A program made the translations under genes and the position numbers. Of a DNA stretch of 64,000 nt, positions 1-64,000 are shown one piece after another. This DNA comes from Anthoceros angustus. Taxonomy: Eukaryota > Plantae > Anthocerotophyta. Position 1 is the first letter of the stretch; every line of letters begins with the position of its first letter. Where the stretch lies: the NCBI GenBank assembly GCA_010909165.1, contig VJWM01000007.1, forward strand, positions 558,001-622,000. The letters run 5' to 3'. Under the pieces are notes generated by a model, which was given only the letters and a program-made list of their open reading frames with translations, made no database searches and was not told the origin of the DNA.

Positions 1-559
1 GTTGTAGATTTAGTCTCGGTGCAAGAAATGGTCGATTCGCAGATAAGCCCTCATGAGGGACCATTATAGACTTTGTGTAGCAAATCCTCCCTCTAGAGTT
101 TGAGGAAGTAGATTTTAATCTTTGCTTGTATTGCCAGTATGGCTACACCTACATGTTTTTGTTCTCTCCGAACCTTTTAAGATTTGCCGTTTTCAATTTT
201 CACAACCGTGGGTGTAACATTATAGCTTGTTCGTACTCCACAATGGCGCTGGCCGGTCGGCGCCATTGCTGGGTCCGTGAGGAAGTTTTCCTTATAAATT
301 CATCCTTTCGCCGAACATTTGTACTAACGGAGGGTGTGTTTATTTTCAGAACAGGCGATTCCCGCAGTTTGAAGATGGTGCCTTTTCCGTCAAAGGGGTT
401 TTTTTCCTATCGAAGGGGGTTTATATATTCCCCCTCTTCAAACTTTATGGTGTTGTTAGGGAAAGAAAAAATTATACTTTTTTAGTCATAAATCTCCTTT
501 CAATATTCAACAGATACGACACTTTGCACAAGTAACAAATAGATTATTGATAATTTATT

Positions 560-1316
560 GAATTCCAACAAGATTGAGACATATTGCCATCTGAAATTCC
601 CTAGCGAAAAGCCAACCCATTCTTTCTTTTAGACTAAAAATCTAAACATTACGTCCCTTAAGGGAAGAATTTCCTATAGCCGGGGTTGTGGGATGAGCCC
701 CTCCCCGATTCTAGAGTACATTTGGATCTGGCTTGTTGTAACCATGGCGATCAATGTATTATCATCCATGACGCCATCCGCGGCGTCATGTCTGCAATGA
801 CTCGCAAAAGTGATTACTTGGCTTGGAGCATTGGTACACTCTTCTCACGCGTCAGACAATTAGGGCTAACCTCTTTATCTCGTTTGTGACAACCAAATCT
901 CCATGGTGGTCGTGGTGGTCATTGACCCTACACGAGACACCACGTTTCCTAATGTCATCACTACCTGCCTAGGTAGGGCGGCTAGGGCATTGGCCGAGGA
1001 CTTTGATAGATTTATGAAGTCACGGACTAAAGCCTGTCATACTTACAGACATGGTGTGGGGCTTCCTCTCTCGTACTTCATAACAATGGGTATTCATTGC
1101 TCTCCAACGGGCACTCACAGGAGCCATTCTCAATGACAATGACAATATGTGATGCCATCTCGACAACCTCTATTGTTTGTAGGCCTTTTAACCTGCCTAG
1201 TCATGATATTGTAAGATGCGGAGCGTAGTTGTTTCCTGTTACGCTGATCTTTTGGTTCTTTGAATTGGCCTTTTAAAGATAGATGAGATCACCCATCTCT
1301 TCTCCATTAATAAAAA
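560..1316 (+). mobile_element. Degenerate 3' fragment of a CRE-like (restriction-like endonuclease) non-LTR retrotransposon
   Basis: Broken frames read 'HLDLACCNHGDQCIIIHDAIRGVM' (Zn-knuckle/HD motif), 'VVIDPTR' and 'ALAEDFDRFMKS..KACHTYRHGVGLPLSYF'. These align with the 42044-42349 ORF ('AMAEDFDKFFKSCAKSYHTSKHGAGLSLSYF'). The 5' boundary is approximate. Confidence 0.7.
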
Positions 1317-1858
1317 CCGTCTCTTGCTCTCTATAGAATTCTAATAACAACAATTTTGAGATCTATGATAAATGTATGCGGCGCTTTTTTGGCAGCTTCG
1401 GCAGCGGGTTACGTACCTAGTCCTTTCCGATCCATAATTATAAATTGTAATTGCTAAGCATCCTACGCTTCGATTGGTACTTAGATGGGGTGTTAGAGGG
1501 AGTGGATGGAATTTTTCTACCATGGAACTTGGTACTTGACAGCTTGTACCATGGTGTGCCTCCTTCTTCTTCTTCTATACAAGAAGCAAAAGATTTTCTA
1601 TCCATTGTTTATGAAATATAATTTTCATTTCAGAGTAACTTTGGGTTTTCCTTCACCATATTTTAGAACAATTGAAACTAGAAATCGAGTTTGTAATTCA
1701 TATTACATTTAGGATAGAGTCCAGTGCATACCCAATCCCAAGGGGCCAGGGACTCTGTATGATGTGGGACTTTTAATGCTGCCCTCCGATCGAGCGGATT
1801 TACTCTTGAGATTGGTATGACGATCATCTGCAGTTGGTCTGGTCATGTTGTTCGGCCT

Positions 1859-1905
1859 CCCTCATCTTAGCAGCCCTCATCTTAGCAGCCCTCATCTTAG
1901 CAGCC
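1859..1905. repeat. 15-bp tandem repeat x3 (CCCTCATCTTAGCAG)
   Basis: Three exact copies upstream of MON1. Confidence 0.95.
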
Positions 1906-2064
1906 GGATATTGAATACAGAAACATGATTTCAATCCAATGTTGCTCTGAAGTTGTTATGAGCCCTGCTTAAGGGCTTCCAATTGGGTTGTGCTCCAGCT
2001 CCCAATCGAAGCGCTGTGGAAGTGTGGAAGGGATGTCCAGATTTTGTTGTGCTCCAGCTTACAG

Positions 2065-5000
2065 ATGAAGTCGCCAACGACTAGCAACGGCAGTCATTCC
2101 CCGTCAGCCACTTCGGAGAATGGGTCGAGTGACGTTGAACCAAGCGCACCACAAAACCGTGCCAGTTCAGAGGATTTCATTCCAGCAGAGCATATGATAC
2201 ACGATCGTAAACCGGACGACAGGGCAGATGGAGATCAATCTACACCAAGGCCTTCAGTATCTCCATATTTCACTGGGATTGTGTCGCATGCATTCTCGAC
2301 GGATTACGAGGAACTTTTTGTAAATGATGGATATGGTGACCGTCCTTGTTATCTACCAGATGATGGTCCATCAAGTGATGTCGTGAAGCTACCCGAGTCG
2401 GAACCCGGGTCTTTTAGGGTCAAAGATGACAGCCTCGAGCACGAGGATGGTTTAGACGAACAGACTCTCGATCCTCCTTGTTTAAGCAATAGCCATGAAG
2501 GAACCAGCTGTTACATGGCAGAGAGTGGAAGCAGTCCAACAAGTATTTCAAGTTCCAGTAGCGGAGATCAGGAAACGAGGGATTCGGTGTCAGGGCAGAT
2601 TCAGGAGACAACTGAGAGCACTTCTCCAGTTAATTGGGTTCCAGGAAAGCGTCACCCGAATGAGGTTAGTAGAGTCTGAATATGTCTGTAGCGCCTTCCA
2701 CAGATCCGCACACACCCACCTACAGATAATCTTCTTTGCAGGATGACTCGTTTGAATCTTGGAGGAAGCATCGCAAACATTTCTTTATTCTCAGCAATGC
2801 TGGCAAGCCTATATTCTCCAGGTGTTGCTTGCTTGTACGTCCATGTCCTTGTACTTCACAGCCTTATTCCTGTCCTATTCCTTTAACATCGTATGGCGAT
2901 CCAGGTATGGAGATGAGCATAAATTGGCTGGCTTTTCCGCCACTTTACAAGCAATCATGTCATTTGTTGAGAACAGGTAAGCAACATAGTCCAACCAAAA
3001 GTCTGCTTACAATCTCCAAAGTTTTCATGGTGTTGTCTTGTCTAATGTTCTTTTGGAAGCAAAGTAGCTATTGCATCCATCTTACCCTCTTGCCTTGACT
3101 TATGAATGTTGTAGTGGAGACTTGATGCACTCGATGAAAGCTGGCGATCATCAGGTGATCCTTCTGGTTTCTCAAGGCACATTGCCTAAGCTGTACATCA
3201 CTTTGTCTCAGGCCATTCCACGCTTTCTTCATGAACTCTGCAGGTTGTTTTTCTGGTGAAAGGCCCCCTTTATCTAGTCTCTATCTCTGCAACTGATGAG
3301 CCAATTCAGTCTCTAAAAGGGCAACTAGAGCTTTTGCATGGGCAGGTAACGCCCTTTGACATTTACTGCTCCAGCTACTGTGTGCTCTAGGCACAGTTCA
3401 AGAATGCTAACTTGTTCTGCTGAACGCAGTTGCTACTCATCTTGACGAAGGCTGTGGAAAAGTGTTTCTTGAAAAATCCGAAGTTTGATATGAGGCCCTT
3501 GCTTGGAGGCACCGAGGTTGTCTTTTCTTCCTTGATACATGCCTTCAGCTGGTAGGTCAATATTCGCCTCACATTCAACAGTTTGTTGTACCACGCTGGT
3601 GCTGACAGTCACTTTGCTCCGTTTTTAGTTCTAGTTACTAGCTATCCATAGTGCAATACTTGATTTTTTGAGAGTTTCAGTCGTGATACGTTGTTGGCAT
3701 TTTAGGTTGCATTCGAAGTGATTGAGAGCAAGTTCGTCTGCGTCATCAATTGACATGCGTCAGAGCCTTCAGCCTTGTTATAAAGTTGCCGGTTTGTTTG
3801 ACCAGGAATCCAGGGACCTTCCTCCACGCATATACTTGCCTGCCTCTTCCTTATGTAACAAGACAGGCAGCTGGTGTTGCTCTCCAAGACATAGCTGAGT
3901 CAGGGGCTGTATTTGCTCTTCTGATGTCTGGTACAAAGGTAAGCTTTTGGGTCCTCTGATGTGGTTCATATTTCGTCATGTTCCTAATAATCTATCCATG
4001 TTAGCTACCTTTCCAATGAAGTGGCGGTTTCTTGTGTTTCAGGTCATATGCCTTGCTGGTCCTCGAAAAAGTCCTCTTCATCCTGATGATATATGCTTGC
4101 TGTCCAACTTTATTTCCTCGTCCGAATCATTCAGGTGAAAGGTGAAGACTGGAGTATCTTTAAGTCAATGGCAGCATCAGGTCACGCTTTGCTGATTGTG
4201 TGATTGAAATTGCAGAACCACAGAGTCTTTTTCACCTGTCTGTCTTCCCTGCTACAACGCCACAGCATTTCTGTACGCGTACATACAGTACATAGATGTA
4301 AGTTCCAGGTTAAGTCTGGTGGACACTGAGTGCATGTACTCTGGATCACCTCGGCTTTTCTGCATGTGGATGATCCATTGGGCTGTGATAGACACTGATC
4401 TGAATTGTATGGGAGTCACCTCAATGCTGAATAGCAGGTGTTCTTCTCCTTGTTCCTATTTGGATGCTTGTGTTGAATCCTGCATTGCTCGGTGAGCTGT
4501 GTAATTGTCTAGCAGGACTGAGTGATTTCACGATAACTTTATAACTTTTTCATCATTAGTTTTAGGCTGTCTTAACCTATTTTGGGCTGTGGCTAACTGC
4601 TTTGCTTTATTGTTTGCAGACAGAGACCTGCTTGATTTTGCTCACGGCTGATTCAGGGGCTTTCTTTTATTTGCAACAATGCAGGTATTAGGATGCTTCT
4701 GCCGTTTCGCTGGCTTCATATGGCTTCCAACCTGTGGGCTTTGGATCTGGGTAGAAAGCTGAATCAGAAAGAGATGCAATTAGGGCCTCACAGTGGCTGT
4801 AAGAAACTTGTGTGGTCAACATGGTTCTTATGCTCTTGCAATGGTGACAGGCAACAGGTTGAGACGGTCTTGCGACAAATGAATGTCCTACGGGATATTA
4901 ACCTGTCCCTGCAGAATGGGGGCCTTCATATAGACGAGCTGCCTACATTCAGTCGTAAACAGAAAACATCGGAAACTGCTGGAAGCGTGCAAGGGCCTTC

Positions 5001-5661
5001 AGTGGGAGGTGCTGAAGGCCTGTACCATTTTCTCTATAGAAGTACCTATTTGGACCAGTTTGTGGCATCGGAGTACTCGTCGGACTTACAAAACCAGGCT
5101 GATCAGAAGAGGTTGGAGCTCCGACTCTGATACGTTTTTGTTCTTTAAGCACCCTTGGTTTAGTTGTTTGTGCTTGTCGTTACGGGCCACAGTTATGGAA
5201 AAGGAGCTAAAACGTGTTGCTTGTACGTTTCAGATTGTTCAGAGTTTATCAGAAGCTACATGCCTCCATGCATGACGTGTCCCGTGGAGCTCTCCACAAA
5301 ATGCAATATAGGAGAGATGCCAAGTTTGGTATGCTCGGTTCCTTGTCTTACAAAATTTCGTGCTGCCTTTCTTGTGCTAATTAGGTACTTGATGTTCTTC
5401 CATTCATGGCAGTTCTGCTGGCATGGAGGACCACCGATTTTGAACTGTATGCGGCCTTCAACCCTTCAGCTGAGAAGGTGTGTGAGCATTGTTGAGTATG
5501 GATGATATGTGAGCTGGACCGCATACTCACAAATTCAAGCTAAGCGGGGTGTATGTCTGATGCAGAGCTCCGCGATAGCTGTATGCAACAGAGTATGTCA
5601 CTGGCTGCGCGACATGGAAAGTGACATTTTTCTTCTGGGAACAGCACCATTCAATTGGTAA
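2065..5661 (+). CDS. MON1: Vacuolar fusion protein MON1/SAND (Rab7 GEF subunit), multi-exon
   Basis: Spliced exons give '[44 protein letters not shown]', '[10 protein letters not shown]', '[12 protein letters not shown]', '[10 protein letters not shown]' and '[20 protein letters not shown]'. The C-terminus is 'LLGTAPFNW*' (TAA 5659-5661). The start ATG at 2065 is less certain. Confidence 0.95.
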
Positions 5662-5796
5662 GTTAAGCAAATCACTGTACGATTGAGCAATTGCGCCCAC
5701 TCTCCGTTGGTTGTCAGCAAAACCGGGTCTGGTGGCTCAGTTGCCTGGCTTCTATCCCGTTCTATTATCCAAAGTAATCATCACTAATTGTATTGC

Positions 5797-6260
5797 ACCT
5801 CCGTCGATACGACGCTGCCGGTTCCACGAGGACTTCGTCCGCGCCTCTCTCCGGTGCGGCTGCATCAGGACTGTTGTTGTCGTCCTGATGAGTCTCGTTT
5901 CCGAATCTTGATCATGTGCCTTGTCTCAAACTCCACAAGCTCTGCCCTCCTCGTCTCGTGAACTTTTCTGAGTTTGCCCGTCATTTCTTGCAACCCGTTC
6001 ACGACCTCTTTCCACAGTTTTCTCCCCTCCATAAGTCCACCGATCTTTCGGAAGCACTTCCTCTGCGGCTCGATAGCGTTGTCTCGGCCGTATGCTCTTT
6101 CAGCTGCAGCTGGAGTTCAGAATTTGGAATTAAGCTCGGATCCTCCCCGGCTTCCACCACGCTCAACTCCCGTCTCCACTGGGAGAGGTTCGCAGCAGAC
6201 TCGTGACTTATTACCATGCTGTTGAGGGCAAATTTGGCAAAAGAGAAAAGTGCGCCGGGC
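5797..6260 (-). pseudogene. Degenerate copy of prefoldin subunit 2 including its 5' flank
   Basis: Colinear similarity to 11258-11820, e.g. 'ccttgtctcaaactcca', 'gcacttcct', 'gagttcagaa' and 'agggcaaa...ggcaaa', with many indels and substitutions and no intact frame. Confidence 0.85.
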
Positions 6261-6390
6261 ATTGGTGCGTCGTGTCGTTGGGAAGACAAGGAACAACGAG
6301 CAGCCCTGCCAGGCTTATTGCTCCAGGGCTGAATACCGACCTGTATACATACCAAGGAATCTGTCCACTCCGCCGCCACCTAACAGCGTA

Positions 6391-9300
6391 ATGTGCGCCC
6401 TCACAGCCTCAGGCTTGGCTCTGAGGACTGGTGCCTTCCAAGATGCAGCACGAGCGTCGATGTGGTCCTGGAAGCGTCACCTGAGCAAGCTGGGAACCGC
6501 AGTGCGTCCTGATGTATTTGACTTGACGTGAGTGGGGGCCCGTGCACAGGAATGTGCCAGTGTAGAGATGCTCGCCAGGCTCCTCACTGGTTTGCTTGTG
6601 TTTTATAGACGTCCGCACACCTGGTACCCATTTGCCAGGTCCAAAAAGAGGCAAATTGTGTTACATGTCGGCCCGACCAACAGTGGCAAGACCTACTCGG
6701 CACTGAAGCGCCTTCAAGCATGCTCCTCTGGTGATTGCCTGGCCCCAGAGCAAACCTGCTTTTTGGCTGTTATACCCTACAACTATATCTGTTTGCTGCT
6801 GGAATTGGAATTGGTGCAGGTGTCTACTGTGGCCCTTTAAGGCTTCTGGCGTGGGAGGTAGCAGAACGCTTGAATCTGGCAAACATCCCTTGCAGCCTTA
6901 TCACCGGACAGGAGAAGAAGGAGGTTGATGGTGCAAAACACAAGGCCATGACAGTTGAGATGGCTGATGTTACAACGGCATACGAATGTGCCATCATCGA
7001 TGAAATTCAGGTGAACCAGTACTCTTACGTTCGAGACTGGAGTTCTTTTGTAAAAGCTGTGGATGACCAGACTCTCAGAGTTTGAGAGAGTATTTGCAGA
7101 TGCTTGGCTCCCGAGATAGAGGCTCTTCAGTGACTCGTGCTCTCCTAGGCCTGGCTGTCGATGAGCTGCACCTTTGTGGAGATCCAGCTGCAGTCCCCCT
7201 AGTGGAGAACCTTGTTGCTGAAATGGGAGATTCGCTTCAGGTGACTTTCAGTTGCAGTTTTGCTGGATGTCCACACTCCCTGCTGGTTGAAAAAGTAAGT
7301 CCTGGAATGCTCCATGCAGGTCCACCATTACGAGCGTTTGGCTCCATTGACAATATCTGAGTCTGCACTCAGCAAGTATTCAAGGATACGAAGGGGGGAT
7401 TGCGTTGTAGCATTCTCTCGCACTGACATATACCAAATTAAGGCTAGTTTGATATACCTTGTCTCTTCTACTCCGCTGAGACATGTGATCTGTGCTCATC
7501 AAGGTCACGCGCACTGTGGTTGCCTTTCAGTCTGCGATTGAGAAAAAGGGGAAGCATCGTTGCTCAGTCATCTATGGAAGCCTACCTCCTGAGGCACGTA
7601 AAGGGCAGGTACATAGTTTTCTGTCCTTACTTCGCAAATGGGAGCAGCTCAGTCATTTGTCCTCATCAGCTGATGAGACGGCTCGTTTTTGTAACAGGCT
7701 GAGAAATTCAACGATCCAATCAGCGGATATGACACTCTCGTAGCCAGTGATGCAGTGGGAATGGGCTTGAATCTAAATATACGACAAATCGTATTCTCAA
7801 CTCTATCAAAGTTTGATGGCACAAGTGTTCGTCCACTTGATGTCGTCGAAATTAAACAGATTGCGGGTGGGCCTTCCGGAGCTGCTATATCTTCCGTTGT
7901 ATTGTTTCTCATGGTTACTCGCATCAACGCCCAATGGTAATTGCTACTCAGGGAGGGCTGGAAGGTTTGGTAGTAAATATCCTCGAGGATATGTGACTTG
8001 CTTGAAAGAAAGTGATATGCCCAAATTGCATGAAGCACTTGCAGCACCATCCCCCCTCGTTAAGGTGAGGCCCCTCTCTCCTACTTTCTGTATGCATGGA
8101 AATTTGGGTTCTTCAGAAAGGTCGTAAGCCACTACAGGGCTTACATCTTGCAACAGGCTGCTGGACTTTTCCCTTCATTAGAGCAGTTGACTCTCTATTC
8201 TGAAATGCACCCGGCGAAGACATTCAGTGAGGTCTTGGTGAGTACGTTGGATTCTCTGCTCCTTTATGCATCTTCCTTTTCCACATATTTGAATGCTGAT
8301 GTTCACCGCTTGTGCAGAAACTGTTCATGAAAAAAGCCAGGCTTTCGTCCAATTATTTTATGCGGGACTGCGATGACATGTTGGTATATAACTCATCCTT
8401 ATATCTGTGAAGAGAATGCTGACGCCACTCTCACCGTGCAGACAAGAGACCGCAATCACCTGGATGCTTTGCTTGCAGGCAGTTGCACAAATGTTGGAGA
8501 AGATACCGTTGACCTTGTCGGAGCGCTACATCTTCTCCCTCAGGTGTGCTTGTACATCGATTGTACATGATTTCAGAGTTAAATCCTCTGGTTCTTTCAT
8601 ATTAAGTATGATGGCTCTTGCGATGCACTTTGTTTCTGATATTGTGGTGGTGGAATGGTGTGCCGTGACAGTCCTGTGGAGACGGATGATCCAATATCAA
8701 TGACTGCTTTGCTTAAGGTATAGCTCCTCTTGGTTTAAACTTGTCATTGCAAATGGGGTAGCTGTTAGTTGACCTTATTGTGTCGATCCGCAGTTTGCTA
8801 CAGAGTACTCTGAAGATGGGCTGGTACAACAAGAAAAAATCTTTACTTCCAAAACCATTCGTCTGCCAAGGACACAGATTCGCCTGAAAGAGCTAGAATC
8901 CCAGCACAAGGTGCGCTTACCATCTGTGTCTTCACCTCTGTGTTCCTCTTCAAATCATACACGACAAAACTCGCACGGCTGTCTCTTTTAAGTTGGAAGA
9001 AGAATTACGTTTGACCTACATTCCCAATGCAGGTGATTGACCTTTACATATGGTTGAGCCTTCGATTCGGGGATGCCTTTGTCGATCATGACATCGCCGT
9101 GACACAGAAGAAGCTTTGCGGAAGGTAAGTTGAGTCTTTAGCAAACAGGTTTTCGGTGCAGTAAGATCATGAGGTCTCAAGTGTTCCTGGACTAATGGTG
9201 CAGGGTCATCGAGGAAGGTATCAGAGCAGTGGGTCTAAAGCCAGACAAGCGACAAAAGATCAAAATCCAGCAAAACCGACTAAGGACTGAGGCTTGGGAA

Positions 9301-9453
9301 CTTGAAAGGCAGGAGCTTACTGACTCCGAGTTTGAAGGGGATCGTGACGACGAGGGGTCACAATCTGATGAGGGCTACCAAGACTCAGAAGCTGTGGATA
9401 CGGGGATCAAGGAGGTAGAATTGCGAATGCCTTCATCCAGCGCGCCCGGTTGA
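6391..9453 (+). CDS. SUV3: Mitochondrial ATP-dependent RNA helicase SUV3-like, multi-exon
   Basis: Motifs 'DLTRPHTWYP', '[11 protein letters not shown]', '[13 protein letters not shown]', 'AIIDEIQM', 'GDCVVAFSR', 'VIYGSLPPE', '[13 protein letters not shown]' and 'IKQIAGRAGRFG', separated by short introns. Confidence 0.95.
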
Positions 9454-9588
9454 CAACGTTAGGAGCGTTGACAACGTTAGGAGCATAACTTTGGGGCCTC
9501 GTGCATAACTTCGGGGCCTCGTGCATAACTTCGGGGCCTCGTGCATGACTTCGGGGCCTCGTGCATGACTTCGGGGCCTCGAGTATAA
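9449..9588. repeat. 18-bp duplication plus 20-bp tandem repeat x5 (GTGCATRACTTCGGGGCCTC) at the SUV3 stop/3'UTR
   Basis: The 18-mer GTTGACAACGTTAGGAGC occurs twice and overlaps the stop codon. It is followed by five head-to-tail 20-mers (9481-9580) with no spacers. Confidence 0.95.
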
Positions 9589-10790
9589 TGCACTGAACTT
9601 CATGGTTGGCAGGGTTTTGGAATCCTTCAACGAATACTGAGCATTTTCGTTTTTCTTTAAATTGACGTGCCACATCCTCCGCAACACTAGTTTTCCTTGG
9701 CATGTCTCGACAGTTCCGCTGATAAAAAGGTCGTGTGCAGTGCCACAGTCCGGGACTGGGGCAGCCAATAGGGAGTGCTGCCATCTCCAAGGGATGAATC
9801 TTATCCCTCGCAACGTAATACCTTGTCGCTTACATCACCATCATTGCACGTCCTAGCTTCGTCTCAATACCACATAGGCCATCCTCAGGTGACAACACCC
9901 TCAACAACTTTCTTCCATGTGCCAAGCTAAATTGCTCGGCATGAGCCTACCGCATTTCTATCAAAGTTTCGAGGCAATGTGGAGTGATCCACTTCAAACC
10001 TGCCTCAGCATGACTATTGTAAGACTGATCACATTTTCTCCCAACACTTCCTTCTCACCTGTTGCTCCTTGGTGCTCATCTTTTCCGCACCCCCTGGAGA
10101 TTCTCAAGCTTCTTCAGCCACAAAGGATGGGCATGTGATTGTGACACTTCCGCGGCACACCTGAAGAGCAGCACCAGTTTGGCTCAGTTGCTATCAGGCA
10201 AGCCCACCAAAGAAGTAAAACAAGTAGATGGACCTAAGCACTCAACACAGAAAGTTAAAAGTTTCATTGCAAGTGTTACAATGCAAATCATACTTTAAAC
10301 CTGAGTCCAAATTCAGCAAACACATTTGATCTTGCTTCCCTTCTCGTGGCCTTCAATCTCTATCTGACCCAACGTCCTGTTGACATCGCACAACACGGCC
10401 TGATGAGTCAGGGTTTATCATTGTGACTGTAGCTTCTGACAACCCTTTTGGAGAGAAAAATAGCTGATGTCTTGTTGCTAATCCCACAGCCACATTCGAC
10501 CATGCTGCCACCAAACAAACACGGGGGGGTTAAAATAATCTGTCAAGAACACAAACGACAGTAATTAGGAATCAGAAAGCAGAACATCGGGAAACCTAAA
10601 ATTCCAAACCACAACCAGCAGCTGAACGTTGACAGAATCCAGCAAAGCGAAAACACAGGCAATGGTGTCTTCCATGTCGCACCACAACATTCAGAAAGGT
10701 GACCTTGACACAACGAAGGAACAAAATTAGAGATAAAAAGGAGCACGGGGCTGCCTCAAACAAAACTGCAAGACTGAACGTCGACAGAAT

Positions 10791-10880
10791 TCAGAGGTCT
10801 CCACAAATTATGGGTGTATAATGTGTTTAATGCCGTGGCAACAGAATGCGCTGAAGTTTGATCATCGCACACTTGAGACC
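10791..10880 (-). pseudogene. Diverged tandem paralog of the adjacent snoRNA (probably non-functional)
   Basis: Shares TCTCAAG..GATGAT, TGCCRCGGCATT and ACACCCATA with 10991-11070, but the D'/C'/D boxes and terminal stem are degraded. Confidence 0.6.
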
Positions 10881-10990
10881 GCAAGTGATAGCGATGGGAG
10901 ACAAGCCAAGCACACAAGACCGAGCAAGGTTCGAACAAGATCACAGACGAGTGTCCACACAATTCAGGCATCTTACAGACGTCTTACCCC

Positions 10991-11070
10991 AAGCGCTCAT
11001 ATTCTATGGGTGTGAAGTGTCTTCAATGCCGCGGCATTCAGACCGAGGAATTATTATCATCACCGCGCTT
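10991..11070 (-). ncRNA. Box C/D snoRNA with two 18S rRNA 2'-O-methylation guides
   Basis: The minus strand reads AAGCGC-G-GTGATGA(C)-TAATAATTCCTCGGT-CTGA(D')-ATGCCGCGGCAT-TGAAGA(C')-CACTTCACACCCATAGAAT-ATGA(D)-GCGCTT, with a perfect 6-bp terminal stem. The guides are complementary to the conserved plant 18S segments CGAGGAAUU and AUUCUAUGGGUG (18S sequence recalled, not searched). Confidence 0.85.
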
Positions 11071-11266
11071 GAGAAAACTAGTGTCACAGCCATGAGAGTC
11101 AAGCCATGCGCACTGGAGAAAACAAAAACACGCGACTGCGGCTGGACGGCCAGCACTTGATGTAGAGTTCAGTAACACATACCTCGAAGTCCAGGCATGC
11201 ACAAGAAAACAATCAAAACCTAAACCTGGACAGATACGGCAGTCATATCCTGACCTACCTCCGTGG

Positions 11267-11698
11267 CTACGACGCTGTCGGGCCGACAAGAACTCCTTGC
11301 GCGCCTCCCTCCTTCGGTGCAGCTGCATCAGAACTGTTGTTATCCGATGCGTCTCCTCTCCGAACCCTGATCTTGTACCTTGTCTCAAACTCCAAAAGCT
11401 CTTTCCTCTTCTTCTCGAGAGCTTCCGCGAGTTTACCAATCACTTCTTGCAATCCGTCCCCATTGTTCTGGACAGCGGGTATGACCTCTTCTACGGTTCT
11501 CTCCACCAAGACTCCGCCGATCATTCGAAAGCACTTCCTTTTGGGGTCCAGGTGCTTGATCGCGTTGATCACAAGCGTGTGCTCATTTAGCTCCAGTTCG
11601 AGTTCAGAAATCTTGGAATACAGCTGGTTGAGCTCGGAGCGCAGAAGATTCCACTTCCCGACCACCGCCTGCTCGTTCACTGCCTCCACATGTGACAT
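11267..11698 (-). CDS. PFD2: Prefoldin subunit 2 (single coding exon)
   Basis: 'NEQAVVGKWNLLRSELNQLYSKISELELELNEHTLVINAIKHLDPKRKCFRMIGGVLVERTVEEVIPAV...QGVLV'. ATG at 11698. Confidence 0.95.
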   Translation of the reverse strand: MSHVEAVNEQAVVGKWNLLRSELNQLYSKISELELELNEHTLVINAIKHLDPKRKCFRMIGGVLVERTVEEVIPAVQNNGDGLQEVIGKLAEALEKKRKELLEFETRYKIRVRRGDASDNNSSDAAAPKEGGAQGVLVGPTAS

Positions 11699-12013
11699 CT
11701 CCTCGCCGCCTTCCGCCCTGCTCGGCGCCGTTTTGCACTGAAAGGTTTGCAGGAGGCTCACTATTTAACACCCTTCTGGTAAGGGCAAACAAGGCAAACG
11801 GAGGAACCTAAACGCCGAACAGACTGCCCGTGCGAGGTTGATGGATTTTCGCACTTCCGACGCATTACAACATATTCAATGAATTTTAAACCATCTGATT
11901 TACAAAACTCGAGAAGTACCTACACGTTCAGTGTGACACGGGTTACAAAGAAGAACACATCGTAGTCCAGTAATTGATTGGTAACAAGTCCTGCGGCTAC
12001 TGGACTATCACAA

Positions 12014-14725
12014 CTACGACAGCGATTTCCCCGCCCACTCCCTGTTTCTTCGCTTCTCCTTAGCTTGCATTTTGTTAAACTTCTCCTTTCCCTTCTCCAG
12101 CAAAGGGTCGAAAAGCACATACTGATTTGGATCCTCATTTCTCGCCATTGAGTCCTGCGCAACATTTGCATTGTATGAGGTTGAACATTATAAAATGTAC
12201 ACTGAAAGTATGTACACTACACAAAAGTATTGGTTCGCATGAGGTTGAACACTCGTTCGCCACTAGGGACACAACCCAACGAGAAATCACACTTCCAGCT
12301 TCCAGTACCTTCTGCTTTGGATCCACCTCAAACTTCAGCTGGTGGTGCAGCCAATCATGCCCCCTTTCAATCTCGACTTCGTCGTTTGAACCAGGCTGCT
12401 TGACCTCACTTACGACCTTTGTCTGAAGCTTAGTTTTGAATTTTTCCAGCTTCGCTAATGTCTGTGAACGGACGGTGATGCCCATGAGGGTGATGCACTT
12501 GTGCAAATGAAACATCCCAGAAATCGAACATCTTAACTTTTAAAAAGAAACAGAATTGAGTGCTACATAGAGGTTTGTACACGTACTGCCTCCTCTTTGC
12601 CTTGGAGGGTGCGCTTCCGTTGCTTATACTTCTGGCGCTGCTGTTCGAGTGGCGTCAAAAGCTGGGAATCAACGTCGCTCTTGGAGTAGAGCTCTGCCTT
12701 TGCTTCAGAGCCTAAGCCTTTTTCCTTGATGACAAGTTTGTCCTTCTTACTTTTCTTTGCCAACAGTTCATCACCGCTACTATCCCTGTCTCTGTTAATA
12801 CAGGGGACGCGATCAGTCCCTGAACCACCAACATTGCTGAACACCATGATCAGTGGAGCTAAACCAAAAGGTCAGATGCAGACTGTACCTTTTGTCAGGC
12901 GGAAGCGGGGGTTTAATACTAGGCCGGTGTTTAAGAGTGCCTGCAACATTGTCATCGTCTGTGCCTGGGCATGGCAGCCGACCAAATGTTAGCAAGAAAC
13001 GACTCAGGATCATGAAACGTGGAACAGTTCATTTACACCAGCTCCTGCAACCTTTTGTAGTACTAGTCACTTTCGGTTCTTCAAACCGGCGCTTGCGCTC
13101 AAGGACTTGCTGCCTCATCTTCGAATCAAATGCATACTCAGACTCCTCATCCTCATTCCTACTTTCTTTCTTCCCAGCAGTCAGAGCTTGTCGCACAGAG
13201 GACTGCAGATCCTTCCTTCTTTTGGTTTCCTCAGGATCCTGTCATTGACAAACAACCAAAGACTCGTTGAAAGGACCTAAACATGGATTTGGAGAAAAAG
13301 GCAGGCCGAGCCACCATATCAGTCTGCACAGACACTTGTAGCACTGCAAATTACTTACCTTCTGCACATCTCCCTTCAGCAGCCGGGGATCATCAAGAAG
13401 ATCATGACTACTTCGGATTTTAGCCTTGTTAGTGGATAGAATTTGCTCCTCCTCTTCAGCCTCCTCGCCAAATGAGAGCAAGTTCAACTGCCTGGAGTGG
13501 CGTTAGAACAAAATCCGGGAAAACACTCACCCTAAAATCAACCTGCCCATCTAAGATACAGGTACATGTCTACTCACTTTTTCTTCGGAGCTTTTGTCAC
13601 TTTAGGTTCATTAGTCTCCTCAACATGTCCTAGTGAAGTTTCCTTCACCTGCCTTGGAACAATGTCCTCGAACGGATTCCAGAGCACCTGGATCAGATGA
13701 TCCACTGTCAAACACACTCATGACGTCAACTCTTTCAGTGGTGCAACTGTAGGCACCTGTAGTTACAGCGAACGCAGAAATGCATCAAAGCTCAAAAACC
13801 CTTCATAGAAATGCTCCTGGCTTGAAAACATTCGCTGTTCATCTGACACTGACAATTAAGTTCATGAACCCTTCAGCCACTTATCCAAGCTGGCAAGAAA
13901 CGCACCTCCACGGCAGTTATCTTGGGTGGCTCCACAGGACGATCGTCCGCATCAGTCTCCAGCTCCCCGATGCGCAATAGGTTGTAAATTGAATCACCTG
14001 TGATCTGGTGGAGTGCATAAACGCTATGTTAAAACAAAATACGCCTACATATCCAGCTGTGTCAAGCCTCTGATTGCAAATTATACCTTCCCAAAGATTG
14101 TGTTTTTCTTATCAAGCCAGTCAGTCCGATCTAAAGTGATGAAGAACTGGCTATTGTTGCTGTTGAAAGTCCCTGCATTTGCACAGGCAACCAACCCCCT
14201 ATGGTTGAACCGGAGCCTAGAATGGCACTCATTAGGGAAAGGTCCTCCATAGATGGTGTCACCACCTGCCATCAGTAATACAATCTTAGGACGAGCCATT
14301 CAATCAGAACAAACGCGCAAGCAACTGAAAATGAGCAAGTAGCAGACCTTTTCCGGTGCCGGTCGGATCCCCTCCTTGCACCATAAACGACTTGATAATC
14401 CGGTGAAACACAGTAGATTCATAGTAGCCCTCCAGACAAAGCTGTACGAAATTGCGAACCTGAGTTCCCACTCGACAGCACAGACCAACCACACGCAACG
14501 TCAGCTCTAGGGCACGGAAAATGGCAACGAGGACGATATCTCACACTTCACCAAGCCCCAACGAGACAAATGTCACGTTTCCAAGCTGACAACTCCTCAA
14601 ATTTGCAACAGACTTACTGCTTTGGGCGCCTCCTTAGGCCACAATTCAATGTCGAGTGGCCCAAGAGTAGTGTTGAGGACTACCTTGCCCTTCGTGGGTG
14701 GCTCCAACACATAAATTGAAGACAT
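12014..14725 (-). CDS. CYP57: Spliceosomal cyclophilin CYP57/CWC27, multi-exon
   Basis: '[17 protein letters not shown]...[11 protein letters not shown]', '[31 protein letters not shown]', '[14 protein letters not shown]', '[13 protein letters not shown]' and 'DWLHHQLKF'. The C-terminus is '[31 protein letters not shown]'. Confidence 0.93.
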
Positions 14726-14970
14726 CGTCACAAAATTTACAACGCTTTTTTGATAGCTTGAGATCCGAATCAAGAGCTTACAACGGCACTGGAAGCGATT
14801 GCACAGCCACCGCAACCTGGCCTCGGCAAACACCTTGGACCCGCGCCGGGCGGAGCCTACTTATTACCGTCGCTGATATGGCTAGCTAGTCGGGGTTGTG
14901 TGTTGCTACATATAGCGAGAATAGCCATTAGCCCATCCATGACGTTGCTCCTCCTTGCACGGCGTTTCGG

Positions 14971-15882
14971 TCACCAGATTTTTGAGAGTTGAGGGAAACG
15001 CTCCAACAGGAAGGTTACAGCCTTGATGCCCACCTGCAGTAGCACGGAATGAATGGCACTGAAAATGTTGCGCGAGAGCGAAAAGTTCAACCAGATTGCA
15101 TGCTTTACCAAGGTTGCATCGCCGGGTTTAACAGGCGACTCCACGATGTCACGGAAGTATCTGGCCAGCCAAATTGTATCTCAGCGGTGTCTAATGTCAC
15201 AAGCGGCTGGAAGAGAAGTGGCGACATAAAATCTTACTTGATTTTCCTTTCCCCTTGGACAATTTCACAACGGTAGAAGCTGCAGCCTCTGCTGAAGGGG
15301 AACGGTGTCCCTTTCCATTCTGTGTGCAGGTAAAGATAAAATACCTTCAGGCCCCAGCACAGAGGTTGCACACAGACAAGACTACCAAAGGTGTGGAACT
15401 GACCCAAATGCCAAGTCACTCCAACAGCATCAGGATCCCCTGTACTGATGTCGTCAATGACGAAGGCCAGATTTAACCCCATGCCGCCATCCGTGAACTT
15501 CTTGAACAACCCCAAAGTAGCCTGCAGAGGAGAGGATGTTCACAGGAGAAACTGGTGTGTGCGTATCTCAGGTGGGAGCAGGTCACACGTGTATGTCTCA
15601 TACCTGCTTGCCCTTGAAAGGTTCCGCAAATGTGAAGTCCTCGTACAGACAGTCGTCCGCTACGAGCTCAAGGGCGGCCTCTGGCTGACGCGTGTTGATG
15701 AGGCCGTAGAATTCCCGCACGATATCTACAGCTGGGCGCAGCTCATGGAATGATGAGTCCGGGTTGGAGCTGAGACCAACCTTGAGACGACTCACATTCC
15801 GCAACGGCACAGCAACAGGAATCCGGAACAGGGCCGGTGCGGACGTCGATGCTGCCAGGAGTCCTGGCTGGAATTTCAACAT
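14971..15882 (-). CDS. NTF2/SnoaL-like family protein with probable plastid transit peptide, multi-exon
   Basis: 'VREFYGLIN..ADDCLYEDFTFAEPFKGK', 'FVIDDISTGDPDAVGVTWHLEWKGTPFPFSRGCSFY' and 'YFRDIVESPVKPG'. The last exon reads 'VGIKAVTFLLERFPQLSKIW*'. Confidence 0.85.
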
Positions 15883-16064
15883 GACTCTGATGAATCCCGG
15901 TTTGTTGGGGTGGTGGAGCCTAGGGCTAGGGTGCGCAGCGAAGAAACTGTAGAGTGTATGTAAGCCACACTGTTTGTAAATAGTCTAGTCTAGGTGGTGG
16001 GCGGTGCGGGTGCAGCAGGTGCAGGTGCAAAGCGGGTGGTGGGCAGGAAGAAATTCGGGAAGGA

Positions 16065-18189
16065 ATGCTGTCTGGGCATTGCACCAGCAACGTGTGGGCG
16101 CAGGCTCGGACGGCTCGCTTGTTTCTGGGCCGCGTGGTGCCATGGGGGGTGCGCATGATGGGCGGGGGCCCTCGGACCTTTCCCGGCGGCGTTAGCAAGT
16201 GGCAGTGGAAGAGGATGCAGGAGAAGAAGCAGCAGCAGATCGAGAAGGCCCGCCTGCTGCGGGACCGCCAGCTCTACGAGGCCAGGAGGCGCGCAGAACT
16301 CATGGCCTCCAGCCCGCAGCTGGAGAAACCGTGGGAGGCCAGCCCTAGCTCCAGCCCCGCGGCCCCGCCCCGCTCCCACTCCCGCCCCCGTTGTCTCCGA
16401 CCCGCATATCAGGGCTCTGGCCAGCAGATTCAACAAGGGCGGCGCCATGGATTTGTGGACTCGATTCGACGGCCCCGACTACTCTGATGACGATGGGGAA
16501 GCCCCTGCTGCCGCTGCCCCATCTTCTGCACGCCTGCTGCCCCGCAAGGCAGCCAAGCCCACCGGAGACAAGAAGCGCGGCAGCCCCAGCGCTGCAGCCT
16601 CGGGCTTGGCGGCCCCCGGGACCCTGTTTCCCGACTCCAAGCGGCTGCGCCCACGCTTCCTGCAGGAGAAGGCGCAGCAGATTCATACTCAGGCTCAGGA
16701 TCAGGCTCCGGATGCGGATGCGGATGCGGATGCGGATGCGGGTGGGGATGCCCCTTCTCCGTCTCACCTGTCTCAGACTCGGTTTGATTCCTTCTCCATC
16801 TCCCCCTTCTCCATCCAGGCGCTGCACACCGTGCTCAAGTACGAGCGGATGACGGTGGTGCAGGAGCAGACGTTGCCGCTGATTCTTGACGGTGTGGACC
16901 TCTTGGCTAAGGCTAAGACGGGGACGGGGAAGACCATCGCCTTCCTGCTGCCGGCTATCGAGGCCATCTTGAAGGGTCGGGGGGAGGGGCAGTTGTCCGG
17001 GAAGAGTATCAATGTGCTGGTCATCTGCCCTACCCGGGAGCTTGCAAGCCAAGCTGCAGCGGAGGCCACCACCCTGACTAAGTTCCATTCGGGCATCGGG
17101 GCGCAGGTTGTCATTGGAGGGACTAACATGTCGTCTGAGCTGAGCCGGCTCAACAGGCTTCCCTGTCAGATATTGGTGGGCACGCCCGGCAGGCTGGTGG
17201 ATCACATTCAGTCTTCGGATGGGTTTGCGCAGCGGCTGCGGGGGCTCAAGGTGCTCGTGCTGGATGAGGCGGACCAGTTGCTGGACATGGGTTTCCGGAA
17301 GAGTTTGGACACTATAATCGCCGCTTTGCCTAGGAACCGGCAGACTTTGCTTTTCTCGGCCACCATTCCCAAGGAGGTGCACAGTGTGACGCAGGTTGCG
17401 CTGAAGAAGAACCACGTGTTTGTGGACACAGTCGGGGAAGAGGACCAGGAAACGCACGCCCGGGTGGCCCAGACCTTCATGGTGGCTCCCCTGGAGCAGC
17501 AGATAGGAGTGGCGTACAGCACATTGATGGAGCATATTGCTGAGGAGCCCAATTACAAAGTGTTGGTCTTCTGCACCACTGCTCGATCCACGCAGCTCAT
17601 GGCAGAGCTGCACCGGGAATTGGGGCTCAACGTGCGGGAGATCCATTCCAGGAAGAGCCAGGCGTTCAGGACTAGGACTTCTGACGAGTTTCGGAAGTCG
17701 CAGGGTGGTATTATCATGTTCACCTCCGATGTGTCAGCCAGGGGCGTGGACTACCCAGACGTTACTCTCGTCCTACAGGTGGGCTTGCCCGCGGGGAGGG
17801 AGCAGTACATTCATAGGCTGGGAAGAACGGGTCGGGCTGGGAAAGAGGGCCAGGGTGTTCTTCTGCTTACTCCCTGGGAAGAAAATTTTGTGAAGCAGTT
17901 GAAGGATATCTCTATTTCTGCTGCACCACTTCCACGGGTTACTTCTGACACCAACAAGAAGCTGCAGCATGCTTTGGCTAAGATCAGCAATGACACCCGG
18001 GAGAAAGCCTATGCAGCATGGTTGGGCTATTACAATTCTGCCAAGAACCTCAGCTGGAATAAGGAGACTTTAGTTCAACGAGCAAACTTGTTCAGTTCAA
18101 CCATAGGCCTGAATGCTCCCCCTTACCTTACTAAGAAAACAGTACAAATGATGGGCCTACGAGGTGTTCCAGGACTGAATGTTCAGTAG
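16065..18189 (+). CDS. RH48: Organellar DEAD-box RNA helicase (RH33/RH48-like), intronless, with an apparent frameshift near 16360-16375
   Basis: The N-terminal 'MGGGPRTFPGGVSKWQWKRMQEKK' is in one frame. 'HIRALASRFNKGGAMDLW' and the full DEAD core (AKTGTGKT, PTRELA, DEAD, SAT, ARGVD, HRLGRTGRAG) are in the next frame. The shift lies in C-homopolymer runs. Confidence 0.88.
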
Positions 18190-18329
18190 GCCAAACTAGA
18201 TTGACAATTCTTCATCTCCATTGGAGGGCCTGGACTAAGAAGGCAACTGACCAGCCTAGGTGCCCCAGAACCGGATGGTTTTCAGCTCTGGTGTAGTCGC
18301 CTTCTTGCTCAGCCTCAACAATGCACTGA

Positions 18330-18415
18330 TTATTGCACACAATTTTGTCATCGAAGCTCAAGTGTAGCCTTGTTATTGCACACAATTTTGTCATCGAAGC
18401 TCGAGTGTAGCCTTG
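18330..18415. repeat. 43-bp direct tandem duplication
   Basis: TTATTGCACACAATTTTGTCATCGAAGCTCRAGTGTAGCCTTG x2. Confidence 0.9.
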
Positions 18416-18457
18416 TGAGAGGAGCGCCCAACCTGATTATTTACCTGATTATTCTTC

Positions 18458-18977
18458 AGGCCCAACCCCCACCTTGAATCCCGCATAGGCCCAACCCCCA
18501 ACTTGAATCCCGCATAGGCCCAGCCCCACCTTGAATCCCGCATAGGCCCAGCCCCCACCTTGAATCCCGCATAGGCCCAACCCTCACCTCGAACCCGGTT
18601 GGGCCTTCCCACCGGAGGCGCAATGACAACCGCTGTCACCACTAAATCCTCCTCTGGCTCTGCTGATAAGTTTCAGGGCTGCCCCCTTTACCCTGGTGGG
18701 CCTCCTACCCCCTAGTCTTTCCTGAGAGGGGACCGAGGTTTGTTCGCCTTGGGGCTGCTCGGTCCGTTCGCCTTGGGGCTGCTCGGTCCGTTCGCCTTGG
18801 GGCTGCTCGGTCCGTTCGCCTTGGGGCTGCTCGGTCCGTTCGCCTTGGGGCTACTCGGCTGGGGCTGTTGGGGCTGTTGGGCATGTCCTTGGGGCACCGA
18901 CAAGTCCCCTCTTAACCCCGGAGGTCGGACCCACGTCCCCCCTTAACCCCGGAGGTCGGACCCAGGTCACCCCTTAA
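18458..18977. repeat. Three minisatellite arrays: 29-bp x4+ (18458-18597), 24-bp x~5 (18742-18858), ~31-bp x2+ (18906-18977)
   Basis: Units AGGCCCARCCCCCACCTTGAATCCCGCAT, GTTCGCCTTGGGGCTGCTCGGTCC and CCCCCTTAACCCCGGAGGTCGGACCCA. Confidence 0.92.
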
Positions 18978-19240
18978 TGCTAGGTTCCCATGTAGCCCGG
19001 ACCCTGAGCGTTTTTTCCAGGGATTTTTTTCCCGATTACATGTGAACGATCCCATACCGGAACTCATGACCGACAATTGCCAAGTGCCTGAAATGGGTCA
19101 TCACCAGTTCAGTACAACGGGCTGGCCTTGGGCTGTTCGCGATCGAACTCAAGTGTCGCTATGGACTTTGACAAAGCTCGGCAAGTTTCATGCTCAACAA
19201 GCAGCTACGTTTTAGGTTGAAGCTCAGGGATTGACAATCT

Positions 19241-20620
19241 ATGGCCAATGTGGAGCAAATGGTCGTCTACGGTGTAGCCCTTGCTACACTAAGTGTAGTT
19301 CGAGACTTGTCTTATTTACTGAATTACTTTGAGGGGAGTAGTGATGCTGCCATCACCGATTGCGGGCTATCTTTAAGATCTGTGAGCATGGATGACCAGA
19401 GACTTCTAGATGATGCTCTTGATAACACTGTTCTGTCATGTCAACAATTGGAGGCTGCTCTTGCAATTGCAGCCCGCACAGGACAATTACCAAGGGGATT
19501 TCTAACAGGCATTCAATTATCAACGTACTATGTGAAACCCCGCGTACAGGACATGTGGACTTTATACCTTCAAGCGGCACAAGAGGATCCAAAAAGGTTT
19601 TCCCGTTTCTATCGATTCCCATGGGCAACCTTTACGTACATCTGCAATCTAGTTCATGACGTTCTTGACCCGACTCCAGTTCCTGGATTTGTGAACATCC
19701 CAGGGAGGATTATCTCTGTGCAGAAACAGGTTGCCATTGCCTTAAGGAGACTGGCCACAGGTGATAGCTTTGTCTCTGTAGGTGAAAGCTTCGGAGTGGG
19801 ACAGTCAACTGCCTGCACAATTACTCACCGTTTTGTCAAAGCAATCATACAGAAGGCTAGGCATCACCTTGCCTAGCCATCAGCAGGTCAATTGGAGGAA
19901 GTGAAGGCAGGATTCTTTGAACGACATGGCTTCATGAACTATTGTGGTGCTATCGATGTGACCCATTTCCGGCTGGAACTACCTGTAGGAGAAAACCAAT
20001 GGGAGTATCGAGGAAGATACAAAGATTTCACAGTCGCAATGCAGGGTATCGTAGGCCCTAATAAGAAGTTCTTAGATGTAGTAACAGGCTAGCCAGGAGC
20101 TGCAAATGATACGAGAATTCTATACAACTCAGAGTTCTATCACCAAGTCAATGCAGGTGCATGGCTGAATGGACCATCCATGTTCGTGGATAACGAGGAA
20201 GTGCGAGAGTATATCATCGGAGATGCTGGCTACCCTTTGCTTCCATGGTTGATCATCCCCTTTCCTGGTCGAGGTTTGATAGCAAACAAAGAGTCTTTTA
20301 ACTTCAAGCTATCCTCTTCTCATATGGTCGTTGAGGACGCTTTCGAAGCACTGAAAAAGGTTTGGCGGATACTAGTTAGGAAAGTGTGGCAAGGCAACAT
20401 CAACTACTTCAATGCGTTGACTTATGCGTGTGTGTTACTGCACAACATTCGGATAGATCGTGGTGATGAGATAGATCCAAGACTGTTGGCAGGCGAGGAG
20501 GACGATGAAGAAGGTGGCATGCATCGAAACTTCATAGCAACTGGCCCCGGTAGTGCCGAAGGGCATAGGTTGAGAGACATCTTGATGCACATGTTATGGA
20601 GCAATGAGATGAACTCATGA
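19241..20620 (+). pseudogene. Harbinger DDE transposase (ALP1/HARBI1-like) with two in-frame TAG stops
   Basis: One 460-codon frame contains the HTH 'QVAIALRRLATGDSFVSVGESFGVGQST' and the catalytic 'CGAIDVTH', 'PGAANDTRI', 'IIGDAGYPL' and 'VVEDAF'. TAG at 19874 and 20090 replaces conserved Trp codons (LA[W]P, G[W]PG). Confidence 0.92.
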
Positions 20621-20679
20621 AATAGAAACCATACGTTCAATCCTTTGTTGTTGAGAAATAAATGTTGTGTAAGTTCTAC

Positions 20680-21864
20680 CTACCCTTTCTTGATATGGGC
20701 TGCCTCTATGATAGCTGAACTAAGACTTCGAATCCCAAGAGATATGTCGGTCATTGCCTGGACCACTCCACGCCCAAATTCAGAGTTAGCTTGCAATCTT
20801 TTCTCCTCGATACACTCATACACCTCAAGTTTCTTTTGCTCCATTGCTGTAATGGATGCTATCTTGTCACGCTCTAAGTCTAAGAGTTCCTTATGCCGTT
20901 GTTTCCGATGCTTCTCAGCTTCCCTCATGGCTTCCAGTTTTGCAGCATGATTCTCCTTCATCATGGGCACCAATCCAGTGATGGTGGAGTCCTTCGATGT
21001 TTTCCTCTTTTTACCTTTCCAGGTTGAAGCATGTTCTTGCTCCCCGTCGTCTCCAAATAGTTCTGCCTGCACTTGGGGGTCCAGCTCAGGGCAACACTCA
21101 GAATCTACTTGTCTGATATTACCCGAGCTCTCAGTACCACTGTTTAGTTTAGTGCTATCAAAAGTCCCATTGGCATTGACTGCCTTGTTGCAGCAGAACA
21201 CATACATGGCTTCATACACGGTCCGAAGGAAGGCTTTGGGCAGCTTTTGAGCAATTCTCTCAGCCTTCTCCATATTCCAATAGCTGCTCCATCCTGAATT
21301 GTGACCAGGTCGCTCCCAATCTTGGACTTTATTGAAGTCCGTCATGAGAGCTTCCCAGCGATCACGGCATTGCTTCGCCGTCCTGTAAACCTTATGGCTT
21401 GCACATGAAGTTGAAATTACAGCCCATCTTGTATTGGCAGGAGTCATCTTTTCTTTCATACCGCCGTCCCTGTGCTTCATAACATCCTCCTTCCGTACAG
21501 AAACCAATATGAGCAATTCAGATTCGTCCCACCTTTTCCCTGTATTATCTTCGTCAATGAGTGATGAATCACCTTGATTTGAAGCTTGAACCCTAGACCT
21601 TTTCTTACCCTCGGCACGGTTGGGATTCACAGACGGGTTCTGAAGACCTTGCCTTTCCAGCTCAGTCTGAAATTGTGGCCTCCAAGCTGCGGAATAGCCA
21701 GGACCTTGTAAGTGCGCTGCTACATTATCCCCAGTGTGGGTTTGGAGGAGCAAAGGACCTCCTCCCTCGCTCATGCTCAAACCTGGAGCTACACCATAAG
21801 ACAAATGTTGAGATTGAGACACGTTTCTGTTAGCAATGTCTTCACAATTTGTAGCATGCTTCAC
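20680..21864 (-). CDS. Harbinger-associated Myb/SANT (trihelix-like) DNA-binding protein, intact ORF
   Basis: 'KRWDESELLILVSVRK...RWAVISTSC...RTAKQCRDRWEALMTDFNKVQDWE...YWNM...LPKAF', followed by an NLS-like 'KGKKRK' and a C-terminal coiled coil. Tail-to-tail with the nuclease. Confidence 0.88.
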   Translation of the reverse strand: MKHATNCEDIANRNVSQSQHLSYGVAPGLSMSEGGGPLLLQTHTGDNVAAHLQGPGYSAAWRPQFQTELERQGLQNPSVNPNRAEGKKRSRVQASNQGDSSLIDEDNTGKRWDESELLILVSVRKEDVMKHRDGGMKEKMTPANTRWAVISTSCASHKVYRTAKQCRDRWEALMTDFNKVQDWERPGHNSGWSSYWNMEKAERIAQKLPKAFLRTVYEAMYVFCCNKAVNANGTFDSTKLNSGTESSGNIRQVDSECCPELDPQVQAELFGDDGEQEHASTWKGKKRKTSKDSTITGLVPMMKENHAAKLEAMREAEKHRKQRHKELLDLERDKIASITAMEQKKLEVYECIEEKRLQANSEFGRGVVQAMTDISLGIRSLSSAIIEAAHIKKG

Positions 21865-23260
21865 ACTTGATACCTACCAGGTATGCTTGGCACATTGAAT
21901 CCAGCCGGAGGTCTTGCTGAAGTCGATAAGCGAACAAAGAGTCCTGACAATGCAATGCACGCCTGACCTCAACGCTAGAGCGATTCATGTAAAGAGGGCA
22001 ACTTGCGGCCGGATGGAAATGGCAAAATAGCAGGCGATTCACGGTCCCATATGAAAATCAGCCTCTTGTCTTGCATGCCTAGGCTCGACTTGCACTAAAA
22101 TCACAGTTGCTTGTGAGTTGCCCGATCACTTTTGTTCTTTTTTGGCAATTACATCTTATTAACCAATACAGTTAATGGATATTGTTATACCTAATATAAA
22201 ATATTGAGTAAGTAAGGTATAGTGTCTATAATATTAAGTAAGGTATGATATCTTATACCTAATATAAAACATCGAGTAAGTAAGGTATAGTGTCTATAAC
22301 ACTAAGTAAGGTACAATGTCTATAACATCAAATTACAACACCTGCTATAATAATGTTGTAATTGGTGTAGTACAAAATATCTTACTATGTGATCAGAGCT
22401 TTTATCTCAGCTAGTTAATGAAACTAACTCTATATAATTAAACTGTTACTAGAACTCATAAAAGTTCTAAACAAAAAATGTATAGACTTTACCGATTGCA
22501 GGAGGAAGACTATTATGCACTGGCAATCAAATAATCTAATAGTTTGGTTGGGCAACTCTTAGGATTGGTGACATAACCATATCAAAGGAGATTTCTAAGT
22601 GCTGGTGCAGGGCTGTCTGGCTCTATCCCTATTAAACTACCCGGCTCTACCTCTACCTCAGTTAGACTATCCAGCTCGTCCGGCTCTGTCCGGCTCTACC
22701 CCTACCCCAATTAGACTGTCCAGCTCCGGCCCTACCCGCTACCCGGCTCACCCACTAGTGGGAGCTAGCACCATTATACCTAGTAGCATAGGGAGCCTCC
22801 TTCTAGTTGTGCTATAACATCTTATCACATTCTGCTATCGACTAGGGAGCCTAGAAGGACGGAGGTTGTGCTCCTAATATCTTATCACATTCTGTTATCG
22901 ACTCTTCCCGCTTTGGTTGGGGCACTTCATTCAGGAACCAATATTCGAAAGTGTCATGACTATAAAGCAGATCTGGACCCTAAAATTTAAATATTGCTCG
23001 AAAAAACTACGATTTTATTTTGACACTTGCTTATCGCCGTACTCCATGTGAACCCAAAACGTATGCAGGCCGCCCAGAGGGGTTGCCGCCTGTGGGATCG
23101 ACTGCAGAAACTCATCTGAAAAGTTCGTCCACTCTGCAGACGCATCGTTTAAGAAACCACGCCTGAAAAAGAGCTTGCCCTACAAAAGCAAACTCACGCA
23201 TTACCACACAGCAGTGAACCAGAAAAGATCGTCTGCTAGCGCTGCAGGCAGCATCGCTTC

Positions 23261-26200
23261 CTACTCCACGCTGCTCACCTTCACCTGTCGAGCGTCTGGT
23301 GAGTTCCAAAACTTGTACAGCAGTTCTCTGGACAGTCTCAAAGAGAATCTGTCATAGGCATCAGGCCCCTCCCAAGATCCCTTCCCGTTCATCTTGGCAT
23401 CCACCAAGTCCGTAACAAGCCTTCTCACCTGTGGATAAGGACAAATGACTGCTGATGAGATCCGCTGCTATGCAGGATGCATGCATAAAAACACCCATGC
23501 GATCTGATGAGCTACCTTCACAGGAATGAGCGACAGGCCTTCTTCAATCGCCTCCTCCAGTGCCTGAACAGTCCAGTGCCTCCTTACAGGTATTGCCAAC
23601 AGAGGCTTCCGCAAAGATTTCGCTTGGTCCATAATTGCGCGTATGGTGACAGGGGACACCGCATCAGGTACTGCCTTGCAATTATGTAAAGGGACGACAC
23701 GTCCGCTTGAAGGATCAAAAAATGTGCACAACACAACTGGAAGCTCTCTTGATGTTGAGCTGTCCACCTCGCTGTCGATGGGATCAAGCAGCACCTGCAG
23801 AAATCAGAAAGTTGAAGGACCTTACAACCTTTCCAGATTTGAATTGTAGGGACTGACAAACCAGATTGTCGAACCTTGAGTGCAAGATGAGAGGAAATAT
23901 CCCCTGCCCAATGCAGAGCATCCACTTGCACTTTTGCCCTCAAGACCCTGCTCAGATCGTCAGTCGTCATGAATGTGGGACTCTGCATCAAGTAGACAAG
24001 GTTACAGAGTCGAGAGAGAAGTCCCATCCCAACTTCGAAGAAAGTGCTCATCCCCCACTCTCCACCAACAAACACTAGCTACCTCAGAACAAGCAACAGA
24101 TTAAAGACGCTCATACCGTTATGGTGCATGATCGGGGACCTTTCAAACAACAGACATTGTAGTGGCCAAAGGGGCAGTGTCTGACAGGACAGAGGAACAA
24201 GTGATATGACATAGGATACTGCAACATGAGATATGTTTGAATACTTGATGCATCACTCTACCTGCACCGATTTCCGCAACAGGTTCCGCGCTCACGTAAA
24301 GCTCTCCTTGTGAATACCATGTAACCTTCATATAAACGGATATGGGGCACAACACACAAAAGCCTATGAGGACTTATACTTGTAACAGGCGTCTCACACT
24401 CTCACTTAGCTGATCCAGACTCCAGCCATATAGGATCTTCTCACCAGTCTTGGGATCTTGGTACATGCTCTGTCCTTGCTGACAGGCTGCATCATGGGCT
24501 TGTTCTATGTCATGTGACAAGGGTAGTTCCTCCCACCTGTCATCCATCACTTCATCCCATGGGTCAAGAAATCCTTCGCCTTCAACCCCTTTCCAACCAT
24601 TCCCACAATGTATATCATCTGCGGAAATCTTGAATTCCTTAAAGGATGTCTCTTCAGGTATCCATCTCTCCCATGGGAAGTCGGTGGGCATACATGCAGG
24701 AGTTTCATTCAGAAGTCCAACTAACCTGCAGCAGCGGAAGAGCAGAGGTGTTAGGGGCAATTGGATGTGGACCTGGCATCCCAAAGACCGCTTGAACACA
24801 CTCTGATAATTTCACACACCATTCAAAGGCATCAACAATGCGGGGGCCAGAGCGGTTGAACATCTGATTGCCGTCCACAAGAACAACCCGACCCTGCTTC
24901 ACAGCCCGCAGATTCTTCCACCACGTCTTCGTGACAACGTTCTTGAGCTCCTTCTGAAACTTGTGGCAAATACTTCAGAATTCAAAAGCACACAGAAACC
25001 AGATTGACCAATTGAACAAGTCGCCTGATATAGCACCAGTTCAGGGGTCACTGCATTACTCCACAGCTCTAACCTTGGTTGTAGGGATGTCGAGTCCACA
25101 TGGACTAACAATCACCCAATCAGGATCTGCATCGGATACAGCCTCAGGAGAGACTCGAAATGACTCTCTTGCGCTCCTGCACATTGCCCCACCCACAGTA
25201 AGCAAACGAACTAGAATCACACACACTCCCACCGTCTCTGAGATGACGCCTTCCTGATAAACCTTTCATCTACTCTAGACATTGTGAAATGTTCCCGGCA
25301 AGCCCTCTCTCACAGTCTGGAGTAATGACAGTACGTGTTACTCTCCACCCTGCAAATGAAGGACTGCACCAGCGAATGGGCATTGACTACTCACGCTTGC
25401 CCAAAGCATGTGGAAGGATTCAAGGGATGTACTCCTCCAGCCATCTCAATAAGCTGTGGAGTCCAATGACCACCACAAAAAATGGGATCCGTCCACTCCA
25501 TGAACACCACCCGGGGCCTTTCACTCATGTCTCCACCTTTGACTAGGGCTGTAGCATGTGCTATTCGTTGCTTCAACAATGCAACCACACTTTGTGACTC
25601 AGCACCCTGGCCTGCAGGGTACACCAACAACTGGATGAGGAACACAGACTGAGCCACACAGAAGCAGAAATCCATTCGGCATTGAAAGACAAATAAAAAA
25701 TACCAATGGCTTGGCCGACTCGGATGATATCTTCCAAAATGTCCTGGACACTATTTGGGTTCAAACTAAGAACTCGAGGAACAGGATTTAGCTCCCTACA
25801 CCGCAAGAGTGCTTGGGTTACTAGTTACATCCAACCGGCCTGCGAATCCTAAAATTCAGGATTCCAGCTAGACAAGCAAAATCTCACAGTACCGTGCTAT
25901 TCTCATCACGAGGCTGTGGTCAATAGCGCAGACGCTGCATAATGCTTGGGTGATAATCACATCAGGTCTCAGTGATTTCAGCAACTGCGCATCCAGAAAG
26001 TAAAGCCCTTCTCCCTTGGCCAAAGATTCAGATACCTTGCTGTCAATATCTGCAGAGGAAAATATGACCGTGCTGAAGTTCAGGGCAGGTAGAGAGGACG
26101 CCCTGCCTTCAAAGAGGTAAACTAGTCCATACCTGAAGAAGTAGTAAAGGAATATCTAGCTGCTGTGAGCGTTGGCCGATCAATGATGATCGGGGGGTAA

Positions 26201-26412
26201 TCGTCCTCGTGCCCTCTACCCACCAGTTTGCTCGCTCCATCCACGATGCAGACCATTTCCGTAGCTGCGGGGAGCAGGGACACGACTCTCATCTCTCCCG
26301 CTGCAGTAGATGAAGCCATTGCGGTGTCGTGAAGACGACCCAGCGGCTGCCGGATTGGAAGAACGGGCGAACACCGTATCCGACGATAAGCAGCTTTCAA
26401 GACGGACCGCAT
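23261..26412 (-). CDS. Multi-exon fusion protein: BtuF-like/cobalamin-binding family substrate-binding domain + DUF5522-type Cys motif + degenerate PP-loop (Dph6/AANH-like) domain
   Basis: GT-AG exons join in phase to give 'MRVVSLLPAATEM..LVGRGHEDDYP', 'PDVIITQALCSVCA', 'EWTDPIFCGGHWTPQLIEMAGG', 'PDWVIVSPCGLD', 'DGNQMFNRSGPRIVDAFEW', 'AACQQGQSMYQDPKTGYMVFT..RGTCCGNRCRHCPFGH', 'VDALHWAGDISSHLAL' and 'VVLCTFFD..IMDQAKSLRKPLLAIPV'. In-frame ATGs at 26412 and 26319; the last exon and stop (23261) are less certain. Confidence 0.85.
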
Positions 26413-27158
26413 GGACTAAATTCGGAACAATTCGATTGCAACGATTCGACCATAGCCGATGCGTGCGTGCTTACTGTATCAATTGTCCACATACAATATT
26501 GCAAATGTACAAAATAAGCCACTTTTCTGATGATCAGGAGAGCGAGGTGCCGTCTGAGCGCATGGCACGCGCAGAGGTTGAGGCTACGTCCGGCGTGGCT
26601 CGCCTGTCCAGATTAGTTTTGATTCCAGATATCTCCTGACAAGGGACACGGTAGGTTAGATCTGAACAGTAGCTGCTGGAAGATGTCGGGGCTCACCTTC
26701 ATGAGGTGGAACCTCACGTGACTCGGTAGCACTCTCCTCCCCACACAAATCATCGCCGTCTGGGAGTAATGCATCAACGCATCCGCTGCTGCTTGCCTCC
26801 TGGCATCTGTCTGCGGACAATCACAGCTACCATCAAATTTTCAGCCTCGCACCAGCTGCCGCTGCTGCCTGATCCTACCCTGGCCAAGGAAATGACCTGG
26901 AAATCGTCATGCACAGGGTACAGGACGGAGAGATGGTCTACTGCCATTTCATCCGAGTCGATGCCGCACGGGGCCGCGATTTCACAGCGCGCCTCTTCAC
27001 TCATCCTGCTCCAAACAAACGGCCCCGCTTTGCCTGCCGTCCCCGGAACGAAGGTAAAACCTATGTGCGTACGGACAACATACATAACCATATTTGCTTA
27101 CAGATAAGGCAGCGGACAGCGGTACCGACACAGGTCACAAATACTTGCAATCTTGGCG

Positions 27159-28058
27159 ATGGCGGCTGCGTTCAGCTGCCAGGCCCTGGCCGGCGCAGCG
27201 TCCTCCGCCGCGCTGCCGCCTCGGACTGCGCTCTTGGCTTCCCCTGGGGTCTGCTCCGCGCAGCACGGAAAGCTCTGGAGCAGCGTTTGCGCAGGCACAG
27301 GGAGGCGAGCCAGCGCGCTTGTGCGGGCTCACTCAGAGACAGAGGTGGCAGTGAGTCGGGCGGCGTGCCCGGCAGTGAAGCCCCAGGTTGACGCGTCCGC
27401 CTTTGCGGCGTTGGATTTGCGCGTGGGATTGATCGTGAGTCAGTTCGCCTCAACCAGCTCAGGACGCTCTGCTTGCGCTTGGCTTGTCATTGACCATGGG
27501 GCAACTGCCATCAGATAGACGCCAAGGCTGTAGAGGACGCGGCCATGAGTGCCAAGCGGGGCAAGCCAACGCAAAGCAGGACGCATCTCCAGCTTACTGT
27601 AAGTGTGCGGTATGGTTCGCAAGGCTTGGACTGGGGCAGGCAAGGCTTGGACAAGCTGCCCTACTGTGCGTTCGAATAACGGCCTTCTACGTCGCAGGTA
27701 GACATCGGGTGCGAGGTGCGGACGGTGGTGTCGGAATGCAGGTATGTCATGGATGTGGAGGACGCTGTGGGGAAGAAGGTTCTGTTCGTCGCAAATGTGC
27801 CGCCATCTGACATTCACGGCGTTCGCAGCCACGGTGTGTCTTCGCTCTCTCCTTTTCTGCTGCTACCGCCGCGGCCTGCAGAGCCACTTCGTTGCCAACT
27901 TAGCTTTTCGGGTTTGCTCTTTCTTTGTTGTGCAGGTTTCATTCTCACTGGTTACAACTACGACCCCACGCCGATGCCACGGGTTTAAGCTCATTTTACC
28001 CGGCCTGGGGAAATTACCCCCCGGTTCGCAGCTCCTTGAGGCTGCCGTGCCTTCATGA
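27159..28058 (+). CDS. Stand-alone tRNA-binding OB-fold (Trbp111/CsaA/EMAPII-like) protein with plastid-type transit peptide, copy A (4 exons; apparent 2-nt loss near 27982)
   Basis: 'FAALDLRVGLI|IDAKAV..LQLT|VDIGCEVRTVVS..VGKKVLFVANVPPSDIHGVRSHG|FIL..LPPGSQL', preceded by an Ala/Ser-rich N-terminus. Confidence 0.8.
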
Positions 28059-28719
28059 CTCCGAATGAGTAATAGGCAAATTGTAATAGGACGCCTTTCG
28101 GGAATGTCAACCGGAGAACCACATCCGGAGTCCGGACTCGTATTAGCTAACCCCTTAACGACGGGAAGTCCCGAATTTGGACTTCAGGGCACATCCGGAC
28201 TCTTATTAGCTAACCCCTTAATGATGGAAAGTCCCGAATTGGGAATGCAGGGCATTCTGCATCCAATTACGGCCGACCTAAAAATTTTGGGTGTTGTGGC
28301 TCATCTCTTCGGCATTACGCGCTCACTTCTCATCCGAAGAGCAAAAAAGTGGGACGGAACTCAGCCTTCGAAAGGATGAGACGCTGAAGGAATCACCATA
28401 GCCACTTCTTGGACACGCACCGAACCGAACCGATCTACTCAATCTCCGCAATGGCTGCCGACCGCACCGAATTGATCTACTCATGATAATAGTACAATCT
28501 TGTGTACTATATTTTCAAAGAGAGCACAAAGAGTGAAGTCTAATACAAACTCAAAACTCCTCTAATCCAACTCAAACCTCAAGCCGAATCATGCTCATCT
28601 TCTCTAAACATCGAGCTCGCAACGCGCTAGTTTGAGCTGCATACATAACCATATTTGCTTACAGATAAGGCGGCGGACAGCGGTACCGACACAGGTCACA
28701 AATACTTGCAATCTTGGCG

Positions 28720-29619
28720 ATGGCGGCTGCGTTCAGCTGCCAGGCCTGGCCGGCGCAGCGTCCTCCGCCGCGCTGCCGCCTCGGACTGCGCTCTTGGCTT
28801 CCCCTGGGGTCTGCTCCGCGCAGCACGGAAAGCTCTGGAGCAGCGTTTGCGCAGGCACAGGGAGGCGAGCCAGCGCGCTTGTGCGGGCTCACTCAGAGAC
28901 AGAGGTGGCAGTGAGTCGGGCGGCGTGCCCGGCAGTGAAGCCCCAGGTTGACGCGTCCGCCTTTGCGGCGTTGGATTTGCGCGTGGGATTGATCGTGAGT
29001 CAGTTCGCCTCAACCAGCTCAGGACGCTCTGCTTGCGCTTGGCTTGTCATTGACCATGGGGCAACTGCCATCAGATAGACGCCAAGGCTGTAGAGGACGC
29101 GGCCATGAGTGCCAAGCAGGCAAGCCAACGCAAAGCAGGACGCATCTCCAGCTTACTGTAAGTGTGCGGTATGGTTCGCAAGGCTTGGACTGGGGCAGGC
29201 AAGGCTTGGACAAGCTGCCCTACTGTGCGTTCGAATAACGGCCTTCTACGTCGCAGGTAGACATCAGGTGCGAGGTGCGGACGGTGGTGTCGGAATGCAG
29301 GTATGTCATGGATGTGGAGGACGCTGTGGGGAAGAAGGTTCTGTTCGTCGCAAATGTGCCGCCATCTGACATTCACGGCGTTCGCAGCCACGGTGTGTCT
29401 TCGCTCTCTCCTTTTCTGCTGCTACCGCCGCGGCCTGCAGAGCCACTTCGTTGCCAACTTAGCTTTTCGGGTTTGCTCTTTCTTTGTTGTGCAGGTTTCA
29501 TTCTCACTGGTTACAACTACGACCCCACGCCGATGCCACGGAGTTTTAAGCTCATTTTACCCGGCCTGGGGAAATTACCCCCCGGTTCGCAGCTCCTTGA
29601 GGCTGCCGTGCCTTCATGA
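28720..29619 (+). pseudogene. tRNA-binding OB-fold gene, tandem copy B (1-nt deletions near 28744 and 29118)
   Basis: Near-identical to copy A. The last exon is intact but exons 1 and 2 are frameshifted in homopolymer runs (real or assembly error). Confidence 0.65.
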
Positions 29620-31229
29620 CTCCGAATGAGTAATAGGCAAATTGTAATAGGACGCCTTTCGGGAATGTCAACCGGAGAACCACATCCGGAGTCCGGACTC
29701 GTATTAGCTAACCCCGACGGGAAGTCCCGAATTTGGACTTCAGGGCACATCCGGACTCTTATTAGCTAACCCCTTAATGATGGAAAGTCCCGAATTGGGA
29801 ATGCAGGGCATTCTGCATCCAATTACGGCCGACCTAAAAATTTTGGGTGTTGTGGCTCATCTCTTCGGCATTACGCGCTCACTTCTCATCCGAAGAGCAA
29901 AAAAGTGGGACGGAACTCAGCCTTCGAAAGGATGAGACGCTGAAGGAATCACCATAGCCACTTCTTGGACACGCACCGAACCGAACCGATCTACTCAATC
30001 TCCGCAATGGCTGCCGACCGCACCGAATTGATCTACTCATGATAATAGTACAATCTTGTGTACTATATTTTCAAAGAGAGCACAAAGAGTGAAGTCTAAT
30101 ACAAACTCAAAACTCCTCTAATCCAACTCAAACCTCAAGCCGAATCATGCTCATCTTCTCTAAACATCGAGCTCGCAACGCGCTAGTTTCGAGCTGCATA
30201 CATAGCACTGGATATGGAGCGGAGACGCTTCATGCCTTCTGGAAAACCTTCCCTATCAAACTTTGACTGTTGTTCATGTATATTGTTGTCTTCAAATATT
30301 GAAGTATCAATATTTGTGCACACCCTATGTTGCAAGGGCCTGGTTTCTCCAACAACTAGAGATGCTTGCCTCGCCATACTATCCTGTTGTGCCGCATGAT
30401 TTCCCATGTCCATCTCACATTGTCGAGTTGTTTAGTGAGTGAGTTTTTGTATCTAGCCTTGCTTGTAAGGCTTGTGCCAGGTCTCTCCCCATCGTGGCAA
30501 GAAGACCCTTGTTGACTTGATTGAGATGTCAATGGAGGACTGGCTATGGAGTGTTCTTCACTTGGCGGTTCAGCCCTTCAAGGTTCTCATGAAATGTATC
30601 ATCAACTCATAGTCTTCGCCATGCACGCCGACAATCTGCGCAGAGAGGTGGCTACTCTCGAACGCTGGTCGGGAGGTTATTATACACTTTTCCGAGGTCT
30701 CATGGGATTTTTGTCGCAGGCTGCAAGAATCCACAATGCTTGGTCGGCTGCCGCCGTCTCCTTAGCACAAGCTTCTACTATGTTCCACACTCTCGGTGAA
30801 CTATGAAGGAGGTAGGCATGTGTCCTTCGCTGGATATTGACTTTCAAGTGCTGGATACTGACTTTCAAAGGAAGGGGAACTCAATTAAATTCATCTCAGC
30901 CCTCTCCTTCTACCGTTCTTCAGCCTTCATCTCCTCGACTGAATCAAATACAAGCTAGCTCCCAAACTCTCAAGTTTTTTGTTCAACAGTGGAAGAATAA
31001 GGTGACTCCGCTTCAAGAGGCATCTACAAGCCAAGCAGTAACAAATGTCTTTATTGGATAGGTTGATAAAGGTTTTAAGGTTGCCTAGGCTTTGGGATGT
31101 GTCGGTAGACAACTAATAGATTCTTTCCACACCACCACTAGCATGCTGACGGTGTGGGACCCTTTTGTGAGCGGTAGGAGGAGGTCTCTTTTTGTTTGCA
31201 CGGAGATCTTTAGCCTCTGCCTTTTTTTG

Positions 31230-31930
31230 TTTCTATGTATATGAAATATATAGTTGTTCTCGCTAAAAAAAAATTGAAACATATCTTATGTAACAAAAGA
31301 CATGCCTGGACAACCTTCAGTATATTAGAGATGTTGATGTCCAATCTCTTCATTAAACATCTTCAACGCACCTTAAATATCCCAAAAGCTTATTCAACTG
31401 CCTTGCAAGTGCTACTATGAACTTAATTCTAAAATGTCTGCAAAAGAAGATAAACCCTCTCATGATCCTCGAAAAAGGGTAAAGCATATAGAGACTGTGG
31501 CCAATACCCAGCATCACCGATAAGGCTATAATGGCCCAACATGCAAGCCTGACATTTTCGAGCCCAATATATGTACACCTTGTGCACCTTCTCTTGCAAA
31601 AAGCATGCACACACATATCACCTGTTAATGTTCCATAGCCAAAGAGATCACAAATTGTTTGCAACTTATCTCCGGAGGTTAGCCAATACAATGCCATGGG
31701 CACCTTGACTTCAACATAAATAGCTTTCCACAATTGGGTATCACATGTTAGAAGAGCTGGACCAAACTTCCTACATAAATCTTGATAAAGTACTTCAAGA
31801 AACTCAAACCCATTGCCTAAACATTTTGTCTGAAAAAAGAGGGTCATGAGTTTGTTGATCCATGTAGCCCTGATGCCTTTGCACAGTCCATGCAAACTTG
31901 CATATCTTGGGAAGTTTTTCCTGGCCACCT
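31230..31930 (-). mobile_element. Degraded, internally deleted second Harbinger nuclease
   Basis: 'MALYWLTSGDKLQTICDLFGYG' (HTH), 'LIGDAGYW' and 'VE*AFGIFKVR*RCL' in broken frames. Confidence 0.72.
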
Positions 31931-32859
31931 CACCCCTCTGCCTCCCTTGCCTTGTCCTCTCTCGTCTCCCACATTACAAATACTTCATTGTGCTCGTAAT
32001 GGATGTGCAATATAACACCTGCACCACCCGCACAAGAGTAGCGAAATACGGATATAGTCTACGTGAATGTGGGAAGGAAAACATGAAGGACAAGAGGCTC
32101 GTCGCAAATTACAAAAAAGATTGCAGCACACACACACTAGAACCGTGGAAAGGGCTACAACCCACCAAAAGCTGTTTCCTAGCGACACCCAGGAATGAGG
32201 TTCAGCCCAAACCTCATGGAGACAATCGTGAGCACAAGAGATGCCCTCATGGGCATGAATAGATTCACAATGTCCACTTGCTCCTCCGCCAGATCACTCT
32301 CAACCTCTGCCTCCATTCCAATCTGTAAAGTACAATCTATTTCCACTCCAACCTGTGTCTGTGTTAGAGAGTCTCGTGATTGAATTCCCACTCGGAATCC
32401 CGAATAACCATGGCGACGGGGAATAGATCGCCCGACAAGACAAATCGCTCTGGCTTGGCAAGCTCTCTCTCGCAATCCGCGGTCATGCTCCCTTCTCTCA
32501 TTTGTAAGTGAGTTTGTGCATGGTATTTGTGTTGGTACCTCCTTCCTACTTGGGAGCTCAAAGCTTCCTCCCTTGGATGTGCAAAGTATGGCTATTAAAA
32601 ATATGGCCACTCCTCAAAGATCTTTCCTTTTTTGCTTCCCGCCAACGCCAAGATTGCATATTTTGGTATTTCCAGACTCGTCCATATTGACAAGACCAAA
32701 ATAGAAAAGGCAGCTTGTGAACGGAGAAAATGCATGGAAAGAAAAAAGAGTGCAACTGCGGATGCCTCTCAAGACATTGAGCTTATGTCAGATTCAGAAT
32801 GTTCAGCCGAACCTATTCACCCATGACTAATTTGGAGTGAGCGATATTTTGATTTTGGC

Positions 32860-33700
32860 ACTTTCTAGCTCAAAACCATGACAATGTGGGAAGTGGGTTG
32901 ATGCACGATAGGGGTAAATCTTATTGGCGGACCATAAAAGAAGCAAGATTTCAGGTACACAGAAAGATAGCCATGGTACCCAACAGCTGCGAAGGGCTTG
33001 CTCAAGCCGGCGGGGCGATTAAGGTTTCCGCTCGGGACGAGTCTGGTCGGGTAACTTTGCAAATATATTTGAAGAAATCGGGCTTCTTTGCGGACATAAT
33101 CTGAAGCCAGTAGGTCTTGTTGTCTGCTAACACCCACCCGCTTGTCGTGATATCTGGTTCGTGAGGTGACATTCGTATAGCTGCACAATCTTTATGTTGA
33201 TGATCTTGCCCAGAACACATATAACAGCGTCTGTTTAGAAAGGGGTTTCTCCTGAAACCCCTTTTTGCACTTGAAAAAATTCGCACTATAATCAGGCTTT
33301 TTGATATTTCTCTGCAGACATGTTACCCGCAACCTTTTGAATAATTGTTTTGATACACTTTATTTGAGATTGTAGATTGCAAGTACGTGGCAAAAACCTA
33401 AAGTCCCATTCTCGTTCGGCTTTTTTTTTCAAACTGGACACAAAATTCACGCGCAAACTTATGCGCGCACTTACATCTAAATTGTCTCCAACATCTGGCA
33501 ATCATTGCCAGGTGTTGGACGTATAAAAATATTTAGAGTTTTTAGAGCTTGCTGTAATTACAGTGTAAACTTGTTTGCGCTACCTTCATTCATACTAGTC
33601 AATCCTATGACTATACTCTCGCTCAGAATTTTCACAGGACTTTGTTCCTTAGACATTGGGACAATAATATCTTCTTTGGCACGATGCTCTTGATCCACGT
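32860..33700 (-). mobile_element. Retroelement gag-like remnant
   Basis: CCHC zinc knuckle 'CYMCSGQDHQHKDC' in ORF 33002-33286, within stop-ridden frames. Confidence 0.45.
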
Positions 33701-34299
33701 CTAGTGCGAGAATGAGAGTGGCATAGTGCACGCACTTAGAGGCGGGCCCGGCGTCTCAAGATTCAAAAGATGCAAAGGTTCTCACTACTAGTTCAAAGTT
33801 TTAACCACTAGAAAAAGATGAGGGTTAAGTAAAGATAAGAACATATCCACATTAGGAGTTGCACAAAAAGGTTGAAAGCGTCGAAAGGAACCCTTTAAAA
33901 CAACAAAAATATCAAAAAAATACAAAAATTGTCAAAATTTTAGAGCAAGTCTGCGCACTTGCCAGATTTTTGTAATTTTTAGGGTTTTAGGGTTTTTAGA
34001 CTTTGCTCTTTTTCTTTGGATGAACCGTGCAGGAATGCACTAGGAGGCATGAACCATTTGGGTTCATGCTCCGAACCTTCTTGACCTTGGGTGCGGCGCA
34101 CTTGTGTGCACCGCCAGGCCTCACTTGCCCGGGTGTGCACACTTGTGCGCACCAGCGCCCAGATGTAGCCTGGTCTTGTACACGGGTTCAATGGCGTGAC
34201 TTTCGATGGCCCCGGGCGCGCACCAATCGTGTCGTTGTAGTAAGTCAGCTCCCAAGAGAATGATGGGCTCCGGTTACCTCGTTTCAATCGTTTCGTCCC

Positions 34300-37200
34300 C
34301 CACTTAGTATCGGTTCAGTCTCAATACACCTATTCATCGTTTTAAACCTAACTACCATAGCGCTCACGAAGCGCGTAGCCAAACGTTTAAGGACCCGTCC
34401 GCGTCCGTGTCGTTCAAGTTCGTCACTCAACCCTCTAGTCCGTTCTTCTTACCACCCTCACCACTCTCACCATCCTTAGGAAAAGCGCGGGTGGCTATCG
34501 GTCCGGACCTCCTCGTAGCTCTGAGCCTCTCGGTCAGACTCTTCACGCCCTCTCGGGTTCCTCCGGCTCACCGCGTTCAGTCAGTCCATTTGGGCTGCAC
34601 GAGAAAGGGTCCCTAGGCCCATTCTGCACACCACCACCACGTTAGGGTGTCACTAGACCTTGATCGGTCTCGGGGGCATCGGCTGCTCGATGACTCGGGA
34701 CTCGCGTTAACACCCAGAGCACGCGGAGAGCGGGGCATCAACACCAAGAAAGATACTTTACTCGGGCGACCTCGGCCCTCTTATACTATGCGAAGGTCGG
34801 GCGCCTTTATTCACCTCTATTAGGGAGGCCAGCTCGGTGCGCCTGTCGCCTACTATTCTCCTATTCCTCCTATCTCCCGTCGGTGGTGGGGCTGGGATGC
34901 CCACGATTTCTTGGCGACCCAAAGAGCCACGGCATTGCGGGCGCAATCGGATGATCCGGGACCCCTACCTCTCCCAGGGTGCAGCCGGCTGCGCTCGGCG
35001 GCGGCACGACAGCCGATCACCACTAAGTCCTCCTCCCCTCCTCTCTTATCTCTCTGGCGGGCCCTGCCTTGGCCTCAGAGATGGATCTGCTTGGTGATCG
35101 GTGGCTCTCCCCACTCCTGATCGGACCTCGGGACCCCGTCTCGACTCGGTCAGGACCTCTAGTCAGCCTTCCTCTGGGTCCGGTCCTCTGTCCGGCCTTC
35201 TTTACGGGTTCGGACCTCGGGGTCGGACTTGCCTGAGGTCGGTTCTGGGCCCAACCCTTCCACAGGTCAGGACCTCGAGGGGTCCGGTCATCACCAAGTC
35301 TGGACCTCTAAGTCGGACTTCCTTGAGGCGGACTTGGGTTGACCTTTCCTCGAGTCAGGACAAAGTCGGACAGGTTGCCTCCTCCGGGCTTATCACGGGC
35401 TCCCAGGCCCTCCCTTGGTTCGAGGTTCCGGTTGTGCCCTTCCACGGCCTCCCGGGGCCCTCCTCCCTTCCTTCCGTGCGGAGTGCAGTGCTTACCTCGG
35501 GTGCAGTGACCCTTCCTCGTCAGGCTCCTCCCATTGCTCTCCCTCGCGCTCTTGTTGTCATCAAGCAGCGCTCCTAGGGTCCCGTGGTGCATCCCGGGTC
35601 CTTCCTCCCTCGCTCCTCCTTGAGCCCTTACGGAAGTCCGCTCACACTGAGTGGCGCAAGACCTCCGAGCCTTGAGGCTCTGCGTGGTAGTAGGCAAAGT
35701 CGAATCGACTTGTTGCCTCCTCCACATGGGCCGGAGCACCGGTATTCCCTCACTTGAGTGCTCGGCGGTGGGCATCTTTATCGACTGGCGTCTCCGTTGC
35801 GGGCTTACCAAGCTGCAGCGGGCGGACTCCTCGATGCCACCAAAGCGGCCTCAGAGCACCTCCTGCGGCCTTGACTCGGCGTTCTCCTCCTCCCTTTCGT
35901 TCCTCACTTGATTTCTTTGGCCATGGGTGAGCTCCCCTCCTTCCCGTCGGACGGACGTACTTCTCCTCAGCGCTTTCTTCCCTCCGTTCATCCTTTCCGG
36001 TCGACTTCCTTCTCTCCGGCGGGCGGTATCCCCGTCAGACTCGGCTTCCTCCACCTCTGCTGCTGCCTCGCGTCGAACTCCTTGGGCCGTCGCCTATTCT
36101 CCTCCGTCTTCAAGCGAAGGCTGGGCGCTCTATCTCCGCTCGAAGTCTTGGATTCTCTCGTTGAGAACCCCTACCTCCGTCGTCTTGAGTTGCGGCTCAA
36201 GGTATCCTTCATCCTCCAGCTCCTGCCACGCCCTTCTACCTCCTGCACCACAGGGTCCCCTATTTCCGGTCTTGACCTCCAGCTCCTCCTCACGGCTCGC
36301 CATGCTTGCTCAGCCTTGCCGTTGGCCGCGCTACCCGTCTCCCTCCACGGTTCGATCACGTCGATAGTGATCGATCGACCGCCGCCAGCGGCGCTTCTCG
36401 CGTTGCCTTGGTGAGCCTCGGCTGATGTTGGGCGGTAGCGCCTCGGCCAGTCGCGAGCCCTCTCCGCCTCCTTTGCGCCTCCCTTCGTGCGAGATCTTGA
36501 CCCGTGCTTGGGCCTCCTGCGCCCCTTTTGCTCACCACGGTGGAGGACCTTGTCGGTCTTCTGAATCCGGACCTCGCGCTCCGCCTCCGTTTCCCTTCCT
36601 CGATGCGGCGAGGACTTCCGCCTTCTTCCTCCTGGGCGCCTCCATCTGCTCACGGAGGAGCACCATGCGCCTCCTTGTTGCCTCCACCTCCACAGGCTCG
36701 GCCGTCCGTGAGTCCCAGGCATACCGTCCATATGGCAGGACCGCCGTGTCTCTTCCACAGGGCCGGGTGAGGCCCCACCGTCGTGGGGCGGGCATCTCTC
36801 GATCCCAGGACCTCCATACCAGCCGGGTGAGTCGGGGTTGGGCTCTCCGGACCTAATCGGGACCCCTTGGGTCCACGAGTCGTCAGAGCCTCACCTTCTT
36901 GGCCCTCTTGGCGCCAATTCCTTATCGCCTCTTTCTCCACAGGGCTCGGAGGGTGAGGGGTTCGGGGTGACCCTTTTACCTCTCCCGGTCGGAGATAGGG
37001 CCGGCTCGGGTGGGGCTGCGCGGTGGCCTCCGCTCCTTGGCGGCGTCCCTTTCAGCCCATCGCCTCCTCGGCTTCTTGGCCACTCCGTTGGCGAGGCGAG
37101 GCACGCAGGCGTCACAGGTCTTGCGTTGGCGGGTGGCACCGTCTTCGCCTCTTGGTCCCAGCAGTCCGTCGGGGCTCGTGGCTGTCGTCGTGGCTGGTGA

Positions 37201-39900
37201 TGCAGCCGGGCTCCCGGAGCCGCTCATACAGGGCCGCCTCTCTTCTTGCACTGCTCGGTGGGGGCACCGGAGGAGGAAGCGGGGATGTCCTCCACTTCCC
37301 TCGGTGGCGAGTCCGCTCAGACGTATAGTGCAGGATTCCCTCGATCGTCTTCCTCCGAACCCTCTTGCTCGGACAGGGCGGGCCTCCACCTCTGCGCTCT
37401 TCCTTACGCCTCCGGTGGGCGGCCCGGCCCTTCCGGTCGCGTTCCTCTTCTCCCTCCTTGAGGAGGTTCGCGTGCCACATGAATTAGAGCGATAGCGAGG
37501 AGGCTTCTCACACCTCGGCTTGTGAGCTTCACAGTTGATCTGGCGAAGATGATCCTTCCCGATCGCCTCCTTCCTCTGCGGCGCATGCGGGAACACGGTG
37601 ATTGTCACCAAGGTGATCTACCTTGGTGAGCATGTTCGATGGACAATGATCACAGCCCTCTCACCCTCATCCGGCAAGTCAGGCATCAACCCGGCCGTTG
37701 GTTGTTCGTTGCGTCCACAGCTTCGGCGGCGGCCTTTGCCGCCTCTATCTCCTGGCCTTGAGGTTCGGGACTCGCCCCAATTTCCTCCATTGGGCGGTTG
37801 TACCGCCCTCGGGACCTCCAGTCCACCTCTAGGAGTCCTCTCGAAGGCTCTTAGGCCGAACCTCCTTGTTGGCGCCAACATCTTTACTCCGGACTAGGCG
37901 GCTGTCGAAGGTCGAACGGCTGGAAGCGTCCGGGTGCCATTCCTTGACCAGCTCCCCGCCTCCTCCACGGTCCACCTCCTAGGAGTCCTCTCGAGAGGCT
38001 CTTAGGCGAACCTCCTTGTTGGCGCCAACATCTTGCGTACTCCGGACTCGGCGTCGAGAGGTCGAGCGGCTGGAAAAGCGTCCAGTGCCACTCCTTGACC
38101 AGCTCCCCGCCTCCTCCGGCCACGCCAGTCGGGTGGCGCTTGGTAGCGATGTTGCGTTCCACCAAGCTCCATGGCTCCCAAACCTCCGCCGCCTTCTTGG
38201 GTCCCATCTTCCCCATCCTTCTGTCATTGCTTTGAGTGTGAGGCTCCCTGTCGTCCGTTCCTTGGCCGGTCGGTTGCTTCCCTCGCGAAGTCGGCGGGGA
38301 GGTGCTGGCGATCACAAAAACAACACGGCGGGTGTCGGCGAGCATCAGAAGATCGCTGAAGTTGCTTGGAAGAATGACCTCGCCTTGCCTCTCGCCGTCG
38401 GAGTAGCGTCGCGGAGGGTGGCTCTTCTTTGTCCGTGGCGTCGAGGGACACGCTGCGGCTCTCGCTCTGTTAGCTTCCGCCTACTGCAGCCTTACGCCGC
38501 GCGATGCGGGCGTGAATACACCTTATAACCAGCGGCAATGCTACGGTCTGGCTGCTGCATGCCGTCTTCCATTCGGGGCCGATCCACGTGGCGCCGCTTC
38601 TGTCTAACTCACGCCTCAACTTCTAATTACCTTCTTGGGCGTACTTATCCTATTCCATTACGGGTGGGGTGCGGACTTATCCGATACTCCGGTGCATGGC
38701 CGGGGCCGAGTGTGGGGTCGTTACCGGTCGGTGGTCGGGCGCGATCCGGTCTTGGTCAGTGTCTTTCCTCCTTTACGCCTTATTTTGCACTCCATACCTA
38801 CGAAAAAAAACAAACCCGGCTTATTTTCTAACCCCCAAGGAGGCCGGGTTGTCCACAGCATCCTTGCTGTGCGCACACGAATTAGCCAGCCGAGGCGATT
38901 GCTGCCTTACAGTGCGGCGCAGTCGGCAGCCCTCCTGCCCAGATGCTGGCACAAGTCGTGCACCGTCCCTCACCCCACAGTGTACATGCACTTGTAATTG
39001 CAAGTGCCTGGCCCAGCATGTTGATGATAACCCGGTGCTAGGTCACTTGTGAGAAAGGCGGGCAAGTAAGAATAAAGGGGATGGGGTGTTCTTAAGTCAC
39101 ATTAGGGCATAGGATAGGTATATAAAATTGGTCTAGGTGAACCTCCGCCGATGTTTGCTATTTGTTATTTTGTCGAGAGTTAAGCATCCTCGAGCCTTAA
39201 AGGACATGCTTCCCCATTAGAGATCATTTTTTCGCGTTCTTTTGCACAATGCATGCACAAAGTTTGCACATAAGCGTTGTTTAAGCGGCGCACTTATGCG
39301 GCCTGGGCTTCGACCCCTAGTATACAAAACATACAAAACCACACAAATTCACGAAACTCTAGGACATGGCGAAATTATATGGAACAATGAGGTCACTTGC
39401 CCTTCATCACCAAACTAAATCGCCATGAACACGAGTATAAGAGTGGTCTAGGTGAACCTTCGCGATGTTTGCTATTTGTTATTTTGTCGGAGTTAAGCAT
39501 CCTCGAGACCATAAAGGACATGCTTCCCCATTAGAAGATCATTTTTTCGCGTTCTTTTGCACAATGCTAGCACAAAGTTTGCACATAAGCGTTGTTTAAG
39601 GCGCGCACTTATGTAGCGCCTAGGCCCCCTGATACAAAACATACAAAACCACACAAATTGGCGAAACTACGAGACATGGAAATTATGGAACAATGAGGTC
39701 ACTTGCCCTTCATCACCGACTAAATCGCCATGAACCTGAGTATAAGGTGCTAGCGGTGTAAATGACTCGGCGAAGTGGAACGTCGGGCCGAGAATGCTGC
39801 GAACACCTACAAAACCAACAAAACCAAACCAACTTCGGTTTATTGAAATAGGGTTGGGATTTTTCAAAACCCTTTGTGGAGAAACCCTTTCTAAACAAAC
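34300..39900 (+). mobile_element. Probable truncated LTR retrotransposon 3' portion (GC-rich decayed antisense ORF, PPT, LTR-like segment)
   Basis: The polypurine tract AATAAAGGGGATGGGG (39071-39086) is immediately followed by TGTT. The upstream GC-rich tract has charged, frameshifted coding-like sequence on the minus strand. No RT or integrase motifs were seen and the ends are uncertain. Confidence 0.45.
39121..39745. repeat. ~315-bp tandem duplication
   Basis: 'tggtctaggtgaacct..gatgtttgctatttgttattttgtcg' starts at ~39129 and ~39444; the copies differ by many small indels. Confidence 0.9.
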
Positions 39901-40979
39901 GCTGTTATACCGGTTGCAAGCTTCAAAAGCCTCTTATAAAAATGGTAGCCAATTGTGCCATGGTGGCAATCCACGATGATCGATGTGAAATAGCCCTCGT
40001 CTTAACTTGTGATGGTTGCGGGCCGCATTATGCACTACCAGCCCGGTTGAGTTGAATGCCCGTACATCGATATATGTCATGGTGACATGACTAGGCATGG
40101 ATGCCCGATCCCCGAAAATTTTGTATTATCGGCGCACTCGAATGTGGTGCTTCTCGACCTCACTTTTAAACTGAGATGCCCAATAGTCTCTTGGTGCGGG
40201 AGGTGCTCGTTTTTAGCTACAACATTGACGCAACTTACGGTGGTTTGTAGTGCAGAGGTTGAGAGACCGAATTGAGGTGCAAGGCCAAGCAGATTCGACT
40301 TCGACAGGGGAAAACTAGACCCATCCTCAACAACTCTTATAAGCACCATCACCAGCCTGACGAGCGTGGGGACCTCCTAGTCGGGGGTAGTGATGTGAAG
40401 ACCGAGTGTGCTCGTGAGGCGGTAGGCGGCATGCCGGTGGGGCCAGAGCTTTGTGCTAGTTTGTCTAGCCAATGGGAATGGGCTCATGGCATCCGGCCCT
40501 TGACAGGGATAAGAAGGATGCGCACTTGGCTGGACACGTCTTTTATTTGCTCTCTAGTCAAGATGGGGAAGCTTCTTTTTGTTGTAAGTATCCCCGTCCA
40601 AAGCTCTTGAAGTTTCAATAATCCGTTCGAATAAAAACCTGACACATCTTTGGAAAGAGCTTCTTTTGATGATGAGCGCACATATGTTTTTAAATTTTTA
40701 AATCAAGTGTATCTGGCCTAAAAGCGGTCAAAAAATTTTCTAGTGATTATTGTCAAAAAAATGCCCAAAGGGGCCCATCGTTTAGGGGTTAATCATCGAG
40801 ATCGGAATCGTCCTAATGGGCCGCCAAAACGATAGTGAGAAAAACCTAAATTTTATTATTAAATTAATAACATTAAATATCAACTTCCTAATGGGCCGCC
40901 AAAACGATAGTGAGAAAAACCTAAATTTTATTATTAAATTAATAACATTAAATATCAGTTGATAATTGACGAAGAATGA

Positions 40980-41686
40980 CTACCGTACCCCAAGGGGTGG
41001 TTCAACAGGATAATGCCGAAATAATTATTTTTTGAAAAAAACAAGGTTCAACATAAATATTTATATTTTTCAAAATTTCAACATTTACAAAAAATAATTT
41101 TATCAAATTTCAACATTTATTAAAATATATAGGTATATATATAAAACTAATGGATATGTATAGATCTCCCCTAAATAGGCCCTAATTTTCCACACAAACC
41201 CTAGTTTCCTTATTTTCGGCATCATAAACTCATAAATTTTTACCTATCCAACATTTTAAGTATACCGTACCCCGAGGGGTGGTTCAACAGGATAATGCCA
41301 AAATAATTATTTTTTTTAAAAAATAAGGTTTAACATAAATATTTATATTTTTCAAAATTTCAATATTTACAAAAAATAATTTTATCAGATTTCAACATTT
41401 ATTAAAATAAATAGGTATATATATAAAACTAATGGATATGTATAGACCTTCCTAAATAGCCCTAATTTTCCACACAAACCCTAATTTCCTTATTTTCGGC
41501 ATCATAAACTCATAAATTTTTACCTATTCAACATTTTAAGTATAATAATTTCTGGATTTTCAACTTTTACTAATTTTAATTAATTAACGCCGAATCACCC
41601 CTTGGGGTACGGTAGTAATTTCTGGATTTTCAAATTTTACTAATTTTAATTAATTAATGCCGAATCACCCCTTGGGTACGGTAGTA
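40980..41686. mobile_element. AT-rich MITE with 24-bp TIRs, both ends tandemly duplicated
   Basis: CTACCGTACCCCAAGGGGTGGTTC (40980-41003, again at ~41263) is the reverse complement (1 mismatch) of GAATCACCCCTTGGGGTACGGTAG (41592-41615, again at 41662-41684). Both right ends are followed by TA. Confidence 0.8.
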
Positions 41687-41844
41687 TAGGTTCCTAGTGT
41701 ACATATAGTAGAGGCGATGGGGTTCGGCGCTAATTAATTAGATATTTTAAATGCCAAAAAATATGGATATTATTTTCACTGTCAGCCGAAATGCCGAAAT
41801 ATTCCGAAGCGTGGAAATGCCGACCGTCCTGTCGTAGATGGAAG

Positions 41845-43760
41845 TTCTTTGTTTGATAAGGCAAAAAACGATGAGAAGAAGCCCATCCAGCAAGGGACAA
41901 CCAAGGAGAACCCTTAGGGTCAAGATGGGAAGGAGCGGCTAAGCTCCCTACCTAAAGCTACCTACTGCTCCCAAAACATCATTTGCAGGAAAAAACAAAA
42001 GGCCTGCAAACCACGGAGGAAGAGGAAGAAGCGTCACCTGTTGTCACCACGTTGTGAAGGATTGGCATCGAGAGAGCCCTTTGAAGGGCAATGGAGACCG
42101 CTGTCTGAAGTAAGTTGTGAAATATGAAAGGGACAGCCCTGCACCATGCTTGCTGGTGTGGTAGGATTTGGCACAGGACTTGAAAAATTTATCGAAGTCC
42201 TCTGCCATTGCCCCATATGTCTCAAGTGTGAGCGGAATAAAGAGGTGGCCTGCTTGCATTCCGCTATACTTCCTGACCTGGAGAGCCTTAGCTCCGGTGG
42301 CAGCTCCGGTGGCACAAAACCCAGAATACATGGACGAGCCAGAAGCCAAGTGCTTACGCCCTTACCAGAAACAAGAGCGAAGCAGAGCTATCGTAGACTT
42401 CGGGATGAAGGAGTCTAGGAGGACGGATTGGAAAGCTTGGCTGAGCTGCTTCTCAAGCAACGACGCCTGCAACCTCTTGAAACCGTTGGAGATAAAAGTC
42501 GAGAAACGGGAAAATTCCCGCCTAGCATCCGTAGAAAGCATTTCCTTGGCCCGCCTCAGGGACATTTGGAAAGGGAAGCTCCCCTCGTCCACACCAGAAA
42601 TGAGATCCTCTGCAAACGGCCGGTCCTGGAGGAAGAAGCGAGAGGCCAAATCACCCGCAGGGCACTTGGAAGCCCCTGGGCCAGAGCAATGCCTCTAGCA
42701 TGGAACTGCAAAGTGGGGGAGATGCATGACAGGGACAAGACACGGCACTTGAAGAGCTTGACCTTCAAGCCAACCACAGAGAGCCCATAGGAGAAGAGCT
42801 TGAAGGCCTCTTGACCCTGTCCCTAGGCCCGAGCATGTGAGAGCACGTTGTCCGATGGGAAGTCACTGCTGGAGGAAGGCCCGATAGGGCCTCAGAGTGA
42901 GCAATGGCAAAGAGAACACCGCCTAGAAGGTCTCCTTGCCTGGTGCCTATGGCCCATTCCAAGACGGAGATGGAAAATCTTGAAGAGAAGTTCTTGTGCT
43001 AATAGTAGAGGTTGGAAGACCTCCCGTAGAAGCACCGGACAAAAGGGATAAGGCTCCTTTATCGCAGATGTACAATGTGCGTCATGACCGAGATGCCTCG
43101 TCATGTCCGTATTCTCATTCAACTTCTCTTTGCTCTATAGAGCGATACATTGGGAGCGGCTAAATTTACATTTGCCCTAGACCTTGAGTGACTTGCACTA
43201 GGGCGAGGTTTTGTGACTCCTTGTTTCCCAGTTGGGGACCATTGATGTTCATGTGTAGGTTTATGGAGCCCTAAAGCAATCTCTCAAGCAGCACAACCTC
43301 TTGAAGCGTTGGAGATAAAGTCGAAGCAGAATTCCCTTCTAAGCATCCGTGAAAGCATTTCCTTGGCCTCGGGACATTTGGAAAGGAAGCTCCTCGTCCA
43401 CACGAAATGAGATCCTCGCATGGCGGTCTGGAAGGAAAGGCGAGAGGCCAAATCACCCGAGGCACTTGGAAGCCCACAGGCGAGCAATGCCTCTGGCATG
43501 GAGCGCAAAGTGGGAGATGCATGAGGACAAGACCACGGCACTTGAAGGCTTGACCTTCAAGCCAACCACAGAGCCCATAGGAGAAGAGCTTGAAGGCCTC
43601 TTGACCACATCCACTAGGCAGAGCATGTGAGAGTTGCGCGGTTGATGGGAAGTCAGTCAGCATGAGGAGGCAGCGCCTGGATAGGGCCTCAGAGTGAGCA
43701 ATGGCAAAGAGAACACCGCCTAGAAGGTCTCCTTGCCTGGTGCCTATGGCCCATTCCAAG
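41845..43760 (-). mobile_element. CRE-like non-LTR retrotransposon remnant (RT fragment + REL endonuclease C-terminus), partly duplicated
   Basis: The RT motif 'GTRQGDLLGGVLFAIAH' occurs twice. The C-terminal 'RKYSG...FIPLTLETYGAM...YFRQR' is present, and the 3' end is A-rich (TTATCAAACAAAGAA) near 41845-41860. Confidence 0.78.
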
Positions 43761-44081
43761 ACGGAGATGGAAAATCTTGAGAAGTTCTTGTGCTAATAGT
43801 AGAGGTTGGAAGACCTCCGTAGAAACCTTAGGACAAAGGGATAAAGGCTCCTTTATCGCAGATGTACAATGTGCGTCATGACCGAGATGCCTCGTCATGT
43901 CCGTATTCTCATTCAACTTCTCTTTGCTCTATAGAGCGATACATTGGGAGCGGCTAAATTTACATTTGCCCTAGACCTTGAGTGACTTGCACTAGGGCGA
44001 GGTTTTGTGACTCCTTGTTTCCCAGTTGGGGACCATTGATGTTCATGTGTAGGTTTATGGAGCCCTAAAGCAATCTCTCAA
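42451..44081. repeat. ~0.8-kb tandem duplication (42451-43281, 43282-44075) bounded by TCTCAA
   Basis: Colinear copies, with TCTCAA at 42451, 43282 and 44076. Confidence 0.9.
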
Positions 44082-44544
44082 CAATCTAGGTGAGTTTCTT
44101 TCCAGCGATTACTGAAGATTCAACGTGCCACCTTTGTTGCACGAAGCGCTCCAAAAACTGATGTGTTCCATGGAAAGACGGGAAGATTGCCTTTCCCGGC
44201 ATAGGAGGATGGCGTAAAGGTCTATGGGTCAAGGGGAATGCCCAATCCCATGTCAGCCACGTTTGGGCGAATTGCCGCTCAAGAGGTATGAAAGTTTGTC
44301 CTGTCATGCAATGAGTCTACTTGGACTCTATGGAATCTCTTCGTCTGAAGCCAATCTGAAGGCTGCAAGTTCCCAATATGATCACAAGCTGCATCAACTC
44401 TAAATTAAGCTGAAATTCAATAAAATTTTAAAGTTTAAAACAGACAACCGGACCGTTTTATTAAAAAGAATTGTAGAATTGTACTTTCAAGCGTGAAAGG
44501 AAGCTGTGGTTGAGATGCCCTTCTTTGGCCTTTTTTGTCCAGTT

Positions 44545-44812
44545 GAGATGCCCTTCTCTGGCCTTTTTCGGCATGGGCTCGGGGGCAAAATCTCGACCTT
44601 CTTTTGCCTTTTCCGGCACGGGCTCAGGGACAAAATCCCGAACTTCTTTGGGCTTTTGCGGCAAGGGCTCAGGGGCAAAATCCTGACCTTCTTTGGCCTT
44701 TTCCGGCACGGGCTCAGGGGCAAAATCCCCACTTTCTTTGGCCTTTTCCGGCATGGGCTCAGGGGCTAAATCCCAACCTTATTTGGCCTTTTCCGGCACG
44801 GACTCAAAGACA
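44545..44812. repeat. 39-bp minisatellite, ~7 copies
   Basis: Unit ~GGCCTTTTCCGGCACGGGCTCAGGGGCAAAATCCCGACCTTCTTT-like; gives 13-aa periodic ORFs in several frames. Confidence 0.9.
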
Positions 44813-45428
44813 AAATAAATGGGGAGATACAAGAAGATCATTACAAGAAAAGAAATCCAAGAAAATTTAATAAATCCAAAAAAATTTGATAGACAATCAT
44901 CGGGAGAAACGGCGGGGCCTTTCACATAATGGACTCTGGCAGCAAGCTTCTATCCCAACTATCCTAACTGGGGTCATAAGACCCCCAGAAATTAAGGCAG
45001 TCCGAAGCTCGAAGATGGCACCGGAAAAAGGAAACTCCTCACATACGGGCCCCTCGCTCTGCAAGGGGAAAAGAGGGACGTCAACAATGGTTGGGTGTGA
45101 ATTCCTTGCACCAGGCTTTCTCATTATCGCGATTTTCCCCGGCACCAGGTTCCTACTATAACGGGAGTTTCATGTTGGTGTGTGCTTCAGGGAAGCACTT
45201 GCGACAGAGCACGAGAGCTCAACACTAAGGTCTCGCACAGGTGCTCTGGATTTTAAAGAGCACCTGTGTGCTCTGATTTACAGGGCACTTGTGTGCTAAG
45301 ATCGATTGCGCTTCGATGCAACTTGTGGAGGCCATGCAAGGGCGCCTTACCGTGGTTTCATGTTGGTGTGTGCGTTTCCTGAACCAAATCAGGGGCAATC
45401 AAACCAGGGGTGTATTGTGGCCACCAAA

Positions 45429-49089
<3,661 letters not shown>

Positions 49090-49622
49090 GCTCGTAATTC
49101 TGTGTGGTCAGTTGTTGATGTCCGAAGTTCCGTCACTTCCTGTTTCATAGATCACTCATATGGGCATCCAGCCTTCTACGACTCTCTCCCAGGAGCCAGC
49201 GATTCTACGACAAAAGGGAAACCCAGCTCCCAAAAGATAACATAGATAGCTTTGGGAGGTTTCTCATGCAGGAGGTCTCCCTAAACAGAAACCCTGCCAA
49301 AGGCATAGGAAGGAAACCCTTCGCTTTCGGCTCCCATAGGTCTGAAATGATCGAAATCGAAAACTCATTCTCGACTTCAACATTTGAAATGGCCAGGAAG
49401 GCAGAAAGCCACTCCAAGTCTTAAAAGAGGCCGTAGATACATCTGCACGCAGGAAATGAGGCTTCTGTGCTCGGTCGGGTGCAGTCACGGTCTCGGTCAC
49501 GACTTGCGCCATGCTGTCAGTTCGCCACTCCTGTTGTCTGCCTCTCCGCTACTCTAGTTCGTTTCCGTGCTACCTGCAGTGCTGTGATCTCCCGCCGTCG
49601 CTCTGCCCCCTTTCCCCGCGTC

Positions 49623-51765
49623 ATGCTGCCCCTGGCAGCTTCTCCCTCCCTTGTCAGGACCAGCAGAGATACTCGATTATGGGAAATTTATTCTGAATTT
49701 GCAGGTCTGGAATTCGCTTGTTGATCTGATTCTTTGTCAATCAATCTTCCGCTCTCTGTGGTCAGTGCAAGTGGTCGGGTGATCAATTACTAGGTGAATG
49801 AAATTTTATGGGTCTGAATCACAGGGTCGTCATCCTGAATTGCAGGTATAGTGGTGGCTGAGGAAAGTCCTGGGAAGATCAAACACCGACTCGCTACTCT
49901 TGCTGAATTCGCTGAAACTCAACGTCTAAACGGGTACTCCTCCTATTACCCTGCTGTGCTAATGCTTTGCAATTCATGAGGAAAGGCTTGATCGAGATAC
50001 GGGTTTGGGGCACATTTGTGCTTGTCCTTTCCGAACAATGGGAAGCCTGTCACTGTCATCGTGATTGTCCTGAAGATAGCGCCAGCTTAGTGTTCCTAAG
50101 TTTTAGAAGTCCAATTTCTTGCTGCATTTACATGAATGAGCAGACCTGAGATTGCTCTGATACTCAAGTTGTGCAATTCTAGTTGTGCTGACCTGTTTCT
50201 GTCAATAACCTAGGCAAGCTGCTCTGGATGGTTTGCGACTTCTTAAAGCAGATCTGCAAGTGCCGGTAGGTGTAGAGAGCATTCACGTTTAGTCCGCATC
50301 TTTTGCTTCTGGCTTACATGGCTCATCTTTTCATGCATGTGAATCTGCTTGTGCAGCTGTTAGATACACGTAACTTCAATATTTTCTACCGTTTCGTCTT
50401 CTTCATCTGTCGAGAAAGCGGGCAGAAGAATCTAGGTAGTGGTTCAGAATTTATGTGTTTGATTCTGAAGACTGCTGAGGTTCTTGGACTCTGTATCTTG
50501 CAATCGATTAACTGTGTTGATGAGCTTTGGTAGTGTCTGTTGTCCATAGGTGTGAGGACTGCTGTGGAAGCTTGGAGGCTTTCTTTAGCAGGACGGTTCA
50601 GGTTGCTGGACCAGTGGTGTGCTTTTGTGCAGGTAATTTCGTTATGATCCCTCTTGATCTTCCCATGCCTGTCCACAGCTTTGTATCTCGATAGACAAAG
50701 ACATAAGTCAATGCCTTTCGTTGTGAAAGATTTTTGACGGTTCACAGAACAGGCGCACCAACGATATGCTATTTCAGAGGATACTTGGAGGCAAATATTG
50801 GAGTTTAGTCGAAGTGTACACGAAGACCTGAGTAATTATGACCCCGAAGGTCAGAAGGGTTGCTGGTCATCGTCTGATTGTCTTGTGACAAGCCATTTTT
50901 CATAACTGACTTGTCGTGAATTTGTGTTTAAGGGGTGGTGGTCCTTTTTGGCTGTTGCAGGTGCCTGGCCATGCCTTATAGATGACTTTGTGGACAGCAT
51001 GTACAGGTAATCCAGCAACACCCTTGTGCTTCTCCTCTCCAGTTCCGTTCTCTCACTATTGGCAGTATTGTCCTCTTTCCGCACTTCGAGATGTACTGAC
51101 AGCTTGAATGAGGCGCTGGGAATATCAGCGATTAGGGAATGAACAGCGTCACAAGTTTTGGCTATGTGTGTTGATATGCATTGCATTGCAGGAAAGCGAC
51201 AAGCTCTGGACTCGATGAAAGCAAGTCTCAGGTGATTTTTGTCCCTGGATGTAGAGTGGGGGAATCAGGTGGAAGCTCCGGGGTTGGTTCCAGGGTGTCT
51301 ATTCTCCCAGGTGTGTTTGCCAGTCATTTTCCACATCCGAAAGCTGATAAAATAGATGGAAGTGCTTCACTTCAGGGTTTACTTTCCTACTCTTGTACAG
51401 CAGGGATGGCAGCGTCCGTTGGGAGTAAAAGGCGCAGAAAGGGTTCAAGAGATGAAACCACTCAAGCAGACTCTGTCAACTGCATTGCCCAAAGGCTTGC
51501 TGAGATGCAGAGTCCAGTATCATTGAAGAGATTGCGACCAAATGATCACGTCTTCGATCCAATGGAGGGAGTCACCCTCAGCTCGGAATTGGGTACTGGA
51601 GAAACCCAGTGGGAGCCTCGTGGCCCTTCAGATTTGCTTAATGAGGTGATGTAGCTTCTTGTTGCACTTTTTGCTCCTTTGCCCGAATTGAGGTCAAAGT
51701 GACGCTGCTAGACGCATCCGTTTTAGGATTTAGTGTCCTGTTTGGATAGCTTATCAGAAACGTGA
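49623..51765 (+). CDS. AAR3: DCN1-like (defective in cullin neddylation) protein AAR3, multi-exon
   Basis: Exons 'FYRFVFFICRESGQKNL', 'AVEAWRLSLAGRFRLLDQWCAFV', 'ISEDTWRQILEFSRSVHEDLSNYDPEGAWPCLIDDFV' and 'GSKRRR'. The start and the final small exon are approximate. Confidence 0.88.
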
Positions 51766-53081
51766 CTGACACTTGGATCTCGTCAGGGTTTCTCAAGGCG
51801 GACATAGATTGGATCCAACGTTGGTCCTGAATTTGACACTACACGGGAACATGTCACGGCGAAGGTCTCTCAGGCTTGGCTCTGAACCTTGCCCGTGCAT
51901 TTTTTACTGTACCTACATTTCTTCAGTTCTGCCTGAAGAGCTGCGTTGCCATTCTTGCGCCTGCTACAATGAGGACCGTCTGGGAGCTTGCAGTTGGGCC
52001 TAGACGAGGTGGAGGAGCTTCCCACCCTGCTAAGATGGGGGTTGGTTCACGGACGTGTCTGATGCAGGAGCTTCTGCCCCAGGGCCTCTGCTTGGTGGTT
52101 CTCAGGCTTGTGGAGGCCTCGTCGTTGGGAGACCGGGGAATTGGCGTCCGTTCAAGGTCTGCTGAAGGGAGTGTGGGTCTCGGTACAAGGATTTTCACCG
52201 ACCCGGAAAGGCTATCGTTCTTGGAGTTTAGGTGGGCCCCGACCGCGAACGTGTCCTCAGGACATGGTTATCGGTTTGATGTTTTCAGTGTAACATTAGT
52301 TAGGGTTCGGATGGGCCACGAGCAGACATTGTGGACTGGAATCAATCGACGCGTTTGAGGTCGTATTCGATCTATCATTCAACCGCAGTAATTGTAATGA
52401 GAAGCTTGTTGATCTTGATGCGGAGACAAAACCGAGCACTTTAGAGAACATGATTAACAACCTTCAGTCATTTCATTGTCGGCGGCAATTACAGACCAGC
52501 GCCCACGGCTAAAAGCGCGATGTCTGAAGGTGAGACCATCGCTTAATCAACGAGGTTATTGTTTGGCCCTTCCGACAAGGACTGGGTATGTACAGACATG
52601 TATTGACAGCGCCCAACGAGCACTTGAAACGCACCGTTGATTTATATCAAGATTATAAAGTACAACTGGCGGTCATCAGCAAAAATGCATGAGACCTGAG
52701 ATCAGGCCCCTGCCCCGCATGCTGGACAGAGGAGTTTGCTAAGTTAGATAAAACCGATTACCGATTGCGCGTCAGTATCGAATTCGTTTCCGCTTCCCAC
52801 CGGAATCTTCAGAATCGTCCTAACAGAGTAACATAGCGTTCCACAATTGTCAGAACCAGAAGTTCAGCCAAGCCAATCGTGAGACAAACCAACAGGTCAC
52901 CAGATACCTTCAATCCTGAATTCTCAAAATTGGTCTTCAGTGATGCAGCCATGCCATCTCCTCCTCTGGTGTCCCGACCCCTCGTGCCTGCCAAAAGCTC
53001 TGGCTGCACCTGAACAACAAAAACCACCGTGGATACCAAGATTGTCGTCTCTCAGAATCAACTAACGGCCAGTCCTATGTC

Positions 53082-56000
53082 TTATTCAAACTGTTCCCGA
53101 CCCTCAAGAAACTCTCCATCCAGCTCATGATGAACATGGCCATGATGGACCTACAAAGAACAGAAAGTGGTAGCCAGGAAAGCAAATGCTTTGTTCCCAA
53201 GACCTGGGCAGATTTATATAGCAAGTACACTGGCCAAGCTTGAAACAGATAACATAAGGTGCAGCTAAGAATAATACGCTGTGCCATAAGTAGAAACCCC
53301 TCCATATCCCAAGGCAGAACTCACTCACCCCATCATCTTCCTCGCTGGAGGCGGCTGCAGCTGCTGTTGCCTCTGATTCTGTTCTACATTTTGCATGGAC
53401 AATTGGCCCCAATTGCGAGATCTGCAATCCATCGACAGAGTGGCCTGGCAGTACGTTCATGTAGACTGCTCCCTTGAACATCCATTCATCTGTCTCGTCA
53501 CTGTAGAAATCCTCAAAAGGTTCCCCACACAAAGCACAACTACGTTGATTCTCATCTGATGGCACTGCCAAAATGTCCTGATCTTCCACCTTCGCCTGTG
53601 CATCTCCACTGAAGAACATCGGTGCAACATCTGTTGCTGAGGCCCCAGTTCCACTTAGCCATTCTTTTACACTAGCAAACCACTTCCTTGATGTCTTCTT
53701 CTGAGACCTTTGCCTCCGATTTCTGGAGACATGCCAGTCCATATGCTTACTGTGGTCCTCTTGAACTTTAAATCTCAAACCACAGGTCTTGCATTGTCTC
53801 GGAAAGTCTACATACAATGCATTGATGACAGATTCACTTCGCTCTCTCAACAAGTCCTGCTTGAACTCGTTTCCAATAGAAACCTCATTCCAGCTATCCG
53901 TCATATAGGGAACTACATCTGCAGGTTCAAATGAAGGTCCTGCCATTGTGGCCTCTGTCACAGTATGAACAACTGAACTAGAGTGGGTCACAGATGGCAT
54001 GCTGCCTAGTATAGAATCAAGCCCAGAGTTTACTAAAGAAGGTGGTCTGGACATGGAAGAAGTGACAGGTGGCGTATCTACAGAGGATTGGGGTGCAATT
54101 ATCAACCCACGAGCCACAAGTGATGAAATCAGTGATGAAAACTGATTCATGGCAGGTGCAGCAGATCGTGAAATAGTGGAATCATCTGCTGAGTTTCCTG
54201 GCCTTAACTTGGAAGCAGGCCCTGTGACTTGTGGATATCGCAAGTTGTGCGAGGAGCTCCCAGTAGCTCCATTCAGACCACCACTTACAAGTCCTATAGG
54301 TAGAGAGTACCCTGCAGAAAGGGATCCACTTGATGAAGGTGGTTGCCTCTGGACAGTGGGGAGCGCTGACGATGAGCTGTTCAAAGTAAGACGACTAGCT
54401 GACAAAGAAGCTTGAGGTGTCTGGGATGGTGGTAGGAGGCCAGACTGCAAGAAGGCAGCCAAAAGGTTGTCACTTCCAGTACCTTGAGAACCTGGTATAA
54501 GACGTTTTGAAAGAGATCCTTGGGACTGGTCTGAAGATGTCTGAGCAATATGCGCCTGCTGTCGCTGCAATGCCACCACTGACTGTGATTGTTGTTGCTG
54601 CTGGAAACGCTGCAGTTGCTGCAAAGAAGCCATTGTTTGAGTTTCAACAGTGCTGGGAAGCTGGTAGTGAGGTGTTTGAACCAAAAGAGACTTGATCTGT
54701 TTAGACTGAGCTTGTTGCAAACTCAACACTTGGGACTGGTGACCTGGTGGCAGTGGGGGAGGAGGCGCAGCAGACAGCTGCTGAAGCTGAGACTGAGGGT
54801 GCATCCGCAAAGGTGATGTTGACCGCTGCCTGTGATGAAAGTGAGTACCAGGAGTAACTGGAGACAGATGGCCCAGGGCAGAGGACCCCCCAACAGCCTG
54901 AGACCTTATGCTAGTGTTCACAGACAGACCCCCGATTCCATCCAGGCTTTCACTGCCAGCAGAGTTCATAGACACGCTCCCCAATGGTAAAGCCACATCT
55001 GCCAGTCCCAACCTTGATGGCGACATATTCCTACTAGACAAACCCACCACGGAGGAGCGCATTCTAGCTGTTCCATCAGACCTTAGAGATCGATCAAGAG
55101 TCACTTGCAAGTCTCCAACTCCATCTCGAGATCCAAACACAGTACGCAAGTGCGGGTGGTCCCTCTCTTCCAAATCCTACAGAAAAAGGACACACTGAGG
55201 TTAAGACTTGAGGTAAACATAGGAAAACGACCAGAATGGATGCACACATTCAGGAGCGCAGACTCTACAAATGCCAAGGAAGTGGAGCAATGCAAGGGTC
55301 TGGACAGAACGGCAAGACTTTAAAGAGGATTCTAGAAGGCATATCATGAGTGGCTTGAAAGCAAGTCTACAACAAAGCCAAAGAGAGCCTGCAAGTAGGG
55401 AGAGCCAAACACACTGACCCTAGTCAGTGGCAATCGCTCATCAACGAGAGTCAGGTCCTGTTGGTCAAAATGCCTTGGCCTAGACCAGTTCATAGAGGTG
55501 GTCGTTCCCGCGTTTTGGACAGGCAGTTTGGACCGTCCAACACCCCGGGCAGGACCTCTCTCTGAATCACCTGATGCCCAGTAATTTCTTGTACTGCTTA
55601 ACACCATGTGATCCTTCTCTCGTGCTTTTGAGTTCATCTCCTTCCATGCATAATCTTCATCATCAAATTGCTGGCTATGTCCACCAGCCGTTTTCTTCCT
55701 GTGCTCACTATCTAACCCGTGGAAAAGAGTGCCCCCTGTGCCTGGTCCTGGTCCCCTATTGTAACCATAACCATCGAACGGCAGCTTTCTAGAGGATAGC
55801 TGCATCCCATCATACCCATTCTGAGGGTGCAAGAGGCCAGCCACTACACCTTCCCCGGAAAACATGACCCCTTCACCGTCAACCTCCCCAGACCAAACAT
55901 CCTCCCAAGCGGCATCTGTCTCTACTTTCCTTGATACACCGGGCCTTGAATTACTGGGAATGTCATATTCTGTCGCTTCGAACAAGGCATTCCGGACAAA

Positions 56001-57451
56001 CCCTGGCTCGCCAAAAACGTCCTCCCCTCTTTGAGAGACCTGCACACATGAAGCTAGCAGGCTGTCCCTTGAATTGCGTCATAATTTATAAAACCGTCTG
56101 ACCATGAACTTAGACATCAAACCAAGAGCTGGCATGCAGTCTATCGAACAGACCAACACAGCTAAAAAGATGACCTTGATCTTCCTACCAGACTAGGGTC
56201 ATGTAGAGTGACACTAAATAAGAGATCGAAAAGGCATGCGATGCTGGTGCATTCTAAACACTCGGTCCAGGCCCACAATTTACTAGTCCAGCAGTCCAAG
56301 AGCTCTCCGCAGCGCAGAGGCTTACCTCAGTGTCAGATACTACAAGATATGTTCAAAATAAAAACCGAAATGTTGGTAAGACCTCAGCCATTCATTCATA
56401 CCCTGTTTGACTGCTGAATTCGCTGTCGGTGTGCTGCTTCAATATACTTCGGATTAACATGCATGCCATGCCCTGTACGAGGAGACTGTGACTCAATTGG
56501 CCGAGATGGTGCTGTGCTAGCTGTTGAGCCATTCACAATAGAAGAAAATTGAAGCTGTTCTTCAATGTAACTAAGTGGTGGTGCAGGAAATACCCCCCGC
56601 CATGTGCGAAATAAATGCTGCATGGCAGGATAAGTCCCCGGATCCACTTGGCGATAAGACCTGCAGAACACCTGCAGAACCATACACAAAAGCAGGCCAA
56701 TGAGTTCAACCTGCCATGAAACCAGAGGGACATAAAAGTCCTTGACAAGATTATACAACATGAATTCGAAAGTGCATCAGGAGGCTGCCAGAGAAGACGG
56801 TACACAAATAGATGCACAGGCATATCAAGGCAGTCGAGACATACCGAACGGATTGGCAAGGTTAGGAAACAAGCAACGGGAAGCACATCCTACGTCAGAC
56901 TTGGACAGCTGGATTACAAAACAAGCCCGAAAGAGTGAAATCGACCTCTCACCTCTGGCAGGCGTGCAGAGAAGTATTTCACGTATTCTCCTCCAATATT
57001 CTTAACTATGCTGTCCAGGAGATAAAGGGATGGCAACTTGTGTTCCTTGGGAGCCTGAGCCACAAAATGGAACATAAAGGTATGAAAACCCGAGCCTTCT
57101 TGACAACAGGCGTGCTAGTACAGGTGCATAACCCTAAGGCCGCCGGGGTTAAATGAGATGCAGAATGGAGAGGGTTCGGACAAGCTGAATCAAAGGATCG
57201 AAAGAAACCTCCAGAATGTGCGCGCAGATGGTGGAGGAGATGCCCTTCGCTGCATGCGCGTTCTCCCCTGCTATTATGGTCAAATTTGTAATAATCGGCT
57301 TGGAGTTGAATGTCAATTCAACTAATGCCGACTTGTACTGGGAGACCAGCTCCTGCAAGGCGGCCATGCTCGCATCCTCTGAAACCATATCCCCTTCTTG
57401 AACAATGTCGGGGTCCTGTACCTCGTCGGTCTCATCCTCCCGGTCCCCCAT
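53082..57451 (-). CDS. PCFS4: Polyadenylation/cleavage factor Pcf11 homolog (PCFS4), multi-exon
   Basis: CID domain '[26 protein letters not shown]', '[10 protein letters not shown]' and 'HVNPKY'. Zinc fingers '[24 protein letters not shown]' and '[32 protein letters not shown]'. Both ends are approximate. Confidence 0.92.
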
Positions 57452-58784
57452 CTCCTTCTTGGACAAATGTAGAGGTCCTGCCTGTGCCTGTACTTCGTCA
57501 CTCTCTACCACCCGCTCCAAACATATGTAAGAGGTGGAATTGGCGTGGCGAAGCCTTTGATCTCGAATAAACCCTAAGGGACGGAAGGCTTAAGCTTGAA
57601 ATCTAATTATCTGTTTGGGATGAAAAACGAGCTGGGTAGCTAATGCACACGTACAAAGACAGCCAGAGGCCGATCCAGTGCTTCATTTTCACCAACCGAG
57701 GGCACCTAGGTACCGGGTACCGGATACCGGATACCGGGTACCGGCCCTTTTCAGTACCTCTCGGTCGCTGAATCGACTCGGCGCTAGACCGCTAGACTGG
57801 ACTGGTCCCTGTGCCGCCCAAGTTCACGAACGAACACACACAACTTTGCCGCCAACCGCCCGTTCTTCTTCAGCCCAGCTGGGACCTGCTGTGTTTGGTG
57901 GACCGGGAGTCGAGGACCGTTTTGCGAATTTTGTGCCCGGTCCGCGACCGATTGGTTTTCAAGGACCGATCGACAGAAAAGAAAGGTACCTACATATTAG
58001 GTGATAGTTTTACACAGTATCACCTGCTAGGTGTGTTCGATTTCCAATTCTTTTCAAAGCTACCGATTTCTCACCTCAAATGATTATCCCATCAATTCAC
58101 TTCAAACATTGTTTGCCTTTGATGTGAGGGCTATTGGTAGGTAAGCTCGTCAATGCATCAAATGTCCAGGTTTATTCACTACCTAGTTTTGTCGCATTGA
58201 TGATGATCTCTCACCATTGGAAGGAATATTTAAATCTCTAACAAGACATAACCAAACACAAAGATCCTACACATGGACAATAGAAGAAGTTAGTGCTTCA
58301 ATAGATTAATTCGAAGCTAGGCAAGCATGGGGTAAAAGGTAATATAATTCACACACCAGGTGTCACTGTTTGGCCTCCAAGTAGCCCGTCGTCCTCCCAC
58401 CAAGGACAACTCGCATAAGAGCATCAGGCGTTGGTACTAGGTCTTTAAGTAGCCCGTCGTCCTCTCACTTAGGACAACTCGCATGAGAGCATCTCGACTA
58501 TAAGAGCATCTTGGCTACTGCTCCTTACTATGGATCAACAAGAGTATAAGAGAGATCATCTTCCACGGAGAGATCTAAGTATTAGAGCAGCTTGTAGGTA
58601 GATATCTAGTTGGTACTCTTAGACTCTCTTCCAAGCATACACTTTTTCGGTATTCACTCACTCCTTATATAGGGATGCTCTTTGTTAAGCTTCAAGTATC
58701 TTTTTTGAATCTTAATAAAGAATTTGGCTTCCTTAAGCCCTAAGCAAAGCTTCACTACCATTATCCACAATTTAATAACTACGA

Positions 58785-59175
58785 AGTTACCTTATTTGCA
58801 TGGCTTGTTACTTTCCCAAATTCTCTCCTTCCAAGAAAATTATCATTATTCTCCATAATAGCCAAATTATCCATCTAACGCCACCCACACTAAATTTAGT
58901 AACTATGGAAGTTACCTTATTTGCATAGCTTCTTACTTTCTCAAGTTCTCTCCTTTCAAGAAAATTATAAGTATCCTCAGTGATAGCCAAATTATCTAGA
59001 GATTACCCATCTAATGCCACCCACACTAAATTTACTAACTACGATTTAAAAGTTACCTTATTTACATGGCTTCTTACTTTCTCAAATTCTCTCCTTCTAA
59101 AAAAATTATCAGTATCCTCAATGATAGCCAAATTATTTAGAGATTATCCATCTAACGCCACCCAAACTAAATTTG
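58785..59175. repeat. ~125-140-bp tandem repeat x3 (plus a ~68-bp duplication at 58379-58495)
   Basis: 'aagttaccttattt' starts at ~58785, ~58909 and ~59050; each unit ends 'gccaccca.actaaattt'. Confidence 0.85.
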
Positions 59176-60492
59176 GGATGCTACACACTTTATTATATAT
59201 CCTGGTATGATTTTGCATTGTGTAGAGGTACACTCCTCTTTACTATGAATTCCTTAATTTTCCTCATTGCCAGAGTATGGATGTTGGACTTCTTCATACA
59301 GACACATGAAACACATTGTGTGCAGTTACAGATATGTACCTTGTAAGTTACTATCTCAAAACTCTTCAAGATCCAACATACTATGATTGCTTATGTGGCA
59401 CAATTTTAACTTAGTTTTGGGTAAAATTAAAATCCATACTTGTGATAAACCATGGTTGTTTACAAGGTAGAGTTTGAACTTAGGTTTGGGCAAAATTATA
59501 ATTATTCCATCCCAATTCTTCCCACACTAGATAATTTCTCTAGTGAACCATGATTATTTACGTAGCACAAACGAACTAAAATTCCATCATGGAATGCATC
59601 AATGATCTTTTCCCTTTATAAAATTCTGGGTTTTAAAAGCTACTTTTATCTTGTTCATTTTATCAACATTAAGCCATTCAAGGTCTTGAGATACATTTCC
59701 TAAGCCAAATGGCTTAGACCAAATGGACACACATTTATATAAACGTCTTTATTAAGCATTTTGTAATTAGATTGATATTTAGATGGGGTACCTAAAGGAA
59801 ATAGATGCCCTTGGCACAAGTAGCTTAAAAACACCATGGTACAAGTTGTTAAGTATGGAGTCCCATGACAAGAAAAAGTCCGTCCATGTCCGTCCATGAT
59901 AAGAAGAAATAGTTTATAATAAACTTCTTTTTAGGAGAGAACTAAAAGAAACTATCACGTAAGCCAAAGTTGCCAGCCTCAGGGTGCACCCATGAATCCG
60001 CCAATGTCATGTTTTGTCAGAATGAGACGAATGATGAGTCCCATCTTGTCATGCTATGGCAGAATGAGATGAGGACGAATTCCTCTGATAAGGGGGACGA
60101 ATGGAGGCTACGTTTCATTTATAACCCGGCGCAACCTAGGAGCGAGAAGCCCGACGAACAACACGATTCCCGCTCACCAGAGCACACTTCCTTTTTCTCA
60201 CCCTCAGAACGAGGTCTTGTCGGGAGCGTCAACAAAATGGCGGCATATCTGGTTGCAGCTCACTCGGTAGGGGCCGATTGTCTTTCAAGTTCCTGTGAGT
60301 CTGTGTGACAGTATGATGGCGCTGTTGCAAGAGCATCGGCAGCATGGAGCACTTCCACGGAGACACGACATTGCAGTTGCCGGTTCCAAATGACTCATGC
60401 AATTGGACTGACTGAGTAGCAGGGCTGTCTGTGCAAAGGTCTGTGCCGGGAGAAGCGCGGTCGCAACATGGGGGCAATTCCTAGCTCCTGGA

Positions 60493-61952
60493 ATGTCAGT
60501 CTCTGCTCCCGGCTCCGCCTGTGTCACCTTGGCTGGTGTCGGTTCATCGGTCCATAGCCGTAACTTCCCCCTGTCGTTAGGGCTAATCCCAGCAGGGCTG
60601 TCCTTGGCCTGCCCAGCCGGGCCTCTCCGTTTCATGGCGGAGCGCAAAGCGCAGCAAAAGTCGAGGCGCAAACCTTCGGTTGTGGTGGAGGCGTCAGGTT
60701 CTGCATCATCACCTAGCTTCCTTGCTTTCTGCACCTTTTAACAGGTCGATTGCGGCCGCGGATCATCCAATTCCCATGCTGCTCCTTGGGGCTCTTTTCC
60801 TGACCTCTTCCCGTGCAATCTCAACCTTCCGCCTCCTTATGCTTCCTCTCCCCGTCCCTGTGTCGCGATTACTGTATCTACCTGCCTTTGAGGCGTGACC
60901 ATCGGTTCCTGAGCCAATTCTACGTCATCTGCTGTGCGAACCGTTGACAGAAACCGCTGTCTAGAGTCCGAACACGGCTGGAAGAGTCTGCTCGCTCGAG
61001 TCGAGTTGAGTCGGGGCGCTTCTTCTCACAAACGCTGAATTGTGGTTATGCAATCTGTGCAAACAGTGGCACCAAGCCCCGAGGAGGTTGCTGTTGAAGA
61101 GGCCACGGGCATCAAGTTCCTGAAGCAGCTCACCACTCCAGGGTCCGCCAAGCAGCTGACGTTTGTGGGTGCTGGTACGCACCGTTCGGCTGCCAGCAAG
61201 AGAACCTAGCATTTCCAACGCAGAGTCTTTTCACATCCGGTGTCATCTGTGTAGGCGTGCGGGAGAAGGCCATCGCGTTTATCAAGGTCAAGGTTTACGC
61301 AGTGGGCTTCTACGTGGACCGTGACGTGTCTGCGCACCTAGGTGCATGGAAAGGAAAACCAGGTGTGGAGGTTGCTAAAGACGAAGGCTTCTACCGGGCC
61401 TTCGTGGAAGGTGAGATTTGGTCTTGCATTTAAGTTTTTTATCAATCCCATCTCTGAGCTCTTGACCGACTTGTTTCGAACTGGTGCATGAATCAGCGCC
61501 GGTGACGAAAGCAATTGCGATTACGCTGGCAAGGGATGTGGACGGCGCACAGTTCTGGGGAGCTTTGGATGAAGCGCTTGCTCCAAGGCTGAAAGTGGCT
61601 GATGGAGGAAGGGAGGGAGAAGAGGCTCTGGCTAACTTTGCAAAAGTTTTCCAGGGACGTCCATTCAAGCTAGGCACCACCGTCCTGCTCAACTGGGTCC
61701 AACCGGGCACACTCGAGGTAAGTCCGTCAGCTTCATTGAAACGCTCAGGGGCAGAGGCCAGTGGGTCATGTTGTTCATGCGTTCCTGCAGATCTCCCTGT
61801 CGGACTCCACGATTCCTGCACCGGACGTGTCTGTTATCGAGTCTAGGTTACTGGCTGCTGCCTTATTCGACATTTACTTGGGGCCTGTGCCAATTGCTCC
61901 GAGCGCCAAAACAGCTGTGGGCATACAGGCAGAAGTCGTGCACTTGATATGA
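60493..61952 (+). CDS. FAP3: Fatty-acid-binding protein 3 (chalcone-isomerase fold), plastid-type, multi-exon
   Basis: 'EEATGIKF..FVGAGVREKAIAFIKVKVYAVGFY', 'LARDVDGAQFWGALDEALAPRL' and 'ALFDIYLGPVPIAPSAK'. A transit-like exon ending 'VVVEAS' splices in phase. The true start may be upstream (ATG 60237). Confidence 0.88.
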
Positions 61953-61999
61953 ATGCCGAGAAAATAAAACGGCCACTCTTTCCAATATTAAAATGACTG

Positions 62000-63993
62000 T
62001 CAAAAGGGGCTGATGGCTCGGGCCATTTGCAACAACAACTCTGGCACCATTCGCCTTCTTCCTCGTGGAAGTTGATCCACGTGCAAGATAGTGAGAATGT
62101 CGTCCAAGAGCTCATCTCTTCCACCACGCATTGGATCCTGCGCGCACACCAAATATGCGACCCAATCGATTAGGATCAGGGAAGACACAATCGCCGTTTG
62201 CAGTCCAAAGCTTTCATTCGGGGGCCAACCTGAAGGATCAAATCCGTGTGAGTCTTATCAGGATACAGTCGGAAAGTGACATCCGCGCCAACCGAACGCA
62301 GGCTCTCTGCAAAGCTAAAACTGTAGCACACACAGCAAACAAGCATGAGGGCAGGTTAGCCAAGAACTCTCTCGCTTACGAATCAAAGTATTCCTCGAAC
62401 GACAATATACCTGGCATCACACGGGATGGAATAATCTGCATCGCCATGAAAGAGAGCCATAGAAGGCAGATGCTTGGCAGCATCTTTGTACGAGGGGCTT
62501 TGCACCTCAAGATCAGGGGAAAACTTCGCCAAGTTGTCCTCACCCTCCACGATGCTGTAACATTCGAGAGAGCAGCAAGAATTCTCAGGTTATCAACGAC
62601 CTAAGTAAAATGACATGTGTACCCTGTCCACTAGGGATCCGAAGGCGATTTGGGTTAGAAATCAACTGAAAAGCTCCACAATAGGCAAGAGATCTGTAGC
62701 CAAGTCAGAGTTATCACCTGACAAACAGTGAACGATACAACCCCCGTAGATGAAAATGGTTAACCAGCTTACAGAGATTGTACCTACATTCCAGAAGTAT
62801 AATGAGCGAAGCCCCTGAAAACTTTCTTCATTCGACAACAGACTTCACAGGAATTTTCATCAATCTCACCCGCCAGAAATGCCTACGAATGCCTGAAATT
62901 GAGAAGACCTCCAAGTCAGCGAGGAGCCGTCAAGCTCTTCTTTGTTGGCTTGTTGAACTAGGGCATGAGCCGCAAGATGTGCACCAGCTGATTGACCAGC
63001 TAGATATAGTCTGATTTGAATGGCAGACATAATGTCAGCCAAATGCAACACAGACATGTAGCTCCTTAAAGAAAGTGACCCTGTGATATGGGTCTATGGC
63101 ATGCTCACCTCTTGGGATCACCTCCAAAGTGTGTCACATTGTTCACAACAAAAGATATGCCCTTGATGATATCCTCGGTCATGTCACTCATGCTTCCCTG
63201 GGGAAAGTTCCTAGCAGTCACGGCAATGGCAGTCTCAGGGAAATCAGAGCTGCAGCTTGCCAGACCCTCCGCAAGTTTGTTGTTAGCAAGAACCACCTGT
63301 AATCAATACAAGCTACAATGATGTCGTTCTCGACAAGCTGCTGAGCGAGTAGGGCTCCCCAGGCCTTGTACCTGCAAACTCATTGCGGGCGATAAACTCA
63401 AGGTCAACTATAAGTAGAAGGGCTTGCAGTGGGAGACTTCGAAGCTATAACATTTGCAACTGCAGATTAACAGTGAGCAAGTACATGAGTCAAGCAACAG
63501 AGGTTTGTTTGCCCAACCCAATAATCCAAGCACCTCCAGTGATGAACACCACCACCGTTTTGGGCTCCTTACAGCCTCCATCTGGTAAATACAGATCTAA
63601 CCTGCCCCAGAACGTTATCCATCAATACAGGCACGTTTGCAGCAACATTCACGCGAGCTCAGCTACTAGGTGGTCACCTGTTCCTCGGATTTTCACCATA
63701 GGTGACGCTTCGATGGACGTTCTTGGAGAAGAAATAGTAATAACCAACTGCAGCAGAAGGATGCAATCGGAGAAAAGGAAGTTAATGAACCGTCCCACAG
63801 CCAGTGTTGACAACTTGTCATTTTCAAACAGAAATAACCCTCCCATCCAGCTCATCCGCCGCAGAACACAGCGAGCTGTGCTCGAGAACAACCAGGCGTA
63901 GGAAAGGAAGTCTTACTTTGAAGAAATCCGGGCGATAAACACAAGGCGTACAAGCCAAGGGCCAAGAGTTTGGTAATCCATCGATAGCCCAAC
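62000..63993 (-). CDS. ICME: Isoprenylcysteine alpha-carbonyl methylesterase (5' end outside the window)
   Basis: '[12 protein letters not shown]', '[14 protein letters not shown]', '[16 protein letters not shown]', 'DYRNFPQG', 'LAGQSAGAH', '[10 protein letters not shown]', '[15 protein letters not shown]' and 'ARAISPF*'. Confidence 0.93.
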
Positions 63994-64000
63994 CTGAATA

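What the first reader, a model, noticed from the sequence alone, without database searches (positions are those of the whole stretch)
23261..26412. Three-domain BtuF-like + DUF5522 + pseudo-PP-loop fusion: candidate intracellular cobalamin/metal-cofactor handling system in a land plant
Seen: about a dozen GT-AG exons join in phase into one protein that the ORF track never shows whole. It has a class III substrate-binding domain (SLLPAATE, HEDDYP, TQxxCxVCA, EWxDP..GHWxP, PCG, DGNQMFNRSGPR), then Y-x-DPxTGYxVFT..RGxCCGxxCRHCPFGH, then an AANH/Dph6-like domain. Established: the first motif set is that of bacterial proteins annotated as cobalamin-binding/BtuF-like (PF01497 fold); the second is the DUF5522/C1orf53 signature; flowering plants lack B12 enzymes, while B12-associated genes have been reported in algae and hornworts. 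Inference: from memory (unchecked), these three families co-occur near bacterial B12-uptake loci, so the fusion could be a Rosetta-stone link assigning DUF5522 to corrinoid handling. No hydrophobic signal peptide, transmembrane segment or ABC permease partner is visible, which suggests an intracellular chaperone or sensor rather than an importer.
Basis: partly seen in the sequence, partly recalled or inferred. Interest (0 to 1): 0.9.

Follow-up and report, generated by a model that had tools for sequence, protein, structure and literature searches.

The report
Hornwort corrinoid-binding three-domain fusion gene
A real, expressed 13-exon gene of a hornwort-like plant joins a signal-less vitamin-B12/heme-type binding domain, a small cysteine-rich domain and a catalytically dead relative of a bacterial B12-salvage enzyme; the same fusion occurs in many B12-using algae, oomycetes and early fungi, and I found no paper on it.

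Summary
Transcript contigs from four public runs splice 12 GT-AG introns on the minus strand into one 697-codon frame (26412 to 23015).

All three domain calls are borne out:
- **Binding domain:** a class III substrate-binding domain, 45-70% identical exon by exon to bacterial Peripla_BP_2 proteins.
- **DUF5522:** 36 bits on one exon piece.
- **DUF71 (PF01902) PP-loop domain:** the PP-loop (AGDISS, not SGGKDS) and the GE.GEFH motif are both lost, as in every green-lineage homologue seen.

The fusion is not plant-specific. About 100 long homologues come from green and streptophyte algae, haptophytes, a cryptophyte, diplonemids, oomycetes and early-diverging fungi. None comes from another land plant.

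Non-green members carry the 'DUF71-B12' signature. In bacteria a DUF5522-DUF71 protein lies beside signal-less and exported binding proteins, BtuCD-type genes and CobT. A cobalamin riboswitch stood upstream in 10 of about 24 loci with enough upstream DNA.

Best reading (about 0.6): a non-catalytic intracellular corrinoid-binding chaperone or adaptor descended from a B12-salvage enzyme. Ligand binding is untested. I found no paper describing the family.

The parts
26413..26500 (-). 5' UTR. The transcript contig runs on about 219 nt beyond the stretch that was laid.
   Evidence: X1 record 3 covers 26133-26500 at record positions 220-587. An in-frame stop lies just upstream of the ATG.
26133..26412 (-). 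Exon 1. Holds the start codon and a 40-residue Arg-rich, almost acid-free N-terminal extension (possible transit peptide). The binding domain then begins (RVVSLLPAATE, GHEDDYP).
   Evidence: Matches bacterial binding proteins from residue ~38 on.
25893..26049 (-). Exon 2. Binding domain, TQALCSVCA motif.
   Evidence: 49-59% identity to bacterial proteins.
25704..25795 (-). Exon 3. Binding domain.
25395..25611 (-). Exon 4. Inter-lobe helix and second lobe, with the EWTDP..GGHWTP..AGG motif. The best-conserved exon.
   Evidence: Weak PF01497 match at profile positions 108-168.
25074..25176 (-). Exon 5. Binding domain, SPCG motif.
   Evidence: Weak PF01497 match at profile positions 177-204.
24820..24953 (-). 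Exon 6. Binding domain, DGNQMFNRSGPR motif.
   Evidence: Weak TIGR04281 and IsdE matches.
24445..24725 (-). Exon 7. Last ~21 residues of the binding domain, an acidic linker, and the start of DUF5522 (IEQAH.., Y.DPKT).
   Evidence: bacterial proteins end here. PF17653 profile positions 1-23.
24262..24325 (-). Exon 8. DUF5522 core (YMVFT..RGTCCGNRC).
   Evidence: PF17653 at 36.2 bits..
24117..24180 (-). Exon 9. End of DUF5522 (HCPFGH) and a linker.
   Evidence: The split codon between exons 8 and 9 is AGA = Arg, completing CRHC.
23875..23982 (-). Exon 10. First strand and degenerate PP-loop of the DUF71-type domain (HWAGDISS in place of FWSGGKDS).
23516..23794 (-). Exon 11. Core of the DUF71-type domain.
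   Evidence: 44.9 bits at positions 33-101 of a profile of the family's C-terminal domains. 42% identical to Spirogloea P0127 residues 485-570.
23279..23428 (-). Exon 12. A 50-residue, phase-0 segment with no counterpart in the family alignment. It is transcribed in all four runs.
23015..23179 (-). The rest of the DUF71-type domain: KLFFRRGFLND..W aligns with the family's LvFGDLHLeD..W, and GGLHTF stands where the family has GE.GEFHT. Stop codon at 23015-23017.
   Evidence: Joint 23178/23278 in all four runs. Frame. Alignment (weak score, collinear position).
22794..23014 (-). 3' UTR.
   Evidence: X1 record 1 has 385 nt on the low-coordinate side of 23278.

Best explanation
The locus encodes a soluble intracellular protein of 697 residues, cytosolic or organellar. 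Its parts are a BtuF/heme-type class III binding domain without an export signal, the invariant Cys/His-rich DUF5522 mini-domain (C-C-x3-C-x2-C plus His), and a DUF71 PP-loop domain that has lost its ATP-pyrophosphatase motifs.

It descends from a bacterial B12-salvage module: a DUF5522-DUF71 enzyme plus a binding protein. That module became one polypeptide early in eukaryotes and reached this plant vertically through streptophyte algae.

Most likely mechanism:
- The cleft between the two lobes holds a corrinoid inside the cell.
- DUF5522 supplies a metal site or a thiolate.
- The dead DUF71 domain serves as a docking or holding surface.
- The protein therefore acts as a corrinoid chaperone or adaptor between uptake and the users or remodelling enzymes, not as an importer or an enzyme.

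In lineages with an intact PP-loop the same protein is probably an ATP-dependent corrinoid-modifying enzyme.

Shown: gene model, expression, domain homology, motif loss, taxon list, bacterial operon context.
Inferred: the ligand, the metal site, the chaperone role and the targeting.
For: Gene and expression.

Binding domain:
- Exon-wise matches sum to about 310 bits against bacterial proteins.
- The Spirogloea orthologue P0127 scores 51.5 bits on PF01497.
- Its model has mean pLDDT 83.9. The best fold matches are the heme binders PhuT, RhuT, BhuT and ShuT, and BtuF. E. coli BtuF gives TM 0.85 by target.
- A family profile hits BtuF and heme binders in PDB.

DUF71 domain:
- PF01902 in oomycete (44.8 bits) and chytrid (95.6 bits) homologues.
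- A C-terminal profile hits PF0828 (3RJZ) at E 1.9e-6.
- For the Spirogloea C-terminal model, all eight Foldseek matches with E <= 0.001 are DUF71 structures.

B12 link:
- Non-green members carry GE.GEFH[TS]. This is the ENGEF/YH signature of the DUF71-B12 subgroup. In that subgroup 75 of 102 genes lie beside B12 transporter genes (PMC3541065).
- Bacterial DUF5522-DUF71 genes have a cobalamin riboswitch upstream in 10 of 35 scanned loci.
- There was none in 147 kb of stand-alone DUF5522 loci.
- One operon reads riboswitch, TonB-dependent receptor, DUF5522-DUF71, signal-less binding protein, exported binding protein, FecCD, ABC ATPase, CobT.

Distribution:
- Named homologues come from green algae, haptophytes, a cryptophyte, diplonemids, oomycetes, and chytrid, blastocladian, mucoromycete and glomeromycete fungi. 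No other embryophyte appears.
- Hornworts are the only land plants reported to keep METH, MTRR and CblB/C/D/J (PMC11439496).

Non-catalytic state: the PP-loop is degenerate in all 13 green-lineage sequences and in the window. The GE.GEFH motif is lost in the window and in Spirogloea.

Intracellular: no hydrophobic segment.
Against: - No binding or genetic data exist.
- The structural neighbours are heme binders as much as BtuF.
- The closest bacterial relatives of the binding domain are Planctomycetota proteins, about 50% identical. They are orphans. No riboswitch was found in 146 kb. No FecCD, TonB-dependent receptor or CobT was found in 717 kb. No DUF5522 was found nearby.
- The operon binding proteins are only 23-24% identical to the eukaryotic domain, and the signal-less and exported copies score the same.
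- Many bacterial DUF5522-DUF71 loci have no B12 context, for example L077 beside ergothioneine genes.
- No diatom or animal name appears among the homologues although both use B12, so the profile is imperfect.
- Loss of the catalytic motifs could mean a changed function in green lineages.
- The C-terminal exons evolve fast. A partial sample against X2 gave 15 non-synonymous to 11 synonymous differences across exons 7 and 10-13; 25 of the 26 lie in exons 10-13.
Confidence: 0.6

Rival explanations
1. The binding domain holds another iron or tetrapyrrole ligand (heme, a siderophore or a metal chelate). The protein would serve iron or heme trafficking, with DUF5522 as an Fe-S or Zn site, unrelated to B12.
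For: - The top fold matches are heme-binding PhuT, RhuT, BhuT and ShuT.
- The best PDB sequence hit is an 'iron-binding protein', 4M7O.
- The nearest bacterial relatives have no B12 context.
- Source names read 'Fe3+-hydroxamate/iron complex'.
Against: - The domain is fused to a DUF71 of the B12 subgroup signature (PMC3541065).
- Its bacterial counterparts sit behind cobalamin riboswitches with CobT.
- It is absent from land plants other than this hornwort-like genome, although all plants traffic heme and iron.
Confidence: 0.2
2. The plant protein is still an enzyme. The altered loop would bind ATP or another nucleotide differently, and the protein would modify a corrinoid (amide hydrolysis or ligation, as proposed for DUF71-B12).
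For: - W, G and S of the loop, and the Q of the QA motif, are kept.
- The fold is retained in Spirogloea.
- The gene is intact and expressed in four runs.
Against: - Four of the six PP-loop residues are changed, including the Lys and the Asp.
- Both Glu and the His of GE.GEFH are lost.
- The degenerate sequences differ from one green lineage to another. This fits relaxed constraint, not a new conserved site.
Confidence: 0.1
3. A decaying relic: a former B12-salvage gene drifting towards loss, transcribed but without function.
For: - Dead catalytic motifs.
- A lineage-specific 50-residue insertion (exon 12).
- A high share of non-synonymous differences in the C-terminal exons.
- Intron-retaining contigs.
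Against: - The 697-codon frame across 13 exons is intact, with canonical splice sites.
- The binding domain and DUF5522 keep all family-invariant residues.
- Exon 4 differs from X2 at only 5 of 210 nt.
- The same degenerate state persists across Viridiplantae and haptophytes, which implies long retention.
Confidence: 0.07
4. A paralogue of diphthine-ammonia ligase (Dph6) acting in diphthamide synthesis on EF-2, as some database names suggest.
For: UniRef and JGI names for oomycete homologues read 'diphthine--ammonia ligase'. PF01902 matches.
Against: - The family carries GE.GEFH, not the Dph6 motif EGGE/DxE (PMC3541065).
- It is fused to a small-molecule binding domain.
- The plant copy lacks the PP-loop.
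- Per the paper, Dph6 of eukaryotes is instead fused to two RidA domains.
Confidence: 0.02

Closest known systems
DUF71-B12 subgroup of the DUF71/COG2102 (PF01902) PP-loop family (de Crecy-Lagard et al. 2012, PMC3541065)
   Same: The fold, the PP-loop and the ENGE[F/Y]H-type motif match in the non-green members of the fusion family. The bacterial relatives found here sit in cobalamin-riboswitch operons with BtuCDF-type genes and CobT.
   Different: - The paper describes prokaryotic proteins. It places all eukaryotic DUF71 with Dph6 and mentions neither DUF5522 nor a fusion to a binding protein.
- The plant copy has lost both motifs.
- The biochemical activity of DUF71-B12 is still only predicted.
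BtuF, the periplasmic vitamin B12-binding protein (PDB 1N2Z, 1N4A, 5YSC)
   Same: Two-lobe class III fold with a long connecting helix. TM 0.79-0.86 by target. Shared strand motifs at the lobe edges.
   Different: - Only about 19-21% identity.
- No signal peptide, and no BtuCD partner seen.
- Extra conserved Cys and His residues (HE.D, C..C, PCG).
- B12-contact residues were not assessed.
- Heme binders match equally well.
Heme-binding class III proteins PhuT, ShuT, BhuT, RhuT and IsdE
   Same: These are the best Foldseek and profile matches.
   Different: They are exported proteins that serve ABC importers. They have no DUF5522 or DUF71 partner.
Dph6 (diphthine-ammonia ligase; PF0828 structures 3RJZ and 3RK1)
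   Same: The same PF01902 fold. These are the top structural matches to the C-terminal domain.
   Different: - A different signature motif.
- Different fusion partners (RidA domains).
- The substrate is a protein (EF-2).
CBA1, the algal cobalamin acquisition protein (PMC10828217)
   Same: Also a BtuF-like fold in eukaryotes that is linked to B12. Homologues are also reported in hornworts (PMC11439496).
   Different: - CBA1 has a signal peptide and a C-terminal membrane helix and is located in endomembranes.
- It has a different set of conserved residues.
- It is reported in about 80% of streptophytes including Arabidopsis, whereas this family was found in no other land plant.
- The two were not aligned here.
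Animal cobalamin chaperones MMACHC and MMADHC (CblC, CblD)
   Same: This is a resemblance in how it may work only: soluble intracellular B12 handlers, one of which uses a Cys thiolate on cobalt (my own knowledge; compare the reference list of PMC10828217).
   Different: Unrelated folds, and no homology is claimed.

Membership tests
Peripla_BP_2 (PF01497), class III substrate-binding fold | Sequence match to the family model or its members along the whole domain | tested here: met
   Single exons reach only E 0.05-0.2 on PF01497. Exons 1-7 nevertheless align collinearly at 45-70% identity to bacterial members. One of these scores 50.4 bits. The orthologue P0127 scores 51.5 bits.
Peripla_BP_2 (PF01497), class III substrate-binding fold | Two alpha/beta lobes joined by one long rigid helix | tested here: met
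   Tested on the orthologue P0127, not on the window protein. The model has a helix at residues 165-190 between two beta/alpha lobes, and TM 0.74-0.86 to solved members.
Peripla_BP_2 (PF01497), class III substrate-binding fold | Export signal (signal peptide or lipobox) and a cognate FecCD/ABC importer | tested here: not met
   No hydrophobic N-terminus. The highest 19-residue hydropathy (1.67) lies in a core strand. No permease lies next to the gene. The rest of the genome was not searched.
BtuF (cobalamin-specific binding protein) | Corrinoid bound in the inter-lobe cleft by the known aromatic and acidic contact residues | not tested
   Only fold similarity was measured. Contact residues were not mapped, and the tools gave no access to model coordinates.
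DUF5522 (PF17653) | Match above the gathering score, and the Y.DP.TG..V.T..CCG..CRHCP motif | tested here: met
   36.2 bits against a cut-off of 25 on the exon-8 piece, plus profile positions 1-23 on exon 7. All family-invariant residues are present.
DUF71 / Diphthami_syn_2 (PF01902), PP-loop ATP pyrophosphatase | Homology of the domain (sequence or fold) | tested here: met
   - No Pfam hit on the window exons.
- Exon 11 scores 44.9 bits on the family C-terminal profile.
- That family has PF01902 hits.
- It matches 3RJZ at E 1.9e-6.
- The Spirogloea model matches DUF71 structures and no other fold at E <= 0.001.
DUF71 / Diphthami_syn_2 (PF01902), PP-loop ATP pyrophosphatase | PP-loop SGGxDS | tested here: not met
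   The window has AGDISS. All 13 green-lineage homologues are also degenerate. Oomycetes, diplonemids and bacteria keep SGGKDS.
DUF71-B12 subgroup | ENGE[F/Y]H motif in place of the Dph6 motif EGGE/DxE | tested here: not met
   The family consensus is GE.GEFH[TS] (met in the non-green members). The window has GGLHTF and Spirogloea has GGDGTFF at that place. The window copy is a degenerate descendant, not a functional member.
DUF71-B12 subgroup | Genomic association with B12 transport or salvage genes | tested here: met
   Tested on the bacterial DUF5522-DUF71 relatives. A riboswitch lies upstream in 10 loci, with a full operon in L126. The test does not apply to a eukaryotic gene.
CBA1 | Signal peptide, C-terminal membrane helix and the CBA1 conserved residues | tested here: not met
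   Neither a signal peptide nor a membrane helix is present. Features are taken from PMC10828217.

The most novel reading that the evidence does not exclude
This family would be a missing intracellular step of eukaryotic vitamin-B12 metabolism. Where its PP-loop is intact it would be an enzyme that repairs or remodels corrinoids. In green algae, haptophytes and hornworts it would be a non-catalytic corrinoid chaperone. DUF5522 would be a new metal or cobalt-thiolate module. Its retention in hornworts alone among land plants would reflect their use of corrinoids, possibly pseudocobalamin from cyanobacterial symbionts.
Probability: 0.25. Interest if true: 0.85.

Novelty: new variant of a known kind. 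Interest (0 to 1): 0.7.

Why it matters
Known eukaryotic B12 handling outside animals rests on a few proteins:
- CBA1 for uptake;
- COBT, COBS and COBC for remodelling;
- Cbl-type chaperones by homology.

The papers I read (PMC10828217, PMC11439496 and the 2026 preprint 10.64898/2026.08.07.738727) name no BtuF-DUF71 protein. How corrinoids are held, repaired or passed on inside algal and hornwort cells is open.

This gene gives a concrete, widely conserved candidate with a clear bacterial ancestry in riboswitch-controlled B12 operons. It gives DUF5522 its first functional context. It also offers a natural contrast between enzyme-competent versions (oomycetes, diplonemids, bacteria) and pseudo-enzyme versions (green lineage, haptophytes).

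The candidate can be tested with existing Chlamydomonas B12 bioassays and with Anthoceros transformation.

If the ligand proves to be heme or iron, the result is still a new class of cytosolic binding-protein fusion in eukaryotes.

Tried and rejected
- **Joined protein.** Every search used single exons by reference or database homologues. In scripts, exon fragments were added to alignments separately and were shown side by side for display only. The window protein itself therefore has no Pfam scan, no fold and no tree position of its own.
- **Exon 11 alone.**
  - The 1.84-billion-protein representative library gave one spurious hit, a repetitive PP-binding carrier protein.
  - The ESM Atlas gave nothing.
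  - PDB gave nothing.
  - Its true relatives score about 50 bits, too low for that database size.
- **NCBIfam on exons.** Only weak class III hints.
- **First homologue search.** The search with a Phycisphaerales binding protein was swamped by close bacterial relatives. A long open frame was then used to pass the length filter.
- **Stand-alone DUF5522 genes.** Their contexts were uninformative.
- **Other loci.** The P0166 contig and the three-domain metagenome loci gave no useful neighbours.
- **Rfam on the gene region.** Nothing.
- **Complex prediction.** The job pairing the bacterial DUF5522-DUF71 protein with its neighbour binding protein was not folded, by a rule of the tool.
- **Papers.** 'DUF5522' gave 0 papers. 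Pfam-name combinations gave nothing relevant.
- **Rejected:** CBA1 identity (different topology), Dph6 function (wrong signature motif), and two separate genes (the transcript chain is continuous).
Full report
**Gene model**

The feature lies on the minus strand. A run search found one public run (X1) holding 56% of the sampled words of 23100-26500, and many runs of relatives holding about 12%. I laid X1, X2, X6 and X7 on that stretch (3401 letters, inside the operators' limit). The contigs skip 12 stretches. After the allowed small shifts, each stretch starts with CT and ends with AC on the plus strand, which is GT..AG on the minus strand. Introns are 80-218 nt.

The 13 exons are listed under 'parts'. 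Their lengths keep one frame from the ATG at 26412 to a stop at 23015-23017, 697 codons in all. In X1, one contig covers exons 1-8. Another joins exons 8 and 9. A third covers exons 9-13; its depth accounts exactly for the first nine bases of exon 9 in the depth table. The message is therefore continuous, and the refuting condition 'transcripts end before 24520' is not met.

All four runs splice that intron out, which adds a 54-codon exon 13. Two contigs retain intron 8 or intron 9, a minor point.

Exons were searched one by one by reference. Whole-protein questions were answered with database homologues.

**Binding domain**

- Single exons are too short for Pfam. PF01497 appears only at E 0.05-0.2, though at successive profile positions.
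- A scan of 185,579 prokaryotic genomes with exon 4 gave 53 loci, mostly Phycisphaerales and other Planctomycetota.
- Exon-wise BLASTP shows exons 1 (from residue ~38) to 6, and the first ~21 residues of exon 7, aligned in order to these 320-350-residue proteins. Identity is 45-70% and the summed score about 310 bits. The bacterial proteins end where the match ends.
- One of them scores 50.4 bits on PF01497.
- These bacterial genes are orphans. No cobalamin riboswitch was found in 146 kb. No DUF5522 motif was found. No FecCD, TonB-dependent receptor or CobT was found in 717 kb. In L011 the neighbours are secretion, methyltransferase and RNase genes.

**The eukaryotic family**

I used a long open frame from L027 so that the length filter admitted 580-1844-residue proteins. 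That search returned 77 long proteins, nearly all eukaryotic and carrying PF01497 plus PF17653, some also PF01902. Pfam coordinates give the order binding domain, DUF5522, PF01902, for example in Aphanomyces at 86-270, 331-378 and 421-611. A chytrid homologue scores 95.6 bits on PF01902.

The window's exons match Spirogloea muscicola P0127 best. Exons 1-11 are collinear, at 55-76% identity in the binding domain and 42% in exon 11. Klebsormidium comes next.

A search with P0127 gave 111 proteins:
- three Spirogloea copies and Klebsormidium;
- volvocine, trebouxiophyte and prasinophyte algae;
- haptophytes, a cryptophyte, diplonemids and oomycetes;
- chytrid, blastocladian, Endogone and glomeromycete fungi.

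No other embryophyte, Dikarya or animal name appears, and no diatom name either.

On a quick tree of the binding domain, Spirogloea and Klebsormidium group with the chlorophytes, which fits vertical descent. The Planctomycetota clade nests among the eukaryotes with weak backbone support.

Other notes of this scan call the genome 'probably hornwort'. My data show only that it is a streptophyte.

**Third domain**

In the family alignment, exon 10 sits on the PP-loop. The consensus is FWSGGKDS and the window has HWAGDISS. The loop is intact in oomycetes, diplonemids, many unnamed sequences and the bacterial proteins. It is degenerate in all 13 green-lineage sequences and in four haptophyte-type sequences, each in its own way.

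Exon 11 scores 44.9 bits on a profile of the family's C-terminal domains. Exon 13 begins at the family's LvFGDLHLeD..W block and ends where the family has GE.GEFH[TS]. The window reads GGLHTF there and Spirogloea reads GGDGTFF. These last placements are collinear but not significant on their own. Exon 12 has no counterpart in the family.

The C-terminal family profile matches the archaeal DUF71 structure 3RJZ over its whole length at E 1.9e-6. An AlphaFold model of the Spirogloea C-terminal domain has pLDDT 81. Its eight matches at E <= 0.001 are all DUF71 structures (3RJZ, 3RK0, 3RK1, 2D13), at TM about 0.45.

One refinement applies: GE.GEFH is the signature that de Crecy-Lagard et al. give for the DUF71-B12 subgroup (ENGEF/YH), as opposed to the Dph6 motif EGGE/DxE (PMC3541065).

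**The link to B12**

That paper reports 75 of 102 prokaryotic DUF71-B12 genes next to B12 transporter genes. I tested the link independently, and tested it for DUF5522.

A metagenome scan with a DUF5522 alignment gave 80 loci:
- about 46 encode one protein of 275-300 residues, with DUF5522 at the N-terminus followed by a DUF71 domain with SGGKDS;
- 4 encode the three-domain form;
- about 28 encode a stand-alone DUF5522.

Rfam found a cobalamin riboswitch (64-85 bits) on the same strand, 2.1-5 kb upstream, in 10 of the 35 two-domain loci scanned. That is 10 of about 24 loci with enough upstream DNA. It found none in 147 kb around stand-alone DUF5522 genes.

In L126 the tightly packed order is:
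1. riboswitch;
2. TonB-dependent receptor;
3. DUF5522-DUF71;
4. a binding protein starting at its first strand, with no signal peptide;
5. a second binding protein with a hydrophobic N-terminus;
6. FecCD permease;
7. ABC ATPase;
8. CobT.

The eukaryotic protein is thus a Rosetta-stone fusion of parts that are neighbours in bacterial B12 operons.

Caveats:
- The operon binding proteins are only 23-24% identical to the eukaryotic domain, and both copies score alike.
- Other two-domain loci have no B12 context.

**Folds and ligand class**

The P0127 model (pLDDT 83.9, DUF5522 region about 90) matches heme binders and BtuF about equally. E. coli BtuF gives TM 0.85 by target. The profile search of PDB agrees. 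The fold therefore says 'tetrapyrrole-type class III protein', not 'B12'.

One bacterial member of the same clade is fused to a homocysteine S-methyltransferase domain. This hints at methylcobalamin, but it is ambiguous.

Family-invariant residues include E-W..P and G-H-W, P-C-G and D-G in the binding domain, and C-C-x3-C-R-H-C in DUF5522. All are kept in the window. The cysteine spacing suggests a metal site. That is inference only.

**Location**

No 19-residue window is hydrophobic enough for a membrane segment, apart from a core strand of the fold. The first 40 residues are Arg-rich with two acidic residues. They lie upstream of the point where bacterial proteins start. I infer a soluble protein, possibly with a transit peptide.

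**Selection**

Between the window and X2, exon 4 differs at 5 of 210 nt and exon 11 at 21 of 279 nt. A partial list of differences in exons 7 and 10-13 gives 11 synonymous and 15 non-synonymous changes; all but one lie in exons 10-13. The C-terminal part is loosely constrained, but the frame is intact.

**Literature**

[quoted passage not shown] CBA1 is a different BtuF-like protein, with a signal peptide and a membrane helix (PMC10828217). The 2026 preprint on algal uptake and remodelling names CBA1, COBT, COBS and COBC only. Searches for DUF5522 or for the Pfam-name combinations found nothing on this fusion.

Two unchecked notes of this scan report other B12-type genes in the same genome: a CobB amidase fused to a BtuF-like domain, and an ABCD4 transporter carrying a CblD domain.

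**Verdict**

The most likely function is non-catalytic intracellular corrinoid handling, at about 0.6. The main rival is heme or iron handling, at about 0.2.

The family is a new eukaryotic variant of the predicted DUF71-B12 salvage system, and the plant copy is a pseudo-enzyme form of it.

Noticed in passing
L001-L053 (Planctomycetota loci); tree: The stand-alone Planctomycetota binding proteins are about 50% identical to the eukaryotic domain. They form one clade that nests among the eukaryotic sequences, with weak backbone support. A transfer between eukaryotes and Planctomycetota is possible, direction unknown.
   Followed up: partly
L137:3860-5623 (protein P0166): A bacterial protein joins a signal-less binding domain of this clade to a homocysteine S-methyltransferase domain (PF02574). 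It could be an unusual corrinoid-dependent methionine synthase.
   Followed up: partly
Protein P0124 (741 aa, ENA): A homologue with permuted order: DUF71, then the binding domain, then two DUF5522 copies.
   Followed up: no
L138:1-22085 (Phytophthora ramorum): The three-domain gene (10001-12085) lies inside a cluster of several ABC-transporter gene copies. Two database proteins (P0185, P0197) merge it with them. This was not seen in Saprolegnia.
   Followed up: partly
L077:3265-7447 and L080: A bacterial DUF5522-DUF71 gene lies divergent from the ergothioneine genes EgtB and EgtD and is followed by a glutathione S-transferase. There is no riboswitch, so some family members may act outside B12 metabolism.
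   Followed up: no
window 19241-21864: A PIF/Harbinger-type transposon remnant just downstream of the gene. It has HTH_Tnp_4 and DDE_Tnp_4 pieces on the plus strand and a Myb/SANT-like ORF on the minus strand.
   Followed up: partly
window about 27090-28600 and 28620-30100: A tandem duplicate of a plus-strand gene upstream of the finding. The ORFs are near-identical, for example 27153-27518 and 28632-29078.
   Followed up: no
window 24154-24291 and 23954-24145: Contigs that retain intron 8 (X1) or intron 9 (X2) exist beside the spliced forms.
   Followed up: no
L054:10001-11368 and many 380-450-residue database proteins: A two-domain form (binding domain plus DUF5522, no DUF71) is common in metagenomes. 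In L054 it lies on a contig with eukaryote-type neighbours (UBX, W2). These may be real shorter forms or gene calls cut short at introns.
   Followed up: partly
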